Origin: SAR202 cluster bacterium
Lineage (GTDB): Bacteria > Chloroflexota > Dehalococcoidia > Lucifugimonadales > UBA2962
Assembly: GCA_009392275.1 (NCBI GenBank)
Contig: VFGV01000020.1
Location: forward strand, 2,207-66,206
Direction of reading: 5' to 3'
Length of the DNA: 64,000 bases
Positions 1 through 64,000 of the stretch are shown one piece after another; the stretch's first letter is position 1; each line of letters starts with the position of its first letter. The notes under the pieces are model-generated. The model had not been told where the DNA came from and made no database searches. It saw only the letters and a list, made by a program, of their open reading frames with translations. Position numbers and translations under genes: made by a program.

Positions 1-964
1 ACTCCATATCTGCGTCGACCATTATAGAAATCAATCCATCTAGATAAATTTCTGGCTTCCACCCAAGTATATTTGTAGCTTTACTCGGGTCAGCCTTTAA
101 TTCATCCACCTCTATAGGTCTAAGATATCTTTTGTCTAATTTAACGAAATCTCTGTAATCTAACCCTGCATATTCAAATGCTGTTTTTACAAAATCTTTA
201 ACGGAATGGTTTTTACCTGTACCTATCACGAAATCTTGAGGCTCATCTGTCTGAAGCATCATCCACATAGCTTCAACATACTCTGGTGCATAGCCCCAAT
301 CTCTTTTAGCATCTAAATTGCCCAAATATAATGAATCTTGTTTGCCTGCTAAAATTTTGGCTACTGCGCGTGTAACTTTTCTGGTAACAAAAGTTTCTCC
401 ACGTCTCGGACTTTCGTGATTAAACAAAATACCATTAACACAGTGGATTCCATAAGCTTCACGATAAGTGACTGTCATCCAATATGAGTAAACCTTGGCT
501 GCAGCATAAGGACTAAGAGGAGCAAAATTTGTAGATTCGCTTTGTGGTGGAAGCGCAGACCCGAACATCTCACTACTTGAAGCTTGGTAAAAACGTGTTG
601 TTATGCCACTTCTTCTAATGGCTTCTAAAATTCGAATTGTTCCTAAGCCAGTAACATCTCCAGTAAAAGTAGGCATATCGAAACTTACCCTTACATGGCT
701 TTGGGCACCCAAATTGTATATCTCATCAGGCTTTAGGTTATAAATTAAGTTCACTAATTGCTCTGAATTTGTTAAATCACCATGATGCAAAAATAAATTT
801 GTATTGGATTCATGAGGATCTACATAAATATGATCAATTCGAGAGGTATTAAAAGTGCTGGATCGCCTAATAATTCCATGCACTTCGTATCCCTTTGAAA
901 GAAGCATTTCTGCTAAATAAGATCCATCCTGACCTGTAATACCGGTGATTAACGCACGCTTCAA
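1..964 (-). CDS. gmd: GDP-mannose 4,6-dehydratase (runs off the left window edge)
   Basis: Not in the ORF track. Manual translation from TTG at 964 gives [40 protein letters not shown]...; downstream it reads [40 protein letters not shown] and RDWGYA, all Gmd motifs. Confidence 0.95.
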
Positions 965-1209
965 TTCAATTTAACCTTTAAAATAATATTCTGTTCCAAC
1001 ATTTTGCTAACCATTATCTCCTATAACGCGTTTTGTATGGATAGGGATAGTAACTGTAATTTGGTTTAATTAGTAGAAATTAAGATTACTACGGTATCCA
1101 CATGGATTGAAGGTCAATCGAGTCTCAGATACGCTAATTAATTAGAATGGTTTATTACTATAGTGCTAATTCCAATTAATTACTTAGATTTATATATCAG
1201 GAGAAACAA

Positions 1210-2526
1210 ATAACTAAACTTGGAGTAATAGGAGCAGGGCCTGTTGGACTAGTAACAGCAGCAGGCTTCGCATCCTTAGAAAACGAAGTGATGTGCGTCG
1301 AAAGCAACCAGGCTATCCTGTCAGATGTTTCATCCGGGAAAATTCCTATTTTTGAGCCAGAACTTGAAACTCTGGTAAATCAATCTATAGAAAGTAAGAA
1401 GCTACAATTCACAGATCAAATTAAAGATGTACTTGAATTCGCAGAGGTAATATTCATATGTGTGGGTACCCCACAAGGAGAAACCGGCAAAGCAGATCTG
1501 AGTCAAATAGAATCAGTAGCGATTGACATAGCTGAAAATTTGAACGGCTACAAATTACTAGTAGAGAAAAGCACTGTTCCAGTAGGAACGCATATTAGAT
1601 TGAAGAACACTATGTCTACTTACCTAAAAGATAATATCGGCTTTGACATTGCATGTGTACCTGAATTCTTAAGAGAAGGAAACGCGATTAAGGATTTCTT
1701 TAATCCTGATCGAGTAATTCTAGGTGTAGAATCTGAAAATTCACGGCAATTGCTAACGGATATATACCGAAAGTTTGAATGTCCTAAAATTTGGACAAAT
1801 CCCGCGACTGCAGAACTAATAAAATATGCTTCAAACGGGTTCTTAGCGATGAAGATCTCTTACTCGAACATGTTGGCTGATATATGTGAGGCCACGGGCG
1901 CTGATATCGACTCTCTCATAGAAGGAATTGGACAAGATTCAAGAATAGGTAAAGCATTTATTAACCCTGGAGTAGGATATGGGGGAAGCTGTCTACCAAA
2001 AGACGTTAGTGCTTTTATCGATATTTTTGATCAGAATAATGTGAATAACGGGTTACTAAAGGAAGTGGATTCTATTAATCGATTACGGCCACACCGAATA
2101 ATAACAAAATTAAAATCTTCGATACAAAATCTAGCAAATAAGAGAATTGCAGTATGGGGATTAGCTTTCAAACCAAACACGGATGACGTTAGAAACGCAC
2201 CGAGCTTAGAAGTGGTAAGTAAGCTGATCGAAGAAAAAGCCACGGTTAATTGTCATGATCCGCAAGCAACGAATCAATTCAAGAAAGCTTTTAACCAAAA
2301 TTCAAACATAAACTTTTATGATGACATGTATGAAAGTGTAAGAGAATGTGATGCACTTATAATTCTTACTGAGTGGCCTGATTATTTGTCAACTAAATTA
2401 GGCGAATTGAAAGATAAGATGAATAACCCTCTGATTGTGGATGGAAGAGGTATATTTAAACCTAGTGAGATTCAAAAGTCTGGATTCGAATATAAAGCTT
2501 TTGGTTTAAAAGAAAATAATAATTGA
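1210..2526 (+). CDS. ugd: UDP-glucose/GDP-mannose 6-dehydrogenase family protein
   Basis: Motifs ICVGTP, EKSTVP, PEFLREG, catalytic GYGGSCLPKD and GLAFKPNTDDVR. The Rossmann motif KLGVIGAGPVG lies in frame upstream of the tracked start (1288), so the gene probably starts at ATA 1210, just after AGGAGA. Confidence 0.9.
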   Translation: MTKLGVIGAGPVGLVTAAGFASLENEVMCVESNQAILSDVSSGKIPIFEPELETLVNQSIESKKLQFTDQIKDVLEFAEVIFICVGTPQGETGKADLSQIESVAIDIAENLNGYKLLVEKSTVPVGTHIRLKNTMSTYLKDNIGFDIACVPEFLREGNAIKDFFNPDRVILGVESENSRQLLTDIYRKFECPKIWTNPATAELIKYASNGFLAMKISYSNMLADICEATGADIDSLIEGIGQDSRIGKAFINPGVGYGGSCLPKDVSAFIDIFDQNNVNNGLLKEVDSINRLRPHRIITKLKSSIQNLANKRIAVWGLAFKPNTDDVRNAPSLEVVSKLIEEKATVNCHDPQATNQFKKAFNQNSNINFYDDMYESVRECDALIILTEWPDYLSTKLGELKDKMNNPLIVDGRGIFKPSEIQKSGFEYKAFGLKENNN

Positions 2527-2572
2527 TAACTAAGTAATTAATTAACAAAGCAAAACAGGAATTATTGAACTA

Positions 2573-4735
2573 GTGAGACAGGTACTTATAAATAAGCAGG
2601 GCAAATTGACCGTTGCTGACATCCCAGCTCCAACAGTTGAGCCAGGTAAAGTTTTAGTTAGAACAGAATATTCTGTGATTAGTCCGGGCACTGAAGTTGC
2701 CACCATTAAACATCATAGCGCTGGACTTGTATCTAAGGCCATATCCAAGCCAGAATTAATAGGCAAGGTTGCTGATCAGGTTATGAAAAAGGGAGCAAAA
2801 GAAACGGTTGAATTTCTAAAAGATAACCTTACTCGTTGGACAGCTCTTGGGTATAGCGCATCTGGCACTATTTTAGAAGTTGGTGAAGGCGTCTCGAAAC
2901 TAAAAGCGGGAGACAAAGTAGCATGTATTGGGGCTGAATATGCTTACCATGCAGATATCATATGTGTCCCTGAAAATTTGGCAGTCCATGTACCTCAGGA
3001 AGTGAGTTTTAAAAATGCTGCTTTTGCGCCGATAGCAGCTATAGCTATGCAGGCCACCCGTAAATGTGAAATCTCGATAGGTGAAACTGCGGCTGTAATT
3101 GGTTTAGGTTTGGTAGGGCTCTTAGCATGTCGAATATTAAGTCTTAGTGGATGTCATGTAATAGGGATTGATCCAAGCGAAAACCGCAGAAAACTTGCTA
3201 TGAAAATGGGGGCGATTGATTCAGTCGCAGGCAACGAAGCGAGCAAATCATTGATCGAATCTCACACTACTGGATTGGGTGTCGATGTCTCGGTAATTAC
3301 AGCGGCATCAGAAACAAGTGAGCCATTAATTCTTGGGGCAGAGCTCTGTAGAGAGGGCGGCAAATTAGTGGTGGTGGGAGATGTAAAACTAGATATTGAC
3401 CGTAACATCATGTACCGAAAAGAACTCGATCTTATAATGTCTAGATCCACAGGTCCCGGAAGGTATGACTTCGACTATGAGAATAAGGGGCTAGATTATC
3501 CCAGCCAATATGTTAGATGGACAGAAGCTGGCAATGTCGATTCCTGCCTTAAACTTATGGCTAATGAGTCCCTAGATGTTAATCCCATTATTACCACTCA
3601 AATAACTGTAGATAATATAGATAAAGCTTACGAGCTTCTTTCCACACAAGATTCAACAGTGGCAGTATTAATAAGTTATTCAGAATCATCAAAAAAGTCT
3701 AACCTCTCTACTAAATTAGATATAAAGCCATTAAAGCCTTTAGATTCTAGTGTGATTGGAGCAGCAGTAATCGGAACAGGGGAATTTTCTAAAGCTATTA
3801 CTTTGCCTGTTATTCGCGCAAGTAATGATTTCAATTTAATAGGAGTAGCAAATCGAACTGGTCATACAGCAGAACATGCTGCACGAGTATTCGGTGCAAG
3901 CTACGCAACTACCAATAGCAAAACATTGTTTAAGGATGAATCTGTACAAGCAATTTGGATAAACACAGCTCACAACAGCCATGCAAGCTTAGCGATTCAA
4001 GCAATTAATTCCGGTAAACATGTCTTTCTTGAAAAACCGATAGCTCTAAATATAAAAGACGCTCAGAAAGTCCTTAATACTTCTTTGAAATCAGATACTC
4101 AATTGATGTTGGGATTTAACAGACGGTTTGCTCCAGCATCTCTATACGCATCAACCATCTCGAAGGAGGCTCAAAGCGCAAAGCACATAATTTATAGAGT
4201 AAGGGGCGATTCCATACCAAAAAACCATTGGCTTAATGATGATGAAATTGGAGGAGGCAGATTGCTAGGAGAAGCAGTCCATTTCTTAGACTGGATGACT
4301 TGGATAATAGACAAAGAACCGATAAGTGTGCAAGCAACCCAATCCGGTAGTGACCCCAATAGCTTTAGTATCACATTGTCATATGCAGATGGAAGCTTAG
4401 GCACAGTAGTGTATTCAATGATGGGATCTCCAGACATGCAAAAAGAAAGTATAGACATATTAATGGGTAATACAACCTTAGTGATCGATAATTTCGAAAA
4501 AGTTAAGGTTTGTAAAAAGGGTAAAAGAGATAAATATTTGAAATTAAGTGGCAAAGGACATAAAGAACAACTAGTATCTTTTCTAAAATCCATCAACACA
4601 GGAACTCGAGCTCACCCCAACGCCTCGGATGGTGTAAGGGCCACAGCTTGTGCGATTGCTGCTTTGAAATCGATTAGAAATGGTTGCTCGGAAATATTAG
4701 ATCCGTCCTTATGGGCCATAAAAGAATCCTCATGA
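2573..4735 (+). CDS. Bi-domain oxidoreductase (MDR/Zn-ADH-like fused to Gfo/Idh/MocA), typical of polysaccharide loci
   Basis: N-terminal half has ISPGTE, LGYSASG, GLGLVG and SRSTGPGRYD. C-terminal half has VIGTGEF, HVFLEKP, GFNRRF and GGGRLLGEAVHF. Confidence 0.88.
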   Translation: MRQVLINKQGKLTVADIPAPTVEPGKVLVRTEYSVISPGTEVATIKHHSAGLVSKAISKPELIGKVADQVMKKGAKETVEFLKDNLTRWTALGYSASGTILEVGEGVSKLKAGDKVACIGAEYAYHADIICVPENLAVHVPQEVSFKNAAFAPIAAIAMQATRKCEISIGETAAVIGLGLVGLLACRILSLSGCHVIGIDPSENRRKLAMKMGAIDSVAGNEASKSLIESHTTGLGVDVSVITAASETSEPLILGAELCREGGKLVVVGDVKLDIDRNIMYRKELDLIMSRSTGPGRYDFDYENKGLDYPSQYVRWTEAGNVDSCLKLMANESLDVNPIITTQITVDNIDKAYELLSTQDSTVAVLISYSESSKKSNLSTKLDIKPLKPLDSSVIGAAVIGTGEFSKAITLPVIRASNDFNLIGVANRTGHTAEHAARVFGASYATTNSKTLFKDESVQAIWINTAHNSHASLAIQAINSGKHVFLEKPIALNIKDAQKVLNTSLKSDTQLMLGFNRRFAPASLYASTISKEAQSAKHIIYRVRGDSIPKNHWLNDDEIGGGRLLGEAVHFLDWMTWIIDKEPISVQATQSGSDPNSFSITLSYADGSLGTVVYSMMGSPDMQKESIDILMGNTTLVIDNFEKVKVCKKGKRDKYLKLSGKGHKEQLVSFLKSINTGTRAHPNASDGVRATACAIAALKSIRNGCSEILDPSLWAIKESS

Positions 4736-5736
4736 AAACATATATCGTAACTGGCTGTGCAGGAATGATCGGTTGGCGTGTAACCGAATTGCTTATTAGC
4801 AATGGAGCGAATGTTCTTGGGATTGATGACTTAAATCAAGCTTATGACAATCGAATTAAAATTTGGCGCCTTTCACAACTTAAAAAACATCCGGGTTTTG
4901 AATTTTATGAAAGTGATATTACTCAATTAGAGACACTAAATAGCATATTCGATAAACAGTCCAAGGCCAAAAGTTTTGACGGATTAATCCACCTAGCCGC
5001 CAGAGCTGGAGTTCGCCAATCCATACTAGATCCAAAGGATTATTATTCTGTTAATTTGAACGGGACACTAAACTTGTTAGAGGCCTGTAAAGATTTAAAT
5101 GTAGCAAAATTTGTCCTTGCTTCTACTTCTAGCATATACGGCGATGGAACCTCTTCATTATCTATTGATAATCGACTATCAGAAGATTTGAGAACTGATA
5201 GCCCAATATCACCATATGCTGCTTCAAAAAAAGCAGCTGAAGTATGTGCATACACGTTCCACCACCTATATGGAATAGATGTTTCAGTGCTTAGATACTT
5301 TACAGTTTACGGCCCTGCAGGTCGCCCAGACATGAGTCTTTTTAGATTTGTACAGAAAATCTATGAGGGCTGGCCGATTACCGTTTTTGGAGATGGCACG
5401 CAATCAAGAGACTTTACTTATGTTGATGATATTGCCAGAGGTACTCTCGCATCTTTAAAACGACTTGACTTCGAGATAATAAATCTGGGTTCAGGAATAC
5501 CGATAGTGCTTTTAGACGCAATCAAAACTATTGAATCAGTCATCGGAAAAAAAGCGATAATTACCAATGAACCTGCTCATCCTACTGATGTAAAAGAGAC
5601 TTGGGCCGATAATTCAAAAGCACAGGAAATACTTAATTGGTCGCCTGAAGTTAGCTTCGAAAATGGCGTCAAAGAATTGGTAGATTGGTACCAGAAAAAC
5701 CAAACCTGGGCACGTGAACTAAACTCGGTTTCCTAA
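4732..5736 (+). CDS. NAD-dependent nucleotide-sugar epimerase (UDP-glucuronate 4-epimerase-like)
   Basis: VTGCAGMIG, HLAARAGVR, ASTSSIYG, SPYAASKK, RYFTVYGPAGRPDM and RDFTYVDD. ATG at 4732 overlaps the upstream stop (ATGA). Confidence 0.88.
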   Translation: MKTYIVTGCAGMIGWRVTELLISNGANVLGIDDLNQAYDNRIKIWRLSQLKKHPGFEFYESDITQLETLNSIFDKQSKAKSFDGLIHLAARAGVRQSILDPKDYYSVNLNGTLNLLEACKDLNVAKFVLASTSSIYGDGTSSLSIDNRLSEDLRTDSPISPYAASKKAAEVCAYTFHHLYGIDVSVLRYFTVYGPAGRPDMSLFRFVQKIYEGWPITVFGDGTQSRDFTYVDDIARGTLASLKRLDFEIINLGSGIPIVLLDAIKTIESVIGKKAIITNEPAHPTDVKETWADNSKAQEILNWSPEVSFENGVKELVDWYQKNQTWARELNSVS

Positions 5737-5792
5737 TTTAATTTCATTTCAATATAATGGGCATCAGGTTATGGTTCTATTATTAAAGTGAG

Positions 5793-6719
5793 TTGGTTGA
5801 GATGAATATGAAACAGATGGCACTTATTGCCAATTCAACACATGAGCTTGAGTATCGACTTGATGTTTTTAAAAACATACCCGGAGACATAATGCCAAAG
5901 TCGGTCAGGCCTGAAGATCTCAGAAAATTAGGCATTTACGCTGGAGCGGCCGGTTTTTGGTTGGATAAAAGTCGAACTAAAACCATGACAGACGATGGTG
6001 CAGGTGTCACAGTTTCCGCATTAGTAACCGGTAAATCTTACGAAAACGATTTCGATAGCGACGGCTTGATATATGAGTATCCACAATCAATACGATCTTC
6101 AGCCTATGATCAATCTAGAATCCAAGCGACTAAAACAGCCGGACTACTTAAGCTCCCAATTTTCGTTGTAATAAAGCCAACATCTAATTCAACACACCGA
6201 GATGTTTTCTTAGGCTGGATTGAAGCTTGGGATGATATTTCAAAATTATTTCTTATTAGTTTTGGACTCGAAGCTCCTAAAGAAATTCCAAATGGAACTG
6301 ATAATGATGATGATCCATTCACATTTACCTCATCAAACAGACTATCCGATGCGAAATCCAAAAATATCAGCGAGCGTAAATTTCGCTTCAAAATTATGAG
6401 AAGATATAAAAAAGTCTGTATGTTATGTGACATAAAGGTTACTGAGCTATTGACTGCAACACATATACGACCACCAAGTAAACTGGGATCCGATGATGTT
6501 AGGAACGGTTTGCTGCTTTGCAATCTTCACGATAAGGCTTTTACCGAAGGGTTGTTCAGTATTAATCCTTTAACTTATGAAATTACATACCGTAATGTTG
6601 GACCAGATAGAAATGAGCTCAATATAATTAATCAAGACCTATCTCAGCTTCCGCGAAAACCACATATTAAAGCGTTGAAGTGGCATTGGAATCAGTGGTT
6701 ATCTAAAAACAGGTTATAG
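5793..6719 (+). CDS. HNH endonuclease with N-terminal SRA/PUA-like domain (candidate modification-dependent restriction nuclease)
   Basis: C-terminal CMLC...ATHIRP...DDVRNGLLLCNLHDKAF is an HNH motif. N-terminal GIYAGAAGFW...VSALVTGKSYENDFDSDGLIYEYP resembles an SRA signature. Start may be 5802 or 5808. Confidence 0.7.
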   Translation: MVEMNMKQMALIANSTHELEYRLDVFKNIPGDIMPKSVRPEDLRKLGIYAGAAGFWLDKSRTKTMTDDGAGVTVSALVTGKSYENDFDSDGLIYEYPQSIRSSAYDQSRIQATKTAGLLKLPIFVVIKPTSNSTHRDVFLGWIEAWDDISKLFLISFGLEAPKEIPNGTDNDDDPFTFTSSNRLSDAKSKNISERKFRFKIMRRYKKVCMLCDIKVTELLTATHIRPPSKLGSDDVRNGLLLCNLHDKAFTEGLFSINPLTYEITYRNVGPDRNELNIINQDLSQLPRKPHIKALKWHWNQWLSKNRL

Positions 6720-6741
6720 AGTTTATCTATGGAGAAAATAA

Positions 6742-7293
6742 ATGGAAAGTAAGAAGACAGAATTAGCGACCTTGGGCGGTGGTTGCTTCTGGTGCCTAGA
6801 AGCAGTTTATGAGCAGGTAAATGGAGTAGATAAAGTTGTTTCTGGTTATTCAGGCGGTAGCCTAGAAAACCCAACCTATGAACAAGTATGCTCAGAAACC
6901 ACCGGCCATGCCGAGGTGGTTCAAGTAACTTTCAATACAGAAGTAATATCCTATGACAAAATTTTACGGATATTTTTTGCTATTCACGACCCAACCACGT
7001 TAAACCGGCAAGGATATGACATTGGTTCTTCATATAGATCTGTTATCTTTCATCATTCAGAGGAACAAAAGAACACTAGTGAAACAATAATGAAAGAGTT
7101 GGATAATGGAGGCATTTGGGATAATCCGATAGTAACTGAAATAAAACCATTAGATGTTTTTTATGTTGCTGAAGGATACCATCAAAATTATTACCAAAAT
7201 AACAAATACCAGCCGTATTGCCAGGGTATTATATCGCCAAAATTAGCAAAGTTCAGAAAAGAATATTTGAGCGACCTGAAATCTGGCAATTAA
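6742..7293 (+). CDS. msrA: Peptide-methionine (S)-S-oxide reductase
   Basis: GGGCFWCLE, GYSGG, TGHAEVVQV, HDPTTLNRQG and AEGYHQNYY. Confidence 0.97.
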   Translation: MESKKTELATLGGGCFWCLEAVYEQVNGVDKVVSGYSGGSLENPTYEQVCSETTGHAEVVQVTFNTEVISYDKILRIFFAIHDPTTLNRQGYDIGSSYRSVIFHHSEEQKNTSETIMKELDNGGIWDNPIVTEIKPLDVFYVAEGYHQNYYQNNKYQPYCQGIISPKLAKFRKEYLSDLKSGN

Positions 7294-7304
7294 CTTAAAG
7301 CCGT

Positions 7305-7907
7305 CTAATAAGCTTTACGAGGATCGTCTCCATATGCGTTAGGACCATCATTCCCTTGGCGTGTATACCAATAGATTAATAAAACAAAAATAATTAATGT
7401 AAATACTACTAAGATAGAGATCGCTGTGCCATAAAAAGCCCAATTATGTAAATCACCAATCCAGGATACCAAAGCTATAATTATCCCTATGGCAACCGGT
7501 AAAAGCCAAACTAGTTGCCACCAACCACTTTTATTAATATCGTGAAGCCTTCTAGTAGCCAGAGAGATTGATGGGATTAAAAGTGCCAGGCCGAGTAATG
7601 TCCCTAATATGCCTGGTAAACCGGCAGCTGCATCTACAATTGAACCAACTATCTGTATAGCAACATTAAAAAGCTGCCACCACCAAAATTCTGAACGAGT
7701 TGCCCTTCCGCTAAAAACAAAATAATTGTTGAATCCTTTTTTTATTGCTTCTTGAAAACTGACCATCGGCAAAGAATTTGGTTCAGATTGGGAAGAGGTT
7801 TCATGAGATACAATTGATTCTGAATTCGGCCTCCCGACTGCCACACCACAAATTCCACAAAATTTTGCTTCTTCAGTGAGTGAATTATTACATTTTTCAC
7901 ATATCAT
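7305..7907 (-). CDS. DUF805 membrane protein with N-terminal zinc ribbon
   Basis: CEKC...FCGICG zinc ribbon; FSGRATRSEFWW and RRLHDINKSGWW, plus C-terminal GPNAYG, are DUF805 motifs. Confidence 0.88.
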   Translation of the reverse strand: MICEKCNNSLTEEAKFCGICGVAVGRPNSESIVSHETSSQSEPNSLPMVSFQEAIKKGFNNYFVFSGRATRSEFWWWQLFNVAIQIVGSIVDAAAGLPGILGTLLGLALLIPSISLATRRLHDINKSGWWQLVWLLPVAIGIIIALVSWIGDLHNWAFYGTAISILVVFTLIIFVLLIYWYTRQGNDGPNAYGDDPRKAY

Positions 7908-7916
7908 GTAATTAGA

Positions 7917-10814
7917 TTACTTTGTCGGTTTAAACGCTAGCATACGGGTAGAAAACTTAAATTCTCCAACCCATAAGTGTGATCCATCCCACTCAACTGT
8001 ATTAGCCATTTTTATTGAATTAGCGTCTTTGGTTCCCTGTCCATCACCTAAAGTCACGGTGGGGCTCATTCCTGATAATGCATCCTCTATTGAATCCCAT
8101 CCCACTACTTTATTATCACCCTGCTGAGTAATAAAAAATCCTATATCAGTTAAAGCGGCACTTTGAGCAAATGAAGTATATCCCGGCACGATTCTTAGAT
8201 TACCCGTGCCCAATTCAGTAAATTTAATTGCTTTCACGCTAGCACCGTCAGCTGGATACGCTGCGATTACCAACCATTCATTATCCGCATCTAACCGGCC
8301 GGGGCTCTGTGACATATCAAACTGGTACTTTGGTTCGTCATTTTGACTTGGTATGCCTTCCCAAACCCAGACCTTATTCAGCTGAGAGCTAGACAATGCA
8401 AAATACGTTCCATTGTATGCAACGCCTCTTAGGTCCTGTAACTGAATTGATCCAATGTTGCCATCTATTTCAATCTCCGGTAATTCACCAGTACCATCAA
8501 AATTTTTCCAGCCATATATGCCTGTATTTCCAGCTAAAAAGACAGTGTCCTCATACACGGAAATATCCCATGGCGCATTTTCAAATCTCCGATAAAACAG
8601 ATCCGGTACTGCCCCAGATTCACCTGGTATTTTATTCCACACCGATAGAGATCTATCAAAGTCAGATGCCACAAATAAACGCTTGCCATTTGAACCAGGC
8701 ACACCATTTTGGATAAGCCAGTTTTCGTAATATGGGTTTACATCAGGTGAGGTTGCTCCTAATGACCAATCAGGGCTCTGGTCAGGGCCGTCAGGTAATG
8801 CATTGTAGACAGATACCCTTCCTCCATTATATTCAACTACAAACAGCTTCCCATCAACATATTCCGCATCGTTTCCATCACCGCCTTGCCATCTGTGTCC
8901 TACTCCTGGCAAAGCTTCACGCTTATTGCTCGAAGCCTCCTCGGTTGTCCCGGGCAGCTGATCCCACCAAGCCAGACTTTCGCCTCCTTGCTGTATTGCA
9001 ACTAACTTCTCACCGATAATTGTTCCGCCAACCCAGCCAGACAGACAGGCATCCGGCGCTTGATTAGTTTTAGTTGGCCAACTTGCCCAAATATGGCTAA
9101 CCGCTCCGTCGCGACATTCAGTCTTACCGTTTTCATCACCAGTCAAAATGTACTCCCCATTTGAGACAATCATTCTTGGAGTACCCATTCCCGCATATTT
9201 AATATGCAGATCCGGCTGAACAGAGCCTGATGAAGGGAATGAATTCCAAATAATAAGCTTGCTGCCATTATCCCCGCCTCCAGTTACAGCAATGATGACC
9301 TTTTCTCCATTAGTCCAAACTCCCCACGGCCATGCACTTTGTGTGCGTATAAGTGAATCGATATTAATTTCGAAGTCGGCTGCTTGCCCTGAAACGGACG
9401 GGAAACTAGTCCATACAAGAATTCGATTATTATTGGAATCTGCTACTAAAACTTTACCGTCAGGAGACATAGTTACTTGGCCTGGAAAGTCTAAGCCATC
9501 TAACCCTTTACCCTCTAACTGAGTTTCAAAATTAGCCTGTCCTAAAACCAGATCTGGAGCAACATTACTTGATGGAATAGATGTCCATATTAAAACTCTG
9601 TTATTGTTTCTGTCAGTTACCGCTAAGCGCGTACCATCGGTTGCTATTGAAACTGGATGGTTAAATAGAGATGGTCCTCCAGATTTATTAAAACCATACC
9701 CAGACAGCCATAGTGAAGCATCTTGACCAACAGTAAATGATGTTTTTGACGATGGCTCCGCCTCTATATAAGACGAGGATTGCTGTTTCACAGTCAAAGC
9801 ATAATATCCATCCGGATCATTTTGCGGCCCATCGCTAGGCTGTCCCTCTCCTCCATCAGGAGAACCATGTTGACCACCTTCCTGAGCAGATGACAAAAGA
9901 ATTTCTACATCAGCGCCTACTGCTAATAGACACAATGCTGCTTCGTCATGCATGTTTCCAGTAATTTCATCCTGATTTCTTAGCAAATCCATGTCTATTG
10001 ACTGACTTAAACAGATGTCAAAACCTGGAGGCCAAGGAATACGGCGTGTCAAAACATCATGAGTTAAATTCGATGGATACATTTGAACTGCTAATGCTAT
10101 GTCACCCTGACGCTCATCCATGCTTCGGTCTTCAGATTCACGATCCATTTCATCGGATTCAGGTCTCCTGTCTTCATCCGAAGGTCTATCCCTTTCATCA
10201 CTTTCTGATCGACGATCGTCATCTGGGGGGCCATCCGGTTCAGGTCCTCTTCCAACTGATTCTGAAAACATTAAAGAACTTGGATCAATGTCGAGTATCA
10301 AAAGACACATAGCTGCTGCATCATGGATAGGAATCGAAAAAGATCTGGCATCTCGCAAGGAATTCATGTCTATTCCCGATCGGCTCAAACACATATCAAA
10401 TCCCTGAGGCCAAGCCCTAGGATCTGTAAGTAACTGCTGCGTTAAATCAAAAGGGTACCTTTGCTGGGCTAAGGCCAAATCGTCTTTCTGGTCTGGTTCT
10501 GGAACAGGATCAGAAACTCCCATCTCTGCCTGATCGATAGCCTGTGATTCCTCAACAACGCTGGTATCTACAGCTTGCTCGGGGGTGACTGATTCCTGTG
10601 CTTCGACGACATTCGTGTTAGCAGACGGAGTTTCGGTATCTGTTCCTGAAATATCAGGAGTGTCGCTGGTGGAATCTTGCTGAGAATCATTTGAATCAGA
10701 AACTTGCCTCTGAGATTCAACCTGAGGCTCGCTAGCCGGAGTTGACCCTGCGCATGCAAATAAACTGAGAATAGTAAACAGGGTAAAAGTATAGAAACTT
10801 ATTCTTAGAATTAT
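7917..10814 (-). CDS. Large lipoprotein with acidic linker, two copies of an unknown Cys-containing domain and NHL-repeat beta-propeller(s)
   Basis: The frame stays open 97 codons upstream of the tracked start (10523) to ATA 10814 after GAGG, giving a signal peptide with lipobox LFAC. C-terminal repeats VTDRNNNRVLIW, VADSNNNRILVW and PDLVLGQ are NHL-like. Confidence 0.8.
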   Translation of the reverse strand: MILRISFYTFTLFTILSLFACAGSTPASEPQVESQRQVSDSNDSQQDSTSDTPDISGTDTETPSANTNVVEAQESVTPEQAVDTSVVEESQAIDQAEMGVSDPVPEPDQKDDLALAQQRYPFDLTQQLLTDPRAWPQGFDMCLSRSGIDMNSLRDARSFSIPIHDAAAMCLLILDIDPSSLMFSESVGRGPEPDGPPDDDRRSESDERDRPSDEDRRPESDEMDRESEDRSMDERQGDIALAVQMYPSNLTHDVLTRRIPWPPGFDICLSQSIDMDLLRNQDEITGNMHDEAALCLLAVGADVEILLSSAQEGGQHGSPDGGEGQPSDGPQNDPDGYYALTVKQQSSSYIEAEPSSKTSFTVGQDASLWLSGYGFNKSGGPSLFNHPVSIATDGTRLAVTDRNNNRVLIWTSIPSSNVAPDLVLGQANFETQLEGKGLDGLDFPGQVTMSPDGKVLVADSNNNRILVWTSFPSVSGQAADFEINIDSLIRTQSAWPWGVWTNGEKVIIAVTGGGDNGSKLIIWNSFPSSGSVQPDLHIKYAGMGTPRMIVSNGEYILTGDENGKTECRDGAVSHIWASWPTKTNQAPDACLSGWVGGTIIGEKLVAIQQGGESLAWWDQLPGTTEEASSNKREALPGVGHRWQGGDGNDAEYVDGKLFVVEYNGGRVSVYNALPDGPDQSPDWSLGATSPDVNPYYENWLIQNGVPGSNGKRLFVASDFDRSLSVWNKIPGESGAVPDLFYRRFENAPWDISVYEDTVFLAGNTGIYGWKNFDGTGELPEIEIDGNIGSIQLQDLRGVAYNGTYFALSSSQLNKVWVWEGIPSQNDEPKYQFDMSQSPGRLDADNEWLVIAAYPADGASVKAIKFTELGTGNLRIVPGYTSFAQSAALTDIGFFITQQGDNKVVGWDSIEDALSGMSPTVTLGDGQGTKDANSIKMANTVEWDGSHLWVGEFKFSTRMLAFKPTK

Positions 10815-10839
10815 GTAAACCTCTTTTTCTTATAAATAG

Positions 10840-10914
10840 TGGCTCCGCAGGTAAGATTCGAACTTACGACCGGTCGGTTAACAGCCGACTGCTCTACCAC
10901 TGAGCTACTGCGGA
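10840..10914 (-). tRNA. tRNA-Asn (GTT)
   Basis: Reverse complement TCCGCAGTAGCTCAGTGGTAGAGCAGTCGGCTGTTAACCGACCGGTCGTAAGTTCGAATCTTACCTGCGGAGCCA: cloverleaf, GTT anticodon, TTCGAA T-loop and encoded CCA. Confidence 0.97.
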
Positions 10915-10976
10915 ATAAATGCACATTAATAATGCTCAGGATTCATTATGATCAACGAAAATTATACCATCAGATA

Positions 10977-11576
10977 TTAGTCTACCCAAGGCAAGGCTTG
11001 AATACCATAGTAGCAAGAATAAGCTACTATTAATCCTTTAAGAATCTTCCCCACAAATACTATTAAGAAAAACTTTTTTACAGGATATTTTGTTGCGCCG
11101 GCCGCTATGCCGACTATATCAAATAAAGGATTCGGAATAATTGACACAATGAATATGACCAAAGCTCCTCTTTTCTCCATCCAATCCTTAACCCATCGAT
11201 ATACCCTGCTTTTATCTAAAAGGCCTTTGCCTCCGAATCCAACAGCATAGCCTGTTACTTCTCCAATTGTCTCACCGATAGCAGCTAATAATCCCAACGT
11301 AAACGGATTTAGAATCGCACTAACTGTACATAGAGAAATCAGGCCAGGCACAGGAAGCACCATAGATGCGCTGCCAAGTAAGCTTAGGAAAAATACCCCT
11401 GGGTAACCAACCGTGCTTAACCCGCTAGCAACATCTTTTAAAAAGTATGCCCCTACAACCATTCCAATACCAAGTAATAAAAAGGCAACTTGGACGTATC
11501 GGTTACTCGTGAAGTTATCACTTAAGTAAACCCGACTAAAAAACCTGCTGGCAGCATCCCAAGATAAAGTTTTCAT
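10977..11576 (-). CDS. VTT/DedA (SNARE-associated) family membrane protein
   Basis: Hydrophobic protein with LPVPG, GETIGEVTGYAVG and IPNPLFDIVGIAAG motifs. Confidence 0.85.
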   Translation of the reverse strand: MKTLSWDAASRFFSRVYLSDNFTSNRYVQVAFLLLGIGMVVGAYFLKDVASGLSTVGYPGVFFLSLLGSASMVLPVPGLISLCTVSAILNPFTLGLLAAIGETIGEVTGYAVGFGGKGLLDKSRVYRWVKDWMEKRGALVIFIVSIIPNPLFDIVGIAAGATKYPVKKFFLIVFVGKILKGLIVAYSCYYGIQALPWVD

Positions 11577-11688
11577 TAAATAAATATGGCCTTATAACTT
11601 GATCAGGTGGCCATTCTATTGCAATACGCAGCAGAAACACATAACTATTAATTTTTAAAAGGTAATTTTATTTAAATTAGAATAGTTA

Positions 11689-14139
11689 TTAGGCTTTCGC
11701 AGTAGTCTTTGACTTCCGAAACTTAAGCTCCCCGTCGCTTGCGTTCACAGTCACAGAATCGCCTTCACTTAATTCACCTGACAAAATCTTTTTAGACAGC
11801 TCATTTTCTAAGTTCTTCTGAATAGCGCGCCTCAAAGGTCTCGCACCATATACTGGATCAAAACCATGGTTTACAAACCACTCTCGAGAAGACTTAGTCA
11901 ATTTAATAGTGATACCACGCTCCTCTAACCTATTAGATACCTCTTCTACCATTAGATCAACGATCTGCCCTATCTCACCTGTAGTCAATGCATCGAAAAC
12001 AATTACATCATCTATTCTGTTAAGAAATTCAGGCCTAAATTTTTCTTTTAAAGCTTCGTTGATTGCGTTAAGTCTTCGTTGCGGTTCACGTTTCGATTCA
12101 CTCTGCGCAACGAACCCAACCGATTCCTTGCCTGCCTCAGCTGTACCAAGGTTGCTAGTTAATATTACAAGAGTATTCCTGAAATCAACTGTTCTTCCAT
12201 GACTATCAGTTAACCGGCCATCCTCTAATATCTGTAAAAGAATATTGAACACGTCTGGATGAGCTTTTTCAATTTCATCAAAAAGCACCACTCTAAATGG
12301 TCTCTTTCTAACTGCCTCTGTTAGTTGGCCTCCTTCATCAAAACCGACGTAACCTGGAGGTGCGCCAATTAACCTAGATACTGAGTGTTTTTCCATATAC
12401 TCAGACATGTCTAGGCGAACCAAGTTCTGCTCATCATCGAAAAGATACTGCGTCAAAGCTCTGGCTAATTCCGTTTTGCCAACCCCTGTGGGTCCAAGGA
12501 AAATAAAACTACCAATTGGCCTATTTGGATCACTTAATCCAGACCTGGCCCTCCTAATAGCATCCGACACTGCAGAGACTGCTTTATCCTGGCCGATTAC
12601 ACGATTATGTAATCTTTCTTCCATATGCAATAATCTTTCGCTTTCAGTTTCTAAAAGTCGATGCACTGGAATGCCAGTCCAACTAGATACCAAACTTCCG
12701 ATTTGGTCGGCAGTCACCACCATATCCCCGTCGATTACAGGTACTGTTGCATTCTTTTGATTTTTGTATTCGTCTTCTAATCGAAGTCTTTCAGATCTGA
12801 GCTCAGCAGCAGTTTGATATTCTCCTCTTTGAGCAGATGCCTGCTCCTCATGTTCCAATCTGCGAAGCTGGTTTTCAATTTCTTTTAAACTAGGAGTCAG
12901 CGCCTGAGATTCGATTCTCAGCTTGCTGGCAGCTTCGTCTATTAAATCTACAGCTTTATCTGGTAAATGCCGATCAGTTATATACCTCTGACTTAATTTA
13001 ACTGCAGCATTCACAGCTTCATCGCTAACAGAAACTTTATGGTGTGCTTCATATTTTGGTCGTAGAGCATGTAACATTTCGACGGCAGTTTCCCTATCCG
13101 GCTCCTCCACCAATATTGCTTGAAATCTCCTCTCTAAAGCTGCATCTTTTTCGATGTACTTTCGATATTCAGTCTCTGTGGTAGCACCCATGCATTGAAG
13201 TTCACCACGTGCTAATGCAGGCTTCATCATGTTACTTGCATCAATTGCCCCATCTGCTGCACCTGCTCCTACCACAGTATGAATTTCATCAATAAATAAG
13301 ATAATTTCTCCACGAGCTTCCCTAATTTCATCAAGAACGGCCTTCAGTCTATCCTCAAACTCTCCTCGAAATTTACTACCTGCAACCATTGAGCCCATTT
13401 CGAGCGCTAATACACGCCTCCCTTTCAACTCTTCAGGCACATCTCCAGTAACGATTCGTTGTGCCAGCCCCTCAGCTACTGCCGTTTTACCAACCCCTGC
13501 AGCTCCTATAACAACAGGGTTGTTTTTTGTTCTTCTTATCAAGGTTTGCATAGCCCTGGTTATTTCTTCATCTCTGCCTATGACCGGATCAAGCTTTCCT
13601 CGTTCAGCCAGGTCAGTTAAATCAACGCTGAATTTCTCTAAAGACCTATATCGCGATTCAGCCCTTTGATCAGTAACCCTGTGACTTCCTCTAACTGACT
13701 GCAATGCTTGGTAGACCTTTTCCAATGTAATATGAGCTTGGCTAAAAAGGTTATCTAATGCGCGGCCATTGTTTTCTTCGTTCTTGACCACTGCAAGTAA
13801 TAAGTGTTCGACACTAATGTACTCATCATTAAGTCTTTCTGCTTCCTTTTTAGCAGTTTCCATAACAACCGCAATACGAGGAGTCATATAAACCTGAGAT
13901 ATCGGCCTGTTTGCCACAGGAACGGATTCAAGAATCTGCTTTACTGATGATTTAAATGAATCTATTGAAACACCTAGTCCATCAAACAAATCAAACGCAA
14001 CGCCATCCTTTTCATCTAGCATTGCCAATAAAAGATGCTCAGTGTCCCACTGAGTATGCATATACTGTGCAAGTATCTCTTGTGATTTCTGGATAACTGC
14101 TAATGCTTTCTCTGTAAATTGTTCTGGTCTTAATACCAT
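11689..14139 (-). CDS. clpC: ClpC-type Clp protease ATP-binding subunit (Hsp100)
   Basis: Two Clp-N repeats (TEHLLL, VEHLLL); two AAA+ modules (GAAGVGKT/IDEIH and GPTGVGKTE/FDEIEK); short middle domain; a VGF ClpP-docking-like loop. Confidence 0.88.
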   Translation of the reverse strand: MVLRPEQFTEKALAVIQKSQEILAQYMHTQWDTEHLLLAMLDEKDGVAFDLFDGLGVSIDSFKSSVKQILESVPVANRPISQVYMTPRIAVVMETAKKEAERLNDEYISVEHLLLAVVKNEENNGRALDNLFSQAHITLEKVYQALQSVRGSHRVTDQRAESRYRSLEKFSVDLTDLAERGKLDPVIGRDEEITRAMQTLIRRTKNNPVVIGAAGVGKTAVAEGLAQRIVTGDVPEELKGRRVLALEMGSMVAGSKFRGEFEDRLKAVLDEIREARGEIILFIDEIHTVVGAGAADGAIDASNMMKPALARGELQCMGATTETEYRKYIEKDAALERRFQAILVEEPDRETAVEMLHALRPKYEAHHKVSVSDEAVNAAVKLSQRYITDRHLPDKAVDLIDEAASKLRIESQALTPSLKEIENQLRRLEHEEQASAQRGEYQTAAELRSERLRLEDEYKNQKNATVPVIDGDMVVTADQIGSLVSSWTGIPVHRLLETESERLLHMEERLHNRVIGQDKAVSAVSDAIRRARSGLSDPNRPIGSFIFLGPTGVGKTELARALTQYLFDDEQNLVRLDMSEYMEKHSVSRLIGAPPGYVGFDEGGQLTEAVRKRPFRVVLFDEIEKAHPDVFNILLQILEDGRLTDSHGRTVDFRNTLVILTSNLGTAEAGKESVGFVAQSESKREPQRRLNAINEALKEKFRPEFLNRIDDVIVFDALTTGEIGQIVDLMVEEVSNRLEERGITIKLTKSSREWFVNHGFDPVYGARPLRRAIQKNLENELSKKILSGELSEGDSVTVNASDGELKFRKSKTTAKA

Positions 14140-14323
14140 GATTCCTAACCTCGTTATACTTCAATTCAAAACTATCAATTAAATACGTGTTATATTTGTA
14201 ATTAATGTGAAGTAGTTACAGGTCGATTATACATTTATGCTGCGTATTAGTCAATAAAGTTTAGTCGAATCATATCAAGATGATTTTTAAAGTAATTGGA
14301 CTGGCAAAGGTTAAAATATATAA

Positions 14324-15295
14324 ATGGTAAAAGAGGAAATTCTTTTAGTTAAAGATCTACACACCTATTTTGAAAGCCCAGGCGGTACAAAAAGAGCGAT
14401 CCAAAATATTTCTTTATCACTGTCAAAGAAACAAGTGCTGGGAATTATAGGTGAAAGTGGCTCAGGAAAAACAACTATAGGTTTATCAATAATGCGGCTT
14501 ATCGGCTCGGATGGTCGCATTGAAAAAGGAGTTATTCATCTAGGGCAAAGAGACATATTAAGTGTCCCAGAAGCTGAAATGCGTGCAATTAGAGGGAAAG
14601 ATATCTCTATGACATTTGAAAATTCCTCATCCATACTTAATCCATCCAATTCTATTGGCGACCAGATACGGGAAATTATTGGAATTCATACTAACTTAAC
14701 TTACAAAGAATCTAATGAATTAACTTTGCAAAGTTTGAACGACATAGGAATACAAAACGCGCGCAATGTTATGGAGATGCAACCCCGACAACTCAGCGCA
14801 GGAGCATGTCAAAAAGTCATGCTAGTAATGTCGACAATATTACAGCCAAAAGTGCTTATAACAGATGAAATAACGCGTAACCTAGACATAATTACGCAGG
14901 CTCAAATTTCTGATCATTTTAGAAGAAGAATTTCTAAAACAGACATATCAACTCTTTTGCTCACGAATGATCCTGGGATTCTAGCCCAGCTAGCAGACAC
15001 CGTAATAGTTATATATAAAGGTCGCAAACTTGAACAAGCTCCGATCCAAGAAATATTTAAACGACCAATGCATCCATATACATTTCAACTTTTGCGCCCA
15101 ATGGAAAATCGAAAACTTAAGACCATGAGATCAGAATCAATTGATGAATCTGTCGACCCCGACATTTGCCCACTGGTTGCAAAATGTCAACGGGCAATTT
15201 CAAAATGCAGGGCATCAGAAATGCCAAATGAGACTGAAATAGAAACCGGGCATCAAGTAGCTTGCTACAACCCTATATCGGTTCCAATAGACTAA
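14324..15295 (+). CDS. Oligopeptide/dipeptide-type ABC ATP-binding protein (OppD-like, degenerate motifs)
   Basis: Walker A GESGSGKT; PMHPYT and a C-terminal C...C...C...VACY cluster. The signature reads LSAGACQ and the H-loop reads LTND. Confidence 0.8.
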   Translation: MVKEEILLVKDLHTYFESPGGTKRAIQNISLSLSKKQVLGIIGESGSGKTTIGLSIMRLIGSDGRIEKGVIHLGQRDILSVPEAEMRAIRGKDISMTFENSSSILNPSNSIGDQIREIIGIHTNLTYKESNELTLQSLNDIGIQNARNVMEMQPRQLSAGACQKVMLVMSTILQPKVLITDEITRNLDIITQAQISDHFRRRISKTDISTLLLTNDPGILAQLADTVIVIYKGRKLEQAPIQEIFKRPMHPYTFQLLRPMENRKLKTMRSESIDESVDPDICPLVAKCQRAISKCRASEMPNETEIETGHQVACYNPISVPID

Positions 15296-16257
15296 TTATT
15301 AAGCAACGCAAACTCACCCAGCAACATTTCTAAAGCTAACATATCACTTAGTTTACCTGACTTTATTTTCTCGTCAGTCTCAGCTAGTAACCTATGGGCC
15401 TTCATCAATTTAGTTAAGCTGTGACGAGGAACTTCTTCTAATAGCTTATCCATAGCATAGCCATGAAGATTTAATTGTTTTGACAAATCATTGTTACTTA
15501 CTCCTGCTCCTTGCGACATCTTAGCAGTAATAAGAAGACGAACTTGTCTATGAATCATCGCAAGAATGTATCCAGGCGACTCTGAACCATTTAATAAAGT
15601 CTTTACCGACACCATAGCCTGCGGGTTACCATTTAATGCCATATCCACAGCTCTAAATATACTTTCTTGGTGATTGTCAGTGGTTAGAAGATTGATGTCG
15701 CTGCTATTAATCTGCCTACCAGTTGCATACAAGATAAGTTTTTCAATTTCAGAATCTAAAGCCCATGTATTAGAACCCACAAGGTGTGCCAGCCTAGTTA
15801 CAGCCTTGGCATCTATATCCCCACCTTTACCATTAACACGATCTTGAATCCATCTGTTAATTGCTCCTCCACGAGGCATAGCAAATTCCCTGACTGAAGC
15901 CAAATCTGCAATTTGCTTAAACATCGAACTGCTTTTAAATGAATCTTGGCTTTCTCTAAACAATAAATCGTTGGTTGGGGGAATGTTTTCTGTTATTTCT
16001 CGCAAATTGCCCCAACCTTTCGTGGCTTTACCCTTGCCTCGAGACTTAGAGAAAAAATCATTCACTATAACTAATCGTCTTTCCGATAAAAATGGCATAG
16101 CTGACACTGAAGCCGCTAACTCTTCTGGGTTAACTGATTGTTTATCAATACGAATGACATTATGATCCCGTAAATCATTGTTTCCAACATTATTTATAAG
16201 CTCTTGGGTAGCTTCCAAGATAGATAATTCGTCGTCACCGTAAAATAGATATATCAA
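15292..16257 (-). CDS. holA: DNA polymerase III delta subunit
   Basis: MIYLFYGDD, MPFLSERRLVIV, EIEKLILY and TDEKIKSG. Confidence 0.92.
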   Translation of the reverse strand: MIYLFYGDDELSILEATQELINNVGNNDLRDHNVIRIDKQSVNPEELAASVSAMPFLSERRLVIVNDFFSKSRGKGKATKGWGNLREITENIPPTNDLLFRESQDSFKSSSMFKQIADLASVREFAMPRGGAINRWIQDRVNGKGGDIDAKAVTRLAHLVGSNTWALDSEIEKLILYATGRQINSSDINLLTTDNHQESIFRAVDMALNGNPQAMVSVKTLLNGSESPGYILAMIHRQVRLLITAKMSQGAGVSNNDLSKQLNLHGYAMDKLLEEVPRHSLTKLMKAHRLLAETDEKIKSGKLSDMLALEMLLGEFALLNN

Positions 16258-16296
16258 CTATGTAATTCCATATAATTCAAAGATTATGTATGCTGG

Positions 16297-16698
16297 TTGC
16301 CTTACTTGTATAATGATCCATATCAGACTAAAGAAAAGCGCAGAGTAAAACTATACTTGTTGTCAATATTACGCCTACTTCCCTATACAAAGATACCTAG
16401 CCTCACAATTCGCCTTATGTTAGATAAGCGGGTTTCATTACGTTCTAAATTAATAATACCCGTTGCCTTAATATATTTTTTTTCTCCGATTGATTTAATT
16501 CCCGATATTATTTTACCTTTTGGTAGAATCGACGATATCATCTGCCTCGTTTTGGCGCCAATATTTTTTATTTGCACATGCCCCTTAGACGTTGTAAAGG
16601 AATATATAGGCGGGAATAAAAAGCAGGGCAAAAAAGATTCTGTGCTTGAGGCAGATTACCGTCACGTCGAAAATACTTCAGAAGAAAAAGAGAAATAA
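16297..16698 (+). CDS. YkvA/DUF1232 family membrane protein (start uncertain)
   Basis: YFFSPIDLIPDIILPFGRIDD motif. Confidence 0.85.
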   Translation: MPYLYNDPYQTKEKRRVKLYLLSILRLLPYTKIPSLTIRLMLDKRVSLRSKLIIPVALIYFFSPIDLIPDIILPFGRIDDIICLVLAPIFFICTCPLDVVKEYIGGNKKQGKKDSVLEADYRHVENTSEEKEK

Positions 16699-16700
16699 CA

Positions 16701-17786
16701 ATGCAAGTTGGAATTGTTGGATTACCTCAAAGTGGAAAAACCACATTATTTAAAGCGGCAACAAGAGGAAAAGTACAGAGCGGAGGTAAACACGATTTAT
16801 CTCGCGGCATCGCTAAAATAGAAGACGCTAGATTGAATCTACTCAGCGAGATACATGATTCACAAAAGACTACGTCTGCTGAAGTACTTTATCTCGACAG
16901 CCCTCCACTAAAGGAAGGTTTCGGAAAGCACGTAGGCATAGAGGGCGATCTCTTAGCTCATCTTCAAGCGTGTGACGAACTGGTTATTGTGACAAGAGAA
17001 TTTATCAATGACTCTGTTGCCCATATTCATGAGACGTTAGACCCAGCAAGAGATGTGGTTGAATTTTTGATGGACCTATCTTTTGTTGATCAAGGAATCT
17101 TAGAAAGAAGACTTTCAAAACTAAACGATAGTTTGAAAAGCACCAAAACTAAAGATAAAGAGCCAATCATTAAGGAACAGGAATTACTTAATCGAATATC
17201 TGCATCTCTTAACGAGGGTAAATTAGCATATCAAGCGATTAACACCACTCAAGAAGCAAAATCCATAAAAGGGTTTGGCCTGTTAACAACAAAACCTTTA
17301 ATCGTAGCGGCTAATATAGATGAGAATTCCATACTTTCGTCTTCTGATATTGAAAATGAAATTTGCCAAGCAATTGGAAATAATACCAAGGTGATTTCAA
17401 TATGTGCAAAATTAGAGGCAGAGCTATCTGAAATGAACCCAGAAGATGAAATGGAGTTCAGAAGTGAATTGCATATTGAAGAATCAGGGATTAATCGCCT
17501 TGTTAGTGCTTCCTATGAATCTCTAGGTTTAATAACCTTTTTTACTACAGGTCCCGATGAAACGAGGGCCTGGTCAATTAAAAATGGAACTGAAGCACAA
17601 GTGGCAGCTGGTCAAATTCACAGTGATATACAACGGGGATTTATAAGAGCAGAAATCATATCTTATGAAGCACTAATTAAGTCAGGAAATGAAAATAAAG
17701 CGAGGACTAACGGACTACTAAGGCAAGAAGGTAAAAATTATACGATGCAAGACGGTGACGTGGTCAATTTCTTGTTCAATGTTTGA
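16701..17786 (+). CDS. ychF: YchF-family redox-regulated ATPase (divergent G motifs)
   Basis: GIVGLPQSGKTT, LLTTKP, LGLITFFTTGPDETRAW, AAGQIHSDIQRGFIRAE and EGKNYTMQDGDVVNFLFNV. Confidence 0.9.
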   Translation: MQVGIVGLPQSGKTTLFKAATRGKVQSGGKHDLSRGIAKIEDARLNLLSEIHDSQKTTSAEVLYLDSPPLKEGFGKHVGIEGDLLAHLQACDELVIVTREFINDSVAHIHETLDPARDVVEFLMDLSFVDQGILERRLSKLNDSLKSTKTKDKEPIIKEQELLNRISASLNEGKLAYQAINTTQEAKSIKGFGLLTTKPLIVAANIDENSILSSSDIENEICQAIGNNTKVISICAKLEAELSEMNPEDEMEFRSELHIEESGINRLVSASYESLGLITFFTTGPDETRAWSIKNGTEAQVAAGQIHSDIQRGFIRAEIISYEALIKSGNENKARTNGLLRQEGKNYTMQDGDVVNFLFNV

Positions 17787-19014
17787 TTTAAAAACAGAAC
17801 AGATTAAAACGCTAGCCCTGTATATACATATACCGTTTTGTGCAACAAAATGTGTTTACTGTGACTTTAATACATACGCTGGTATTGAACACTTAATTGA
17901 CTCTTATATACATGCTCTAAACCTAGAAATTCAACTTTGGGGTAAAAAGTTAAATACGCCAAAGTTATCTACGATATTCTTTGGAGGCGGTACACCTTCT
18001 TACTTACGGGCAAGTCAACTTACAGAATTAATCCAATCGATTTCTGAGACATTTCATATTGAAAGTAACATTGAGATAACTCTAGAAGCGAACCCAGAAG
18101 ATATAAACAATCAAAAGTTAAGTGAATACCGAAGAATTGGAATAAATCGGTTAAGCATTGGCATTCAAGCTTTAGACGATCGACTATTAAAAATATTAGG
18201 CAGAAGACATGATGCAGAGTCTTCAATAGATGCTTTGAATAAAACACTAGATTTTGGTTTTGCAAATACCAGTGCAGATTTAATGTATGGTCTGCCAAAC
18301 CAGTCGCTAGAAGATTGGTGTAAAACATTAGAAATGGTATCAGGCCTAGGATTACCACATTTATCAATATATTGCCTTGGACTTGAAAAAGGAACTCCGA
18401 TGGCACAGTCAGTGGAGTTAGGAAAATTACCCGATCCTGACCCTGATTTAGCAGCTGAAATGTATGAATTCACAGTAAAACAATTGGGGGATCTCAAATA
18501 TCGTCATTATGAAATTTCTAACTGGGCTAAACCTGGATTTGAAAGTCAGCACAATATTAACTATTGGGAAAACCAGTTTTTCCTTGGACTAGGGCCAGGA
18601 GCGCATTCTTATATGCCAGGTATTAGGTTTTCAAATATAAAATCTCCACGAGAATATATTATGCGAATGGAAAATATTTCCAATGCACTAGAGGTCTCAA
18701 GAAATATGCAGGATGGAACTCAAATAATTGATGAGCTAGAAAACATCTCGGTAAACACTGAAATTTTAGATACATTAATGATGGGTCTTCGGTTAGAAAC
18801 GGGGGTATCTGAAGCGAGCTATTTTAAAAGGTTTGGGCATTCTTTATATCAAAAATGGAATGTCACAATAGATAATGCAATTTCTGACGGATTAATTAAG
18901 TGGGACAAAAATAATACGCGCCACAAGCCCAATAGGCATTTACAATTAACTGCAAAAGGCAAAATACTTAGCAATGAGGTTTTAGCGAGGTTCTTCGCTG
19001 ATGCTAAAAGCTAG
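17779..19014 (+). CDS. hemW: Radical SAM heme chaperone HemW
   Basis: LYIHIPFCATKCVYCDFN, FFGGGTPS, YEISNW, HNINYW and GLGPGAHS. ATG at 17779 overlaps the end of ychF. Confidence 0.92.
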   Translation: MFDLKTEQIKTLALYIHIPFCATKCVYCDFNTYAGIEHLIDSYIHALNLEIQLWGKKLNTPKLSTIFFGGGTPSYLRASQLTELIQSISETFHIESNIEITLEANPEDINNQKLSEYRRIGINRLSIGIQALDDRLLKILGRRHDAESSIDALNKTLDFGFANTSADLMYGLPNQSLEDWCKTLEMVSGLGLPHLSIYCLGLEKGTPMAQSVELGKLPDPDPDLAAEMYEFTVKQLGDLKYRHYEISNWAKPGFESQHNINYWENQFFLGLGPGAHSYMPGIRFSNIKSPREYIMRMENISNALEVSRNMQDGTQIIDELENISVNTEILDTLMMGLRLETGVSEASYFKRFGHSLYQKWNVTIDNAISDGLIKWDKNNTRHKPNRHLQLTAKGKILSNEVLARFFADAKS

Positions 19015-19080
19015 ATTGGCGTGTTGCTTAACACTTAGATTCAATACAGAGCGGTACACTTCTGCTATTCTTGTGGTCTT

Positions 19081-20955
19081 ATGTATATTATCGGAACTGC
19101 AGGACATGTCGATCACGGCAAATCTTCTCTTGTTAAAGCATTAACTGACATTGATCCAGATCGCCTCCAAGAAGAGAAGGATCGGGAACTCACGATTGAT
19201 TTAGGATACGCTTGGTTTGATCTTCCAGATCACAAAAATGTAAGCATTGTTGACGTCCCTGGTCACGAGAAATTTATCAACAACATGTTGGCAGGCGTAG
19301 GATCAATTGACATGGCGTTAGTTGTAATAGCAGCTGACGAATCAATAATGCCTCAAACTCGAGAACACATAGCAATTTTAGACCTATTGAAAATAAAAAA
19401 TGGCGCAATAGCCATAACTAAAACAGATCTTGTCGAAAAAGAAATGGTAGATTTGGTGAAAGAAGATATTAGAGAAGCTGTGCAGGGCTCTTTTCTGGAA
19501 AATGTCTCAGTGGTAACAGTATCAACAAAAACAGGCGATGGACTAAATACGCTAAAAGCCGTTATCAATGAAAACTTATCGAATATCGTAACTCCTCAGG
19601 ATATAGGACAACCTCGACTGTCTATAGATCGAAGTTTTAGTATGGATGGGTTTGGGACTATCGTTACAGGAAACTTGAGAGATGGCCATTTAGTGGTTGG
19701 CCAGGAGATAGAAATAGTTAACTCTGGTAAACGGTCCAGAATTCGCGCCCTCCAAACCCATGGTTCCGAAGTCAACAAAGCCATGCCCGGATCAAGAGTT
19801 GCACTAAATTTACCCGGTATTTCCGCTAAGAGCATTAGAAGGGGTGAAGTTGTGGCTGATATTGGCACTTTATCTCCCACAAATGCCTTTGATATTCATC
19901 TTAAGCTTCTCAAAAATCTACCGAATAATGTGAAGCATAACATGTTCGTAAACGTACATTTAGGTACAGATCAACAAATCGGTAAACTTCGATTACTTGA
20001 CTGCGACATAGCAGAATCAGGACAACAAGTCTGGGCTCAAATTAAACTTAAATCAGGACTTGTCACTCGAAAAAATGATTATTGCATTATTAGATCAAAT
20101 CAAGTGACTTTGGGGGGAGGAATAGTAGTAGAGCCACATGCAAAGCGACATAAACGAAATCATACGAAAACAATCGAATCTCTAAATTTAAAACGAACTG
20201 GATCTGTGAAAGATTTAGTAATTCTATCTACAGATAAACTAAATCCAGTCCAAATCAATTCTATGGTTAAAGAAACTCATTTACATGAAGATGTTGTTAA
20301 AAAAATTCTACCGGAAATGATCAAGTCAAAAACAATCGTCAAGATTCAATTCAATAAAATCAGTTATTATCAATCTTTATCCAAGTTTGAAGAGCAAACT
20401 GAGAGAATTAAAAATAATGTGTCAGATTATCACAAGGTTCACCCTAGTAAATTGGGTTTACCGAAAAATCAGCTCAATAATAGGTTAAATATGTCTTCAG
20501 AAAATGCTGATCTGATTTTAAATACTATGGTAACAACAGAAGAAATTATTATCGAAAATGGTTACATTAGATTGTCACACCATACTCCTGAATTATCGAA
20601 TAATGAAGAAGCAGATGCACAGTTATTTATGTCCATATTAAAAGAAAATAAGTATTCGCCTCCCACCAATTCACTGCCATCTACAGAAATAATTGAAAAC
20701 TTGATATTGAAAGGCAAAATTATCAAAATCAATGAGAAAATTTATTATGACGCCGAAATTTATAAAATTATGCTGTCTAAATTCGTGGATTTTCTAAACC
20801 AACATGAACAGATTAATATTAGTCAAGTAAAAGAGTTATTTGATATAAGCCGTAAATATGCGCTCGCTTTCGCGGAACATATGGATCAAAAACAAATCAG
20901 CAAACGTATAGGGGACATACGAATTTTGAAAACTGCAAAAAGAGAAGTTAAGTGA
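19081..20955 (+). CDS. selB: Selenocysteine-specific translation elongation factor
   Basis: GTAGHVDHGKS, ELTIDLGY, DVPGHEKF, TKTD, IDRSFSMDGFGT, and C-terminal winged helices ending ISRKYA. Confidence 0.95.
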   Translation: MYIIGTAGHVDHGKSSLVKALTDIDPDRLQEEKDRELTIDLGYAWFDLPDHKNVSIVDVPGHEKFINNMLAGVGSIDMALVVIAADESIMPQTREHIAILDLLKIKNGAIAITKTDLVEKEMVDLVKEDIREAVQGSFLENVSVVTVSTKTGDGLNTLKAVINENLSNIVTPQDIGQPRLSIDRSFSMDGFGTIVTGNLRDGHLVVGQEIEIVNSGKRSRIRALQTHGSEVNKAMPGSRVALNLPGISAKSIRRGEVVADIGTLSPTNAFDIHLKLLKNLPNNVKHNMFVNVHLGTDQQIGKLRLLDCDIAESGQQVWAQIKLKSGLVTRKNDYCIIRSNQVTLGGGIVVEPHAKRHKRNHTKTIESLNLKRTGSVKDLVILSTDKLNPVQINSMVKETHLHEDVVKKILPEMIKSKTIVKIQFNKISYYQSLSKFEEQTERIKNNVSDYHKVHPSKLGLPKNQLNNRLNMSSENADLILNTMVTTEEIIIENGYIRLSHHTPELSNNEEADAQLFMSILKENKYSPPTNSLPSTEIIENLILKGKIIKINEKIYYDAEIYKIMLSKFVDFLNQHEQINISQVKELFDISRKYALAFAEHMDQKQISKRIGDIRILKTAKREVK

Positions 20956-22109
20956 GCTTAGATTTAAATAGTACTTCGCAACAAATACAAAACATGTCGA
21001 AGAATATCAGCGCTCGTGAAACTGACCGTTTAAAACGAATTGAAACTGCAGTAGCTGCTGCTAATGATTTTGATCTTAAGTCTTATGAAATAGTTAGACA
21101 AAATCTTGCCGAATTAGGCCGAACCACGACTTCAATAAAGGATAGTCCTAGTAAAACGTTTTTCACCCCCGATTTGCCGAAAAATATAATTGTTGCTGCG
21201 GTAGACGGATCACATATAGATGTGGACCGGCATTTAGCTGCCCAATGTTTTTTAATCAATATTGGGAGCTGCCTGATTAAGTACGGCGATGATCCATACG
21301 CTGAGCTAGCAACCAGACCCACTTTGTATGCGACAGACGAAAACATGGTTATAAAAAGCGCTGACAATAGAACTCAAAAAATTCAAGGATCTGTTCTTGG
21401 AATAAAACGTCATATCGAAGAGTTAAAGGAATTAGCAAAATTGATCAATGACATACCTAAAGAAACTCCATCCTGTTTATTCTTAGACGGAACTTTGTTT
21501 CCGGTGGGAATGTCAATTTTTCCACAGTTTGTGAGAGATCAATTCTACGATGACATAAAAGAAACCATGACCTTCTTATTAACAGAATCTAGTCATCGAA
21601 AGATGTCAGTTGCTGCTTATATCAGTTATCCGAGCCATAGCGACATCGTGGAGTCATTAAGAATGCTTATATGTGATGATATAGCTGGCACAGGTATATG
21701 CGGCGGTTGTGTTGAAGGAGTTAAAGATAGAGATATTTTTTATAAATTACTAGGCCCAGATCAAAGGTCTCCAGTATTTGTACGCAAAACAACCCCTGGA
21801 CATAATAACATTGCATGTGACATAGGTTTTTTTTATGTTAAAGCTGGTAACGAGATAGTAAGAATAGAAATGCCATACTGGTCGGTTGAGGACAATGATA
21901 TTATTGAATTGACTCACGGAACCTCTTTGGATCAATCGAAAAGGGGGCCAGGTTATCCAACAGTTTTGATAGAGGCACATGAACAAGCAATAGTAACTAC
22001 AGCTGATAGAGAGTCTTTTGTCGAATTGGTTGAATTATCCTTGAATGCCAATGGATTATCGACACCAACATCTCAAAAAAACATCTCAAAAAGATTACGG
22101 AATATTTAA
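20952..22109 (+). CDS. nurA: NurA-family nuclease
   Basis: AVDGSHI, FLDGTL, RIEMP and GPGYPTVLIEAHEQA; lies next to a HerA gene. Confidence 0.88.
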   Translation: MSLDLNSTSQQIQNMSKNISARETDRLKRIETAVAAANDFDLKSYEIVRQNLAELGRTTTSIKDSPSKTFFTPDLPKNIIVAAVDGSHIDVDRHLAAQCFLINIGSCLIKYGDDPYAELATRPTLYATDENMVIKSADNRTQKIQGSVLGIKRHIEELKELAKLINDIPKETPSCLFLDGTLFPVGMSIFPQFVRDQFYDDIKETMTFLLTESSHRKMSVAAYISYPSHSDIVESLRMLICDDIAGTGICGGCVEGVKDRDIFYKLLGPDQRSPVFVRKTTPGHNNIACDIGFFYVKAGNEIVRIEMPYWSVEDNDIIELTHGTSLDQSKRGPGYPTVLIEAHEQAIVTTADRESFVELVELSLNANGLSTPTSQKNISKRLRNI

Positions 22110-22727
22110 ATGGGATCTGCAAAACAAGAGAAAAAAGATAATTTTTCGGGAAATATAATTGGAGAAGTAATACGATCCTCTAGCACGGATTTTGAAACTC
22201 AATGCTATGAACTTTACAAATTTCCACCTTTGGGATCTCTCGTAACATCAGATGATGAAAATCCTGTTATTGGAATAGTTTCCCACTCCGTAACAGAAAG
22301 CATGGATCCCTCAAGAACACCTAGACCTAGAGGTCCTGGGTTAGACAACGTTAAGTCCATCTACGACGACAGTCCTCAGTTAAACAACCTACTTACAAGT
22401 CGATTTACATCAATCACTGTTGGCTACACAAAAGATAGCTCTATTGTGATGAAATTGTCTCCATTTCCTCCACGAATATTGTCACCTACTCGCATTTGCA
22501 ATGACTCGGAATTGAATGAATTTTCATCAAACTTTGATTTTGTATCTCGACTATTGAATCCAAGTATAGGCTCTTCTGACGATGTGTTAGCTGCTTTTTT
22601 AGATATTGCATCTGGTCTAAAGCCAGACCCTGAGCAATATTTAATAGAAATTGGTAAAGAGATAGCTTCATTACTTCCAGGCCAAATGCGCAGAGTTAAC
22701 CTCATTTTAAGGAATGCTTGTAAATGA
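22110..22727 (+). CDS. Stand-alone HAS-barrel domain protein
   Basis: IGEVIRSSSTDFETQCYELYKFPPLGSLV. Its position between nurA and herA matches the cyanobacterial/Chloroflexota arrangement. Confidence 0.7.
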   Translation: MGSAKQEKKDNFSGNIIGEVIRSSSTDFETQCYELYKFPPLGSLVTSDDENPVIGIVSHSVTESMDPSRTPRPRGPGLDNVKSIYDDSPQLNNLLTSRFTSITVGYTKDSSIVMKLSPFPPRILSPTRICNDSELNEFSSNFDFVSRLLNPSIGSSDDVLAAFLDIASGLKPDPEQYLIEIGKEIASLLPGQMRRVNLILRNACK

Positions 22728-24397
22728 ATTCTGAAGAGAGATTTGAACAACTAAAGAAAAACGTAAATAGTGACGAAGGTTGGTCGGGAATAATAGTAGG
22801 AGGATCGCTTTCAGATGGCTTGGATGTTCGTCTCTCGGCAGACTCATCCATAGAATCAGTTAAAGTAGGCAGGCTAGTAACTATTCAAGGGAAATCACAT
22901 AAGTTCTTCGGGCAAGTTTCTGATGTTATCTTGGACTCCTCAGACAGTAACCTTAGTGCTCACTCAGAAGAAATATCAAATGGAATGATGTCTGAGGTCG
23001 CTATCGGTACAGCTGCATATGGGTTGATCAAAATACAACCTAAACTGTCTTTAGATACGGATGACATTTCGTCTAATCCACAAGCAGCAAAAACTGTACC
23101 TCCACATTTTTCAACGGTAGCCGCGTCCACACATGCTGACATCGAAATGATATTTGGAAAAGAAGCCCCCGGAAAATTTTGGATAGGTTCTCCTTTAGAC
23201 ATGGAAACAAAGCTGTGTTTAGATATTAATGAGCTTACAAAAAGAAGTAATGGTGTGTTCGGCAAGAGTGGTACAGGAAAAACTTTTCTAACCAGATTAT
23301 TGTTGGCAGGCATACTCCAAAGTGAAAAAGCAGCTAATCTAGTATTCGATATGCATAGTGAGTATGGATGGCAAGGTTATTCTGAAACAGCAAACCACCA
23401 AGTCAAGGGACTCAAACAATTATTCCCTTCAAAAGTAGCAATATTTTCCTTAGATGAAGACCACTCCAAAAGACGTGGTTTGACCCCCGATTATGTAGTA
23501 AAAATTGGATATAAGGAAGTTGAACCAGAAGATATCGAAATCCTAAGGGAATCTTTAAATCTGTCACCTCAGGCTGCTGATGCTGCCCACTCACTGTTCC
23601 GACATTATGGAAAAAACTGGTTATTGGAGTTTCTTGATATTTCGGGAACAGAGGCATTCAACTCACTGTCAGGACAACTCAACGTTAATCAAGGTGCCCT
23701 CTCAACCCTTCACAGAAGGTTACGCGAGTTTAGACGTTTCGAATTTATGGATACCACATCAGTGCATGATTCAGTCAACCAAATCCTACGATATTTAGAT
23801 CGAGGAATAAATGTTGTTCTAGAGTTTGGGAAGTATGGACGAGATACCGATGCATACATCCTGGTTGCCAACCTCCTAACAAGAAGAATATACGACAGAT
23901 ATGCTGAGTACAAAGAAAGGTCATTATCTGGAATAGGTGATGAACCCATACCTCTAGTGATAACTATTGAAGAAGCTCACAAATACCTTACTCCTGAGCT
24001 CGCAAATCAAACGATATTTGGCACTATAGCTCGCGAAATGCGCAAATATAATGTTACTATCCTGATAGTTGACCAAAGACCCAGCCAGATTGATGAAGAA
24101 GTAATGAGTCAATTGGGTACAAAATTAGTATGCTTACTAGACAATAATCGAGACGTGGACTCAGTCTTGTCAGGAGTTTCAGGTCAAAGAAAACTAAGAA
24201 GCGTCTTATCTAGCCTAGACTCTCGGCAACAAGCATTGTTATTTGGACATGCATTACCAATGCCCGTTGAAATAAGAGTTAGAGACTACGGAACGGCTGA
24301 ATCATATAAATCCTTAGGATTTGTGGATACCAAAAGTAAAAAAGGTAAACACCAAATCGATCAAGATAAATCTGATCTATTTGGTAAAAACACGTAA
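22724..24397 (+). CDS. herA: HerA/FtsK-family ATPase (DUF87) with N-terminal HAS barrel
   Basis: Walker A GKSGTGKT, FDMHSEY, Walker B ITIEEAH, AREMRKY and DQRPS. Confidence 0.9.
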   Translation: MNSEERFEQLKKNVNSDEGWSGIIVGGSLSDGLDVRLSADSSIESVKVGRLVTIQGKSHKFFGQVSDVILDSSDSNLSAHSEEISNGMMSEVAIGTAAYGLIKIQPKLSLDTDDISSNPQAAKTVPPHFSTVAASTHADIEMIFGKEAPGKFWIGSPLDMETKLCLDINELTKRSNGVFGKSGTGKTFLTRLLLAGILQSEKAANLVFDMHSEYGWQGYSETANHQVKGLKQLFPSKVAIFSLDEDHSKRRGLTPDYVVKIGYKEVEPEDIEILRESLNLSPQAADAAHSLFRHYGKNWLLEFLDISGTEAFNSLSGQLNVNQGALSTLHRRLREFRRFEFMDTTSVHDSVNQILRYLDRGINVVLEFGKYGRDTDAYILVANLLTRRIYDRYAEYKERSLSGIGDEPIPLVITIEEAHKYLTPELANQTIFGTIAREMRKYNVTILIVDQRPSQIDEEVMSQLGTKLVCLLDNNRDVDSVLSGVSGQRKLRSVLSSLDSRQQALLFGHALPMPVEIRVRDYGTAESYKSLGFVDTKSKKGKHQIDQDKSDLFGKNT

Positions 24398-24408
24398 CCT
24401 ATACTGAA

Positions 24409-24750
24409 CTAATTATCTTGCATACCAAAATGATTGGTAATTTCCTGGATTATAAGGCTTTTTATCTCTTCCCTAATTTCGTTTTCATCACTAAACAGTA
24501 ATTCAATAGAATCTTGAAACAGACATATCCTGTCAGGAAGAACCTCTCCATAATCATTTCGCTCGGTTACAGGTACTCCTTCATAAAGACAGATTAAAAA
24601 ATCTTCATCCGATACAAAAGATGCTCCAATATTGTCTTTAGGTGGAATATCATCGACAACAACATCCACGTTTTCCAACCGATCTTGGAATTCAACCGGG
24701 ATATCATCCATCGCTTCACTCACCAACAATTCAAATTCGGATCTCTTCAT
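24409..24750 (-). CDS. Zincin-like (DUF1025/minimal metallopeptidase) protein, zinc motif degenerate
   Basis: FELLVSEAMDDIP, LYEGVP and LPDRICLF; the expected HEIxHHFG reads QEITNHFG. Confidence 0.8.
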   Translation of the reverse strand: MKRSEFELLVSEAMDDIPVEFQDRLENVDVVVDDIPPKDNIGASFVSDEDFLICLYEGVPVTERNDYGEVLPDRICLFQDSIELLFSDENEIREEIKSLIIQEITNHFGMQDN

Positions 24751-24808
24751 CTATATACTCTACCTATAGACCATCATTTTGTGATAAATTGCACATATAG
24801 AGCACGTC

Positions 24809-25531
24809 ATGTCTTTGATAATTAAACAACACTTGAAACTTACGACACAACCATTAAATTGGATACTTTTTGGCTTAAGTCTAGTATTAGTTATTTTTAC
24901 TCTTTACTTAATATTTTTATATGTCCCTACCGATGCGAATCTTGGTATTTCGCAACGTATATTTTATATACATGTACCAATTGCCTGGCTAGGCATGATA
25001 TCGATTGTCATTGTCGCATTAGCTTCAGCATTATATCTCTGGACCAAAAATCACAAATGGGATGATCTCGCATATTCAACAGCTGAGTATGGAATGATAT
25101 TCGCGACCTTAATTATTATTACTGGAGCTATATGGGCAAAACCAGTATGGGGAGTTTGGTGGACCTGGGACTCTAAACTAACCACAACATTAATCTTGTG
25201 GTTTATCTATGCCAGTTATTTGATACTGCGTGCTTATGGACCCAAAGGAATACAACAGGCTAGATATGCAGCAATAATAGCACTTATTGGCGCCATAGAT
25301 GCGCCAATAATATATTTAGCAACTGAATGGTGGCGAACTGCACATCCGAGTTATGTAATTGGACCTCTTGAGGAATCTGGGGGGCTAGACACACAGATGC
25401 GTACTGCGTTTTTAGTATCAATAATTGCTTTTACAGTACTGTATGTTTTCTTGCTGTCAAATAGATATAAAATAAGAAGATCAGAAACTGAACTAGATGA
25501 ATTACACCAAGAGGTTTCAGCAATTGAATAA
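24809..25531 (+). CDS. ccmC: Cytochrome c maturation heme-handling protein CcmC
   Basis: RIFYIHVP, the WWD motif GAIWAKPVWGVWWTWDSKL, and WWRTAHP. Confidence 0.95.
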   Translation: MSLIIKQHLKLTTQPLNWILFGLSLVLVIFTLYLIFLYVPTDANLGISQRIFYIHVPIAWLGMISIVIVALASALYLWTKNHKWDDLAYSTAEYGMIFATLIIITGAIWAKPVWGVWWTWDSKLTTTLILWFIYASYLILRAYGPKGIQQARYAAIIALIGAIDAPIIYLATEWWRTAHPSYVIGPLEESGGLDTQMRTAFLVSIIAFTVLYVFLLSNRYKIRRSETELDELHQEVSAIE

Positions 25532-25841
25532 AATTAGTTTAATATCCATATTTGCGCTTTTGTGTACAATTCCATTTTTATTAAGTATTCAGCCAGTACA
25601 TGCTTATAATTCCTATGAGCATGACTTAACGGTTTCTTCTTTATATCCTCAACAGGATATGGAAAATGAGGTGGAAGATGACAAATCAGACAATAATTTA
25701 GGGTACGTTTTTGCTGTGTTTGCAATTGTATGGGGTTTGTTTTTTGCTTTCATGATATTACTAATGCGAAAACAAACTCGTATTAACTTGGAAATAGCAT
25801 CTCTAAAACAATTATTGGAAAAAAAGAATAACCCTGAATAA
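25497..25841 (+). CDS. CcmD-like small membrane protein with N-terminal extension (start uncertain)
   Basis: Lies between ccmC and ccmE. C-terminal GYVFAVFAIVWGLFFAF...RKQTRINLEIASLK fits the CcmD TM plus coiled pattern. Confidence 0.6.
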   Translation: MNYTKRFQQLNKISLISIFALLCTIPFLLSIQPVHAYNSYEHDLTVSSLYPQQDMENEVEDDKSDNNLGYVFAVFAIVWGLFFAFMILLMRKQTRINLEIASLKQLLEKKNNPE

Positions 25842-25858
25842 CACAAATAAACTTAAAA

Positions 25859-26320
25859 ATGGATCAACATCAAATTACCGAATCTTCAATAACTGAAACT
25901 AATTTTGTTTCCACCAACCGAATTAAAATATTAATTGCGGGTTTAGCTCTACTGGGAGCATTGTGCTACTTTGCTTTTATGGCATTTCAAGGAGCTACAG
26001 TATATTACTACACTGTTGGCGAAGCCAAAGATATAAAAAGTTCTAATTCTGATCAAATGTTGAGGGTTAGCGGTAAACTAGTTCCTGCTTCATTTGCGAG
26101 AGCCGATGGATCAACCGAAGCTCATTTTGAACTTACCGACGGTACATACACCATGGATGCAATCCATGACGGAATACTGCCTGACCTGTTCTTCAACGAA
26201 CACTCCGAGATTATTCTTGAAGGTTCATTTTTAGATGACGATGTATTTCACAGTCAAAATGTAATCGTTAAGTGTCCATCTAAGTATGTAGCAATGGAAG
26301 AAGAAACTAATCAAAGCTAG
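25859..26320 (+). CDS. ccmE: Heme chaperone CcmE, CxxxY type
   Basis: N-terminal TM, VYYYTVGE, LRVSGKL, GILPDLF and VKCPSKY. Confidence 0.92.
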   Translation: MDQHQITESSITETNFVSTNRIKILIAGLALLGALCYFAFMAFQGATVYYYTVGEAKDIKSSNSDQMLRVSGKLVPASFARADGSTEAHFELTDGTYTMDAIHDGILPDLFFNEHSEIILEGSFLDDDVFHSQNVIVKCPSKYVAMEEETNQS

Positions 26321-26353
26321 ATAACATACACTAGCCTCACAAATCTAAAAAAT

Positions 26354-27220
26354 TTAAATTGCTAGCATATCCAAGATATCTTGTGTTGATTTAGAGCCAG
26401 ACATATTTGTCATTGAATCAATTCTTGACTGGAAATCAGGCCTTGTTGTGTCTTTGTACAGGAGTCCTAAAGGTATCCCACCACGACTGAGCAAGTCCGA
26501 TGCAGCTCGGATGTCAGAAGAGTTATGGTCATCAGGAATAGCCCAAGCTTGAGGTTCAATCCCCTTTTTAACGCTTCCCTTCAATAATTCATAAGTGTCA
26601 TTGTAAGTAGTACATGGAGATTGAACATGAACAATTGAAAACCCTGGATGTTCCATAGCGTCAACAATTGTAGTAGCAAGGTCTTTAACTTTAGAGGACA
26701 TCGCAGATGCAATATATGAAACGCCTAACGTCAAATATAGTGACAATGGATGAGTTTTTTCCTCAACCTTTCCATATGGAGTAGAACTTGTAATCATTCC
26801 AATTTCAGATGTAGGAGAACTTTGACCTTTTGTTAATCCATATACCCCATTGTCCATAACTACAGCGCACACATTTAAATTACGTCCTGCTTGTGGCCCG
26901 ATATGTTCCAATCCAATGCTTAAAAAGTCTCCGTCACCAGCAACAACAACAACATTAAGATCTGGGTTAGTCATTTTTACACCCATTGCAATTGGCAAAG
27001 TTCTACCGTGAACTCCATGAATGCCGAAAGGTTGATCTCCTTCAAGAAGATGAACCATGTTGCCAGAACATCCAATACCAGCAACGACAACATTATTCTC
27101 TATAGCGATTCCTGTATCAGCATGTCTCTGTTGTATCGCTGATTCAAGAGCTCTTCTAACACCAAAGTCTCCGCAGCCAGGGCACCATTTAAAATCATAT
27201 TCTGGGTTTTTTGCACTCAT
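26354..27220 (-). CDS. korB: 2-oxoacid:ferredoxin oxidoreductase beta subunit
   Basis: WCPGCGDFG, GIGCSG, HGRTLP, the GDGD TPP motif, DNGVYGLTKGQSSPT and SPCTTYN. Substrate not determinable. Confidence 0.9.
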   Translation of the reverse strand: MSAKNPEYDFKWCPGCGDFGVRRALESAIQQRHADTGIAIENNVVVAGIGCSGNMVHLLEGDQPFGIHGVHGRTLPIAMGVKMTNPDLNVVVVAGDGDFLSIGLEHIGPQAGRNLNVCAVVMDNGVYGLTKGQSSPTSEIGMITSSTPYGKVEEKTHPLSLYLTLGVSYIASAMSSKVKDLATTIVDAMEHPGFSIVHVQSPCTTYNDTYELLKGSVKKGIEPQAWAIPDDHNSSDIRAASDLLSRGGIPLGLLYKDTTRPDFQSRIDSMTNMSGSKSTQDILDMLAI

Positions 27221-27223
27221 ATT

Positions 27224-28936
27224 TTATTTATTTCCTTGTTTGTAACTTTCAATCTGTTCAGTTACACGCTCAACCAAATCTTTTACTTTAAATGGTAGGC
27301 CCGTGTATTGTGTTATAGATATCGCGTTTACTCCTAATGATCTTAAAACCATTGAAAATTGTCCTTGATAGTTAAGTTCAGGAACTATAACAAGTTCCTT
27401 TTGCTTTAATAATGCAAGCATGTCTGGAGGAAGTGGGTTGAGGAACATCGTGTATAACCAGCCGATATCAGCCCCGGATTTAATCAAGCTGTCAAATGCT
27501 TCCCGAGCAGGTCCTTTTGTGCCTCCCCAAGGAACCAATGCAATAGCTGAGTCAGTAAACTCAGCTTCAAAATCGCCATCTTCCAAAACTTTTATTTTAT
27601 TCCATCTACGATGAGTCATCTGAACATGTCGTTCCGCTAGGTGTGTCGTATCACCGATCCCATCATGCTCACTACCATTTGCAACATAACTACCCGGGCC
27701 GCCTGGTATTGGCATCGGTGACACACCAGATTGGCCATATCTTTGGTATCCATTCGTATCCATGTTCACTAGTCGTTTTTCCACTGGAATTTTAGATAAA
27801 TCAGGCTTACGCATGTTTTGATTCCGCTCTGATAAAGCCATTTCACTCATCAAAATAACAGGTCCCTGATATCTTTCAGCCCAATTTACTGCAGTCACTG
27901 CTCCATGAAAACATTCCTCAACAGACCCAGGTGCAATTACCGGTAATCGAATATCACCATGAGCCGGAAACATCGTAGACATCAAATCTGATTGTTCAGT
28001 TTTAGTTGGGAGTCCAGTTGCTGGACCTCCGCGCTGCACGTTCACAACCACCAATGGAATTTCAGCCATCCAGGCTAATCCTAATCCTTCACTCATTAAA
28101 GATAGTCCAGGGCCCGCCGTTGAAGTCATAGCCTTAGCACCTGCAAAACCAGCTCCAACTAAAGCTGTTATCGACTCAATTTCAGAGCTTACCTGAAAAA
28201 CGAATTTACCTTTCGCAGGTAAGTTTTTCTCCATGAACAAGAGAATTGGAGTTGCAGGTGATATAGGATATCCTGCAAAAAAATCAACTCCTGCATGCAT
28301 AGCGCCAAGAGATATCGCCAGGTTGCCGTTCATTAATACCTGTTCATAATCAGGTTTTTTAGATGGATTTAGTTGACCGATACTGATTCCTCGTTGCTTA
28401 ACCTCATTTCTACCCAAACCCATAGCTTTAATATTCGACTCTATAATTTCTTGATCATTAGACCGGCCTCGAGTAAATTTCTTTGTAACAAATTCGTCCA
28501 GAATATCTTGCTTCATCGATACAAGTTCAGCTAATGCCCCGATAACTACCATATTGGCAGCTCTTGTATTTCCGGTGGATTTTGCCAATTCATCAAAATC
28601 GATCCCTATGGCACTATCATTATCTGTAAGTTCGAATTCTGCGCTATTGTAAACAATTACTCCTTCGGGACTAAGGGAATTTGAATGATTTAAATAAGCT
28701 TGTTCATTGAAACACACTAAAATATCAAGTTCGTCTCCTGAGCTTAGAACCGGATTAACCGAAATCCGAGTTTGAGTCCATGTAGGGCCACCAAGAATTT
28801 GGGAGGGGAAAGTTGCAAATGTCTGCGCATTATAGCCAGTCTGTGTAGCAGCCTGAGCTAACCCCTCAGCAGAGGTAACAACTCCTTGTCCGCCTTCTCC
28901 AGCAAAACGAACAATTAAATCGTCTTTATCCAACAA
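27224..28936 (-). CDS. korA: 2-oxoacid:ferredoxin oxidoreductase alpha subunit (gamma-alpha fusion)
   Basis: AGEGGQGV, FAGYPISPAT, TAGPGLSLMSE, QRGGPATGLPTKTEQSD and ELNYQGQ. Confidence 0.9.
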   Translation of the reverse strand: MLDKDDLIVRFAGEGGQGVVTSAEGLAQAATQTGYNAQTFATFPSQILGGPTWTQTRISVNPVLSSGDELDILVCFNEQAYLNHSNSLSPEGVIVYNSAEFELTDNDSAIGIDFDELAKSTGNTRAANMVVIGALAELVSMKQDILDEFVTKKFTRGRSNDQEIIESNIKAMGLGRNEVKQRGISIGQLNPSKKPDYEQVLMNGNLAISLGAMHAGVDFFAGYPISPATPILLFMEKNLPAKGKFVFQVSSEIESITALVGAGFAGAKAMTSTAGPGLSLMSEGLGLAWMAEIPLVVVNVQRGGPATGLPTKTEQSDLMSTMFPAHGDIRLPVIAPGSVEECFHGAVTAVNWAERYQGPVILMSEMALSERNQNMRKPDLSKIPVEKRLVNMDTNGYQRYGQSGVSPMPIPGGPGSYVANGSEHDGIGDTTHLAERHVQMTHRRWNKIKVLEDGDFEAEFTDSAIALVPWGGTKGPAREAFDSLIKSGADIGWLYTMFLNPLPPDMLALLKQKELVIVPELNYQGQFSMVLRSLGVNAISITQYTGLPFKVKDLVERVTEQIESYKQGNK

Positions 28937-29077
28937 TCAATCCTATATAGCATCTAACCAACAAACAAAAAGATTTGTTAAAAAGATATATTTAAAAAGT
29001 GTCTTTCCAAAGTATCAGTTCAAAATCTCATATGTCAATGAGTAAATAAAATCGTTTTGCCTAAGCATAAAGCCCAC

Positions 29078-29112
29078 TATACAGGCGTTTAACCGGTTTA
29101 TACACCTGTATA
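29078..29112. other. Long imperfect inverted repeat between the ccmB stop and the korA start (hairpin or operator)
   Basis: TATACAGGCGTTTAA-CCGGT-TTATACACCTGTATA; arms pair with two mismatches; no clear U-tract. Confidence 0.45.
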
Positions 29113-29158
29113 TTCGACTATCGAATTTTATTTCAATTTACATTTCGTTTTCGAATAA

Positions 29159-29848
29159 TTAATCATGTATAACATAGCTAAATGCGATTGAACACACAAT
29201 CAAAAATACTACATCGAAGGCTGCAATAATAGGCAGCCACATAGATACATCTGACCAACTACCACCTGTCAATGCCGGGACTGATGCCTCAATTGAAGCA
29301 ACTAATACAGGAACAATAACTGGTAGAAACAGAAGCGGAAGCATAACTTCTCTGGCTTTTGTTTTCATAGCCATTGCAGAAAATAAGGTCCCTACAGATG
29401 AAATGCCTAAGGTGGAAAGTAACGCTATAGGAATAAAGCCTGGAGATAAAATAGGCAAATTGTAGATAGCGGCAAAAATGGGAAAGGTTATTATTTCCAC
29501 AACCATCATAAATGTAAATGTCGATAATACTTTGCCAAAATAAATTGCATCTCTGCTTACAGGAGTCAATAAAAGTCCATTTAACGCATCGTTCTCTTTT
29601 TCGATAGCAAAAGTACGAGTAAAGCCTAACACTCCGCCAAAAATAAATGCGATCCATAAAATTCCAGGCGCAAATATACCGACGTTTGTGGCGTTTGGGC
29701 TAATTCCAAAATTGAACACGACAATTACTAATAAAGAAAACACCAAAACAGATACCAAGGTATCTCGAGATCTTATTTCATACATTACATCTTTCCAAAA
29801 AATTGCTAAACATGGGTTGAGCTTTATCCAATTAATAATCAAGTTCAT
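29159..29848 (-). CDS. ccmB: Heme exporter permease CcmB
   Basis: IFWKD, PGILW, FAIEKENDALNGLLLTP, FGKV and REVMLPLLFLPVIVPVL. Confidence 0.93.
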   Translation of the reverse strand: MNLIINWIKLNPCLAIFWKDVMYEIRSRDTLVSVLVFSLLVIVVFNFGISPNATNVGIFAPGILWIAFIFGGVLGFTRTFAIEKENDALNGLLLTPVSRDAIYFGKVLSTFTFMMVVEIITFPIFAAIYNLPILSPGFIPIALLSTLGISSVGTLFSAMAMKTKAREVMLPLLFLPVIVPVLVASIEASVPALTGGSWSDVSMWLPIIAAFDVVFLIVCSIAFSYVIHD

Positions 29849-30615
29849 GTCTTGACCTTTTTGAACTGGTCTGAATACTCAAAGTATTTTTCTGTAAGCT
29901 TTTTAATGTCAACTAATTCTGTTGCCTGATCATATCCAACCTTTCCGTTGGATAAGATTGCAACTCTGTCGCCAAGATTTACAGCTTGATCAAGGCTATG
30001 AGTAACAAGCAATACAGCACATGTCGATTTTTTTAAATCATTAATAATTACTCTTAGCAAACCTACTGCTGATTGATCTAATCCACTTTCAGGTTCATCC
30101 ATCAACAACAACTTAGGACTGCTTAATAAAGATCTCGCTATGGCAATCCTCTTTTGCATTCCATGTGACATATTGCCAACTTTCTGGTCCAAGATATTAG
30201 AAATTCCTAATTTGTCAGCTGTTTCTGTTATGCGATTATTAAGGCTTTCGACACGAAACAGACGGCCAAAAAATGTTAAATTCTCTAAACCAGTCATCTC
30301 AGAATAAAGCATAGGCGAGTGTCCAACCAAACCTATGGAACTTCTTATCTGATTCGAATGTTTTTCAATAGAATACCCACATATATTTACTATGCCTCGA
30401 TCAGGCTTCGCAAGAGTAGATATGATGTTAATTAACGTAGTCTTACCAGAACCGTTAGATCCCAAAACAGATAAGACTTCCCCTGCTTCAATGCTTAGGT
30501 CTAGATCATTAAGAACTCGAGTACGACCAAAGGACTTAGTTAGCCCCGACACTTGCAGAGACGTTCTGTTTTGTTGCTCAATTTGCACTAAATTGGTCTT
30601 TAATTTGTCACTCAT
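29845..30615 (-). CDS. ccmA: Heme exporter ABC ATPase CcmA
   Basis: GSNGSGKTT, MSHGMQKR, LLMDEP and VTH; overlaps ccmB. Likely start is ATG 30615 rather than 30690. Confidence 0.85.
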   Translation of the reverse strand: MSDKLKTNLVQIEQQNRTSLQVSGLTKSFGRTRVLNDLDLSIEAGEVLSVLGSNGSGKTTLINIISTLAKPDRGIVNICGYSIEKHSNQIRSSIGLVGHSPMLYSEMTGLENLTFFGRLFRVESLNNRITETADKLGISNILDQKVGNMSHGMQKRIAIARSLLSSPKLLLMDEPESGLDQSAVGLLRVIINDLKKSTCAVLLVTHSLDQAVNLGDRVAILSNGKVGYDQATELVDIKKLTEKYFEYSDQFKKVKT

Positions 30616-30706
30616 TAAAACTAATACTGTAGTATAAGGCGTACGTATAAACAACGGGTTGCAAGATAATAAGCCATAAAGCTTATTCAAATCGGGGAGT
30701 TGCTAT

Positions 30707-31141
30707 ATGCCAAGAATAGAAGATCTGAAATCAAAATATCTGAATATAAACAAGGAGTTTGAAGAATTTGACTCCGTCAGACATATTGATGACATAAAAA
30801 AATCAGTGCTGTTGTGTTTTGACAATTCATCAAATGAGCTAAGCTCAGAAGTTGAGATCGAATCTGATGAATTCACAGCTGTTTGCCCTTGGACCAATTT
30901 ACCTGATTATGGCAACTTAAAAATTATTTATTCGCCGAATGATCATCTGATTGAACTCAAGTCTCTAAAATACTACTTAACTCAATATCGCAATGTGGGA
31001 ATTGTTCAAGAATATGCAGCTGAACGAATACTTAATGACCTTGTTAGTGTATGCAACCCAAAACAAATGACGATAATACTCAAATATAAAATTCGCGGAG
31101 GACTGCTCACTACTGTAAAGTCGAGTTACACTAAACCGTGA
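30707..31141 (+). CDS. queF: NADPH-dependent preQ0 reductase QueF (type I)
   Basis: EFTAVCPWTNLPDY, QueF motif ELKSLKYY and RGG. Confidence 0.92.
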   Translation: MPRIEDLKSKYLNINKEFEEFDSVRHIDDIKKSVLLCFDNSSNELSSEVEIESDEFTAVCPWTNLPDYGNLKIIYSPNDHLIELKSLKYYLTQYRNVGIVQEYAAERILNDLVSVCNPKQMTIILKYKIRGGLLTTVKSSYTKP

Positions 31142-31887
31142 CTGTATTTGGAGTAAGCTTATTGTCGGGCGGGCTTGACTCAACTATCGTGACTTCTTAT
31201 GCAGCTGAAGAGGTCGACCATTTGCATGCAATTACGTTCAAATATGGTCAAACTCATGTTAAAGAAATTGACTGTGCAAAAAATATAACATCCGCCTTGA
31301 AAATTAACCATAAGGTAATCGATATATCATTTGTGCAAAACCTATCATGGTACTCTTCTCTAACCAATCCTGGTAAATTCAAAACACCAACTCAAAGACC
31401 TGAAACAGGAATAAGTGAAAATATACCAATTACTTACGTGCCGCTACGAAATACAATATTCCTATCTTTAGGTGCTGCGGCACTAGAAAGCGAAGTTTTA
31501 AACGCTATTGAAGAAAAGCATCTAGATGCATCAACTATATCTGCCAAGCTATTTATGGCGCCAAATGCCATAGATTACAGCGGCTATCCTGATTGTCGAC
31601 CAGAATTTTTTTATTCTGCGATTAACACCGTAAACCTGGGAAGTAAACTGTCAACTGAATATGATGTAGATATCGAAATTATCACACCTATAATTCATAA
31701 AACGAAAGCAGAAATAATAGATTTAGGAATGAAATTGAATTCGCCAATCGAATTAACTTGGAGTTGTTATGGAGCAAGTGAAACTCCTTGCAACTATTGT
31801 GATTCGTGTATTTTAAGAGCTCGAGGATTTGCTGAATTAGGCATCCAAGACCCAACATTAGGTAATAGTAAATTTGACATTAAATAA
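31138..31887 (+). CDS. queC: 7-cyano-7-deazaguanine synthase QueC
   Basis: SGGLDST, YGQTH, TYVPLRN, DYSGYPDCR and TWSCY...CNYCDSC. Confidence 0.95.
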   Translation: MTVFGVSLLSGGLDSTIVTSYAAEEVDHLHAITFKYGQTHVKEIDCAKNITSALKINHKVIDISFVQNLSWYSSLTNPGKFKTPTQRPETGISENIPITYVPLRNTIFLSLGAAALESEVLNAIEEKHLDASTISAKLFMAPNAIDYSGYPDCRPEFFYSAINTVNLGSKLSTEYDVDIEIITPIIHKTKAEIIDLGMKLNSPIELTWSCYGASETPCNYCDSCILRARGFAELGIQDPTLGNSKFDIK

Positions 31888-32626
31888 AACACTATCGAAG
31901 GAAATATTAAATACAAATATTGTTAAATTAAGTAAATCAGACTCTGGGAAACCAGAAATATTTGTATCTATTCAAGGAGAAGGACGTCTTGCAGGTACTC
32001 CTTGTGTCTTCGTCAGGTTGGCATCATGCAATCTCAGCTGCAGTTGGTGTGACACCAAATACACTTGGGACTGGAAAAATTACGAATATGCTGACCATGT
32101 AATGACTCTAAATAATGACGAGATTTACTCAATTATTCAAGGTCATAATCTTAAGCATGTTGTGATCACTGGAGGCGAACCACTATTACAACAACATGCT
32201 CTTTTACCTTTGATAACTGCATTATCCAAAAATAGCTATACCATCGAAATTGAATCAAACGGCACAATAGAACCATTAATGCCCATTTTCAACTTAGTTA
32301 ATCAATGGAATATATCTCCAAAATTAAGTAATTCAGGGAATTCACAAAATAAAAATGTATGCTTATCAATAATCTCTAAATATAAATCTCACCCTAATTC
32401 CTATTTAAAGTTTGTAATAGTTGATGAGCAAGATGTGTATGAATCAATCAGCTTTGCAAAATCAGTTGACTTTCCAGTCAAACGGTTAATACTAATGCCA
32501 GAAGGCAGTAAGGCCTCCAATTTAATTAGTAAGAGTAGTTGGCTTAGCGACTATTGTATAAAAAATGGTTTACGATATTCATCTCGTTTACATGTTTTAC
32601 TTTGGCAAGGTGTTAGAGGAAAATAA
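31874..32626 (+). CDS. queE: 7-carboxy-7-deazaguanine synthase QueE (radical SAM)
   Basis: EIFVSIQGEG, CNLSCSWCDT, TGGEPLLQ, IESNGT, SPKL and RLH. Confidence 0.93.
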   Translation: MTLNKTLSKEILNTNIVKLSKSDSGKPEIFVSIQGEGRLAGTPCVFVRLASCNLSCSWCDTKYTWDWKNYEYADHVMTLNNDEIYSIIQGHNLKHVVITGGEPLLQQHALLPLITALSKNSYTIEIESNGTIEPLMPIFNLVNQWNISPKLSNSGNSQNKNVCLSIISKYKSHPNSYLKFVIVDEQDVYESISFAKSVDFPVKRLILMPEGSKASNLISKSSWLSDYCIKNGLRYSSRLHVLLWQGVRGK

Positions 32627-32683
32627 ATAGTATTGTTAAAACGAAAACACAACAACTAACATTTAAAGTAGGAGGAAAGGAAG

Positions 32684-33436
32684 TTGAAATTTGCACGATA
32701 TGAATTAGATGGGGCAGTCCATTATGGCATCGTATCAGGAGATACTGTAAATAGAATTACTGGGAACCCATGGGAGAAATATGAGGTTGCTAAAGAGTCA
32801 GAATCTATTTCATCAATTAAAATACTGGCTCCTACTGCCCCGTCGAAAATAATTGCAATTGGCCTCAACTATAAAAGCCACCTAGGTGATAAAACTGCGC
32901 CTTCCGTTCCTGAACCATTTATCAAAACACCTTCGTGTATTGTTGGACCAAACGATTGTATTGTCTTACCTACAGATTCAACCATAGTTCAAGAGGAAGC
33001 TGAGTTAGCAATAATATTTGGTAAAACCTGCCGAAATGCCACAAAGCAAAATGCGCTCGATTATGTTTTCGGGTATACGTGCGCTAATGACGTTAGCGAA
33101 AGAGATTGGCAAAAGAATGATCTTCAGTGGACTAGAGCTAAATCATCGGACACATTCGGTCCAATTGGACCATTTATAGTAACGGGACTAGACCCATCTA
33201 ATTTAGCTATAAGTGCCAGATTAAATGGTCAAACAGTTCAGTCTAGTAATACTTCAGATTTATTGTTTGATGTGCCATCAATAATCGAATGGGTTAGTAA
33301 ATTTATCACAATGGAACCTGGTGATTTAATTTTGACGGGAACGCCTGGAACTACTGCAACATTAAATGATGGAGATACTATAGAAATTGAGGTTGAGGGA
33401 ATCGGAGTGTTATCGAATTGTGTTAAAGCAGAATGA
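32684..33436 (+). CDS. Fumarylacetoacetate hydrolase family protein
   Basis: SKIIAIGLNY, EAELAI, GYTCANDVSERD, AKSSDTFGPIGP and PGDLILTGTP. AGGAGG precedes the TTG start. Confidence 0.92.
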   Translation: MKFARYELDGAVHYGIVSGDTVNRITGNPWEKYEVAKESESISSIKILAPTAPSKIIAIGLNYKSHLGDKTAPSVPEPFIKTPSCIVGPNDCIVLPTDSTIVQEEAELAIIFGKTCRNATKQNALDYVFGYTCANDVSERDWQKNDLQWTRAKSSDTFGPIGPFIVTGLDPSNLAISARLNGQTVQSSNTSDLLFDVPSIIEWVSKFITMEPGDLILTGTPGTTATLNDGDTIEIEVEGIGVLSNCVKAE

Positions 33437-33442
33437 TTGAAC

Positions 33443-34171
33443 TTAGAAAATTTGCTCTAATCTCAAGAACAGCAAGTCGCTACCATCACCAATAGACCAA
33501 TAGTAAATTAGGTATACACCCGCCCCTACCATAGCTAGATTTCCTATTGGTTCAACTAATGGAAATATTCTTCGCAATATTTTACGAACCAGCTCTTTGA
33601 AGAAAACGGCTCCAATGGCAACTGCAATCATTACCACCCCCATTCCAACTCCATAGCTAAGGGAACTAATTATTGTCTCTATTATGCTATAAGTTGTAAC
33701 TGCTTTCCCCGTCACTATGCCTACTGTGGCTAAGAATATCGGCAACGCACAACTGACCGATGCAACCGCATAACCAACCCCAAACAAGAATACGTTTCTA
33801 AGCCCTTTACCCTGTCCCAGATTCACTCTACTTGCCGCAATAAATCCTAATTTCTTCTTAAATACAATCAAGGAAATCCCAAATGAAGTGATAATTATGC
33901 CTACGATCAGCCCAGCTAAAGGTAAATATTGCCCTATCACAGATCCTCCGGCTGCCACGATTAAGCCAACAATTCCAAAAACGACGATGAATCCAATGGT
34001 AGTCACTAAGCCAACCAATATTGCCCTAGAGCTATCGACTAATAAGTTGTTTGAGTCTGAATCTCCAGACAATTGATATCCGACATAAGCTGGAAACATA
34101 GCTGCTCCACATGGGTTAAAAGCAGCGACCATGCCAGCAGAGAAAGCAAATAGCAACGGCACATCTATCAT
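33443..34171 (-). CDS. ccdA: Cytochrome c biogenesis CcdA (DsbD transmembrane domain)
   Basis: AGMVAAFNPCGAAMFPAY and SVSCALPIF carry the two redox Cys; six or more TMs. Likely start is ATG 34171 after GGAG. Confidence 0.85.
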   Translation of the reverse strand: MIDVPLLFAFSAGMVAAFNPCGAAMFPAYVGYQLSGDSDSNNLLVDSSRAILVGLVTTIGFIVVFGIVGLIVAAGGSVIGQYLPLAGLIVGIIITSFGISLIVFKKKLGFIAASRVNLGQGKGLRNVFLFGVGYAVASVSCALPIFLATVGIVTGKAVTTYSIIETIISSLSYGVGMGVVMIAVAIGAVFFKELVRKILRRIFPLVEPIGNLAMVGAGVYLIYYWSIGDGSDLLFLRLEQIF

Positions 34172-34366
34172 CAAAGTACTCCAAAACAACTTGTTAAATT
34201 CATTTTATTAAAGTGTGAAATTAATTTCTTTATAGGTTAACTTACAATTGCATGTTAAATGACTTCGGTTTAGTATTAATCTAATTGTGATAATAATCTG
34301 ATGAAAATTTGGTAAAACTACTTAATTTTTCAAACTTAAACACATCAGCAGCACAACAGAAATATT

Positions 34367-36133
34367 ATGACTCAAATTCACGACAAAACAAGCAAAGACA
34401 GGGTGATTCCAATTCTTCCAGAAGAACTAGAAGAATTCGAACATGAGGTAAAGCGATTTCAAGCAGGCGAATGGAATACAGAACATGAATTTATGGCTTT
34501 TCGGCTACGCCAAGGAGTATATGGACAGCGTCAGCCGGATGTTCAAATGGTTCGAGTCAAAGCACCTTTTGGTGGATTAACGGCTGATCAACTAGATGCT
34601 CTATCCATATTTGCGGACAGGTATACACCGCTTCGTAAAGGACATATAACTACTAGAGAGAATATCCAATTCCATCACGTTAAACTTGAAGACGCAGCTG
34701 CAGGGTTGCACATTTTGGCCAAAGCCGGATTGAGCACCAGAGAAGCCTGCGGTAACACTGTTAGAAACGTTACAGGTTGCCCAATGGCAGGTGTATGCGG
34801 TGATGAACCGTTCGATGTAACCCCTTATGCAGCAGCGTACGCGAGGTATTTTGTGAGGCATCCGTTTAGCCAATCAATGCCCAGAAAAATCAAATCAGCA
34901 TTTTCTGGTTGTGAAAGTGACTGTGCAATCACACCCATCCATGATGTAGGCTTTGTGCCTAAAATCAAAGACGGTGTCAAAGGATTCAAAATGTTTATGG
35001 GTGGCGGCACATCAATTATGCCTCGGCTTGCACCGACCCTGTATGAATTCGTTAGCGAAAATGAATATCTAAAGGTTACAGAGGCTGCAATTAGGGTTTT
35101 CCATAAATCTAATGAATTGAGACGAAACCGTATGAAGGCACGGGTGAAGTTTCTAATTGACCGAATAGGTATTGATGACTTTAGAGTTTTGGTTGAAAAA
35201 GAAATGGAGGGTGATTGGGCAAAAAAATCGTTTGATCCAACAAATCTGCTTTTTATTGAAGATGAACTAGCAGATGCTCCGAATCAAGATGCAGATTTCA
35301 AACAACCCAAGTCATTAGATCCAAAATTCGATCAGTGGTGTGAATCTAACGTGGAGACTCAAAAACAGACGGGATATCACACTGCTACAGTTAAGGTAAA
35401 ACTTGGTGATCTAGATGTAGGTCAATTCCAAAGATTGGCCGATTTGTCACGGAGATTTGCTGGAGGCCGGTGTCGAATTACCCATCAGCAAAACCTAACC
35501 TTTAGATGGGTTCCTAAAAATGCACTTTATGAATTATGGAGTGAACTGGAAACAATTGGATTGGGCAATAGCGGTGTTCATCAAATCAGCGATGTAGTTT
35601 CATGCCCTGGAACCGATAGCTGCAAACTAGGAATAACCTCCTCAATGGGCCTTGCACGTGCGCTTGAAAGTATAATTGAAGAGCTAAACATCGACGATCC
35701 TTTGGTTAAAAAGATGCATGTCAAAATGAGTGGTTGTCCAAATGGATGTGGACAACATCATATAGCTGATATCGGATTTCATGGAGCAGCCGCTAAAGCC
35801 CCAGGAGGACAAGTACCTGCATATGAATTATTCTTAGGTGGAAGTTATGCGGCTAATGATGCACGTTTTGGAATTAGAGTTAAAGCCAAAATACCCGCTA
35901 AGAATGCTCCAGATGCTTTGAAAAAAATAATTCAAACATATATGTCAAAAAGAAATGACAATGAAGAATTTAAGGATTTTGCAGTAAGGTTTGGATCAGA
36001 AAATTTTGAAGAAGTGCTACAGGAGTTTAAAGATGTCGGCGAATTGAATCGCGACACCTTACCAAAATATATGGACTGGGATAAAACAATTAAATACGTT
36101 CTAGAAAGAGGCGAGGGAGAGTGCATGGTCTAG
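34367..36133 (+). CDS. Siroheme nitrite/sulfite reductase (ferredoxin-type hemoprotein)
   Basis: RLRQGVYGQRQ, HITTRENIQ, ACGNTVRNV, MPRKIK, and siroheme/4Fe-4S ligands CPGTDSC...SGCPNGC. Confidence 0.92.
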   Translation: MTQIHDKTSKDRVIPILPEELEEFEHEVKRFQAGEWNTEHEFMAFRLRQGVYGQRQPDVQMVRVKAPFGGLTADQLDALSIFADRYTPLRKGHITTRENIQFHHVKLEDAAAGLHILAKAGLSTREACGNTVRNVTGCPMAGVCGDEPFDVTPYAAAYARYFVRHPFSQSMPRKIKSAFSGCESDCAITPIHDVGFVPKIKDGVKGFKMFMGGGTSIMPRLAPTLYEFVSENEYLKVTEAAIRVFHKSNELRRNRMKARVKFLIDRIGIDDFRVLVEKEMEGDWAKKSFDPTNLLFIEDELADAPNQDADFKQPKSLDPKFDQWCESNVETQKQTGYHTATVKVKLGDLDVGQFQRLADLSRRFAGGRCRITHQQNLTFRWVPKNALYELWSELETIGLGNSGVHQISDVVSCPGTDSCKLGITSSMGLARALESIIEELNIDDPLVKKMHVKMSGCPNGCGQHHIADIGFHGAAAKAPGGQVPAYELFLGGSYAANDARFGIRVKAKIPAKNAPDALKKIIQTYMSKRNDNEEFKDFAVRFGSENFEEVLQEFKDVGELNRDTLPKYMDWDKTIKYVLERGEGECMV

Positions 36134-36292
36134 AACCTGGTTAAGGTTAATTGTTTCCTTTTACATCTGTAAATATAGTTGCTAGTTAAGCATTACGAGC
36201 AGCCATATTACAAAAATAATTCCTTGCGAGCCTTGCTATGTTGTAAATTTCGCCTCTATAAATAATCTAAAGAAACAAAATATCTAATTCTA

Positions 36293-37951
36293 TTGAAAAA
36301 TAAAAATGAAAGTGAGGCTAGTAATTTGAACGTAGATACCGCAATTTGCCGAATATTAAAGGCTGAAGGAATCGACTGGATAGCAGCTTTTCCCCATCAA
36401 TCCATAATAGACGTTGCCGCCAAAGAAGGAATCAAGCCAGTCATTGTTAGACAAGAACGAGCGGGCGTTAATATGGCAGATGCACTAAGCCGTGTTACCA
36501 ATGGTAAAACTATCGGTGTATTTACAATGCAGTACGGACCAGGTGCAGAAAATGCATTTAGTGGAGTAGCACAAGCCTACGCTGACAATGTGCCAATACT
36601 GTTACTTCCAGGAGGTAACCCACAAGACCGAGTTGGAGTTCACCCAAGTTTCGATTCTTTAGATCATTACAAAGGAATAACAAAATGGGCATCATATATT
36701 ATGTCTGCCGATCGAACTGTTGACGTTATGAGGTCTGCTTTTAGTAATTTGAGAAATGGTAGGCCAGGTCCTGTACTAGTTGAAATACCTGTAGACGTGG
36801 CTACCCATGAAGTAAAAAACTTTAACTATACGCCTGTAAAGCAAACCCGGTCCGAGGCTGACCCTCAAGATGTGTCCGATATAGTTGGAGCTATTGAAGC
36901 ATCAAGTAATCCAGTAATTACTGCTGGACAAGGAATAATGTACTCAGACGCTTCATCAGAGCTAATCGAACTAGCCGAATTAACAGGTATACCAGTAGTA
37001 ACCACGCTAGCTGGGAAAAGTGGCTTCCCTGAAAATCATCCACTATCTTTAGGCTGTGCTGCTAGAACCGCTACTGGCATGTCAGCCCACTTTTTAAATG
37101 AAACTGACATGATGATTGGTATAGGCACAAGTTTCACTAAGTCTATATTTGGCTCCCCTGTTCCAGATAAAGCAGAAATCATACAAATAACCAACCATAG
37201 CGAGGACCTACATAAGGATTATTCAATAAATTATGGAGCAGTCGGAGACGCAAAGCTTGTTATTAAACAAATTATCCAAGAATTAAGAAATAGAAATGTT
37301 AAACCCAGACAAGGAACTGCTGAGCATATAGAAGAGCAGAGAAAACAATGGATGAAGAAATGGGAACCTAAGTTGTCTTCAAATGAAATCCCGATAAGCC
37401 CTTATAGGGTATTCAGAGAGATTGAAAAAACTGTTGATGTATCAAACACAATAGTGACACATGACTCTGGCTATCCAAGAGATCAACTTGTGCCATTTTG
37501 GAAACCTGTTGAACAACACGGCTATATTGGTTGGGGTAAATCCACTCAATTAGGCTATGGCCTCGGACTAGCAATAGGAGCTAAGCTTGCCAAACCAGAA
37601 AAAACAGTAATTAATTTTATGGGAGATGCAGCATTTGGAATGGCTGGTCTCGACATAGAGACTGCTACTCGCAACAAGATTGGTATAACTACCATTGTTT
37701 TACATAACGGAGTGATGACTGGATATGCAGCTAACTATATGCCAGTTGCAGCGGACACATATGGAAGCAATCAATTAGAAGGCGACTATGCTACTGTGGC
37801 AAAAGGACTGGGAGCGCACGGAGAAAGAATTGAAAAAATCGAGGACATTTCCGCAGGAATGGAACGCGCTTTAGCAGCAAATAAAAATGGTCAACCTGCA
37901 CTTTTAGAAATTATGACCAAGGAAGAGCCAGAAGTATCTAAATACTGGTAA
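36293..37951 (+). CDS. Thiamine pyrophosphate-requiring enzyme (acetolactate synthase-like superfamily)
   Basis: RQERAGVNMAD, QYGPGAEN, GRPGPVLVEIP and the GDAAF...N TPP motif. Start may be TTG 36326 after GAGG. Confidence 0.9.
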   Translation: MKNKNESEASNLNVDTAICRILKAEGIDWIAAFPHQSIIDVAAKEGIKPVIVRQERAGVNMADALSRVTNGKTIGVFTMQYGPGAENAFSGVAQAYADNVPILLLPGGNPQDRVGVHPSFDSLDHYKGITKWASYIMSADRTVDVMRSAFSNLRNGRPGPVLVEIPVDVATHEVKNFNYTPVKQTRSEADPQDVSDIVGAIEASSNPVITAGQGIMYSDASSELIELAELTGIPVVTTLAGKSGFPENHPLSLGCAARTATGMSAHFLNETDMMIGIGTSFTKSIFGSPVPDKAEIIQITNHSEDLHKDYSINYGAVGDAKLVIKQIIQELRNRNVKPRQGTAEHIEEQRKQWMKKWEPKLSSNEIPISPYRVFREIEKTVDVSNTIVTHDSGYPRDQLVPFWKPVEQHGYIGWGKSTQLGYGLGLAIGAKLAKPEKTVINFMGDAAFGMAGLDIETATRNKIGITTIVLHNGVMTGYAANYMPVAADTYGSNQLEGDYATVAKGLGAHGERIEKIEDISAGMERALAANKNGQPALLEIMTKEEPEVSKYW

Positions 37952-37980
37952 ATCATATATTTTAAGGAATATTAATAACA

Positions 37981-39369
37981 ATGAAAATCACTAGCTTTGT
38001 AATTTTAGTAGTGTTGTCAGTCCTAATCACAGCATGTGGAACAACTGAAGTTACAAGTAACGAAACAAGTGCCAACGCGGAAGAACCTGACATCGAAGTG
38101 GTAATCTCTGAACCAATAGAAGACTCTGTTCCTGCAACACCAATACCCGAGGATACGCCTGTTCCTGAGAATACTCCTACGCCGATACCGCCTACCGCAA
38201 TACCTGCAACTCCTACTTTGGAGCCAGTAGAGGAAATTGTCGAGCCAGTAGAGGAAATTGTCGAGCCAGATATTTCCGATGATACTACTAATAATACTGA
38301 TGCTGATACGTCCACCTCATCTCCGATGGAAATAAATGAATGCTCTGATATTCCTGATATGACTCAAAGAAGCATGTGTGAAATGGCAGAAAAGATGGGA
38401 ATGAGTATGGAAGACATGATGGAAATGGCAGAAGAGATGGGCATGTTAGATGACATGGATACGGGTGAGGATGATGTGATGACTATGGATATTGCAGATA
38501 TGGAGGGAATGGGCGGCATTAACCCATGTCTCGAAGTAGAGGAGGAATATAGATCCCGATGTGAAGAATCCATTAGAAGAGAAGTTAAGCAAAATACTGA
38601 AGGAGAGAATCAGGAATCAGACGGATATTATATAGACGGGGATTTTGACCCCAACAATTTACCTAAGGTGGCTAAGTCTAATTTTGTGGAACTCGACAAA
38701 ATAGGACGAACTTCGAAACTTCGATCCGGTGTTGGTCATGATTATGCATTTAATACATCTGAATATGACCCCACTGGAGCAAGCTGCAGAAGCATGAAGC
38801 ACTATATGATTCCTATCGGAGTGCCACTAGAAAATTCTTTATATTCGATAACTCCACACACATTTGAGTGGATGTCGATAAAATTCTTTTCTCCGGTAGA
38901 TGGAGTTGTGCAAGATGTAGTATATAGTTATAACTCTTACGGTCCTGAGGCTCAATTCACTATAAGTTCTGATGACCATGCTGGATATTACTTCAATTTC
39001 TACCATGTAAATCTTGATCCAAGCTTAGTATTGGGAACTAAAGTAACGGCCGGTCAATATATAGGACATTTAGGTAGCGAGGAAGCTTGGGTAGAAATCG
39101 GTGTTGAGGTTAGGGTAAATTCAAGGGAATCGCATTTGGTATCTTTTATACAAGTAGCTACAGATGAAGTTCTATCAGAATATCAATCCCGTGGACTAAA
39201 TTCGTCGGCAGATGTAATAGTCACCAAAGAAGAGAGAGATGCTAAGCCGCTGGCATGTGACAGGAACTCAGAGGCTGGGTGGTTTGAAGGTGGTGGCAGC
39301 TATAAGCCAACAGAATCATTTATGATATGGCAATTTGAGAGCGATGAAAATTGGTTCTTTTTCAACTAA
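37981..39369 (+). CDS. Lipoprotein with Pro/Thr/Glu linker, Met-rich segment and C-terminal M23-like beta domain
   Basis: Lipobox ITAC; PTP-rich linker; MCEMAEKMGMSMEDMMEMAEEMGM; SPVDGVV...FYHV...GTKVTAGQYIG resembles an M23/hybrid fold. Confidence 0.7.
   Translation: MKITSFVILVVLSVLITACGTTEVTSNETSANAEEPDIEVVISEPIEDSVPATPIPEDTPVPENTPTPIPPTAIPATPTLEPVEEIVEPVEEIVEPDISDDTTNNTDADTSTSSPMEINECSDIPDMTQRSMCEMAEKMGMSMEDMMEMAEEMGMLDDMDTGEDDVMTMDIADMEGMGGINPCLEVEEEYRSRCEESIRREVKQNTEGENQESDGYYIDGDFDPNNLPKVAKSNFVELDKIGRTSKLRSGVGHDYAFNTSEYDPTGASCRSMKHYMIPIGVPLENSLYSITPHTFEWMSIKFFSPVDGVVQDVVYSYNSYGPEAQFTISSDDHAGYYFNFYHVNLDPSLVLGTKVTAGQYIGHLGSEEAWVEIGVEVRVNSRESHLVSFIQVATDEVLSEYQSRGLNSSADVIVTKEERDAKPLACDRNSEAGWFEGGGSYKPTESFMIWQFESDENWFFFN
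38221..38269 (+). repeat. 21-bp tandem repeat (about 2.3 copies) encoding EPVEEIV
   Basis: GAGCCAGTAGAGGAAATTGTC twice, followed by GAGCCAG. Confidence 0.9.
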
Positions 39370-39373
39370 ATCT

Positions 39374-41683
39374 TTAAATTATCGCGTCAATTTTTTTTAA
39401 CGATTCTATTTTCTTGATTGAATAGCCAAGTTCTGTTAACAATTCCTCAGAATGCTCTCCGAAATCAGGAGCCGAACGAATATTGGCGACCCTATTCGAA
39501 TCAAAAATAAAAGGGGTGCCCATATGCTTTACAGAACCAACAAAAGTATGCGATTCAACGCTTAGTCCAGTCTTGATTGCATGAATATCTGAATGGATAT
39601 CGATGGTATGGGACGATGCGGAGCACTCAACATCAACAAATTTTAAAACATTTAAGACTTCATCTGTTTCAAGTTCTCCAATAACTTTTTCGAACTCTTC
39701 TGCAATTATCTTGTCATTTGTCTCTCTAAGTTTAAAATCACTATATTTTCGAGAAAGTGTATCCAATCCTAACGCCACACATGCACGTTTAAAACTATTG
39801 TCATCATGGCAAGATAGAAAAATATATCCATCTACTGTCTTATACAGCCGATATGTTGCGCATGGGCCATGTATGCTCACAGAACCTGTGGTTGATGTCC
39901 GATTAAAAAACTTCTGGAATTCTCCAGCCTGAATAGCTACAGCACCGTGTAGGAGAGATGTTTCAATATGTTGACCTAGGCCCGTTTTATTCTTCTCAAC
40001 TAGAGCTGAAATTACGCCAAAGCTTGCTAACATTGCAGATGCATAATCTGCCATCGCTAACTTCAGGAAAACTGGATCACTTAAGCTTCCAGATTGCTCT
40101 ATCATTGCACCAGACATAGCCTGAATTAAAGGATCAAATGCTGCTTTATCCTTCATTGGACCTAACGAGCCGAAACCGGTCAAAGACAAATATATTAAAC
40201 TAGGGTTTATTCTTACCAGGGTCTGATAGTCGATATTTAAAACCTTGGGAACTCCGGGACGATAGTTTTCCATAACTACATCTGCTTGTTTAACTAAATC
40301 ATATAAAACAGATTTGCCTTGTTGGATTTTTAAATCAATTACAATTCCACGTTTACCATGATTCCAAGTTTGAAAAGAACCACCTAAGGCTCGAAATCCG
40401 TCACCTGCTGGGGATTCAACTTTGACTACATCTGCTCCAAGTCGAGCTAAAATACTGGCCGCATAGGATCCGGAAATATAACCAGTCAAATCTATTATTT
40501 TTATATCTTTCAGCGGGCCTTGTTTTTTAAAATCATGTAAATGTTTCGATCCACTTTCCGGGGTAATCAACCGTTCTGCAATTGTAGAAACGGCCTCTTT
40601 AAAGCTTGTCTTTATAGGCCGACCACCAATCCGTCCAGGAGTGCGTTGAAACTTTAATGGTAATCCTATTGTTTTTTTGTTGTTTGAGTTTAAATCAAAC
40701 AAATCGTTCGCTACAATTTGGGGGTGGTCAACAAATACCTTTTTTGTGGAAGCTATTATGCTGGGGACATCATATTGCTCGAATTGTTTCAGCCAATGTT
40801 CAGAGTCTCTCGTTATAACCACATCTTGAATCAGCTTTATTAAAATATCTCTATTAGCAAGCTGAAGGTTCCATGGAGCTCCATCAAATTTCGGATCACT
40901 TGCCCAATCTAATCTATCCAGAGCAATACAAAGTTTATTCCAGAATGTTTCGTTACCACAAGCAATAAATATCCATTCACTATCAGCGCACTGGTAAAGT
41001 CTATAAACGGGATTTGCGCCTTTTTGATCTTTTGCATATCTTATCCAAGGAGTGACATTCGGTGACAAAACCATAGAACCACTAAACATAGCTATGGCCG
41101 AGTCATATAAAGATATATTTAATTTAAGACCCGATTGGCGTTTACTTCTTGACCAAAGTGCGGCTCCGATCCCATTTATACTAAGAAATGCAGCTCCATA
41201 GTTTGCTACCGGCAGATGAATAAAAACTGGAGATTGCTCCCACCCTCCCTGATCTCCATATAAACCAACATGATTGGATACAACACCCTCACCACCGGAG
41301 TTCTTAGCAAGTGGTCCAGTTTCACCAAATGGAGATATTACGCAATAAACTACATTACTTTGTTTTAGTGCTAGTAAGTCGAAGTCAATAGGTTGATTAG
41401 TTTTTAGACTGGGCCGATATGTGTTAATCACGACATCGGAACTACACGCTAGTCTCAATATGTTTTCAATATCTGTTTTAGAAGTTGAGTCAGCATCAAT
41501 GTAACACTTACCTCTATTCCACAGGTCAAACATCGAATCATTAAAATCAATCTCAGAAAACCCTAAGTTAATTCTTGTTACATCTGCACCCATGTCTGCC
41601 AGCATCATGCTTGCATAGGATCCGGCTAAGTCAGAATCCAAATCTAACACTTTTAATCCTACATATGGCCCTGAATTTGACAT
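39374..41683 (-). CDS. Tandem (double-domain) CaiB/BaiF family III CoA-transferase
   Basis: Two units: GPYVGLKVLD...LADMGADV...NRGK...YRP, and GPLKDIKIID...LGADVVKVE...NHGKR...ENYRPG...APDFGEH. Confidence 0.9.
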   Translation of the reverse strand: MSNSGPYVGLKVLDLDSDLAGSYASMMLADMGADVTRINLGFSEIDFNDSMFDLWNRGKCYIDADSTSKTDIENILRLACSSDVVINTYRPSLKTNQPIDFDLLALKQSNVVYCVISPFGETGPLAKNSGGEGVVSNHVGLYGDQGGWEQSPVFIHLPVANYGAAFLSINGIGAALWSRSKRQSGLKLNISLYDSAIAMFSGSMVLSPNVTPWIRYAKDQKGANPVYRLYQCADSEWIFIACGNETFWNKLCIALDRLDWASDPKFDGAPWNLQLANRDILIKLIQDVVITRDSEHWLKQFEQYDVPSIIASTKKVFVDHPQIVANDLFDLNSNNKKTIGLPLKFQRTPGRIGGRPIKTSFKEAVSTIAERLITPESGSKHLHDFKKQGPLKDIKIIDLTGYISGSYAASILARLGADVVKVESPAGDGFRALGGSFQTWNHGKRGIVIDLKIQQGKSVLYDLVKQADVVMENYRPGVPKVLNIDYQTLVRINPSLIYLSLTGFGSLGPMKDKAAFDPLIQAMSGAMIEQSGSLSDPVFLKLAMADYASAMLASFGVISALVEKNKTGLGQHIETSLLHGAVAIQAGEFQKFFNRTSTTGSVSIHGPCATYRLYKTVDGYIFLSCHDDNSFKRACVALGLDTLSRKYSDFKLRETNDKIIAEEFEKVIGELETDEVLNVLKFVDVECSASSHTIDIHSDIHAIKTGLSVESHTFVGSVKHMGTPFIFDSNRVANIRSAPDFGEHSEELLTELGYSIKKIESLKKIDAII

Positions 41684-41811
41684 ATAAACTCTAGTATGTC
41701 AGCTTATAACAACGTCGTACCGCTTCGCAAAAGAATTGCAAACAGGAATAACAGAAACTGTTTATAAAGATATACAATTGCTAAAAAGAGCATCTTTAAT
41801 ACAATAATTTC

Positions 41812-42042
41812 ATGAGCACAGCGTACATATTAATGGCATTTTTATCTGTCTGGATAAGCATTGAAATCTTGTTTTATACTGCTACACGCTTAGCGATATC
41901 CGAGCCATCTCAAACTGATTATAAACGTTTTATCTGGCCTGTTAGAAGTCTTACGTTAATCTTGCTTATATTTGCGTTTTTAGTCGTAAATTTATCAAAC
42001 CAATTGGATTTTGTTGATCTAATTTTTATTTGCACTTTTTAA
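41812..42042 (+). CDS. Small hypothetical membrane protein (two TMs)
   Basis: 76-aa ORF with two hydrophobic stretches; fills the gap and ends 10 bp before the MFS gene. Confidence 0.45.
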   Translation: MSTAYILMAFLSVWISIEILFYTATRLAISEPSQTDYKRFIWPVRSLTLILLIFAFLVVNLSNQLDFVDLIFICTF

Positions 42043-42052
42043 TACTATTACA

Positions 42053-43279
42053 TTGAGTCTAAATACAAGGAAAACTAATCTCACTATAATCCTGGTTCTC
42101 ATTTCTGCAGGAACTTTGATCCTGATAGAAAGAGGTGGGAATTTTAGTCTTGGGCTTTTTCTTATACCAATCAGTGATCATTTAAATCTTGGTAGAGAAG
42201 TATTTAGCTTTGGCATCGCTTTGCAAGTGTTACTTAGCGGGTTAGGCGCTCCTATTTTTGGTGGACTTGCAGACAGGTACGGACCGGCTAAAGCCCTAGC
42301 CGCTGGCGTTACACTTCAGATAATAAGCCAATATTGGCTGGCTAACGTTTCAAATTCATTTGATTTAGTTGGATCATTATCACTAAGTGGCTTTGGAGCG
42401 GCAGGATTTGTAGGTATAACGATGACAGTGGTCGGCAAAAATGTAAGCCCCAATAATAAATCGTTGTTTTTTGGTTTAGTGATGGCTGCTGGAGGACTTG
42501 GACAATTTATTATAGTACCTTCAATTAATGCGCTAATTATAAATTATGGTTGGTTGACTGCTTTGTACGGCTTATTAATTCTAAGTGCTGCCCTATTCAT
42601 ATTTTCGTACTTAATAAGTTTCTCACAAAACACTAATGAACTTGCAGATGATTTTAAACAAACCATAAAAGAGGCTCTTGGAGAGGCGGTTAAAAACAAA
42701 AATTTCAATCTTTTAACCCTTGGTTTCTTTGTATGTGGTTTTCAGGTGACTTTCATTGCCACACACTTTCCGGCATATCTTGAAGACGAAGGATTAAAGT
42801 CGTTAGCGGGATGGTCTTTAGCCCTGATCGGACTATTTAATATTATTGGAACACTAATGTATGGATTCTTAGGAGATCATATATCCAAGAAAAATCTACT
42901 TGTCAGCATTTACTCTTTTAGGTCCCTTGTATTTCTAGTCTTTATATTTGTTCCCAAAAACGAATTCACTGTGTTAACTTTTGCCGGAGTGCTTGGACTT
43001 TTGTGGCTATCCACAGTACCTCTAACCACTGGACTTATATCAGATATTTTTGGGCAATCGTATACCTCAATGTTGTTTGGAATCACTTTGCTTTCTCATA
43101 ACATAGGGTCCTTTTTGGGATCTTGGTTAGGAGGAAGGATTTTTGACCAATATCAATCTTATGACGCGATGTGGATTGCTTGTATCGTTCTGGGCTTGGT
43201 TTCGGCAGTAATACATTTCCCTATTAGAGCGATCGCGGTACCAAGGTTAAAAGTTACACGAGCAAAACAAACGCTTTAA
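42053..43279 (+). CDS. MFS transporter
   Basis: About 12 TMs; GGLADRYG motif A, LGFFVCGFQ, HFPAYL and GSWLGGRIFD. Confidence 0.92.
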   Translation: MSLNTRKTNLTIILVLISAGTLILIERGGNFSLGLFLIPISDHLNLGREVFSFGIALQVLLSGLGAPIFGGLADRYGPAKALAAGVTLQIISQYWLANVSNSFDLVGSLSLSGFGAAGFVGITMTVVGKNVSPNNKSLFFGLVMAAGGLGQFIIVPSINALIINYGWLTALYGLLILSAALFIFSYLISFSQNTNELADDFKQTIKEALGEAVKNKNFNLLTLGFFVCGFQVTFIATHFPAYLEDEGLKSLAGWSLALIGLFNIIGTLMYGFLGDHISKKNLLVSIYSFRSLVFLVFIFVPKNEFTVLTFAGVLGLLWLSTVPLTTGLISDIFGQSYTSMLFGITLLSHNIGSFLGSWLGGRIFDQYQSYDAMWIACIVLGLVSAVIHFPIRAIAVPRLKVTRAKQTL

Positions 43280-43321
43280 ATTTGTAAACCCAGTATTATG
43301 AAGTGCATTTTCACTGATTTA

Positions 43322-44932
43322 CTAAGTAGTCTTGTATTCTTCCTCAGATGCAACTTTTATATCTAACACAGGCTTAGCATTTTTTACTAGCCTCAATGAA
43401 TCATGCCCCAGGTTTTTAAGCTCGAGAGTTTTGCCTATTTTGTTATATTTGGATATTTGAGAATTTATTGCTTCTAATGCCGAAGAGTCAGCTAACTTTG
43501 CATTGCTACAATCAATAACCACATCTTCTTCCTCAAATCTTTGCGGCAATATTATGCTTTTAAATTTCCACACACTACCGAAAAATAAAACTCCATTGAG
43601 AAAATGTGATTTGGTTCCATCTTCATTATTTATTGTTTTAATTTCTATTTGTTGGCTAGATTTCCAAGCATAAACTAAACAGGATACTAATACGCCGATA
43701 ACAACGGCAACTGCTAAGTCCTGCGCTACCGTGACCACAGTAACTAGTATTATTACAAAAGCATCTAATTTAGGTATTCTGGTCAGTAGTTTAAGTGACG
43801 GCCACGCGAAAGTCCCAATAACAACCATCATCATAATACCAGTAAGCGCAGCTAAAGGTATCATTTCAATTAAAGTTGAAAAAAACAAAATGAATCCTAG
43901 TAAGAAAATAGCAGATGATATACCGGACAATCTTCCACGACCTCCTGATTCGATGTTTATCATTGTTTGCCCAATCATTGCACACCCACCCATTGCTTTA
44001 AAAAACCCACAAACAAAATTAGCTATGCCCTGACCAACGCATTCTTGATTTGGATTTCCTTTAGTGTCCGTTATTTCGTCTACCAAAGTTAGCGTTAATA
44101 AGCTTTCAATAATGCCAATTCCTGCAATAGTTAATGAGAAGGGAAGAATGATAAGTAATGTAGAGAAATTTAAAGGAACCGATGGTATATGAAAACTAGG
44201 TAGGCCTCCAGATACGCTTGCTAAGTCGCCTACGCTTCGTGTGTCTAAATTTAAAGCTACAGATACGATAGATATTAATATTATGGAGGCCAAAGGCGCG
44301 GGTATGACTTTCCCAAATTTAGGTATTTTGGGTAATAACCATATTATTAACATTGTTAACAAAGTGAGTCCGATCATTATCAACAAATTTGAACCTTCCA
44401 TCCAGCCACCATTAAATAAAACGTCAATAGCACTGTGCCCTTGGTCTATATCGATAGACTCCTGAGATTTATGGCCAGAAAAGATTTTAAACTGACCAAG
44501 CTGTGCTAAAAATATGACTATAGCAAGTCCATTAACAAAGCCAAGCATTACCGTATATGGAACTAGTTTTATAAATTTGCCTAATTTAAATAATCCTGTT
44601 GCAATTTGTATTATTCCTGTTAAAACCAATGCTGCAAACAAATATTCGACACCGTGAATCACGACTAATCCAACCATTGCCACAGCAGTAGCTCCTGTAG
44701 CACCCGATATCATTCCACTTCTTCCTCCAACTGCAGAAGTAATTAACCCTAGAAAAAATGCAGCGTAAAGGCCAGCTATAGGAGCTATTTGGGCGACAAA
44801 AGCAAAAGCGATGGCCTCAGGAACAAGTGCGAGAGCTACAGTCAAACCAGACAGAATATCTGCTTTAGGATTTTTAGTTAGGTTGTAACTTTCAAAAAAT
44901 GAAAATAATTTGATCTTGGAATCAGATATCAA
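43322..44932 (-). CDS. SulP/SLC26 anion transporter with STAS domain (BicA/DauA-like)
   Basis: DILSGLTVALALVPEAIAFA, GGRSGMISGATGA, ESLLT, MGGCAMIGQT; STAS domain GVLFFGS...DSSAL. Confidence 0.93.
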   Translation of the reverse strand: MISDSKIKLFSFFESYNLTKNPKADILSGLTVALALVPEAIAFAFVAQIAPIAGLYAAFFLGLITSAVGGRSGMISGATGATAVAMVGLVVIHGVEYLFAALVLTGIIQIATGLFKLGKFIKLVPYTVMLGFVNGLAIVIFLAQLGQFKIFSGHKSQESIDIDQGHSAIDVLFNGGWMEGSNLLIMIGLTLLTMLIIWLLPKIPKFGKVIPAPLASIILISIVSVALNLDTRSVGDLASVSGGLPSFHIPSVPLNFSTLLIILPFSLTIAGIGIIESLLTLTLVDEITDTKGNPNQECVGQGIANFVCGFFKAMGGCAMIGQTMINIESGGRGRLSGISSAIFLLGFILFFSTLIEMIPLAALTGIMMMVVIGTFAWPSLKLLTRIPKLDAFVIILVTVVTVAQDLAVAVVIGVLVSCLVYAWKSSQQIEIKTINNEDGTKSHFLNGVLFFGSVWKFKSIILPQRFEEEDVVIDCSNAKLADSSALEAINSQISKYNKIGKTLELKNLGHDSLRLVKNAKPVLDIKVASEEEYKTT

Positions 44933-45327
44933 TTAGACAGTTTAACCTTATAGTTTTTACATAGTACCAATTAGTACTATTACTATTCGGGCCTATCTAA
45001 TTCAATAGTAGATACTTGTGAAAGAAATAACTATATATAATCGGATATTATTTTACTGAAAAAGCAAATCAATATGAACCAACAATTTGGATAATTAGAT
45101 AATTCCCATTAACCCGCGCATATATTTATTTTAGTAAATCGTTAATTTACGTGTTGAAAAGATATATGACTCCATTTATCATGCCCTGAGATACGCTTTT
45201 AGTTTATAAGGAAAGTGATTGTTTCGAATTAAGATTTAATTTGTAATCCGAAATTACGAAATATGGGTTTGATATTTACTAACGATAAAGCAACAAAGTA
45301 TAAATTTTATTACTGGCGGTTAAAATT

Positions 45328-46542
45328 ATGAGCACTAAAGAAAAAATTTTATGCGTTTTATATGACGATCCTGTAACTGGAATTCCAAAACAGTATGCTC
45401 GAAATAGTATTCCAAAATTAGATAAATATCCTGATGGTCAGTCTATGCCATCCCCAAACAGCATAGATTTCACACCAGGAGAGTTATTAGGTTCTATTTC
45501 TGGGGAACTGGGCCTTCGAAAATATATTGAAAGCTCTGGGCATGAATTGGTTGTCACCTCTGACAAAGATGCAAGAAATTCTGTTTTTGACCAACATCTA
45601 CCTGATGCAACAATAGTAATATCTCAACCATTTTGGCCTGCTTATCTCACAGCAGAGCGAATAGCAAAAGCTCCAAATTTAAAATTAGCAATCACAGCTG
45701 GCATAGGTTCAGACCACGTTGATTTGCAATCAGCAATTGAAAACAATATCACTGTTTGTGAGGTGACTTACTGCAATAGTATAAGTGTAGCGGAGCATGC
45801 GGTAATGCAAATATTATCTTTAGTTCGCGATTACATACCCCAGTATAAATGGGTTACATCAGGAGGATGGAATATTGCTGATGCTGTATCTCGATCTTAC
45901 GACATTGAAGGCATGGATGTTGGAGTTCTTGCTGCAGGCAGAATTGGTCTCGCAGTTCTTAAACGAATGAAACCATTTGATGTAAAACTTCATTATTCAG
46001 ACAGGCATCGTCTACCAGAATCTGTAGAAACAGATTTAGGGTTGACTTTCCATGACAATGTTGAATCTTTAGTGAAAAATTGTGATGTGGTTAGCATACA
46101 TTGCCCCTTACATCCCGAGACAGAACATTTATTTAATGAAAAATTAATTTCAAAAATGCGACGCGGATCTTATATTGTAAATACAGCCAGAGGCAAAATT
46201 TGTGATAAAGATGCAATAACTCAAGCTTTGGAAAGCGGGCAATTAGCAGGGTATGCTGGCGATGTTTGGTTTCCTCAACCTCCACCTAATGATCATACAT
46301 GGAGAACTGCACCAAATCATGCTTTAACTCCTCACACATCTGGAACAACACTATCTGCACAAGCAAGGTATGCTTCTGGTGTACGAGAAATATTAGAATG
46401 CTGGTTTAATGGTAAGTCTATTCGTGATGAGTATTTAATCGTACAAGGTGGAGCATTAGCTGGCACAGGAGCACATTCATACAGCGCAGGAAATACTACA
46501 AAAGGATCCGATGAAGCATCTGAATTTAAATCTTCTACTTGA
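45328..46542 (+). CDS. fdh: NAD-dependent (metal-independent) formate dehydrogenase
   Basis: LCVLYDDP, PGELLG, SQPFWPAYLT, AGIGSDHVDL, AAGRIG, NTARG, YAGDVWFPQP and TPHTSGTTLSAQARY. Confidence 0.96.
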   Translation: MSTKEKILCVLYDDPVTGIPKQYARNSIPKLDKYPDGQSMPSPNSIDFTPGELLGSISGELGLRKYIESSGHELVVTSDKDARNSVFDQHLPDATIVISQPFWPAYLTAERIAKAPNLKLAITAGIGSDHVDLQSAIENNITVCEVTYCNSISVAEHAVMQILSLVRDYIPQYKWVTSGGWNIADAVSRSYDIEGMDVGVLAAGRIGLAVLKRMKPFDVKLHYSDRHRLPESVETDLGLTFHDNVESLVKNCDVVSIHCPLHPETEHLFNEKLISKMRRGSYIVNTARGKICDKDAITQALESGQLAGYAGDVWFPQPPPNDHTWRTAPNHALTPHTSGTTLSAQARYASGVREILECWFNGKSIRDEYLIVQGGALAGTGAHSYSAGNTTKGSDEASEFKSST

Positions 46543-46661
46543 TATCTATAATCATAATATCTTGATCCATGTATCACAAAACTAAATTTTTCAATAATTG
46601 GGATTTAGATATTTGTTGCCAAAATATGTTACGATAAATCAGTCTATTTCAAGTATAAAAT

Positions 46662-46737
46662 GGGGCTGTAGCTCAGTTGGGAGAGCGCTTCAATGGCATT
46701 GAAGAGGTCAGGAGTTCGAGCCTCCTCAGCTCCACCA
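46662..46737 (+). tRNA. tRNA-Ala (GGC)
   Basis: GGGGCTGTAGCTCAGTTGGGAGAGCGCTTCAATGGCATTGAAGAGGTCAGGAGTTCGAGCCTCCTCAGCTCCACCA: G3:U70 pair, GGC anticodon and CCA. Confidence 0.97.
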
Positions 46738-46869
46738 ATGAGAAATATATTATTACCTAAATAAATATATGAAATATAGAACGGGATCATACTAGGTCCA
46801 TCCCTTTCGTAGTTATAGTAATCTAAAAATTTGATATAGAATCAAGTAAATTAATCCTGAGGTAATTTA

Positions 46870-48231
46870 ATGATCGATTTATTATCCATTGCACGAACAG
46901 AAGCTGATGGCGGAGATCTTTTTAAAGTAATTTCCAATATGTTTGACAAGACCGACGTAAAACCAAACGGTTACCCAGAAGCAATTGTTTGGAAGGGAGG
47001 CAATCATGATAGAGATATAAATCCGGTGACCCATTCACTTACCGATGCGTATGCATTAATCGGTACTCTTGCCGCAATAGACATAATGGGGCTTCCTTTT
47101 TACGCTGTACCAATGTGGTCACAATACAGGCATGATACTAAATTGGCTTGTCTTAGCTGGTTCGGCAATATGCCATCTACTTCAATAAAATGGTCCACAG
47201 CCGGCGATGCATACGTCAACGATGAAAGCGGAAATAGAGTTGTTGTATTGGGTAAATCTGGCAACGCTCCTCTTAGGACACAAGCTGGAGTATATTGTAA
47301 TGTAAGGCCTTATGGCCCAATCACAGTAGTAAGAAGTATGCCCTGCCTGCCCTACTCTCAAGACAAGTCCAAATTTACAGTTAACGAAAATGGAATTGTT
47401 CACTCAGAAATGAATACTCCTGGTATTCAAATGGCTTATTCAAACAGGTTATTTCTCAAGATGGTCCATGAAACTGGCAGCATAGGTCGCGTTGCCATGA
47501 AACCAACTCAAGCTATGGAAGATGGCATTAATGCGGGACTACACTCTTGGATGATTAAAGGAACGAAATTTGAAGTTGGGCGAAAATACGCAGTTGATCC
47601 TTATGAGGAGCATAAAGAAATAATCGATAAAATCACTGCGTTACTCCCAGAAGATTTTAAAAACGGAATGGAAAGCTGGGGTGGCAGAATTGAGCAACAT
47701 ATATCAGATACTAATTATGGCCTACTTATATGGGACCTTATCGAAAAACAAAACACAATTGTTTTAGCTACAGATTTAGACGGGGATCGGTTAACCGACT
47801 TACTTGCAGATATTTCTGACCCACTTAGAGCATTTGGAAACTCGATAGCAAAACACCTTGGTCATAATATTAATATGTCAGAGATATGGTCTGAGATGGG
47901 ATATGTTACAGGGAATGGTAGAGATATGACATCAGTGATGTACAGAATGGATGGTCCCCCGATCCATGAACAAACTTTAGGGTCAGCCGACGCCATGCTT
48001 CTAAGGCTACTAGATGGCGACGAATCAATGGGTGGCACTAAACGACCTTACGATCCAAGAATTCATTTTGTATTAATACGAGATGCCTATATGGATGCCA
48101 ACCCTGGTAATACAGAGCTTGCCAATTGGCTTGATAATTGTTTGAAGATATTTGATGAAGTATACAGTGGTGAGCGCCCTGGATTCTTAGACGGCTATAA
48201 ATCATTAAAATCCGCTATCAAACCTTGGTGA
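46870..48231 (+). CDS. Highly divergent isocitrate/isopropylmalate dehydrogenase-family protein
   Basis: PLRTQAGVYCNVRPY (cf. LRxxLdLYanlRP), ATDLDGDRLTDLLA (cf. NLxGDxlSDxxA) and HEQTLGSA (cf. FEpxHGSA). RBS GAGG. Confidence 0.6.
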   Translation: MIDLLSIARTEADGGDLFKVISNMFDKTDVKPNGYPEAIVWKGGNHDRDINPVTHSLTDAYALIGTLAAIDIMGLPFYAVPMWSQYRHDTKLACLSWFGNMPSTSIKWSTAGDAYVNDESGNRVVVLGKSGNAPLRTQAGVYCNVRPYGPITVVRSMPCLPYSQDKSKFTVNENGIVHSEMNTPGIQMAYSNRLFLKMVHETGSIGRVAMKPTQAMEDGINAGLHSWMIKGTKFEVGRKYAVDPYEEHKEIIDKITALLPEDFKNGMESWGGRIEQHISDTNYGLLIWDLIEKQNTIVLATDLDGDRLTDLLADISDPLRAFGNSIAKHLGHNINMSEIWSEMGYVTGNGRDMTSVMYRMDGPPIHEQTLGSADAMLLRLLDGDESMGGTKRPYDPRIHFVLIRDAYMDANPGNTELANWLDNCLKIFDEVYSGERPGFLDGYKSLKSAIKPW

Positions 48232-48266
48232 GATTAAATATTAGTTAATCTTTGGAAAGTTAAAAA

Positions 48267-48863
48267 ATGGTTAACCAGATTAAAGAAGCTTTGAGAGATA
48301 AATCTCGAGATAATTTAGTGAATACACTAATCAAGCTTGGCATTAATGCTCAAATGGCTGAACGTGGACTAGAACAAGAAAAAATTGGAGATGAATGGTA
48401 CACAAAAAAACTTGGGATTATCAACGTACAGGATCAGCCTATCAAATGGATAAATATATGCATAAAGCCTCGCTCCAAAGATAGTCCTCCAAATTGGAAG
48501 TATATTTTTATAGTCCCGGATGAAAGACTTGTTTCCGGAAAAGACGAAATTAAAATAAAGACAATCCGAAAAAAATCATTCCCGATTTTTGGTAAAGTTA
48601 TCGACACAACTTGGAAGGGAAATGACGGTAGTGGATTAGCCTATACTCTTTCTAATGACATAGAAATAAAAAGCTTAGCAAAAAGTATAGGTGACATTCA
48701 CCTGGAGAGCTTTTTTGACCCGATACCTGGATGGTTTTTTCGAGTAGGTCATACGCAACACTTGGATGGTCAAAGTAACTGGCACAATCGAATGACAAAA
48801 GAAACGTGGGAGCAATTAACACTGTTATCAAACTATCTACTTTCTTCTCCGCGCATTCTATAA
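48267..48863 (+). CDS. Hypothetical protein
   Basis: 198-aa ORF in the same orientation as its neighbours; no recognised motif. Confidence 0.65.
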   Translation: MVNQIKEALRDKSRDNLVNTLIKLGINAQMAERGLEQEKIGDEWYTKKLGIINVQDQPIKWINICIKPRSKDSPPNWKYIFIVPDERLVSGKDEIKIKTIRKKSFPIFGKVIDTTWKGNDGSGLAYTLSNDIEIKSLAKSIGDIHLESFFDPIPGWFFRVGHTQHLDGQSNWHNRMTKETWEQLTLLSNYLLSSPRIL

Positions 48864-48935
48864 AACCAGTACTCCGGCATGCATAATATATTCGCTTCTT
48901 CCTTATCACTGGTTTGTCGCCTATAATCCACTATT

Positions 48936-49364
48936 ATGAGTAAATATATTCCAAGTCCATTAAAGTACGTCAGAGATCAAGTCGAACTATATGAAAAAAG
49001 TGGAGGAACTGAAGGCACAACCATGCAAGGCCTGCCTGTAGTTATCGTCACCCATAGGGGTTGGAAAACAGATGCTATTAGAAAAACTCCGTTAATGACC
49101 GTTAAAGATGGTCCAAATTACGTCCTCATAGCATCCCAGGGCGGGGCCCCAAAACACCCTCTTTGGTATCACAACTTTAAAGCAAATCCTGAGGTTGAGA
49201 TACAAGACGGACCAAGTGTGATACCCATGACGGTCGAAGAAATAGAAAACCCTATGGAAAGAAAGCGGCTATGGGATTTGTCTGTTGAAGCATATCCTCC
49301 ATATGACGAATATCAACAAAAAACTGACAGATTAATTCCTGTTTTTCTGGCAACACCAAACTAG
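48936..49364 (+). CDS. Deazaflavin (F420H2)-dependent nitroreductase/quinone reductase, Ddn family
   Basis: RKTPLM, ASQGGAPKHPLWYHN..ANP and YQQKTDRLIPV. Confidence 0.92.
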   Translation: MSKYIPSPLKYVRDQVELYEKSGGTEGTTMQGLPVVIVTHRGWKTDAIRKTPLMTVKDGPNYVLIASQGGAPKHPLWYHNFKANPEVEIQDGPSVIPMTVEEIENPMERKRLWDLSVEAYPPYDEYQQKTDRLIPVFLATPN

Positions 49365-49449
49365 TAAATTCTAAACCTGTTTTCATCTAGAATAGATTGC
49401 TACAACAATAGATACTCTAATAGATTATATTCTACATACTATTTGTTTT

Positions 49450-49515
49450 TGTAGTTTATATTTGACAATCGTTGTCTCACTAAGTAGACTGTAATAGTGT
49501 CGAATATATAACACA
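49450..49515 (+). promoter_or_regulatory. Sigma70-type promoter of the fasciclin gene with two TGT-N12-ACA boxes
   Basis: -35 TTGACA at 49462-67, 17-bp spacer, -10 TAGACT at 49485-90. Boxes: TGTAGTTTATATTTGACA (49450-67) and TGTCGAATATATAACACA (49498-515). Confidence 0.75.
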
Positions 49516-49582
49516 TTGCTTCATCAATTGTGGTTTATATAGTTTAGGCATAGCTCTAAATCAAACTTAAGGAGATTACAAT

Positions 49583-50629
49583 TTGATGAGTATTAATTTT
49601 TTCCAACAGTGGATCAATTATCGAAATACTAAAGCCCTAGTAATTATGGGAATCTTAGCAATTCTCGGCTCCATTTTAGTGGCCTGTAGCGAAGAGGCTG
49701 CTACTGAAGAAATGGTGGAGCAGGAAACGATGGTTGAACAAGAAATGGCTGTGGAGGCAACTGTCGTAGTTGAGGAAGTAGTCGAAGAAGTAAGCAAAAC
49801 CATTGTAGATATAGCTGTCGAAGACGGCAGATTCACTACACTGGTAGCAGCATTACAAGCAGCAGAACTTGATTCTGTGTTAGCTGGAGAGGGTCCATTT
49901 ACCGTATTCGCTCCAACCGATGATGCTTTCGCCAAATTACCTGAGGGTACAGTTGCCTCTCTGCTGGAAACAATACCAGCATTGAAAGACATCCTGTTAT
50001 ATCACGTGGTAAGCGGTGATGTGCTTGCTGCAGACGTAGTTACGCTTGAATCAGCTACAACCTTACAAGGTCAAACTGTTTCTATTTCCGCGATGGGAGA
50101 TGTTGTGAAAATCAATGATTCCCAAGTCATAATCACTGACATCCAGGGTAGCAACGGAACAATCCATGTGATTGATACCGTACTTCTGCCTCCAGCTGAG
50201 GAAGTAGTCGAAGAAGTAAGCAAAACCATTGTAGATATAGCTGTCGAAGACGGCAGATTCACTACACTGGTAGCAGCATTACAAGCAGCAGAACTTGATT
50301 CTGTGTTAGCTGGAGAGGGTCCATTTACCGTATTCGCTCCAACCGATGATGCTTTCGCCAAATTACCTGAGGGTACAGTTGCCTCTCTGCTGGAAACAAT
50401 ACCAGCATTGAAAGACATCCTGTTATATCACGTGGTAAGCGGTGATGTGCTTGCTGCAGACGTAGTTACGCTTGAATCAGCTACAACCTTACAAGGTCAA
50501 ACTGTTTCTATTTCCGCGATGGGAGATGTTGTGAAAATCAATGATTCCCAAGTCATAATCACTGACATCCAGGGTAGCAACGGAACAATCCATGTGATTG
50601 ATACCGTACTTCTGCCTCCAGCTGAGTAA
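49583..50629 (+). CDS. Fasciclin (FAS1) domain lipoprotein with two identical FAS1 domains
   Basis: Lipobox LVAC; GPFTVFAPTDDAFAKL, ILLYHVV and NGTIHVIDTVLLP each occur twice. RBS AAGGAG. Confidence 0.93.
   Translation: MMSINFFQQWINYRNTKALVIMGILAILGSILVACSEEAATEEMVEQETMVEQEMAVEATVVVEEVVEEVSKTIVDIAVEDGRFTTLVAALQAAELDSVLAGEGPFTVFAPTDDAFAKLPEGTVASLLETIPALKDILLYHVVSGDVLAADVVTLESATTLQGQTVSISAMGDVVKINDSQVIITDIQGSNGTIHVIDTVLLPPAEEVVEEVSKTIVDIAVEDGRFTTLVAALQAAELDSVLAGEGPFTVFAPTDDAFAKLPEGTVASLLETIPALKDILLYHVVSGDVLAADVVTLESATTLQGQTVSISAMGDVVKINDSQVIITDIQGSNGTIHVIDTVLLPPAE
49771..50626 (+). repeat. Exact tandem duplication, 426-bp unit, two copies
   Basis: 49771-50200 matches 50197-50626 with no mismatch seen by eye; TGAG sits at all three junctions. 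Confidence 0.92.
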
Positions 50630-50661
50630 CCCTGGATAACCTTCTCGGCATTAAATTGCCG

Positions 50662-50700
50662 GAAAAGGATCGGGAGGCCTAATGTCTCCCGATCCTTTTC
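50662..50700. terminator. Bidirectional intrinsic terminator between the convergent fasciclin and regulator genes
   Basis: GAAAAGGATCGGGAGGC-CTAAT-GTCTCCCGATCCTTTTC stem-loop with A-rich and T-rich ends. Confidence 0.85.
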
Positions 50701-50720
50701 TTAATCACAGAGAGATTCTT

Positions 50721-51638
50721 TTATAAACTGGATTGCTGGTCTGGATGACTGGGATCGAACCAGCGACCTCCTGGTTTTAGTCCTAGGTTTAGAGCTTTAT
50801 ATATTCTCAATACTGCCCCAAAAGTTACATTCTGCTTGCCTTGCTCTAAAGCACTTATATATGTCCGATCAAGTTCAGAAGCATTCGCAAGATCTTGCTG
50901 TGTCATCTGTTTCTCTAACCTTGCAGCCCTGATTCTAGATCCAAGGGCAGCTAAATGTTCCTCCAAAGTGAATCCCCCATCGGTAATTCCGACCAAACTT
51001 CTAGCCTGCGTTACGCCTTCGAAAATATTTAATGCCACTGCGTCACAGTTAAGGGAATTTAGTTCAACCTCCCCACTAGTCAAAGCTAGGCCACCGATCA
51101 ATATTTTAGGACTGGGGCTTATCGATTTCAAAGCACGTATTATAGATTTAGCATTGTTTATATAAGTTGGTATTGTGACAGAAATACCCACCATATCCAC
51201 AGATCTGTTCTTAACAAACTCAACAAGATCTTTCCCTGGGGTAGGGCCTCCCATAAAATCAACTTCCCATCCATCAATAATCAAAAAATCACTTAGCATC
51301 CTGGATCCCACCATATGAGTATCTCCCTCAACAGGTACAACAACTGCCCTAAATCCATTAGATTTACGCATCGTACTGGCCTGTGCTCTCAACTCGCTCA
51401 TTATTTCTAGAGTAATTACCGTGCCCAGGTGTTCGACTCCGATATTAATTTCTCCATCATGCCACATTTGCCCTATAACAGATTGGGAATAAGCTAATAG
51501 GTCAACATAAACAGCCTGAATTTCAAGTCCTCTATTCTGAGCATCGGACACAGCTCGCCTGGCCTTATCTGCATCTCCACCTAGTAATGCAGCAACATAC
51601 CGATTTCTCAAAATTTCCAAATCTTGACTTGTACCCAT
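50721..51638 (-). CDS. Cobalamin-binding (CarH/LitR-type photosensor module) transcription regulator with C-terminal XRE HTH
   Basis: Four-helix cap with IGQMWHDGEINIGVEH (W-x9-EH); B12 Rossmann domain GDTHMVG...GWEVDFMG...VGISVT...LIGG; C-terminal RLEKQMTQQDLANASELDRTYISALEQGKQNVT. Confidence 0.88.
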   Translation of the reverse strand: MGTSQDLEILRNRYVAALLGGDADKARRAVSDAQNRGLEIQAVYVDLLAYSQSVIGQMWHDGEINIGVEHLGTVITLEIMSELRAQASTMRKSNGFRAVVVPVEGDTHMVGSRMLSDFLIIDGWEVDFMGGPTPGKDLVEFVKNRSVDMVGISVTIPTYINNAKSIIRALKSISPSPKILIGGLALTSGEVELNSLNCDAVALNIFEGVTQARSLVGITDGGFTLEEHLAALGSRIRAARLEKQMTQQDLANASELDRTYISALEQGKQNVTFGAVLRIYKALNLGLKPGGRWFDPSHPDQQSSL

Positions 51639-51668
51639 AAAAGGACTCCCGTTATAAATTATCTATTT

Positions 51669-51805
51669 TGTAGAATATAGTTGACATCTCTTTGTTGTCA
51701 TGTTACATTTATACCATATTAATGTAGATTATATGAGACATTGATATTCATACGAGCTATAAATAAGCTACACATAAGCATATCAGATGTCAAATATTAA
51801 CGACA
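51669..51805 (+). promoter_or_regulatory. Divergent promoter region with three TGT-N12-ACA boxes
   Basis: -35 TTGACA at 51681-86, 17-bp spacer, extended -10 TGtTACATT at 51701-09. Boxes at 51669-86, 51723-40 and 51788-805. Confidence 0.78.
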
Positions 51806-51826
51806 AACTGACATGGAGTAAACGAA

Positions 51827-52015
51827 ATGATTTTGTTAAAGGGCTGCGGTAGGTGTGACGGTGACATTGTGATGAGGGGTGATATACATGGCAAATACCT
51901 GCAATGCTTGATGTGCAGCCGAGTAAAATATATAGAGACTACGCCAGAGATTAGTGCTCGTCGTAGCCACACTCGCCGTAGGTTATTTAAACCAACCGAC
52001 TTTGTTGCGATATAG
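51827..52015 (+). CDS. Small zinc-ribbon protein
   Basis: CGRC...CLMC with a basic tail; RBS GGAG upstream; first ORF after the promoter. Confidence 0.7.
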   Translation: MILLKGCGRCDGDIVMRGDIHGKYLQCLMCSRVKYIETTPEISARRSHTRRRLFKPTDFVAI

Positions 52016-52206
52016 CAATCAAACTTGTTAACAGATCTTCATGGGATGACGAAAATTTAACTAACAGTTAAACAAGTTGTAATCATCAGATAACAGTAAT
52101 CATGTTGGTTTATGTTGTACTGGATAGGTGGACTCTCTCACATACGTCGTTTGCCTGTCTAAACATCTAAGACAATCATCAAATTTTAAATAAAGTAGAG
52201 AGTATT

Positions 52207-53328
52207 ATGCATTGGGCAATAGAAAAAGAAGATAGAACAGATAGTGATCCAACAGGAGTTGACGGCTTCGTGAAGCGCATGGAGAGTGAGCTTCGAGGAG
52301 ACGGACCTCCTATGGAGGGTTTCCACTTCCTTAATACTCCTATGGACATGTTAACGTTCACACGAGAAATCGAGGACGAAATTCGGTCTAGGGAGCAGGG
52401 AGCTGATCTATACGTTGGATTTCAAACAGCTGAAAAGATGATCATTGAGGGCAAGCGGTACCAAAAAATCGATCAGGCTGGGGCTAAGGTAGTCGCTTTT
52501 GGACAGGGGGTACCGCCCGAAACGGTTATCCCTTCCGACATGCAATGGGTAACTCTTGAACGGAGTACAACCGCGCTAGCGAATCAGTGGTACTTAATTT
52601 CCACCAGACCTACACCGATTGGATTTGTAGCATGGGAAACCTCGGCTGAAGACCGGTTCGCCAAAGGAGGACTGTCCGAACCAGGCAAAATGTTCAAAGG
52701 ATTTGCTACCAATGACACACGAGTCATAAATGCAATTGTTAGCCACCTGGAAGACTTGAACCAACAAAATCTGTCATTAGAAAGTGCTCGAACTGCTCTG
52801 AAAACGCAATTGAAAACTCCGATAAAAAAGATCATGACGCTAACGGAAAGATCAGAATCAGTTCTTATGAAACTTTTAAGAAGCCAGGCAGCACAACTTG
52901 CTAATTCTAATGCAGCGGAATTGATTTTATTTGAATTAACTGCTGCATCATACTTGGCAAGCCCGTACCCAGAAGAGGATCGAAGCAAGTGGATCCGAAT
53001 ACTAAATGAACGTGACTTAATGCTGTTCGGTCGGTCGCCGATCGCAAAACAGCTAAATCAACTCGAAACCAGTGGAATTTCAGCTGGAGCAATCCTCCCG
53101 ACAACTCATGGATTTAGACATCTTGCCGAATGGGCTGAAAAAGAGAATATTGACGTGATTATCATACCTTTTTCATTAGTAGATCCAGGATTACTGGAAA
53201 GATTGCGTGGATATAGTCTTAGGCAGTTGCTTGAAAACACATCAAAGCAAGTAGTGGTAGTAGATGAAGATGGCACGATGTGGCATGCAAATCCCGGATC
53301 ACTTCCTGCTGGCGACCAAGTTGCTTAA
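52207..53328 (+). CDS. DICT sensory domain fused to a universal stress protein (USP)-like domain
   Basis: REIEDEI...VGFQ...RYQKI...VVAFG...LANQWYLI...VAWE fits a DICT pattern. C-terminal LAEWAEKENIDVIIIP...QVVVV is USP-like. Confidence 0.65.
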   Translation: MHWAIEKEDRTDSDPTGVDGFVKRMESELRGDGPPMEGFHFLNTPMDMLTFTREIEDEIRSREQGADLYVGFQTAEKMIIEGKRYQKIDQAGAKVVAFGQGVPPETVIPSDMQWVTLERSTTALANQWYLISTRPTPIGFVAWETSAEDRFAKGGLSEPGKMFKGFATNDTRVINAIVSHLEDLNQQNLSLESARTALKTQLKTPIKKIMTLTERSESVLMKLLRSQAAQLANSNAAELILFELTAASYLASPYPEEDRSKWIRILNERDLMLFGRSPIAKQLNQLETSGISAGAILPTTHGFRHLAEWAEKENIDVIIIPFSLVDPGLLERLRGYSLRQLLENTSKQVVVVDEDGTMWHANPGSLPAGDQVA

Positions 53329-53360
53329 TTAAATTATTAGATAACTACCGGATCAAAATA

Positions 53361-54815
53361 ATGACTTATTCAACAAACCCAACAGTAGTATGGTTCAGAC
53401 GAGATCTACGTTTATCAGACAACAGAGCTCTAACTGAAGCGGTAACCAAGCATGCTCCTATTCTCCCAATATACATATGGGGATATGAGGGTGATTTGAC
53501 CGCATCAAACAAAACTAGATCAGTTTGGTGGCTTTTAAAGTCTCTTCGAAACCTAGATCATGACTTAAAGTTAGTTGGCTCAAAATTAGTGATACTCAAG
53601 GGAAACCCTTTAGGTGTTATTTCTAAACTTGCGTATCAAATATCGCCTCGAGCCATATACTGGAACAAAGTCTACGAGCCAAACCGAATATCACTCGACA
53701 GAAAGATTTCTCTTCGTCTAGATAATCTCAATATAGAACACAGTTCGTTTGAGGGACACCTGTTATGGAACCCGGAGGAAATAAGAAATGTTGACGGTGG
53801 CCATTACCAAACTTTTACTGCTTTCTGGAATAAAGCAAACAAATTACCTATGTTTGGAGCCAGTTCGCAAAAACCCAATGTTTTACCTATGCCCTTGTTT
53901 GATCACGACAGTATTTCTATAGATGAGCTCGAGAGAAACACGACGGCCAGCAGGAATAAGAACTTAGTAAATTACTGGTCTCCAAGCGAAGATAGTGCAA
54001 ACCAACTTTTGGGCAACTTTATCTCAACGAAACTAGAGGTATATGAAAAGACTCGAAACATACCTCACATCAGCAATTCAAAGTTATCACCATATATCCA
54101 CTTCGGCCAGGTAAGCCCTTTTACGATTTGGTCAAGAACTATATCTGAGCTAGAAAACATAGATGCTCAAAATCAATTTTTGAAACAACTTGCTTGGCGT
54201 GACTTTGCCCACTATGTGCTAATCCATAATCCCGGGGCAATCAATAACCCAATCAAACCACAATTTCAGCGGTTTCCTTGGGTAAATGACCCCAAAGGTT
54301 TCAGCTCTTGGAAATTAGGTGAAACAGGTTACCCAATAGTTGATGCTGGTTTGAGGGAACTATCTGAAACTGGATTCATGCATAATCGGGTGAGAATGGT
54401 CGCAGCTTCATTTTTAACCAAACACCTGTTAATTCACTGGAATAAAGGAGCCAGACACTTTGAAGATATGTTGGTTGATGCCGATCTGGCAAACAACATT
54501 ATGGGTTGGCAATGGGTTGCAGGAACTGGAACTGACTCGATGCCTTACTTCCGCATATTTAATCCAACACTTCAAGGAAAACGTTTTGATCCACACGGAA
54601 AGTATGTGAAACGATGGATACCAGAACTATCCAAAATTCCGCAAGTTTGGGTGCACCAGCCTTGGCAGAGCCCTGAGAGAACGCTAAGCATGGTTGGAAT
54701 TAAATTAGGTAAAACATACCCATTCCCCATTATTGATCACGATATGGCCAGAGTTAGGGCTCTTGACGCATACAAAGTAACGCAATTAACAAACAAAGTT
54801 AGTCAATTAATTTAG
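53361..54815 (+). CDS. phrB: Deoxyribodipyrimidine photolyase (cryptochrome/photolyase family)
   Basis: VWFRRDLRLSDN, SKLSPYIHFG, WRDF, TGYPIVDAGLREL, HNRVRM, DADLANNIMGWQW and RIFNP. Likely start is ATG 53361. Confidence 0.95.
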   Translation: MTYSTNPTVVWFRRDLRLSDNRALTEAVTKHAPILPIYIWGYEGDLTASNKTRSVWWLLKSLRNLDHDLKLVGSKLVILKGNPLGVISKLAYQISPRAIYWNKVYEPNRISLDRKISLRLDNLNIEHSSFEGHLLWNPEEIRNVDGGHYQTFTAFWNKANKLPMFGASSQKPNVLPMPLFDHDSISIDELERNTTASRNKNLVNYWSPSEDSANQLLGNFISTKLEVYEKTRNIPHISNSKLSPYIHFGQVSPFTIWSRTISELENIDAQNQFLKQLAWRDFAHYVLIHNPGAINNPIKPQFQRFPWVNDPKGFSSWKLGETGYPIVDAGLRELSETGFMHNRVRMVAASFLTKHLLIHWNKGARHFEDMLVDADLANNIMGWQWVAGTGTDSMPYFRIFNPTLQGKRFDPHGKYVKRWIPELSKIPQVWVHQPWQSPERTLSMVGIKLGKTYPFPIIDHDMARVRALDAYKVTQLTNKVSQLI

Positions 54816-54840
54816 AAAACATTTATAAAGGAGGTCCAAA

Positions 54841-55044
54841 ATGGACAACGAAAAAACAACTTGGATAAATATTGCAGAAGGTCTGTATGAATTTTTAAAT
54901 CGCAACCAAACCACAATACAATACACATTCAAAGACATGACGGTTGCTGTTCCACAAGACACTGGCGATAATGCGCCATCTGCCAAATGGCATATTGATG
55001 GAACGATAAGGGTAAACACTTGGGAAGGCAATGCATCAGAGTAA
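54841..55044 (+). CDS. Small hypothetical protein in the photolyase cluster
   Basis: Strong RBS AAGGAGG; 67 aa with plausible composition. Confidence 0.7.
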   Translation: MDNEKTTWINIAEGLYEFLNRNQTTIQYTFKDMTVAVPQDTGDNAPSAKWHIDGTIRVNTWEGNASE

Positions 55045-55411
55045 TGTGCCTGATCAACTGACAAAGATAGTTCTGTCTGGAATACTCGATGTACAAATTG
55101 GCAAGGCAACTGCCAAAATTCAAGCAGAGGGAGACGTTATTACAGTTGAGCTGAATAGTTTTTTCAATTGGATTCCGTTGCTAAGATCACCGGCATTGAA
55201 AACATTATTTCAACTAAAACGATTACCTTCATTCCTTGAAAACCTTGGCATTACAATCAACATTAATCATGGGCGAACTCCGATTGTGTCTATAGGGTCA
55301 CGTGTTAATGCAGATAACCAAAACGTAAAAATAATTGGTCCAAATATAGCAATCAATAATTCAATTTGGTGGCTCAGAACTGTATCAAATATCTTTAAAG
55401 GCCAGCTGTAA
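55031..55411 (+). CDS. Hypothetical protein in the photolyase cluster
   Basis: 126-aa ORF overlapping the upstream gene and ending 1 bp before the next start. Confidence 0.65.
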   Translation: MHQSNVPDQLTKIVLSGILDVQIGKATAKIQAEGDVITVELNSFFNWIPLLRSPALKTLFQLKRLPSFLENLGITININHGRTPIVSIGSRVNADNQNVKIIGPNIAINNSIWWLRTVSNIFKGQL

Positions 55412-55412
55412 T

Positions 55413-56897
55413 ATGAGTAGTTCTCAACAAACTCAGACTGCAAATAAATCAAAACAAATTGTTTTGATCACCGGTGCCACTGGTTATGTTGGAGGTCGTC
55501 TGCTGAAAAGATTGGAGGGTAGAAAACTATCAATTAGATGTATTGCTCGTAATCCTGAGTACCTAATGCCTCGAATCGATTCAAATACCGAAGTAATTCC
55601 AGGAGATGTATTAGACTCACAAACTCTGGGATTAGTTATGAAAAACGTCACAACGGCTTTTTATCTAATTCACGCTATGGGTAAATCGAAAAACTTTGAG
55701 CACGACGAACTTTTGGGCGCTCGTAATTTTGGATATGCAGCGAAACAAGCAGGTGTAAAAAGAATCATATATCTTGGCGGCATAATAAATCAGGATGAAC
55801 AATTGTCACCGCACCTGAGAAGTCGTAAAGCCGTTGGTGAAGCGCTTAGAGAATCGGGAGTTGAGATTATTGAGCTGAGAGCCTCCATAATAATTGGTGC
55901 AGGAAGCGCTTCATTTGACATGATAAGAGCTTTAGTTGAACGCCTCCCAATAATGCTGATGCCTAGATGGGTCTCAACACCTGCTCAACCAATTGGTATT
56001 AAAGACGTTCTAGACTACCTTGAGGAATCCATCGAGATTGACACACAAGGGCGAACTATTTTTGAGATTGGCGGCTCTAAAGCTTTGTCATACCGAAGCA
56101 TGATGGAAGAGTACGGTTTGCAACGTGGTTTGCGTCGACTGATGATTCCTGTGCCTGTACTGACTCCAAGGCTATCTAGCCTGTGGCTTGGTTTAGTTAC
56201 TCCATTGTATGCCAGGGTTGGACGAACTCTGATTGATAGCATAAAACACTCAACAGTAGTTCGTGATCACGCGGCCAGATCTATATTTAAAATCACCCCT
56301 ATGTCACCTGAAGACGCTATTCGCCTTGCTTTAAAACATGAGAGGGAAGAAATAGAGCAAAGTAATTGGGCTGATGCTGTGTCATCATCTGGAATTCCAA
56401 TGCGTTGGGGGGGGGTCCGCCTCGGATCAAGAATAGTAGACATGCGTAAAATTAATGTAAACGCTTCTCGAGAACAAGCTTTTCGGCCAATTAGGCTAAT
56501 TGGTGGAGATTCAGGATGGTACTATGGCAACTGGCTATGGCGCCTCAGAGGATGGATGGATCTCCTCGTCGGCGGAGTCGGTCTGCGGAGAGGAAGAAGA
56601 TACCCAAACAAGATAACTACTGGAGACTACCTTGACTGGTGGAGAGTGAATCTTTATGAGAAAGATCATCGGCTAGTTTTAGAAGCTGAAATGAAAACCC
56701 CGGGGCGTGCCTGGCTAAGCTTCGAAGTGAAACAAACAAATCAAGGGTGCCAAATTATCCAAACTGCCGCATTTCAACCGGTTGGTTTGCTAGGTTTGGC
56801 ATATTGGTATTGCCTGTACCCAATTCATTCTGTGATGTTTAGAGGAATGTTAAATGGTATCGCCAGGCAAGCACTATCACCGGTAACACGAATTTAA
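55413..56897 (+). CDS. NAD(P)-binding SDR-like oxidoreductase with C-terminal DUF2867 (YbjT-like)
   Basis: TGATGYVG, RASIIIGAGSASF; C-terminal IGGDSGWYY..WLWRLRGWMD, AEMKTPGRAWL and GLAYWY. Confidence 0.88.
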   Translation: MSSSQQTQTANKSKQIVLITGATGYVGGRLLKRLEGRKLSIRCIARNPEYLMPRIDSNTEVIPGDVLDSQTLGLVMKNVTTAFYLIHAMGKSKNFEHDELLGARNFGYAAKQAGVKRIIYLGGIINQDEQLSPHLRSRKAVGEALRESGVEIIELRASIIIGAGSASFDMIRALVERLPIMLMPRWVSTPAQPIGIKDVLDYLEESIEIDTQGRTIFEIGGSKALSYRSMMEEYGLQRGLRRLMIPVPVLTPRLSSLWLGLVTPLYARVGRTLIDSIKHSTVVRDHAARSIFKITPMSPEDAIRLALKHEREEIEQSNWADAVSSSGIPMRWGGVRLGSRIVDMRKINVNASREQAFRPIRLIGGDSGWYYGNWLWRLRGWMDLLVGGVGLRRGRRYPNKITTGDYLDWWRVNLYEKDHRLVLEAEMKTPGRAWLSFEVKQTNQGCQIIQTAAFQPVGLLGLAYWYCLYPIHSVMFRGMLNGIARQALSPVTRI

Positions 56898-56938
56898 CAC
56901 TATCCGGGTACTAACCAGAACAAAAAGGATAAACTAAA

Positions 56939-57703
56939 TTGATTAATGAAAAACGTAATTACGTTGTATTTGGAGCTACTGGCACGATAGCTTCTGCGCT
57001 ATCAGCAAAACTCAGAGATCAAGGTCACCAATTATTTTTGACTGGCAGGAATACCGATAAAATAAGGACTTTATCAGACTCGTTAAAAAGCCCTGTGGCG
57101 GTATGTGATGCTACCAGCAATGAAGATGTGGCTAAAATAATGGAGCAGGCTCTTGAAGAATTGGGAACTATTCATGGAGTAGTAAACTGTGTAGGGTCTC
57201 TTCTAATTAAGCCCGCTCACCTGACAACTGAAGATGAATGGCAAAATACAATAGATACTAATCTGAAATCAGCCTTTCTAATCATAAGAAATGCTTCCAA
57301 ATCAATGATGAGGACAGGCGGCTCCATTGTGTTGTTGTCGTCGGCAGCCGGAAGATATGGAATGTCAAATCATGAAGCGATCGCTGCTTCAAAAGCCGGT
57401 GTTATAGGACTTACAAAATCAGCTGCGTCTACATACGCTTCTCGTGGCATTAGAGTCAATTGCGTCGCGCCAGGATTTGTTGAAACGCAGATGACTGCGG
57501 AGATTGCGGCAAACGAAACCACTATGCAAGCCATTACCTATATGCATCCGCTAGGAAAAACAGGCACCCCAGTAAATATTGCATCTGCAATAGGATGGCT
57601 ATTGGATGAGGAGCAAAACTGGATTACTGGTCAGGTTATAGGGGTAGACGGCGGCCTTTCAACTGTGCAACCAAGACTAAGAGTCAGCAGCACAGCAAAG
57701 TGA
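56939..57703 (+). CDS. Short-chain dehydrogenase/reductase (atypical catalytic motif)
   Basis: FGATGTIA, NCVGS and IRVNCVAPG; HEAIAASK stands in place of YxxxK. Confidence 0.88.
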   Translation: MINEKRNYVVFGATGTIASALSAKLRDQGHQLFLTGRNTDKIRTLSDSLKSPVAVCDATSNEDVAKIMEQALEELGTIHGVVNCVGSLLIKPAHLTTEDEWQNTIDTNLKSAFLIIRNASKSMMRTGGSIVLLSSAAGRYGMSNHEAIAASKAGVIGLTKSAASTYASRGIRVNCVAPGFVETQMTAEIAANETTMQAITYMHPLGKTGTPVNIASAIGWLLDEEQNWITGQVIGVDGGLSTVQPRLRVSSTAK

Positions 57704-57878
57704 ACAGAATGATCTCTCTAGTTTTTATTACCAGCCATTAAAAAAAACACCAACACATTCACTACTAATCTACTAAACTAGACAAGAGTTTAAACTAAAA
57801 TAAATTATTCTTTAATCAGTTATATGTTAGAGGTAAAGAGTGTTTGGGCCAATATAAATAGTTTCAACTAAAGTAACT

Positions 57879-58352
57879 ATGAGTAAATCAGAATCACAAT
57901 TCAAAATAAGAAAAGCCACTAATGAAGATATAGATATACTCGCGATTTTTTCGTTAGCGGTGATAAAAGAGGGCGATGGGGTTTCTATACCTTCTGAACA
58001 CGTCAAACCCGGAATTGAAGCCGTCCTTAAAGATGAGAGTAAGGGCTTTTATTTGGTAGCTACTGCGGATGACAATTCCGATCCCATCGGATGCCTTATG
58101 GTAACCTTCGAATGGAGTGATGTGAACAATGGCTTTTACTGGTGGATTCAAAGCGTATACGTTGATCCAAAATGGAGGCGCAAGGGTGTATATTCTGCTT
58201 TGCACAACCGAATAATAAAATTAGCAAAATCAACTGCAAACGTCACAAGAATAAAGCTATATGTCCATGAAACAAACATAACAGCGCAAACGACATACAT
58301 GGCACAAGGCATGAAAGAAGCTCCTCACAAAATTTTTGAATTCTACCTTTAA
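57879..58352 (+). CDS. GNAT family N-acetyltransferase
   Basis: EWSD...WWIQSVYVDPKWRRKGVY and N..AQ..Y. Confidence 0.9.
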   Translation: MSKSESQFKIRKATNEDIDILAIFSLAVIKEGDGVSIPSEHVKPGIEAVLKDESKGFYLVATADDNSDPIGCLMVTFEWSDVNNGFYWWIQSVYVDPKWRRKGVYSALHNRIIKLAKSTANVTRIKLYVHETNITAQTTYMAQGMKEAPHKIFEFYL

Positions 58353-58357
58353 CAGAA

Positions 58358-58819
58358 TTAAATTTTAAATTCATACATAAAATTCGAAGTGTCTATCATG
58401 CCCAATCTTTTGTAAATTTTTTGCGCATTTAGATTGTCGTCATTTACATGGATCTTTATAGTACAAACATTACCTTTGTCTTTAGCCATCTTGATAGTAT
58501 GTTTGTATAGGGCTTGGAATACACCTTTTCTCCTCCAATTACTATCAACAAACACCTCTTGTATCCACCAGGTGAACGCATTGTTACCTGGATCCCATTC
58601 ATATGTAATCATCAGGCAGCCAATAAGGGTTGAATTATCTGATTCTGTGGCAACTAAATACATGCCTTTAGATCGATCTTTGATAGGTGCAGATACTCCA
58701 GACAACAGTTTATCTGAATGCACGGACATATCTAATGATTTCCTGAGCAACTCACAAAACTCTGCAAGTTTTTTAGCATCCTCTATGCGAGCTAATCGTA
58801 TAGCAAATTTATTATCCAT
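58358..58819 (-). CDS. GNAT family N-acetyltransferase (paralog of its neighbour)
   Basis: WWIQEVFVDSNWRRKGVF and NLNAQKIYKRLGM. Confidence 0.9.
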   Translation of the reverse strand: MDNKFAIRLARIEDAKKLAEFCELLRKSLDMSVHSDKLLSGVSAPIKDRSKGMYLVATESDNSTLIGCLMITYEWDPGNNAFTWWIQEVFVDSNWRRKGVFQALYKHTIKMAKDKGNVCTIKIHVNDDNLNAQKIYKRLGMIDTSNFMYEFKI

Positions 58820-58895
58820 TGTGTTGTTAGAAATTTATTGTAGAAGATTTTATATAATCAAACAAAGGAATATTCATTATTTACGAAATTAACGC

Positions 58896-60383
58896 ATGGC
58901 AAAAAATAAACATATATACATAATTGGAGCCGGGCCAGGAGGACTAGCCACAGGTATTCTCTTGTCCAAATCAGGTGTAGATATAACTATATTAGAAAGG
59001 TCAAACACTGTAGGAGGTCGAACTTCATCAATATCAGAAAATGGCTTTAAATTCGACCTGGGACCCACATTTTTTCTCTATCCGCAAGCTCTTGAAAAGA
59101 TTTTTCAATCCGTTGGTCTTAATCTAATGGATGAAATAGAGATGGAACGACTTGACCCTCAATACAGAATAATCTTTAAATCGGGCGGGCACATTGATGC
59201 TACAAACGACATAAAACTAATGAGCGATCAAATAAAGAATTTCGCTCCTGAAGATGCAAATGGCTTTAGTAAATTTATGGACGAAAACCGTGAAAAACTT
59301 GTAAAAATGGAACCATGTCTTACTAATCCATTTTTAAATATATTTTCATTAATTTCTCCACGTTTACTAAAACTACTGCCAATGGTTAAACCAAACCAAA
59401 GCCTTGATACATACTTGAAACGATTTTTTAAAGATCCACGTATAAGACTAGCTTTCAGTTTTCAGTCTAAATATTTAGGAATGTCTCCGTTCGTATGTCC
59501 TAGTTTATTTTCTATACTTTCATTCATTGAATATGAATATGGTATATATCATCCGACAGGTGGCTGTAATGAAATCACCAAAGTCATGGCGCGGATAGCC
59601 AAGGAAAATGGAGTTGAAATCAAACTAAACGAGCCGGTCGAAGAAATACTTTTTGATAAAAACAAAGCCACCGGGGTAAGAACAAATAAAGGAAATTATA
59701 GGGCCGATGCAATAGTGATGAATGCAGATTTCGCACGTGCGGCAAAGACTCTAATTCCAAACAGGAAAAGAAAACGATGGACAGATCAAAAAATCAGTAA
59801 TAAAAACTTTTCGTGTTCGACATTTATGTTGTATCTAGGTATAGAAGGCCTTTATGATGTCCCTCATCATAATATATATATTTCTGAAGATTACCAAAGC
59901 AATTTAGAAGATATAGAACGTCGGCATGTACTTAGTAAATTACCTTCATTTTACGTTCAAAATGCATGTGTAACTGATCCTTCATTAGCCCCTAAAGGAA
60001 ATAGCACTTTATATGTATTAGTCCCAGTATCACATGAACATGAAAATATAGACTGGACCGCAAATACAAGTAGTTATAGAAATCTGATAATACAAGAGTT
60101 AGAAAAGGTTGGGTTTACTAACTTAAAAAATAGAATTATTTATGAAAAAATAATTACGCCTGCAAATTGGTCAAATCAGTACAACATTCACCTGGGTGCC
60201 ACTTTTAATTTATCTCACAATTTGAAGCAAATGCTGTATCTCAGACCAAGAAACAGATTTGAGGACTGTGAAGGAATATACCTTGTCGGCGGTGGAACTC
60301 ACCCAGGCAGTGGATTACCAGTAATATTCGAGTCTGCTGGAATTACAAGTAAATTGATAGCTGAAGATATCATCTTGAATTAG
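58896..60383 (+). CDS. crtI: Phytoene desaturase family protein (CrtI/CrtN-like)
   Basis: IIGAGPGGL, FDLGPT, FQSKYLG, SCSTFMLYLG, DPSLAP and LVGGGTHPGSGLPVI. Confidence 0.85.
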   Translation: MAKNKHIYIIGAGPGGLATGILLSKSGVDITILERSNTVGGRTSSISENGFKFDLGPTFFLYPQALEKIFQSVGLNLMDEIEMERLDPQYRIIFKSGGHIDATNDIKLMSDQIKNFAPEDANGFSKFMDENREKLVKMEPCLTNPFLNIFSLISPRLLKLLPMVKPNQSLDTYLKRFFKDPRIRLAFSFQSKYLGMSPFVCPSLFSILSFIEYEYGIYHPTGGCNEITKVMARIAKENGVEIKLNEPVEEILFDKNKATGVRTNKGNYRADAIVMNADFARAAKTLIPNRKRKRWTDQKISNKNFSCSTFMLYLGIEGLYDVPHHNIYISEDYQSNLEDIERRHVLSKLPSFYVQNACVTDPSLAPKGNSTLYVLVPVSHEHENIDWTANTSSYRNLIIQELEKVGFTNLKNRIIYEKIITPANWSNQYNIHLGATFNLSHNLKQMLYLRPRNRFEDCEGIYLVGGGTHPGSGLPVIFESAGITSKLIAEDIILN

Positions 60384-61587
60384 ATTTCCCATCTAATTTT
60401 ACGAACTCTTTTATAAATGGCTTTATATCCTCCATTAAATTTGCTGAAGGATGAGACCTCAAAACCATTCCATCCAGATACATCATACTTTTAATAATCG
60501 GGTACATACCTTTTGGGAAACTCATTCCAGCATTAACCGCTGCTTTTATAGTTTCCATCATCTTTTGAGTAAAACTAGCTTCTTCAGCGGTAGCAATTTC
60601 AAATCCATAATAAATCCGTTCTAATCTTTTTTGTAATTCAACCGTATCAATTGTGATTGATGACATACTTGCTAGTGAATTAACTGCGTTTTCATAATCA
60701 TATTGACTAATAGAATCGAAGAATTTCAAGAGGCCTCCGCTCACAATTTTGTCTACTCTTCCAATAACGCCTGTATCTAGAAACCAAATCTTATTTTTAC
60801 TCAACATGATATTCCCACTGTGTGGATCACCGTGAAAAACTCCTGCGCCAAATATAAAAGATCCTACTGCCTGAAACACCCTAAGCATATCTTCATATTC
60901 TAATTTGCCAGCGATAATCAATTGCTCTACTGTCATTCCTTCAATTTTCTCCGAGACCATAACTCTGGCATTAGAAAGATCCTTGTATATATGTGGAAAT
61001 GCAACATGATCTAGATTTACTTGTTGACTCAAGATTTTAGATGCTGAAATTAGATTCGCTTGACCCTCTATTTCATTATTTAAATCCAGTTCAGATAATG
61101 TGTTCAGTTCTATTGCTTTCAATGCTCCTAATGGATCTGCGACTTGTTGCAATTTAGGCCTGACCAACAAAATGCTTTTTAATATTCGCTCTGCAGCAAG
61201 TATGTCCCGCCTGAAAGACTTTTCCCAATCATCTCGTACCAACTTAATTACTACTTGCTCTCCTGTTTTAAGAGTTGCTTCATGAACTTGCCCAATTGAC
61301 GCCGATGCTAAAGGTAATCCACTAATGTGCTGGAAACTACTATGCCATCCTGAATTGACACTCTTTGTAAGCAGGTCTTTAAAGGTCTTTTTGTCTAACG
61401 ACTTGGTATTAGAAAATAATTTTGATAACTCTTGACACCGCTCAAATGGAAGAACATCAGGTCTTAATGCAAAAGTTTGAGCAACTTTCATAGACAGAAG
61501 ACCTTGTCTCTGTATTCGGTCAGCATCAACGGGATGATGAAAGAAAATATTGTATAAAGTTTTTATTAATTTTATTTCTTGAATCAA
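60370..61587 (-). CDS. ABC1/UbiB/AarF family atypical kinase
   Basis: PLASASIGQVH, VVIK, ELDLNNE, FHGDPHSGNI and LDTG. Confidence 0.9.
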   Translation of the reverse strand: MIQEIKLIKTLYNIFFHHPVDADRIQRQGLLSMKVAQTFALRPDVLPFERCQELSKLFSNTKSLDKKTFKDLLTKSVNSGWHSSFQHISGLPLASASIGQVHEATLKTGEQVVIKLVRDDWEKSFRRDILAAERILKSILLVRPKLQQVADPLGALKAIELNTLSELDLNNEIEGQANLISASKILSQQVNLDHVAFPHIYKDLSNARVMVSEKIEGMTVEQLIIAGKLEYEDMLRVFQAVGSFIFGAGVFHGDPHSGNIMLSKNKIWFLDTGVIGRVDKIVSGGLLKFFDSISQYDYENAVNSLASMSSITIDTVELQKRLERIYYGFEIATAEEASFTQKMMETIKAAVNAGMSFPKGMYPIIKSMMYLDGMVLRSHPSANLMEDIKPFIKEFVKLDGKSNSR

Positions 61588-61672
61588 TTGTAATTAGCTA
61601 GTGATAAAGTCCTATAAATATTATTAATTGGAGTCAGGCTTAATAAGTTCATTTACAATTAAATTATGACGA

Positions 61673-62767
61673 TTAGATCGTGGAGAGATTTGGTATGATT
61701 TGTTTAGAAAGAACTTCATGAGAGTTTTTCCAAAATCCCTTCGGGTTCCATTCATGCCCTATCGTAATTAGATATCCAAAACCACCGACATCCGAATATA
61801 ATTTTCGAATTTTTTCTTCTACTTCATCTGCACTACCGACCAGCCATATATTGTCTACTAAATATTGCAATGTAACATCTCGGTCTGGCATTTCTGGGTC
61901 GATTTTAAGTTGCTGAATCCGACCTGGAATTTTGGATAAAATCCGCAGAAAATATTCTTCATATGCAACTCCGATTGAACCTTCGATAGCTTCTTTTCGA
62001 GCTTCTTTTGTTGTATCACCGATGAGAACATCCCGAGCTATTCTCCAAGTTGATCTGCTTGGTGGATCTTTCCCCACATCCCGCGCACCTTTCTCAACAG
62101 ATAACCATTGTGCTTTAAGCGAAGTCATTGGCAAAAAGTTAATCGACATTGGAATCCAACCTCTCCTACCTGCCATCTCTAAGGTCTTAGAATCTGGCCT
62201 AGAGCCGGCAACAGCAATCGGAGGGTGGGGTTGTTGATATGGTTTGACATGAAATGACATACCAATTTCTTCCAATGGCTCGGTAATAGTAAAATCCCAA
62301 AACTCGGTTTTATACCGACCAGGATCAGGTTTATCCCACAGTTGAAGCACTGTATCTATTGCTTGTGCCGTCATTTTGCGATGATCTGTAGAATCAAGTT
62401 CAAACCCAGCAGCTTGAATATCTCCTGGAAATCCACCCGGCCCAACACCCCACATGAACCTACCCTTTAACATCTGATCTAATTGAGCTATACGGTGTGC
62501 GAGATGAAACGGATTGTGATTAGGCATGCAAGTAACCCCAGTACATAGTTTCATCGTTTTAGTTTCAGGAATAAGTCTGGCAATAATTAAATCTGGTGCC
62601 GGGATGTTTTCCCATCTAGAAGTATAATGCTCTCCCAACCATGTTTCACTATAACCAAGCTCATCCAATATTGAAAGTCGCTCTATGTCCATATCCAAAG
62701 TATCACTCCAGGCAGACACACCTGGTCGGTGAAGTGGCATTGTGAAATCACCTAACAAAATGGACAT
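61673..62767 (-). CDS. Luciferase-like (LLM class) flavin-dependent monooxygenase
   Basis: TMPLH, LGYSETWLGEHY, HRIAQLD, GRFMWGVG and KPYQQPHPPI. Confidence 0.92.
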   Translation of the reverse strand: MSILLGDFTMPLHRPGVSAWSDTLDMDIERLSILDELGYSETWLGEHYTSRWENIPAPDLIIARLIPETKTMKLCTGVTCMPNHNPFHLAHRIAQLDQMLKGRFMWGVGPGGFPGDIQAAGFELDSTDHRKMTAQAIDTVLQLWDKPDPGRYKTEFWDFTITEPLEEIGMSFHVKPYQQPHPPIAVAGSRPDSKTLEMAGRRGWIPMSINFLPMTSLKAQWLSVEKGARDVGKDPPSRSTWRIARDVLIGDTTKEARKEAIEGSIGVAYEEYFLRILSKIPGRIQQLKIDPEMPDRDVTLQYLVDNIWLVGSADEVEEKIRKLYSDVGGFGYLITIGHEWNPKGFWKNSHEVLSKQIIPNLSTI

Positions 62768-62900
62768 TATAAATTTACTTCCTTTATTATTCCCCCACAG
62801 GCTTAATTTAATTGTATATCAATAAAGTTACTAATGATGTTTATATGGATCTTTTATTCCAAGGTTCAAAATTAATTCTTCTTTAATATGGGAGTAAAAA

Positions 62901-63647
62901 ATGAGACTTAGAGAGAAAGTGGCAATAATTACAGGAGGATCGAGGGGGCAGGGCGCAGCTGAGGCAAAGCTTTTTGCAAAAGAGGGGGCATCTGTAATTA
63001 TTGGAGATATTTTAGACAATGAAGGTAAAAAAGTTGCAGATGAAATAAAAAACAACGGTGGTTCTGCAAAATATATCAGATTGGACGTTCAGAAAGAACT
63101 CGATTGGAACAATGCTGTCAAACTAGCTATTGAAACATATGGGAAACTAGATATATTGGTTAATAACGCTGCTATTCTTACTTTGAGCACCATAGAAGAG
63201 ACTACCAAAGAAGAGTGGGACAAAGTTATGGACATAAACATGTGGGGAATTGTTCTTGGTACGAAAGCTGTTTTGTCTGAAATGCGTAAAAGTGGTGGTG
63301 GATCAATAGTAAACATCTCGTCACTTTCAGCAATAATTGCTCAACCGTGGGCTGCTGCCTATCACGCATCTAAGGGTGCTGTCAGAATTCATACAAAAGA
63401 AGCTGCTCTAGAATTTGCGAAGGATAATATCCGGGTAAATTCTATACACCCAGGAGCTATCGATACGGATATGATCAGAGATGCTTACGGTATGGAGAGA
63501 GTATCTGAATATTTGGAACTTATTCCCTTAGGTCGCATGGGAAATTCTGAAGATATTGCTAAAGGAGTTTTATTTCTAGCATCAGATGACTCTAGTTATA
63601 TTACTGGCGCCGAACTTACTATCGATGGCGGCATATTAATTAAATAA
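62901..63647 (+). CDS. Classical SDR (3alpha,20beta-HSD/cyclopentanol dehydrogenase-like)
   Basis: TGGSRGQG, NNAA, NISS, YHASKG, IRVNSIHPG and ITGAELTIDGG. Confidence 0.92.
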   Translation: MRLREKVAIITGGSRGQGAAEAKLFAKEGASVIIGDILDNEGKKVADEIKNNGGSAKYIRLDVQKELDWNNAVKLAIETYGKLDILVNNAAILTLSTIEETTKEEWDKVMDINMWGIVLGTKAVLSEMRKSGGGSIVNISSLSAIIAQPWAAAYHASKGAVRIHTKEAALEFAKDNIRVNSIHPGAIDTDMIRDAYGMERVSEYLELIPLGRMGNSEDIAKGVLFLASDDSSYITGAELTIDGGILIK

Positions 63648-63668
63648 ATCATTTTAGGAGTCATTCAT

Positions 63669-64000
63669 ATGGTAGAAGTATTTAAACCGGCTCAGTTAAG
63701 GGTTGAGTATGACGTTAAAACAAAAATGCGAGACGATGTAAGTCTCTCTTCAGACATATATTTTCCAATTGGCAGCGGTCCGTGGCCAGTCATACTCATA
63801 AGAACTCCCTACAATAATCAAATGCCCGAGCTAATTATTGAAAGCGCAACATATTTTGCGCAAAACGGGTATGTTGTCATATCTCAAGACGTCCGAGGTA
63901 GATTTGATTCCGATGGTAAGTTTGAGCCTTGGGTTAACGAATTTAACGATGGATATGACACTATAGAGTGGATAGGTAAGCAAACTTGGTGCAACGGGAA
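63669..64000 (+). CDS. CocE/NonD family hydrolase (runs off the right window edge)
   Basis: Not in the ORF track. RBS AGGAG; manual translation gives MRDDVSLSSDIYFP...PVILIRTPY...GYVVISQDVRGRFDSDG...DGYDTIEWI...WCNG. Confidence 0.92.
   Translation, partial: MVEVFKPAQLRVEYDVKTKMRDDVSLSSDIYFPIGSGPWPVILIRTPYNNQMPELIIESATYFAQNGYVVISQDVRGRFDSDGKFEPWVNEFNDGYDTIEWIGKQTWCNG

Follow-up and report, generated by a model that had tools for sequence, protein, structure and literature searches.

The locus raises the question of which protein acts on five boxes of the form TGT-N12-ACA that overlap two promoters, and which signal that protein follows. The window, i.e. the whole stretch of DNA analysed, consists of 64,000 nucleotides from a SAR202 cluster bacterium. 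The boxes, promoter-like sites and genes are listed below in window coordinates, with no strand assigned to the boxes and half-sites.

49419-49436, no strand: partial box, good right half-site (A1 side), 31 bp before A1, matrix score 11.6
49450-49467, no strand: box A1, its last six bases forming the -35 TTGACA of the fasciclin promoter
49462-49490, plus strand: fasciclin promoter-like site TTGACA-17-TAGACT, from a consensus scan only, 10/12 matches
49498-49515, no strand: box A2, near the position where transcription from the fasciclin promoter should begin
49529-49546, no strand: possible further half-site, left half fitting the motif, 31 bp after A2, suggested by alignment only
49583-50629, plus strand: two-fasciclin-domain protein, secreted or lipoprotein-like (Pfam Fasciclin 2.2e-77, two stretches)
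50721-51638, minus strand: regulator, 305 aa, with a B12-binding_2 four-helix bundle, a B12-binding Rossmann domain and a C-terminal XRE/C-protein-type HTH
51669-51686, no strand: box B1, which overlaps a -35 (rightward promoter) and a -10 (leftward promoter-like site)
51674-51701, minus strand: regulator-facing promoter-like site ATGACA-16-TATATT (promoter scan)
within box B2, minus strand: alternative -10 TATAAT for the regulator promoter, read from the sequence
51681-51709, plus strand: promoter-like site of the Zn-ribbon/DICT/photolyase operon, TTGACA-17-TACATT, TG-extended (promoter scan)
51723-51740, no strand: box B2, shortly 3' of the point where transcription from the rightward promoter should begin
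51788-51805, no strand: box B3, in the leader, 22 bp 5' of the Zn-ribbon ORF
51827-52015, plus strand: Zn-ribbon-like protein, 62 aa, two CxxC pairs, no family match
52207-53328, plus strand: DICT sensory-domain protein, 373 aa (Pfam DICT 3.9e-6)
53280-54815, plus strand: photolyase/cryptochrome-family protein (Pfam DNA_photolyase 8e-40, FAD_binding_7 9.8e-85)

The five 18-bp boxes described in a sequence-only reading of this DNA were all located exactly at the positions it had given, and the partial reverse copy at 49419-49436 which it had added was present, with only one half being good. Its account of the promoters was borne out as well. At both promoters the first box ends in the -35 TTGACA (at 49462 inside A1 and at 51681 inside B1), and a second box lies at or after the start site, A2 beginning at about the expected start and B2 being placed just downstream of it. 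The distance of 30 bp reported between the box at 51669 and the start of the regulator corresponds to a gap of 30 bases, with 31 bases to the first base of the ATG (51638). The proposed repressor layout and autoregulation are both consistent with the promoter scan.

The motif, its uniqueness in the genome and its conservation were computed. The bare pattern TGT-N12-ACA was seen 17 times in the window against 18.05 +/- 4.22 in shuffles, indicating background level, and genome-wide it gave 311 matches (0.20 per kb). The richer half-site motif TGT(A/C)GA(A/C)TA, which was derived from 26 boxes of 14 loci, is not at background; five of the 17 window matches fall within 2.4 kb and have the inner consensus in common. 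As the bare pattern was without enrichment, it was dropped as a test and cross-trained matrices were used instead, the whole assembly (1,532,285 bp, 89% complete) being scanned. The palindromic matrix built from the five boxes scored them at 20.3-21.8 as the five top-scoring sites of the genome, with a gap before the sixth at 15.5, although this test is circular. The non-circular scans were in accordance with it: the matrix from the three boxes at 516xx-517xx ranked the two boxes at 494xx second and fifth, and the matrix from the latter two ranked the other three third, fourth and fifth genome-wide, so that the genome scan suggested in the earlier reading supported the motif. Three other sites were rejected as operators, each having a score of 15.5 or less, namely C8:20609 (preceding a dehydrogenase gene), C22:78215 (preceding an ABC ATPase gene) and window position 48915 (preceding the F420H2-dependent reductase gene); at 48915 conservation in L001 and L014 is limited to the left half and a TATAAT. 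The Rfam scan of 49300-52300 gave only RAGATH-22 at chance level (27.3 bits against a gathering score of 120.3), and the fasciclin leader folded mildly better than shuffles (z -1.79).

Conservation upstream of orthologs was also observed, the boxes being present before regulators, fasciclin genes and DICT/Zn-ribbon genes of metagenomic loci whose regulators are 31-79% identical. In the 240 bp before 40 family regulators (9,448 bp) 23 strict TGT-N12-ACA boxes were counted compared to 2.1 expected (Poisson P 2e-16, with some loci being near-duplicates), while the rest of the same 40 loci contained 58 strict boxes in 255,359 bp. These upstream boxes belong to 17 of the 40 loci, and the strict box is absent from the 240 bp in the other 23. 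With the window-trained matrix, 16 of 34 loci had their best site at most 250 bp upstream of the regulator, and four more had it before the neighbouring fasciclin, DICT or Zn-ribbon gene. A box with the exact sequence of B1 occurs in L039, a locus with a regulator of 34% identity. The group L003-L008 at 28% identity has the architecture in common and shows a weak box-like site at -50, with a best upstream score of 6.8; its regulators may use a different operator.

Among the close relatives, all 18 columns of B1 (window, L001 and L013, where the adjoining spacer varies) and of B3 were invariant, as were 17 of the 18 columns of A2 (window, L001, L013 and L015) and of B2. Box A1 is present in L001 and in part in L013 and L015, and in the last two the alignment revealed weak conservation of the partial box at 49419-49436. 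The candidate half-site at 49529-49546 does not match TGT-N12-ACA and lies within a very conserved 5' leader. The intergenic DNA between B2 and B3 is conserved as much as the boxes in these relatives, so conservation there does not single the boxes out.

The regulator is single-copy in the genome (89% complete), in which no second HTH of its kind was found and HTH_8 gave no match, nor did it in the regulator; the regulator is hence the sole candidate binder. Judged from the sequence, the five boxes are very probably the operators of this regulator encoded at 50721-51638. The likeness of its HTH to C.Esp1396I, which the sequence-only reading had put forward, was confirmed by phmmer, the C-terminal 91 residues having the solved chains of C.Esp1396I as best matches (4fn3 1.6e-9, 3clc 4e-9). 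The HTH_3/HTH_31 match covers residues 231-286, C-terminal to the B12 module. The recognition stretch LDRTYIS is common to both proteins, about 25 of 54 aligned residues are identical by our own count, and L256, D257, R258, T259 and Y260 are invariant in 26/26 family members. According to the paper on the C.Esp1396I operator OM (PMC3488213), R35 reads the outer TG/CA steps, T36 and R46 read GAC/GTC, and recognition of the central TATA is indirect; the same paper places T2, G3, A5, G13, T14 and C15 in the OM 19-mer. A second C.Esp1396I paper describes 16 of 18 OM bases as dyad-related and TATAGTC as common to all three operators. The OM operator given in the sequence-only reading is consistent with these published descriptions as far as they extend. 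The equivalent of R46, the GTC reader in C.Esp1396I, is Gln in 26/26 family members, and the window boxes keep the outer TGT/ACA and the central T-A, with a variable inner triplet that is G-A-(A/C) in the family. This replacement and the poorly conserved inner triplets in the window boxes indicate that the read-out differs from that of C.Esp1396I.

The kinship with C.Esp1396I brings in a different reading, in which the protein is a true C-protein-like concentration switch, activating as well as repressing, with B12 tuning dimerisation and light possibly lowering expression. We consider this improbable. The HTH is closest to a protein that is both activator and repressor depending on the operator, and several boxes per promoter with a box near the regulator's own gene recall the C/R promoter. 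However, the boxes here overlap the -35 hexamers and start regions instead of lying just upstream of the -35, which resembles the repressed M promoter, and both -35 hexamers are already the consensus TTGACA, so activation is not needed. The neighbours of the regulator are fasciclin, Zn-ribbon, DICT, photolyase, F420H2-dependent reductase and dehydrogenase genes; restriction or modification genes, which such a switch would lead one to expect, are absent among the annotated neighbours.

The nature of the signal is suggested by the part of the protein that the sequence-only reading had left unmentioned. Domain and motif evidence revealed an N-terminal CarH-type B12 photosensory module, the domain make-up and signature residues being computed as above. 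The Pfam matches were B12-binding_2 (2.8e-9) and B12-binding (1.4e-18), and the CarH-type motifs W-x9-EH, His beside Trp and DxH are present. As defined in PMC10979010 and PMC10442372, W-x9-EH and (E/D)xH make up the adenosyl pocket and the lower His ligand. Residues W59, E69, H70 and H108 are invariant in 26/26 family members, position 106 is D or E in 26/26, and H60, directly after W59, is retained in 19/26. By our own mapping onto the numbering in PMC10979010, these residues align with Trp61, Glu71-His72 and His108 of SasPcob. Their spacing is that of Trp131, His132, Glu141 and His177 of TtCarH, whose His132 is the upper ligand in the light state, as given in PMC10442372. The regulator scored 48.8 bits with the NCBIfam CarH equivalog NF052513, far below the cut-off of 400. 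A PduO-type cobalamin adenosyltransferase, which could supply the cofactor, is encoded in the genome.

The AF2 model of the regulator had a mean pLDDT of 84.4, and its best Foldseek matches were photocobilins, the B12 domain of a Chloracidobacterium MerR-family protein, and TtCarH. The two-copy model scored 0.42 compared to 0.00 for the best of three controls, a mark that 20 of 30 proteins solved as same-chain pairs attained, as did 1 of 23 with single-chain structures, these counts holding only roughly for the present model as its own alignment was used. Agreement between the runs was at least 100% of contacts, with a partner pLDDT of 75 or more. In the predicted interface, residues 65-81 of one copy meet residues 127-144 of its partner, an arrangement that would be the CarH-like head-to-tail contact; the passing score may reflect memory of solved CarH-like dimers.

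A regulator that binds the boxes and senses cobalamin supply or redox instead of light, its B12 module being a ligand sensor, would be in keeping with the absence of H60, the counterpart of the CarH light-state ligand, from 7/26 members, and B12-binding domains do have non-photic roles, the same Pfam domains matching corrinoid proteins and methionine synthase. This reading is nevertheless decidedly improbable, as W-x9-EH is invariant in 26/26 members and is tied to light-dependent CarH-like receptors in PMC10979010, the best structural matches are photoreceptors, and a photolyase and a DICT protein are targeted, with no genes for cobalamin uptake or synthesis among the targets. That the boxes are not the regulator's operators at all, being AT-rich promoter sequence or sites of another factor with a chance fit to TGT-N12-ACA, is very improbable, for although the bare pattern is at background, a -35 hexamer lies inside two boxes, the centres are TATA-like as in -10 boxes and the whole intergenic region is conserved in close relatives, none of A2, B2 and B3 falls on the promoter hexamers of its own strand, a scan of the genome with cross-trained matrices recovers the boxes, the boxes accompany the regulator in distant loci with other neighbours and gene orders, and no other HTH of the type or HTH_8 domain occurs in the 89% complete genome.

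The regulon of the light-responsive regulator favoured here appears from the sequence to comprise the Zn-ribbon/DICT/photolyase operon, the fasciclin gene and the regulator itself, which would be on in light. A DICT homologue adjoins the regulator in 7 loci with 40-95% identity, and a Zn-ribbon homologue does so in L001, L013 and L039. The DICT domain is predicted to function in light response according to PMC8612252. The photolyase-family protein gave NCBIfam matches below the cut-offs, and its true start is likely the ATG at 53361. The fasciclin gene adjoins the regulator in 7 related loci; it has no obvious connection to light, which counts against the favoured explanation.

In libraries of three studies, metatranscriptome contigs extend over the regulator, the fasciclin gene and the operon; the Zn-ribbon, DICT and photolyase genes are joined in one of them. 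On the operon side, the first positions of the contigs are 51715, 51734 (where adapter letters precede it), 51743 and 51827, and one on the regulator side ends at 51721. These ends fit starts just after the predicted -10 elements, which is a hint at most, since neither ends nor strand nor level can be taken from contigs, the places differ and DNA is possible in RNA libraries.

On balance it is likely that the boxes are operators of a one-component B12 light-switch repressor, with AdoCbl-dependent repression in the dark and release by light. For DNA binding, which we infer, the model is that two HTH domains would pair on each of the 18-bp pseudo-palindromes, where the outer TG/CA would be read by the conserved Arg in the DRTY helix and the central TATA through bending. 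We likewise infer that the protein binds B12, that it forms the oligomer, that it represses and that it responds to light, for which the following course is proposed. In the dark the AdoCbl-loaded B12 modules would associate head to tail, and this contact would tie together proteins at paired boxes 48-65 bp apart, i.e. the -35 box and the start-site box. The dark assembly would block the promoters of the fasciclin gene, of the Zn-ribbon/DICT/photolyase operon and of the regulator itself. Light would cleave the Co-C bond, whereupon His60 beside Trp59 would become the upper ligand, the B12 assembly would break up, cooperative binding would be lost and the genes would be switched on. The box spacings of 48, 54 and 65 bp are not all whole helical turns, which counts against this explanation.

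Light sensing through B12 in gene control is known from CarH/LitR, which are of MerR type, and from AerR acting on CrtJ. CarH operators are tandem direct repeats; the operators of the present regulator are 18-bp palindromes tens of bp apart. Like CarH/LitR (TtCarH, PDB 5C8D/5C8E), the regulator has a four-helix bundle and Rossmann domain, Trp-His, Glu-His and lower-ligand His signatures and a predicted head-to-tail contact, and its locus has a photolyase among the targets with dark repression and light release expected. In contrast, the HTH of CarH/LitR is MerR-type and N-terminal, whereas the regulator has no MerR match and carries an XRE/C-protein HTH at the C-terminus. Photocobilins (PDB 8J2W/8J2X/8J2Y) are the best sequence and fold matches of the B12 module and have the same signature residues; they possess a C-terminal bilin-binding globin domain and control enzymes, whereas the regulator has an HTH and no globin domain.

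CrtJ consists of PAS plus a Fis-type HTH. No HTH_8 (Fis-type) domain was found in the 89% complete genome, so the likeness to CrtJ is best regarded as convergent. That TGT-N12-ACA is the PpsR/CrtJ consensus, as the sequence-only reading had pointed out, agrees with the CrtJ palindrome in PMC9144470, where the paired palindromes either span -35 and -10 or are separated, with looping proposed for the latter. In the AerR/PpaA and CrtJ/PpsR systems of purple bacteria, according to that paper, a B12 photosensor likewise controls repression at paired TGT-N12-ACA palindromes. Two proteins are involved there, and the DNA-binding domain of CrtJ is unrelated, whereas sensor and DNA binder are here in one chain.

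Among solved structures, C.Esp1396I (PDB 3CLC, 3UFD, 4FN3) comes closest to the HTH, and it has the DRTY recognition helix. Its operator plan of outer TG/CA, inner G-A-(C/A) and central TATA is matched here in the outer and central parts, the inner triplet agreeing in the family and varying in the window boxes. Both systems have more than one operator in a control region, and in both the regulator gene has a site of its own. The C proteins of restriction-modification systems are small and stand-alone (about 80-100 aa, the matched chains having 74-99 aa), whereas the regulator has 305 aa, with a 220-aa sensor before the HTH. The operators OL and OR of C.Esp1396I share one 35-bp operator, according to PMC3488213, whereas the operators here are 48-65 bp apart.

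More complex B12 photoreceptor architectures in genomes lack functional study, as stated in PMC10979010. No described B12 plus XRE photoreceptor was found in a literature search that included passages of PMC8717448 and PMC9016551, although a listing in a domain survey is possible. The family counts 2,624 proteins at E 1e-30 or better, and among its best 150 representatives (50% identity) almost every one is full-length, with about 300 aa. Its distribution is patchy, with 8/61 genomes of the same order, source genome included, having a member. A joint reading is offered more tentatively, being plausible and still rather doubtful as a whole: the regulator would be the first, defined by its operators, of a large uncharacterised class of one-component B12 photoreceptor repressors, with the sensor N-terminal, the C-protein-type HTH C-terminal, and two pairing surfaces in the protein. 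One surface would be the light-labile head-to-tail B12 contact and the other the pairing of HTH domains on each palindrome. The two together would form bridges or loops that light can break, connecting operators 2 to 6 helical turns from each other, and the co-inherited DICT-domain protein would be a further component in the same pathway of light response.

The B12 module makes the locus interesting, as the locus would represent a second way to couple a B12 sensor to DNA. It supplies a defined 18-bp operator, two target promoters and a small regulon including a photolyase. It thereby makes testable how a C-protein fold reads DNA without R46, whether a B12 switch can work through broken bridges between distant operators, and whether light is sensed by uncultured marine Chloroflexota. 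If true, the system could serve synthetic biology as a green-light or optogenetic part whose DNA-binding mode is unlike that of CarH, and it would provide marine Chloroflexota and others with a compact light switch.

The regulator, a 305-aa protein, is the predicted binder of five 18-bp TGT-N12-ACA boxes. All five boxes claimed by the sequence-only reading were found by reading the sequence from 49000 to 52600 and by pattern search. The partial reverse copy described at 49419-49436 is also present but one-sided. The promoter-like sequences listed below were obtained by consensus scan.

Features of the locus
50721-51638, minus strand: regulator, 305 aa, with Pfam domains B12-binding_2 (11-83), B12-binding (97-201) and HTH_3/HTH_31 (231-286)
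49450: box A1, before the fasciclin gene, 18-bp TGT-N12-ACA
49498: box A2, before the fasciclin gene, 18-bp TGT-N12-ACA
51669: box B1, between the regulator gene and the Zn-ribbon ORF, 18-bp TGT-N12-ACA
51723: box B2, in the same region, 18-bp TGT-N12-ACA
51788: box B3, 18-bp TGT-N12-ACA, within the leader and 22 bp ahead of the first ORF
49462-49490, plus strand: promoter-like TTGACA-17-TAGACT; -35 within A1, A2 starting at about the expected start
51681-51709, plus strand: promoter-like TTGACA-17-TACATT with TG extension; -35 within B1, B2 just downstream
51701-51674, minus strand: promoter-like ATGACA-16-TATATT; -10 within B1, facing the regulator gene

Spacing of box starts
Window, partial copy to A1: 31 bp
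Window, A1 to A2: 48 bp
Window, B1 to B2: 54 bp
Window, B2 to B3: 65 bp
Related loci L002, L012 and L015: 52-54 bp
Related locus L036: 42 bp
Related loci L033 and L039: 21 bp

The scan was in accordance with the claimed layout, as in both rightward promoters the -35 TTGACA lies in the first box and the second box at or after the expected start, and the gap from B1 to the ATG of the regulator is 30 bases, as had been stated. On the minus strand B2 also contains a perfect TATAAT, a candidate alternative leftward -10. Many of the spacings are close to whole helical turns, while 48 and 65 fit poorly; one idea is that near-whole-turn spacings would suit bridging by the B12 modules, with which the 48 and 65 bp spacings do not fit well. 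Metatranscriptome contigs covered all the locus genes, joined the genes of the rightward operon and had ends near the predicted starts, which gives a hint only. One RNA-library contig spans 51827 to beyond 55000.

The bare TGT-N12-ACA pattern alone has little meaning. It was observed 17 times in the window against 18.05 +/- 4.22 in shuffles, and 311 times in the genome (0.20 per kb). Five of the 17 window matches are clustered within 2.4 kb and have a common inner sequence. A palindromic matrix was used to scan the window's own assembly (1,532,285 bp, 23 contigs, 89% complete). The matrix from all five boxes scored these at 20.3-21.8 and the next genome site at 15.5, a test which is circular. 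With the matrix from B1-B3 only, A1 and A2 ranked 2nd and 5th genome-wide, and with that from A1 and A2 only, B1, B3 and B2 ranked 3rd to 5th. The genome scan suggested by the sequence-only reading thus recovered the boxes of each promoter with the matrix from the other promoter, which indicates that the A and B intergenic regions have a common motif absent elsewhere in the assembly. The best remaining matches in the genome, at scores of 14.6-16.6, were two intergenic sites on contigs outside the window, C22:78215 before an ABC-transporter ATPase gene and C8:20609 before a dehydrogenase gene; the former, which ends in ACT, resembles the box upstream of the L002 regulator. Judged from sequence, both may be weak extra targets. 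A box-like sequence at 48915-48932 ends 3 bases before the ATG of an F420H2-dependent quinone reductase gene. In L001 and L014 a TATAAT and the left half of this sequence are kept and the right half is not; it was not counted as an operator and looks instead like the -10 of a leaderless transcript.

The conservation of the boxes was analysed at related loci. The metagenome scan gave 80 loci, or 90 including the genome-collection scan, and the 41 whose match spans both sensor and HTH were used. All but L041 have 100 bp or more of upstream sequence, which left 40. Strict boxes are enriched before the regulators of the family, which supports conservation of the motif upstream of orthologs: 23 were found in the 9,448 bp at -250 to -10 of the regulator, in 17 of the 40 loci, and none in that interval in the other 23. 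The remainder of the same loci held 58 strict boxes in 255,359 bp, giving an expectation of 2.1 and a Poisson P of 2e-16, which is too generous because of the near-duplicates L001/L013, L022/L023, L031/L035 and L045/L046. The window-trained matrix was scanned over 34 loci; L001, L017, L023, L035, L038, L041 and L046 were excluded because of redundancy or insufficient length. In 16 of the 34 the top-scoring site of the entire locus fell no more than 250 bp upstream of the regulator, and in 13 of these 16 it scored at least 10. For L012, L033, L036 and L039 the best site was found either upstream of the fasciclin gene or in the interval that separates the regulator from the DICT or Zn-ribbon gene. 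L003-L008 have a weak site only (score 6.8), which, like the 23 loci lacking a strict box, counts against the operator reading. At L039, whose regulator is 34% identical to that of the window, a box identical to B1 was found, and in L036 two almost perfect palindromes stand at a spacing of 42 bp. Among close relatives no change is seen in B1 or B3 and a single one in B2, in contrast to the 15-bp spacer from B1 to the -10, which is largely rewritten; the B2-B3 stretch is also conserved in these relatives, so the footprint at the B region is not clean. A2 is kept in 17 of 18 columns, including in L015 (regulator 49% identical). Good box-like matches were also seen within the regulator coding sequence of several distant family members, at L018 (5384), L040 (3931), L015 (2892) and L034 (about 1839, where the first letter differs), 371-392 bases after the match start, and none inside the regulator gene of the window. 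The L018 match appears to encode a conserved LVE(F/Y)V stretch. These internal matches may be chance products of the codons or an internal operator.

The likeness of the HTH to C.Esp1396I, a restriction-modification controller protein, was borne out, as its chains were the best solved relatives of the last 91 residues of the regulator (4fn3, 1.6e-9; 3clc, 4e-9), followed by C.AhdI and C.BclI. The alignment has RLEK-MTQ-DLA and LDRTYIS in common. In the complex of C.Esp1396I with its operator OM, the outer TG is read by R35, GTC by T36 and R46, and the central TATA via backbone contacts and bending (PMC3488213). In all 26 regulator-family members aligned, D257, R258, T259 and Y260 are invariant and the position equivalent to R46 is Gln. 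In the boxes conservation is firm at the outer TGT/ACA and the central T-A and looser in the inner triplet; the Gln and the invariant DRTY agree with this pattern. Among 52 half-sites (26 boxes, 14 loci), where the first three positions are fixed by the selection of boxes, G was found 29 times at position 5, A 35 times at position 6, T 44 times at position 8 and A 49 times at position 9. The OM operator put forward in the sequence-only reading, proposed to match B1 at 16 of 18 positions, was compared with the published texts and agrees with what they state, namely T2, G3, A5, G13, T14 and C15 (PMC3488213) and, in a second paper, 16 of 18 OM bases as dyad-related and TATAGTC as common to all three C.Esp1396I operators.

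The B12 part of the regulator gave photocobilins as top matches (8j2x, 2.5e-15), with TtCarH, a CarH comparison protein, lower in the list. The AF2 model (mean pLDDT 84.4) has four helices, a Rossmann domain, a short low-confidence linker and a five-helix HTH, and Foldseek with this model returned photocobilins, a Chloracidobacterium MerR-family B12 domain and many TtCarH entries. W-x-EH and E/DxH are motifs of light-dependent CarH-like receptors, with Trp61, Glu71-His72 and His108 named in the photocobilin SasPcob (PMC10979010); for TtCarH Trp131, His132 (upper ligand after light), Glu141 and His177 are named (PMC10442372). The regulator has W59, H60, E69, H70, D106 and H108. W59, E69, H70 and H108 occur in every one of the 26 aligned members, as does D or E at position 106, and H60 is found in 19. 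A PduO-type adenosyltransferase is encoded in the genome. The two-copy model of the regulator passed the mark (0.42 against 0.00 for the best of 3 controls), which 20 of 30 solved one-chain pairs and 1 of 23 solved single chains reached, counts that are rough with our own alignment. The runs showed at least 100% contact agreement and a partner pLDDT of at least 75. At the predicted interface residues 65-81 in one chain meet 127-144 in its partner, with the HTH domains not named in it, and as modelled this is a CarH-like head-to-tail contact; the pass may only reflect likeness to solved dimers of the CarH-like kind.

The genes beside the boxes were then considered. Rightwards of the B region the first ORF encodes 62 aa with two CxxC pairs and is without a family match, the second gene a 373-aa DICT-domain protein, and the third a photolyase/cryptochrome-family protein. 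As listed, with a GTG start, this third gene overlaps the DICT gene, and it more likely starts at the ATG at 53361. The DICT domain is predicted to act in light response (PMC8612252). Beyond the photolyase (55413-60383) lie genes for an NAD-binding/DUF2867 protein, a short-chain dehydrogenase, a GNAT acetyltransferase and an amine-oxidase-type flavoprotein, and the matrix scan found no box among them. Similar gene sets stand beside photolyase genes in the light-induced clusters of other bacteria. By tblastn, DICT homologues of 40-95% identity were found in differing orientations at seven related loci (L001, L015, L023, L025, L028, L033, L036), fasciclin homologues at seven (L001, L002, L012, L013, L015, L034, L044), Zn-ribbon ORF homologues at three and photolyase homologues at two (L001, L044). 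The gene downstream of the A region encodes two fasciclin domains and converges on the regulator gene. These domains are identical, arising from an exact 426-bp tandem duplication at 49771-50626 (2.0 copies, 100% identity); the match in L001, L002, L012 and L013 is only about 206 aa, one domain, and in four RNA libraries the repeat region appears as 456-base contigs, the period plus 30, as is usual for short-word repeat assembly. The copy number in the window and its relatives is uncertain. The fasciclin leader 49516-49582 is almost invariant across the window, L001, L013 and L015, though the L015 regulator is 49% identical. Its predicted fold (z -1.79) would pair the ribosome-binding site and the start codon with 49521-49537. 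No Rfam family matched this leader, which may contain an additional half-site at 49529 or an RNA element. A G+C-rich inverted repeat at 50650-50700, between the converging genes, overlaps a chance-level RAGATH-22 match and may be a two-way terminator, which the terminator scan did not list for want of a T run.

Binding of the boxes by another protein was weighed. The regulator is single-copy in the 89%-complete assembly, where no other HTH like its own was found at E 0.01. TGT-N12-ACA is, as had been noted, the CrtJ palindrome, and the CrtJ partner AerR is a B12 photosensor (PMC9144470). The parallel between CrtJ/AerR and the regulator is striking, but the DNA-binding domains are unrelated; no HTH_8 domain, and therefore no CrtJ/PpsR-type DNA-binding domain, was found in the 89%-complete assembly. 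The sequence evidence makes it highly probable that the five boxes are operators of the regulator itself.

In the genome-collection scan the window was placed in marine Chloroflexota/Dehalococcoidia MAGs, the regulators of L001 and L002 being 95% and 76% identical. The gene is present in 8 of 61 genomes of the same order, the window's included, a patchy distribution. A protein search recovered 49 homologues that share all three domains, and apart from automatic labels none of them carries a functional name. When 1.84 billion representatives were searched with a profile, 2,624 proteins reached E 1e-30 or better; of the top 150, almost all are full-length at about 300 aa. No NCBIfam model claims the regulator, and the literature searched named no fusion of a B12 sensor with an XRE HTH, while paywalled reviews and supplements may list the architecture. 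As predicted from sequence, the regulator is fairly likely to be a dark-state, AdoCbl-dependent repressor with the boxes as its operators, and light would release the AdoCbl-loaded, dark-bound protein from them. The sensor and the DNA-binding fold of the family are both of known kinds; their arrangement, of which no description was found, comes with a defined operator and regulon.

Follow-up and report, generated by a model that had tools for sequence, protein, structure and literature searches.

CarH and LitR are MerR-family AdoCbl photoreceptor repressors known from Thermus thermophilus, Myxococcus xanthus and Bacillus megaterium, and the operators of CarH are tandem direct repeats. AerR and PpaA of purple bacteria are stand-alone cobalamin-binding antirepressors, of which AerR lacks a DNA-binding domain and works via CrtJ. 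The motifs Wx9EH and D/ExHx2G...SxT...GG contact the Ado group and, in the parts of the source drawn on here, are said to be crucial for photoreceptor activity in CarH and to tell the B12-dependent CarH from the B12-independent CarA, with Wx9EH being specific to AdoCbl photoreception (PMC9304148). Photocobilins are B12 photoreceptors in which, according to the sections cited, a B12 domain is joined to a globin-like bilin-binding domain and which regulate enzymes and lack a HTH (PMC10979010). The controller (C) proteins of restriction-modification (R-M) systems are dimeric HTH proteins which, in the cited sections, autoregulate by binding several pseudo-symmetric sites per promoter with outer TG/CA and central TATA (PMC3758141, PMC2647307), and a site centred at about -38 is also used by them to activate transcription (PMC2647307).

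The window, which is the whole 64 kb stretch of DNA analysed, comes from a marine member of the Chloroflexota. The regulator and its neighbours are:

49583..50629, plus strand: fasciclin protein, two FAS1 domains (Pfam Fasciclin scores 257.6 bits over two stretches)
50721..51638, minus strand: regulator gene, 305 amino acids, with a four-helix-bundle and Rossmann cobalamin module and a C-terminal XRE-type HTH
51827..52015, plus strand: Zn-ribbon protein, 62 amino acids, opening the divergent unit; CxxC-x17-CxxC and a basic tail
52207..53328, plus strand: DICT protein (Pfam DICT, 27.2 bits) with a USP-like C-terminal half
53358..54815, plus strand: photolyase/cryptochrome family protein (Pfam DNA_photolyase and FAD_binding_7)
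54841..55411, plus strand: two overlapping ORFs of 67 and 126 amino acids without a family
55413..56897, plus strand: NAD(P)-binding (NmrA/SDR-like) and DUF2867 protein by Pfam, the last gene under the long RNA-library contig
56939..57703, plus strand: SDR (FabG-like) by Pfam

The original prediction of a B12 module followed by a C-terminal XRE HTH is borne out by Pfam, which places B12-binding_2 (residues 11-83), B12-binding (97-201) and HTH_3 (236-286) in that order and each above its curated cut-off. The predicted W-x9-EH and D-x-H-x-x-G are both intact, the former as W59-HDGEINIGV-E69H70 with His60 directly after Trp59, the latter as part of the full cobalamin motif D106-T-H108-M-V-G111 ... 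S153-V-T155 ... G182G183, in which the spacing D/ExHx2G-x41-SxT-x26-GG is kept. An alignment of 20 sequences (one of MerR type) shows W59, E69, H70 and H108 without variation, and in 137 sequences they are at least 90% conserved, while the best-conserved stretch of the protein in family alignments is the HTH recognition region. By sequence and fold the nearest solved relatives of the sensor are the photocobilins 8J2W/8J2X (E 2.5e-15 by sequence), the cobalamin domain of 8JBS, TtCarH, LitR and AerR, all of them proven B12 photoreceptors; the methylamine corrinoid protein 3EZX gives a fold match about equal to those of the photoreceptors. The HTH is best matched by the controller proteins C.Esp1396I and C.Csp231I (E about 1e-8), and a PduO-type adenosyltransferase (171.9 bits) is encoded in the same genome. 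These comparisons support a CarH-type cobalamin module joined to a C-terminal XRE, C-protein-like HTH. The protein is a separate fusion, as had been proposed in terms of independent assembly with inverted domain order, since its domains run in the opposite order to those of CarH and the fold of its DNA-binding domain is another one. The family comprises 136 full-length representatives at 50% identity which all share this architecture, with Wx9EH absent from 20 of them and the AppA_SCHIC model touched by two of 137 members. The regulon had been put forward as a candidate undescribed one, and a literature search found no publication on the architecture B12-binding_2 + B12-binding + HTH_3.

The flanking gene set is as predicted by ORFs and Pfam, with fasciclin on one side and an all-plus-strand series from Zn-ribbon to SDR on the other. 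The fasciclin gene, which lies tail-to-tail with the regulator gene rather than divergent from it, encodes a lipobox-like LVAC (read directly off the sequence), contains a perfect 426-bp tandem duplication (49771-50626) and is covered by RNA contigs. The Zn-ribbon ORF has no Pfam or NCBIfam match. Of the predicted DICT-USP protein the DICT part is found by Pfam, whereas the USP half is not detected by Pfam even at E<=5 and emerges from the fold, the best PDB matches of the AF2 model (pLDDT 75) being universal stress proteins (E 2.6e-5, TM about 0.65), which supports a USP-like C-terminal half. The photolyase ORF is open from 53280 with a likely start at 53358, and no NCBIfam model reaches its cut-off. 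In other lineages, too, the 67- and 126-amino-acid ORFs accompany DICT, photolyase and DUF2867. A single RNA-library contig of run X1 spans 51827-56704 with no differences, although a contig across genes is no proof of a single transcript and DNA can occur in RNA libraries. The SDR that was to close the cluster is present on the same strand, but its membership in the Zn-ribbon-led unit is doubtful, as it lies under separate RNA-library contigs with a depth of 5-8.5 compared with 77.8 for the upstream contig; among relatives it is kept only in L046/L083. No R-M genes were seen beside the regulator.

The two promoter regions flanking the regulator and fasciclin genes carry copies of an 18-bp pseudo-palindrome, TGT-N12-ACA. 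A search of the 64 kb with TGTAGNNTATANNTGACA, allowing up to two mismatches, gave four matches where 0.68 are expected (1 of 100 shuffles reached four), all of which fall in the two promoter regions. With a fifth full box and a partial one, the sites are:

49421..49438, minus strand: partial box upstream of the fasciclin promoter, outside the matches with up to two mismatches; left half TGTAGAATATA good, right half degenerate; repeat families D2 (direct) and I3 (inverted)
49450..49467, plus strand: box F1, TGTAGTTTATATTTGACA, an exact pattern match that includes the -35 TTGACA (49462-49467) of the fasciclin promoter
49498..49515, minus strand: box F2, the fifth full box, TGTGTTATATATTCGACA on the minus strand, at about +1 to +18 of the predicted fasciclin transcript; inverted repeat I1 partner of F1, 21.3 bits
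51669..51686, plus strand: box R3, TGTAGAATATAGTTGACA, which includes the -35 TTGACA of the Zn-ribbon promoter
51723..51740, plus strand: box R2, TGTAGATTATATGAGACA, just 3' of the predicted Zn-ribbon transcript start (about 51716)
51788..51805, minus strand: box R1, TGTCGTTAATATTTGACA, 22 bp before the start codon of the Zn-ribbon gene

The claim that both flanking promoters share one 18-bp box therefore stands, with five boxes confined to these two regions. Their scores of 20-22 bits come from a matrix built on the boxes themselves and are therefore circular; the next best site in the 1.53-Mb assembly scores 15.5. The boxes cover the -35 elements of the two best promoter-like sites between 48800 and 59000 (10/12 positions each, the fasciclin site being 49462-49490); in both, a consensus TTGACA is followed after a 17-bp spacer by a TAnnnT -10. 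The box centre is at about -38 of these plus-strand promoters, with a second box near +1. On the opposite strand box R3 contains the -10 TATATT (51679-51674) of a candidate regulator promoter, and a second TTGACA within box R1 faces the regulator gene. An X1 contig extends to 51721, 83 nt upstream of the start codon of the regulator gene, which is at odds with the nearer of the two promoters proposed for that gene. A contig of run X5 begins at 49497, a weak hint at the fasciclin transcript start, and others start near box R2 at 51718 (X2), 51727 (X5) and 51734 (X4). No box was found at the crtI-family gene of the window or near the two SQS_PSY genes of the genome.

Across homologues the boxes are conserved in eight orthologous intergenic regions with variable inter-box spacers, those upstream of fasciclin in L083 and L084, and box R3 keeps its position in distant genomes. 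Of 79 homologous loci, 51 have a box immediately before the regulator gene according to a matrix built from the five sites of the window (at least 13 bits, -300 to +30 of the regulator gene), a density about 84 times that in the rest of these loci. The pattern TGTN4TATAN4ACA occurs only once or twice per genome in five genomes of about 3.5 Mb, each of which has one or more of its sites in the regulator-fasciclin spacer, and fasciclin is the sole box-linked gene there besides the regulator. Judged by its sequence conservation the palindrome is the putative autoregulatory operator of the family, in keeping with the palindromic operators originally proposed. It is highly improbable that the boxes are instead promoter elements or the sites of another factor that travel with the gene. 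Several do embed a -35 or -10 hexamer and their role as operators is putative, but the TGT...ACA ends and central TATA are also kept in boxes off the -35 and -10 (49498, 51723, 51788), the box is almost unique in whole genomes and stays with the regulator gene in loci whose labels name several phyla, and in GC-rich genomes, and the strong conservation of the HTH recognition region likewise argues against this.

On balance the regulator is probably a cobalamin-based photoreceptor and transcription factor in one, a CarH-type AdoCbl module fused to a controller-protein-like XRE HTH; its AdoCbl binding, light sensitivity, oligomeric state and action as a repressor rather than an activator we infer by analogy. 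It is proposed that in the dark the AdoCbl-loaded regulator would oligomerise via its B12 modules, as in CarH, so that HTH dimers sit on pairs or triplets of boxes overlapping the -35 and start region of the two strong promoters as well as the regulator's own promoter. Three units would be repressed in this way, namely the fasciclin lipoprotein gene, the genes from Zn-ribbon through DICT-USP, photolyase and the two ORFs to DUF2867, and the regulator itself. Light would cleave the Co-C bond and leave His60 free to ligate cobalt, upon which the oligomer may dissociate and the target genes be expressed.

How far the light-related genes belong to this switch depends on the unit downstream of the Zn-ribbon gene. 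There is a modest chance that only Zn-ribbon, fasciclin and regulator are controlled, with DICT-USP, photolyase and DUF2867 on an unregulated promoter of their own and no photoprotection regulon here: a 191-bp gap without any box follows the Zn-ribbon gene, an imperfect inverted repeat (52022-52032 / 52067-52078) lies in it, and close relatives differ in the genes that follow Zn-ribbon. However, neither a terminator-like site nor a promoter-like one above 9/12 was found in the gap, RNA-library contigs of four runs (X1, X2, X4, X5) cross it, and in L141/L142/L149 (40% identity) three boxes directly precede DUF378, hyp67, hyp126, DICT, photolyase and DUF2867. The photolyase block of the photoprotection module that had been predicted is there in the window, but is present in only some close relatives, DICT-USP and photolyase being absent from the Zn-ribbon-led unit in L054/L055 and L052/L058. 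Fasciclin and Zn-ribbon are the steadier partners: fasciclin adjoins the regulator in 10 of 15 full-length genome loci (two genera only), and Zn-ribbon is the conserved divergent partner in close relatives, with a weak homologue beside the regulator in L141. That the regulator responds to light and B12 yet acts as an activator, or as both activator and repressor like R-M controller proteins, is unlikely. Its HTH is nearest to these proteins, the boxes share outer TG/CA and central TATA with controller sites in the sections cited (PMC3758141), and one box near -38 over the -35 has the controller geometry described for activation and repression (PMC2647307). Both target promoters, however, should need no activator because of their consensus elements, further boxes at about +1 or over the -10 are in repressor positions, and the known B12 transcription factors with such a sensor, as far as the cited source describes them, repress in the dark (PMC9304148).

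The neighbours of homologues bear on the signal itself. In 12 of 80 loci, belonging to several deep lineages, photolyase, DICT-USP, DUF2867, DUF523-DUF1722 or carotenoid genes accompany the regulator (DICT in 6), and in L158 it lies within a crtE-crtI-crtB operon, between a photolyase/DUF523-DUF1722 cluster and polyprenyl synthetase, CrtI, phytoene synthase and Caroten_synth. The predicted link to light genes is upheld for these loci but not for the other 68, which have no light-type gene within 4.5 kb. Because of these, and because the commonest neighbour is an RND transporter (26/80) and cobT/S/U occur in 12/80, function may differ between clades or B12 itself may be the signal. A corrinoid-availability sensor, whose holo-protein represses at plentiful B12 as the protein counterpart of a B12 riboswitch and whose light sensitivity is incidental, is distinctly unlikely as an account of the regulator. 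The cobT, cobS or cobU genes are often co-directional about 200 bp downstream, and the window has no cobalamin riboswitch, an Rfam search giving two tRNAs only. In a quick tree, however, nine of 11 cob loci fall in one 15-row clade and two in a small sub-clade (L129 unplaced), whereas light-type contexts are spread over several deep lineages; the window's regulator has no cob gene nearby, its targets include a photolyase, and Wx9EH is described in the cited part of the source as specific to AdoCbl photoreception (PMC9304148). For the photoreceptor reading, the architecture together with palindromic sites at its own promoter, the fasciclin gene and the photolyase operon suggests a family of light-controlled gene switches that is as yet uncharacterised.

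Compared with known systems, the regulator is like CarH and LitR in its four-helix bundle with Wx9EH, its Rossmann module with D/ExHx2G...SxT...GG, the Trp followed by His, its fold (5C8D, 8C31, 3WHP), the photolyase and carotenoid genes beside its homologues and the box over the -35 of target promoters. It differs in having a C-terminal XRE HTH in place of the N-terminal MerR winged helix, 18-bp pseudo-palindromes in place of direct repeats and the fasciclin gene as most conserved target, and reaches 48.8 of the 400 bits that the NCBIfam CarH model requires. Among solved structures its sensor is closest to photocobilins (8J2W/8J2X/8J2Y), which lack the HTH in the sections cited, and to the CarH-like domains 8JBS/8JBT of a Chloracidobacterium thermophilum MerR protein (E 2.5e-15 to 2e-13 by sequence, 1e-13 to 1e-10 by Foldseek). 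The sensor fold also matches AerR (7TE2), which in contrast to the regulator has no DNA-binding domain. Residues 218-286 find their best solved matches in the C proteins C.Esp1396I, C.Csp231I, C.AhdI and C.BclI (E 1.6e-8 to 1.5e-4), whose sites have a GACT/AGTC C-box core absent from the 18-bp box and which are stand-alone proteins of about 80 amino acids encoded beside R-M genes, whereas the HTH of the regulator is fused to a sensor.

The regulator gene lies between a fasciclin gene and a divergent unit that begins with a small Zn-ribbon ORF, and five 18-bp boxes accompany them:

49450-49467 and 49498-49515: boxes F1 and F2
49583-50629, + strand: fasciclin with two FAS1 domains (Pfam), tail-to-tail with the regulator
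50721-51638, - strand: regulator ORF, 305 aa
51669-51686, 51723-51740 and 51788-51805: boxes R3, R2 and R1
51827-52015, + strand: Zn-ribbon ORF, 62 aa, first on the other side of the regulator
52207-53328, + strand: DICT protein
53358-54815, + strand: photolyase-family protein
54841-55411, + strand: hyp67 and hyp126, ORFs of 67 and 126 aa that match no family
55413-56897, + strand: NAD-binding and DUF2867 protein
56939-57703, + strand: SDR

The regulator consists of three Pfam domains, all above curated cut-offs: B12-binding_2 (residues 11-83), B12-binding (97-201) and HTH_3/HTH_31 (231-286). The W-x9-EH motif is fitted by W59-HDGEINIGV-E69-H70 with His60 directly after Trp59, and the D/ExHx2G/P-x41-SxT/V-x22-27-GG cobalamin motif is complete by regular expression at residues 106-183, with H108 invariant among 20 aligned sequences. 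W-x9-EH touches the upper Ado ligand, is crucial to CarH photoreceptor activity and tells the B12-dependent CarH from the B12-independent CarA, while in the light state the His following the Trp serves as upper ligand, and the His of the longer motif is the lower axial ligand (motif definitions as in PMC9304148). The original prediction had read W-x9-EH, a B12-domain motif and a C-terminal XRE HTH from this protein, and all three are borne out by the domain matches and the intact motifs. An AlphaFold2 model (pLDDT 84.2, pTM 0.73) consists of a four-helix bundle (helices 4-20, 23-35, 40-60 and 66-89), a Rossmann module and, at the C-terminus, a helical HTH. Among solved structures, the sensor is closest in sequence to the photocobilins 8J2X/8J2W (E 2.5e-15), 8JBS and CarH 5C8A (E 9e-5), and its best Foldseek matches are 8J2W, 8JBS/8JBT, TtCarH 8C31/5C8D, LitR 3WHP and AerR 7TE2. 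The methylamine corrinoid protein 3EZX fits about as well as the photoreceptors, so the fold alone cannot separate photoreceptors from methyl carriers, which the sequence motifs do. The sensor is a predicted CarH-type AdoCbl module. The HTH is nearest to the restriction-modification controller proteins C.Esp1396I, C.Csp231I and C.AhdI (E 1.6e-8 to 2e-6). No model of the NCBIfam scan reached its cut-off; the CarH equivalog NF052513 (TransRegCarH) scored 48.8 against 400 bits and aligned with the cobalamin domain alone. Because the DNA-binding domain belongs to another superfamily and sits at the opposite end of the protein, the fusion of the two would have arisen separately from CarH. A homodimer prediction for two copies of the regulator scored 0.41 against a mark of 0.42, with one control at 0.39, and is given no weight as evidence.

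The search for this architecture that the original prediction had called for reveals a large family, here termed CBD-XRE, whose members keep the three domains in this order along the whole protein. A 90%-identity collection gave 50 matches (nearest clusters), 48 of which carry both PF02310 and PF01381 and whose source names are 'cobalamin-dependent protein', 'helix-turn-helix domain-containing protein' and 'MtbC1/XRE' only. An exhaustive search of 50%-identity representatives gave 158 proteins at E<=1e-30, and 136 of the 147 that were read are 265-335 aa long. Together with the window protein, these show B12-binding in 137/137 and both B12-binding_2 and HTH_3 in 136/137; W-x9-EH is intact in 116 of the 136 full-length representatives and a strict regular expression of the lower-ligand motif finds 72. 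Within the set of representatives P0051-P0197, the 20 in which W-x9-EH is not intact, and the two of the 137 proteins that touch the AppA_SCHIC model as well, may, by analogy with CarA and CarH, be B12-independent or differently liganded variants. Of 401 genomes sampled from the phylum, 16 contain a full-length match. A scan of genome contigs found 141 relatives, of which 80 loci were kept, mostly from Dehalococcoidia and Chloroflexota MAGs, with further labels that include Planctomycetota, Fimbriimonadales, Binatia and Thermodesulfobacteriota; the cultured carrier of a member is the planctomycete-labelled Ca. Uabimicrobium amorphum (L148).

The genes listed in the original prediction (fasciclin, Zn-ribbon, DICT, photolyase, two family-less ORFs, DUF2867 and SDR) are all found, with one label reduced: Pfam finds no USP half in the DICT protein, whose AF2 model (pLDDT 75.3) has universal stress proteins as its best PDB matches, so that the USP label is valid at the level of the fold only. 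The Zn-ribbon protein has no Pfam or NCBIfam match and Atlas returned only unnamed Chloroflexota clusters for it; six of the 80 loci have a small ORF resembling it at most 1.5 kb from the regulator, and that of L113 looks like chance. An imperfect AT-rich inverted repeat (52022-52032 / 52067-52078) just past the Zn-ribbon stop has no T-run behind it and is crossed by RNA contigs. The fasciclin gene contains a perfect tandem duplication (49771-50626, period 426 bp, 2.0 copies, 100% identical) which yields two identical FAS1 domains, and its nearest relatives, in L046 and L083, match over about 206 aa only, which is one domain. A carotenoid-binding fasciclin like AstaP is a remote idea only and was set aside, as the AstaP paper attributes carotenoid binding to neofunctionalisation in green algae, and a FAS1 homologue from a cyanobacterium bound no carotenoid. 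Just past the cluster, with no box ahead, are two paralogous GNAT genes (57879-58819) and a crtI-family phytoene desaturase gene (58896-60383; TIGR02734, 522.9 bits).

The two promoter regions flanking these genes had been said to share one 18-bp box, and this holds for five boxes that are confined to them. The sequence TGTAGNNTATANNTGACA, allowing two mismatches or fewer, has four matches in 64 kb against 0.68 expected, a number reached by 1 of 100 shuffles, and all four lie within the two promoter regions; the fifth full box is at 49498-49515. Every box reads TGT-N4-TATA-N4-ACA, an imperfect palindrome. Scored in the 1.53-Mb assembly (89% complete) with a matrix derived from these same sites, a circular measure, the five boxes reach 20-22 bits and the next best site 15.5; since no further site in the genome exceeds 15.5 bits, the crtI-family gene, the SQS_PSY genes and others are not added to the regulon. 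The best two promoter-like sites in the scanned stretch 48800-59000 are at 49462-49490 and 51681-51709 (10/12 positions each), and each has its -35 TTGACA within a box and a further box shortly after the predicted start. One candidate promoter for the regulator places its -10 (51679-51674) within box R3, which is 31 bp upstream of the regulator start codon.

Outside the window, eight orthologous spacers between Zn-ribbon and regulator (regulators 76-95% identical) were compared: TGT-N12-ACA is matched by the first and second boxes in 8/8 and by the third in 7/8, the exception being L061, whose third box opens with TAT in place of TGT, and the distances between boxes vary. Within a single genus whose GC-rich genomes measure about 3.5 Mb, the encoded regulator shows 35-37% identity and is divergent from a fasciclin gene; here TGTCAACTATATCCAACA adjoins the regulator start and gives a TTGACA -35 on the fasciclin strand, and 4 of 8 loci have a second full box 26 bp off. 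Five of these genomes hold one or two TGTN4TATAN4ACA sites each, with at least one in the spacer between regulator and fasciclin. The perfect palindrome TGTACGGTATATCGTACA (L163, G197:C1:1448100-1448117; L170, in G214) fits the loose pattern but was rejected as a regulator box; it adjoins a gene for a HigA-like antitoxin, is unrelated to the boxes and probably serves a toxin-antitoxin pair as operator. A matrix trained on the window only was then applied to the 80 genome-contig loci (975 kb) with the near-identical L083 excluded, and 51 of 79 loci have a site of at least 13 bits between -300 and +30 relative to the regulator gene. Such sites number 55 in the 26 kb near the regulator against 23 in 936 kb elsewhere, an 84-fold difference in density, and the family consensus is TGTCTAATATATTCTACA. 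This is strong evidence that the box is the predicted cognate autoregulatory operator, and the palindromic operators of the original prediction extend well beyond this contig.

The host genome encodes a PduO-type adenosyltransferase, and a CobA-type enzyme was not found in the assembly, which has three B12-binding domains in all and two SQS_PSY genes. Its sole MerR_1 match is a 127-aa ORF elsewhere that is too short for a cobalamin domain, and the regulator is the only protein found to join cobalamin-binding and DNA-binding domains in the assembled 89% of the genome. A rhodopsin search was uninformative, control genomes having no match either. The marine metatranscriptome X1 contains 87% of the sampled words of 49400-57700, and one of its contigs (4,879 nt, zero differences) spans 51827-56704, from the Zn-ribbon start into DUF2867; a second RNA library, X2, has contigs at 51718-53989 and 54147-56700. 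Contigs of two further libraries, X4 and X5, also span the gap between Zn-ribbon and DICT, and on account of their many differences they come from relatives. X1 contig depths are 77.8 for the divergent unit, 10.9-22 for the regulator, 5-8.5 for the SDR and 484 for a 456-nt fasciclin repeat unit, in contigs that establish neither a single transcript nor an expression level and leave 51722-51826 uncovered; these steps between adjacent genes would be unlike uniform DNA carry-over. The contig ends at 49497 (X5), 51718 (X2), 51727 (X5) and 51734 (X4) fall near the predicted starts at about 49497 and 51716, a weak hint that they mark transcript starts, and an X1 contig that reaches 51721 conflicts with the nearer candidate promoter of the regulator. 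The 456-nt contig at the fasciclin repeat is present in all four RNA runs and appears to be what a closed k=31 unitig over the tandem repeat would give, as 456 is 426+30.

Conservation of light-related neighbours turns out to be partial: photolyase or crt genes recur in several deep lineages and fasciclin adjoins the regulator in 10 of 15 full-length loci of the sampled genomes (eight in one genus, two in another), but any light-type gene is found in only 12 of the 80 loci. Within 4.5 kb the neighbours are an RND transporter (26), Zn-ADH (17), cobT/S/U (12), ERG4/DUF1295 (11), DUF378 (10), photolyase (9), DICT (6), DUF523-DUF1722 (6) and fasciclin (5). A quick IQ-TREE of 76 rows, from which L104, L122, L129, L156 and L162 were dropped as the ORF caller saw no regulator ORF, places 22 of 25 RND loci in one 31-row clade (L088, L106 and L138 lie elsewhere) and 9 of 11 cob loci in one 15-row clade, with light-type contexts scattered across several deep lineages. 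The transporter is AcrB-type (L088-L147, mostly one large Dehalococcoidia clade) and lies about 200 bp downstream on the same strand in 21 of 26 loci. The clade that holds most of the 12 cob loci (L109-L147) also carries Zn-ADH, ERG4/DUF1295, RDD and cupin genes and is often boxless under the window-trained matrix. DUF378 is a small membrane protein divergent from the regulator in its 10 loci (among L087, L091, L093, L100, L101, L109-L111, L126, L133 and L141); it is the first gene of a box-preceded photolyase unit in L141, and a DUF378-like ORF, read by eye, lies between regulator and fasciclin in L032/L033. At 40% identity, L141, L142 and L149 have a Zn-ribbon gene divergent from DUF378, an unknown ORF, hyp67, hyp126, DICT, photolyase and DUF2867, across a spacer with three boxes; a TTGACA -35 lies inside the first of them and a TAGAAT -10 inside the second. 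Genes for crt functions occur in L158, L159 and L161. L158, labelled Binatia, has DUF2867, photolyase, SRPBCC and DUF523-DUF1722 on one side and, divergently, an epimerase gene, the regulator, polyprenyl synthetase, CrtI, phytoene synthase and Caroten_synth, which is the classic CarH/LitR setting.

Taken together, the operator, its positions on consensus-like promoters, the autoregulation and the comparative contexts are consistent with a repressor that acts in the dark state and is released by light. Close relatives on metagenome contigs have as their constant core the divergently transcribed Zn-ribbon and regulator; L046 has the full window arrangement, L054/L055 are without DICT-USP and photolyase and keep hyp67, hyp126 and DUF2867, and L052/L058 have the Zn-ribbon alone before GNAT genes and no fasciclin. 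Because gene content differs among such close relatives, the photolyase block is a variable cassette; a narrower regulon without this block is unlikely, if worth bearing in mind, and it is set beside the X1 contig that runs through the block from the Zn-ribbon start. The surroundings of the regulator appear to be a hot spot for changes in gene content: compared with L046 and L052-L058 (regulators 76-95% identical), the variable items at 46662-58900 are fasciclin, DICT-USP/photolyase, hyp67-hyp126-DUF2867, SDR, the 46870 and 45328 genes and a third GNAT copy, with a tRNA-Ala gene (46662-46737) at the edge.

Activation or dual action instead of plain repression is given a smaller chance; the boxes overlap the -35 elements and also lie just downstream of the predicted starts. 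That the protein senses B12 and has no role in light is more improbable still, with the cob neighbours on one side and the widely intact W-x9-EH and the photolyase and crt contexts on the other. The preferred reading of a repressor released by light can be tentatively widened to a second, independent B12-gated transcriptional light switch, unlike CarH, in which preformed XRE dimers would sit on palindromes, AdoCbl modules would form light-breakable bridges between dimers 26-65 bp apart, and the extracytoplasmic fasciclin (FAS1) lipoprotein, rather than pigment synthesis or DNA repair, would be the most conserved output. If true, non-phototrophic Chloroflexota would control a cell-surface or adhesion response by light, and some marine lineages would have placed photolyase/DICT-USP cassettes under that same promoter; this suggests how these abundant marine bacteria may sense light. 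The CBD-XRE family is large, coherent and unstudied, now has a predicted operator and predicted targets, and offers a natural test of one light module driving two unrelated DNA-binding folds; the regulator itself is a compact candidate green-light switch with a palindromic operator.

B12-based photoreception is mainly known from the MerR-type CarH/LitR and from AerR, to which photocobilins were added more recently. A full-text literature search, with most subscription journals and supplements outside its scope, returned no paper describing a cobalamin-domain/XRE regulator, and more complex B12 photoreceptor architectures are described as being without experimental characterisation (PMC10979010). 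Like CarH/LitR, the regulator has a four-helix bundle with Wx9EH (W59-x9-E69H70) and a Rossmann module with the full cobalamin motif (residues 106-183). Unlike these proteins, which carry an N-terminal MerR winged helix, it has no MerR match and instead HTH_3/HTH_31 at 231-286. The genomic tie to photolyase and carotenoid genes is also shared, yet is limited to the 12/80 loci with any light-type neighbour. To our knowledge, nothing known of CarH or LitR explains the tight tie to a fasciclin gene. Controller (C) proteins are stand-alone XRE HTH proteins of about 80 aa beside R-M genes, whereas the regulator is a 305-aa fusion and R-M genes are absent from its annotated neighbours. Their C-boxes consist of GACT-N3-AGTC pairs with a TATA centre and outer TG (PMC3758141, PMC2647307); the 18-bp boxes lack the GACT/AGTC core and resemble them in the outer TG/CA, here TGT/ACA, and in the central TATA.
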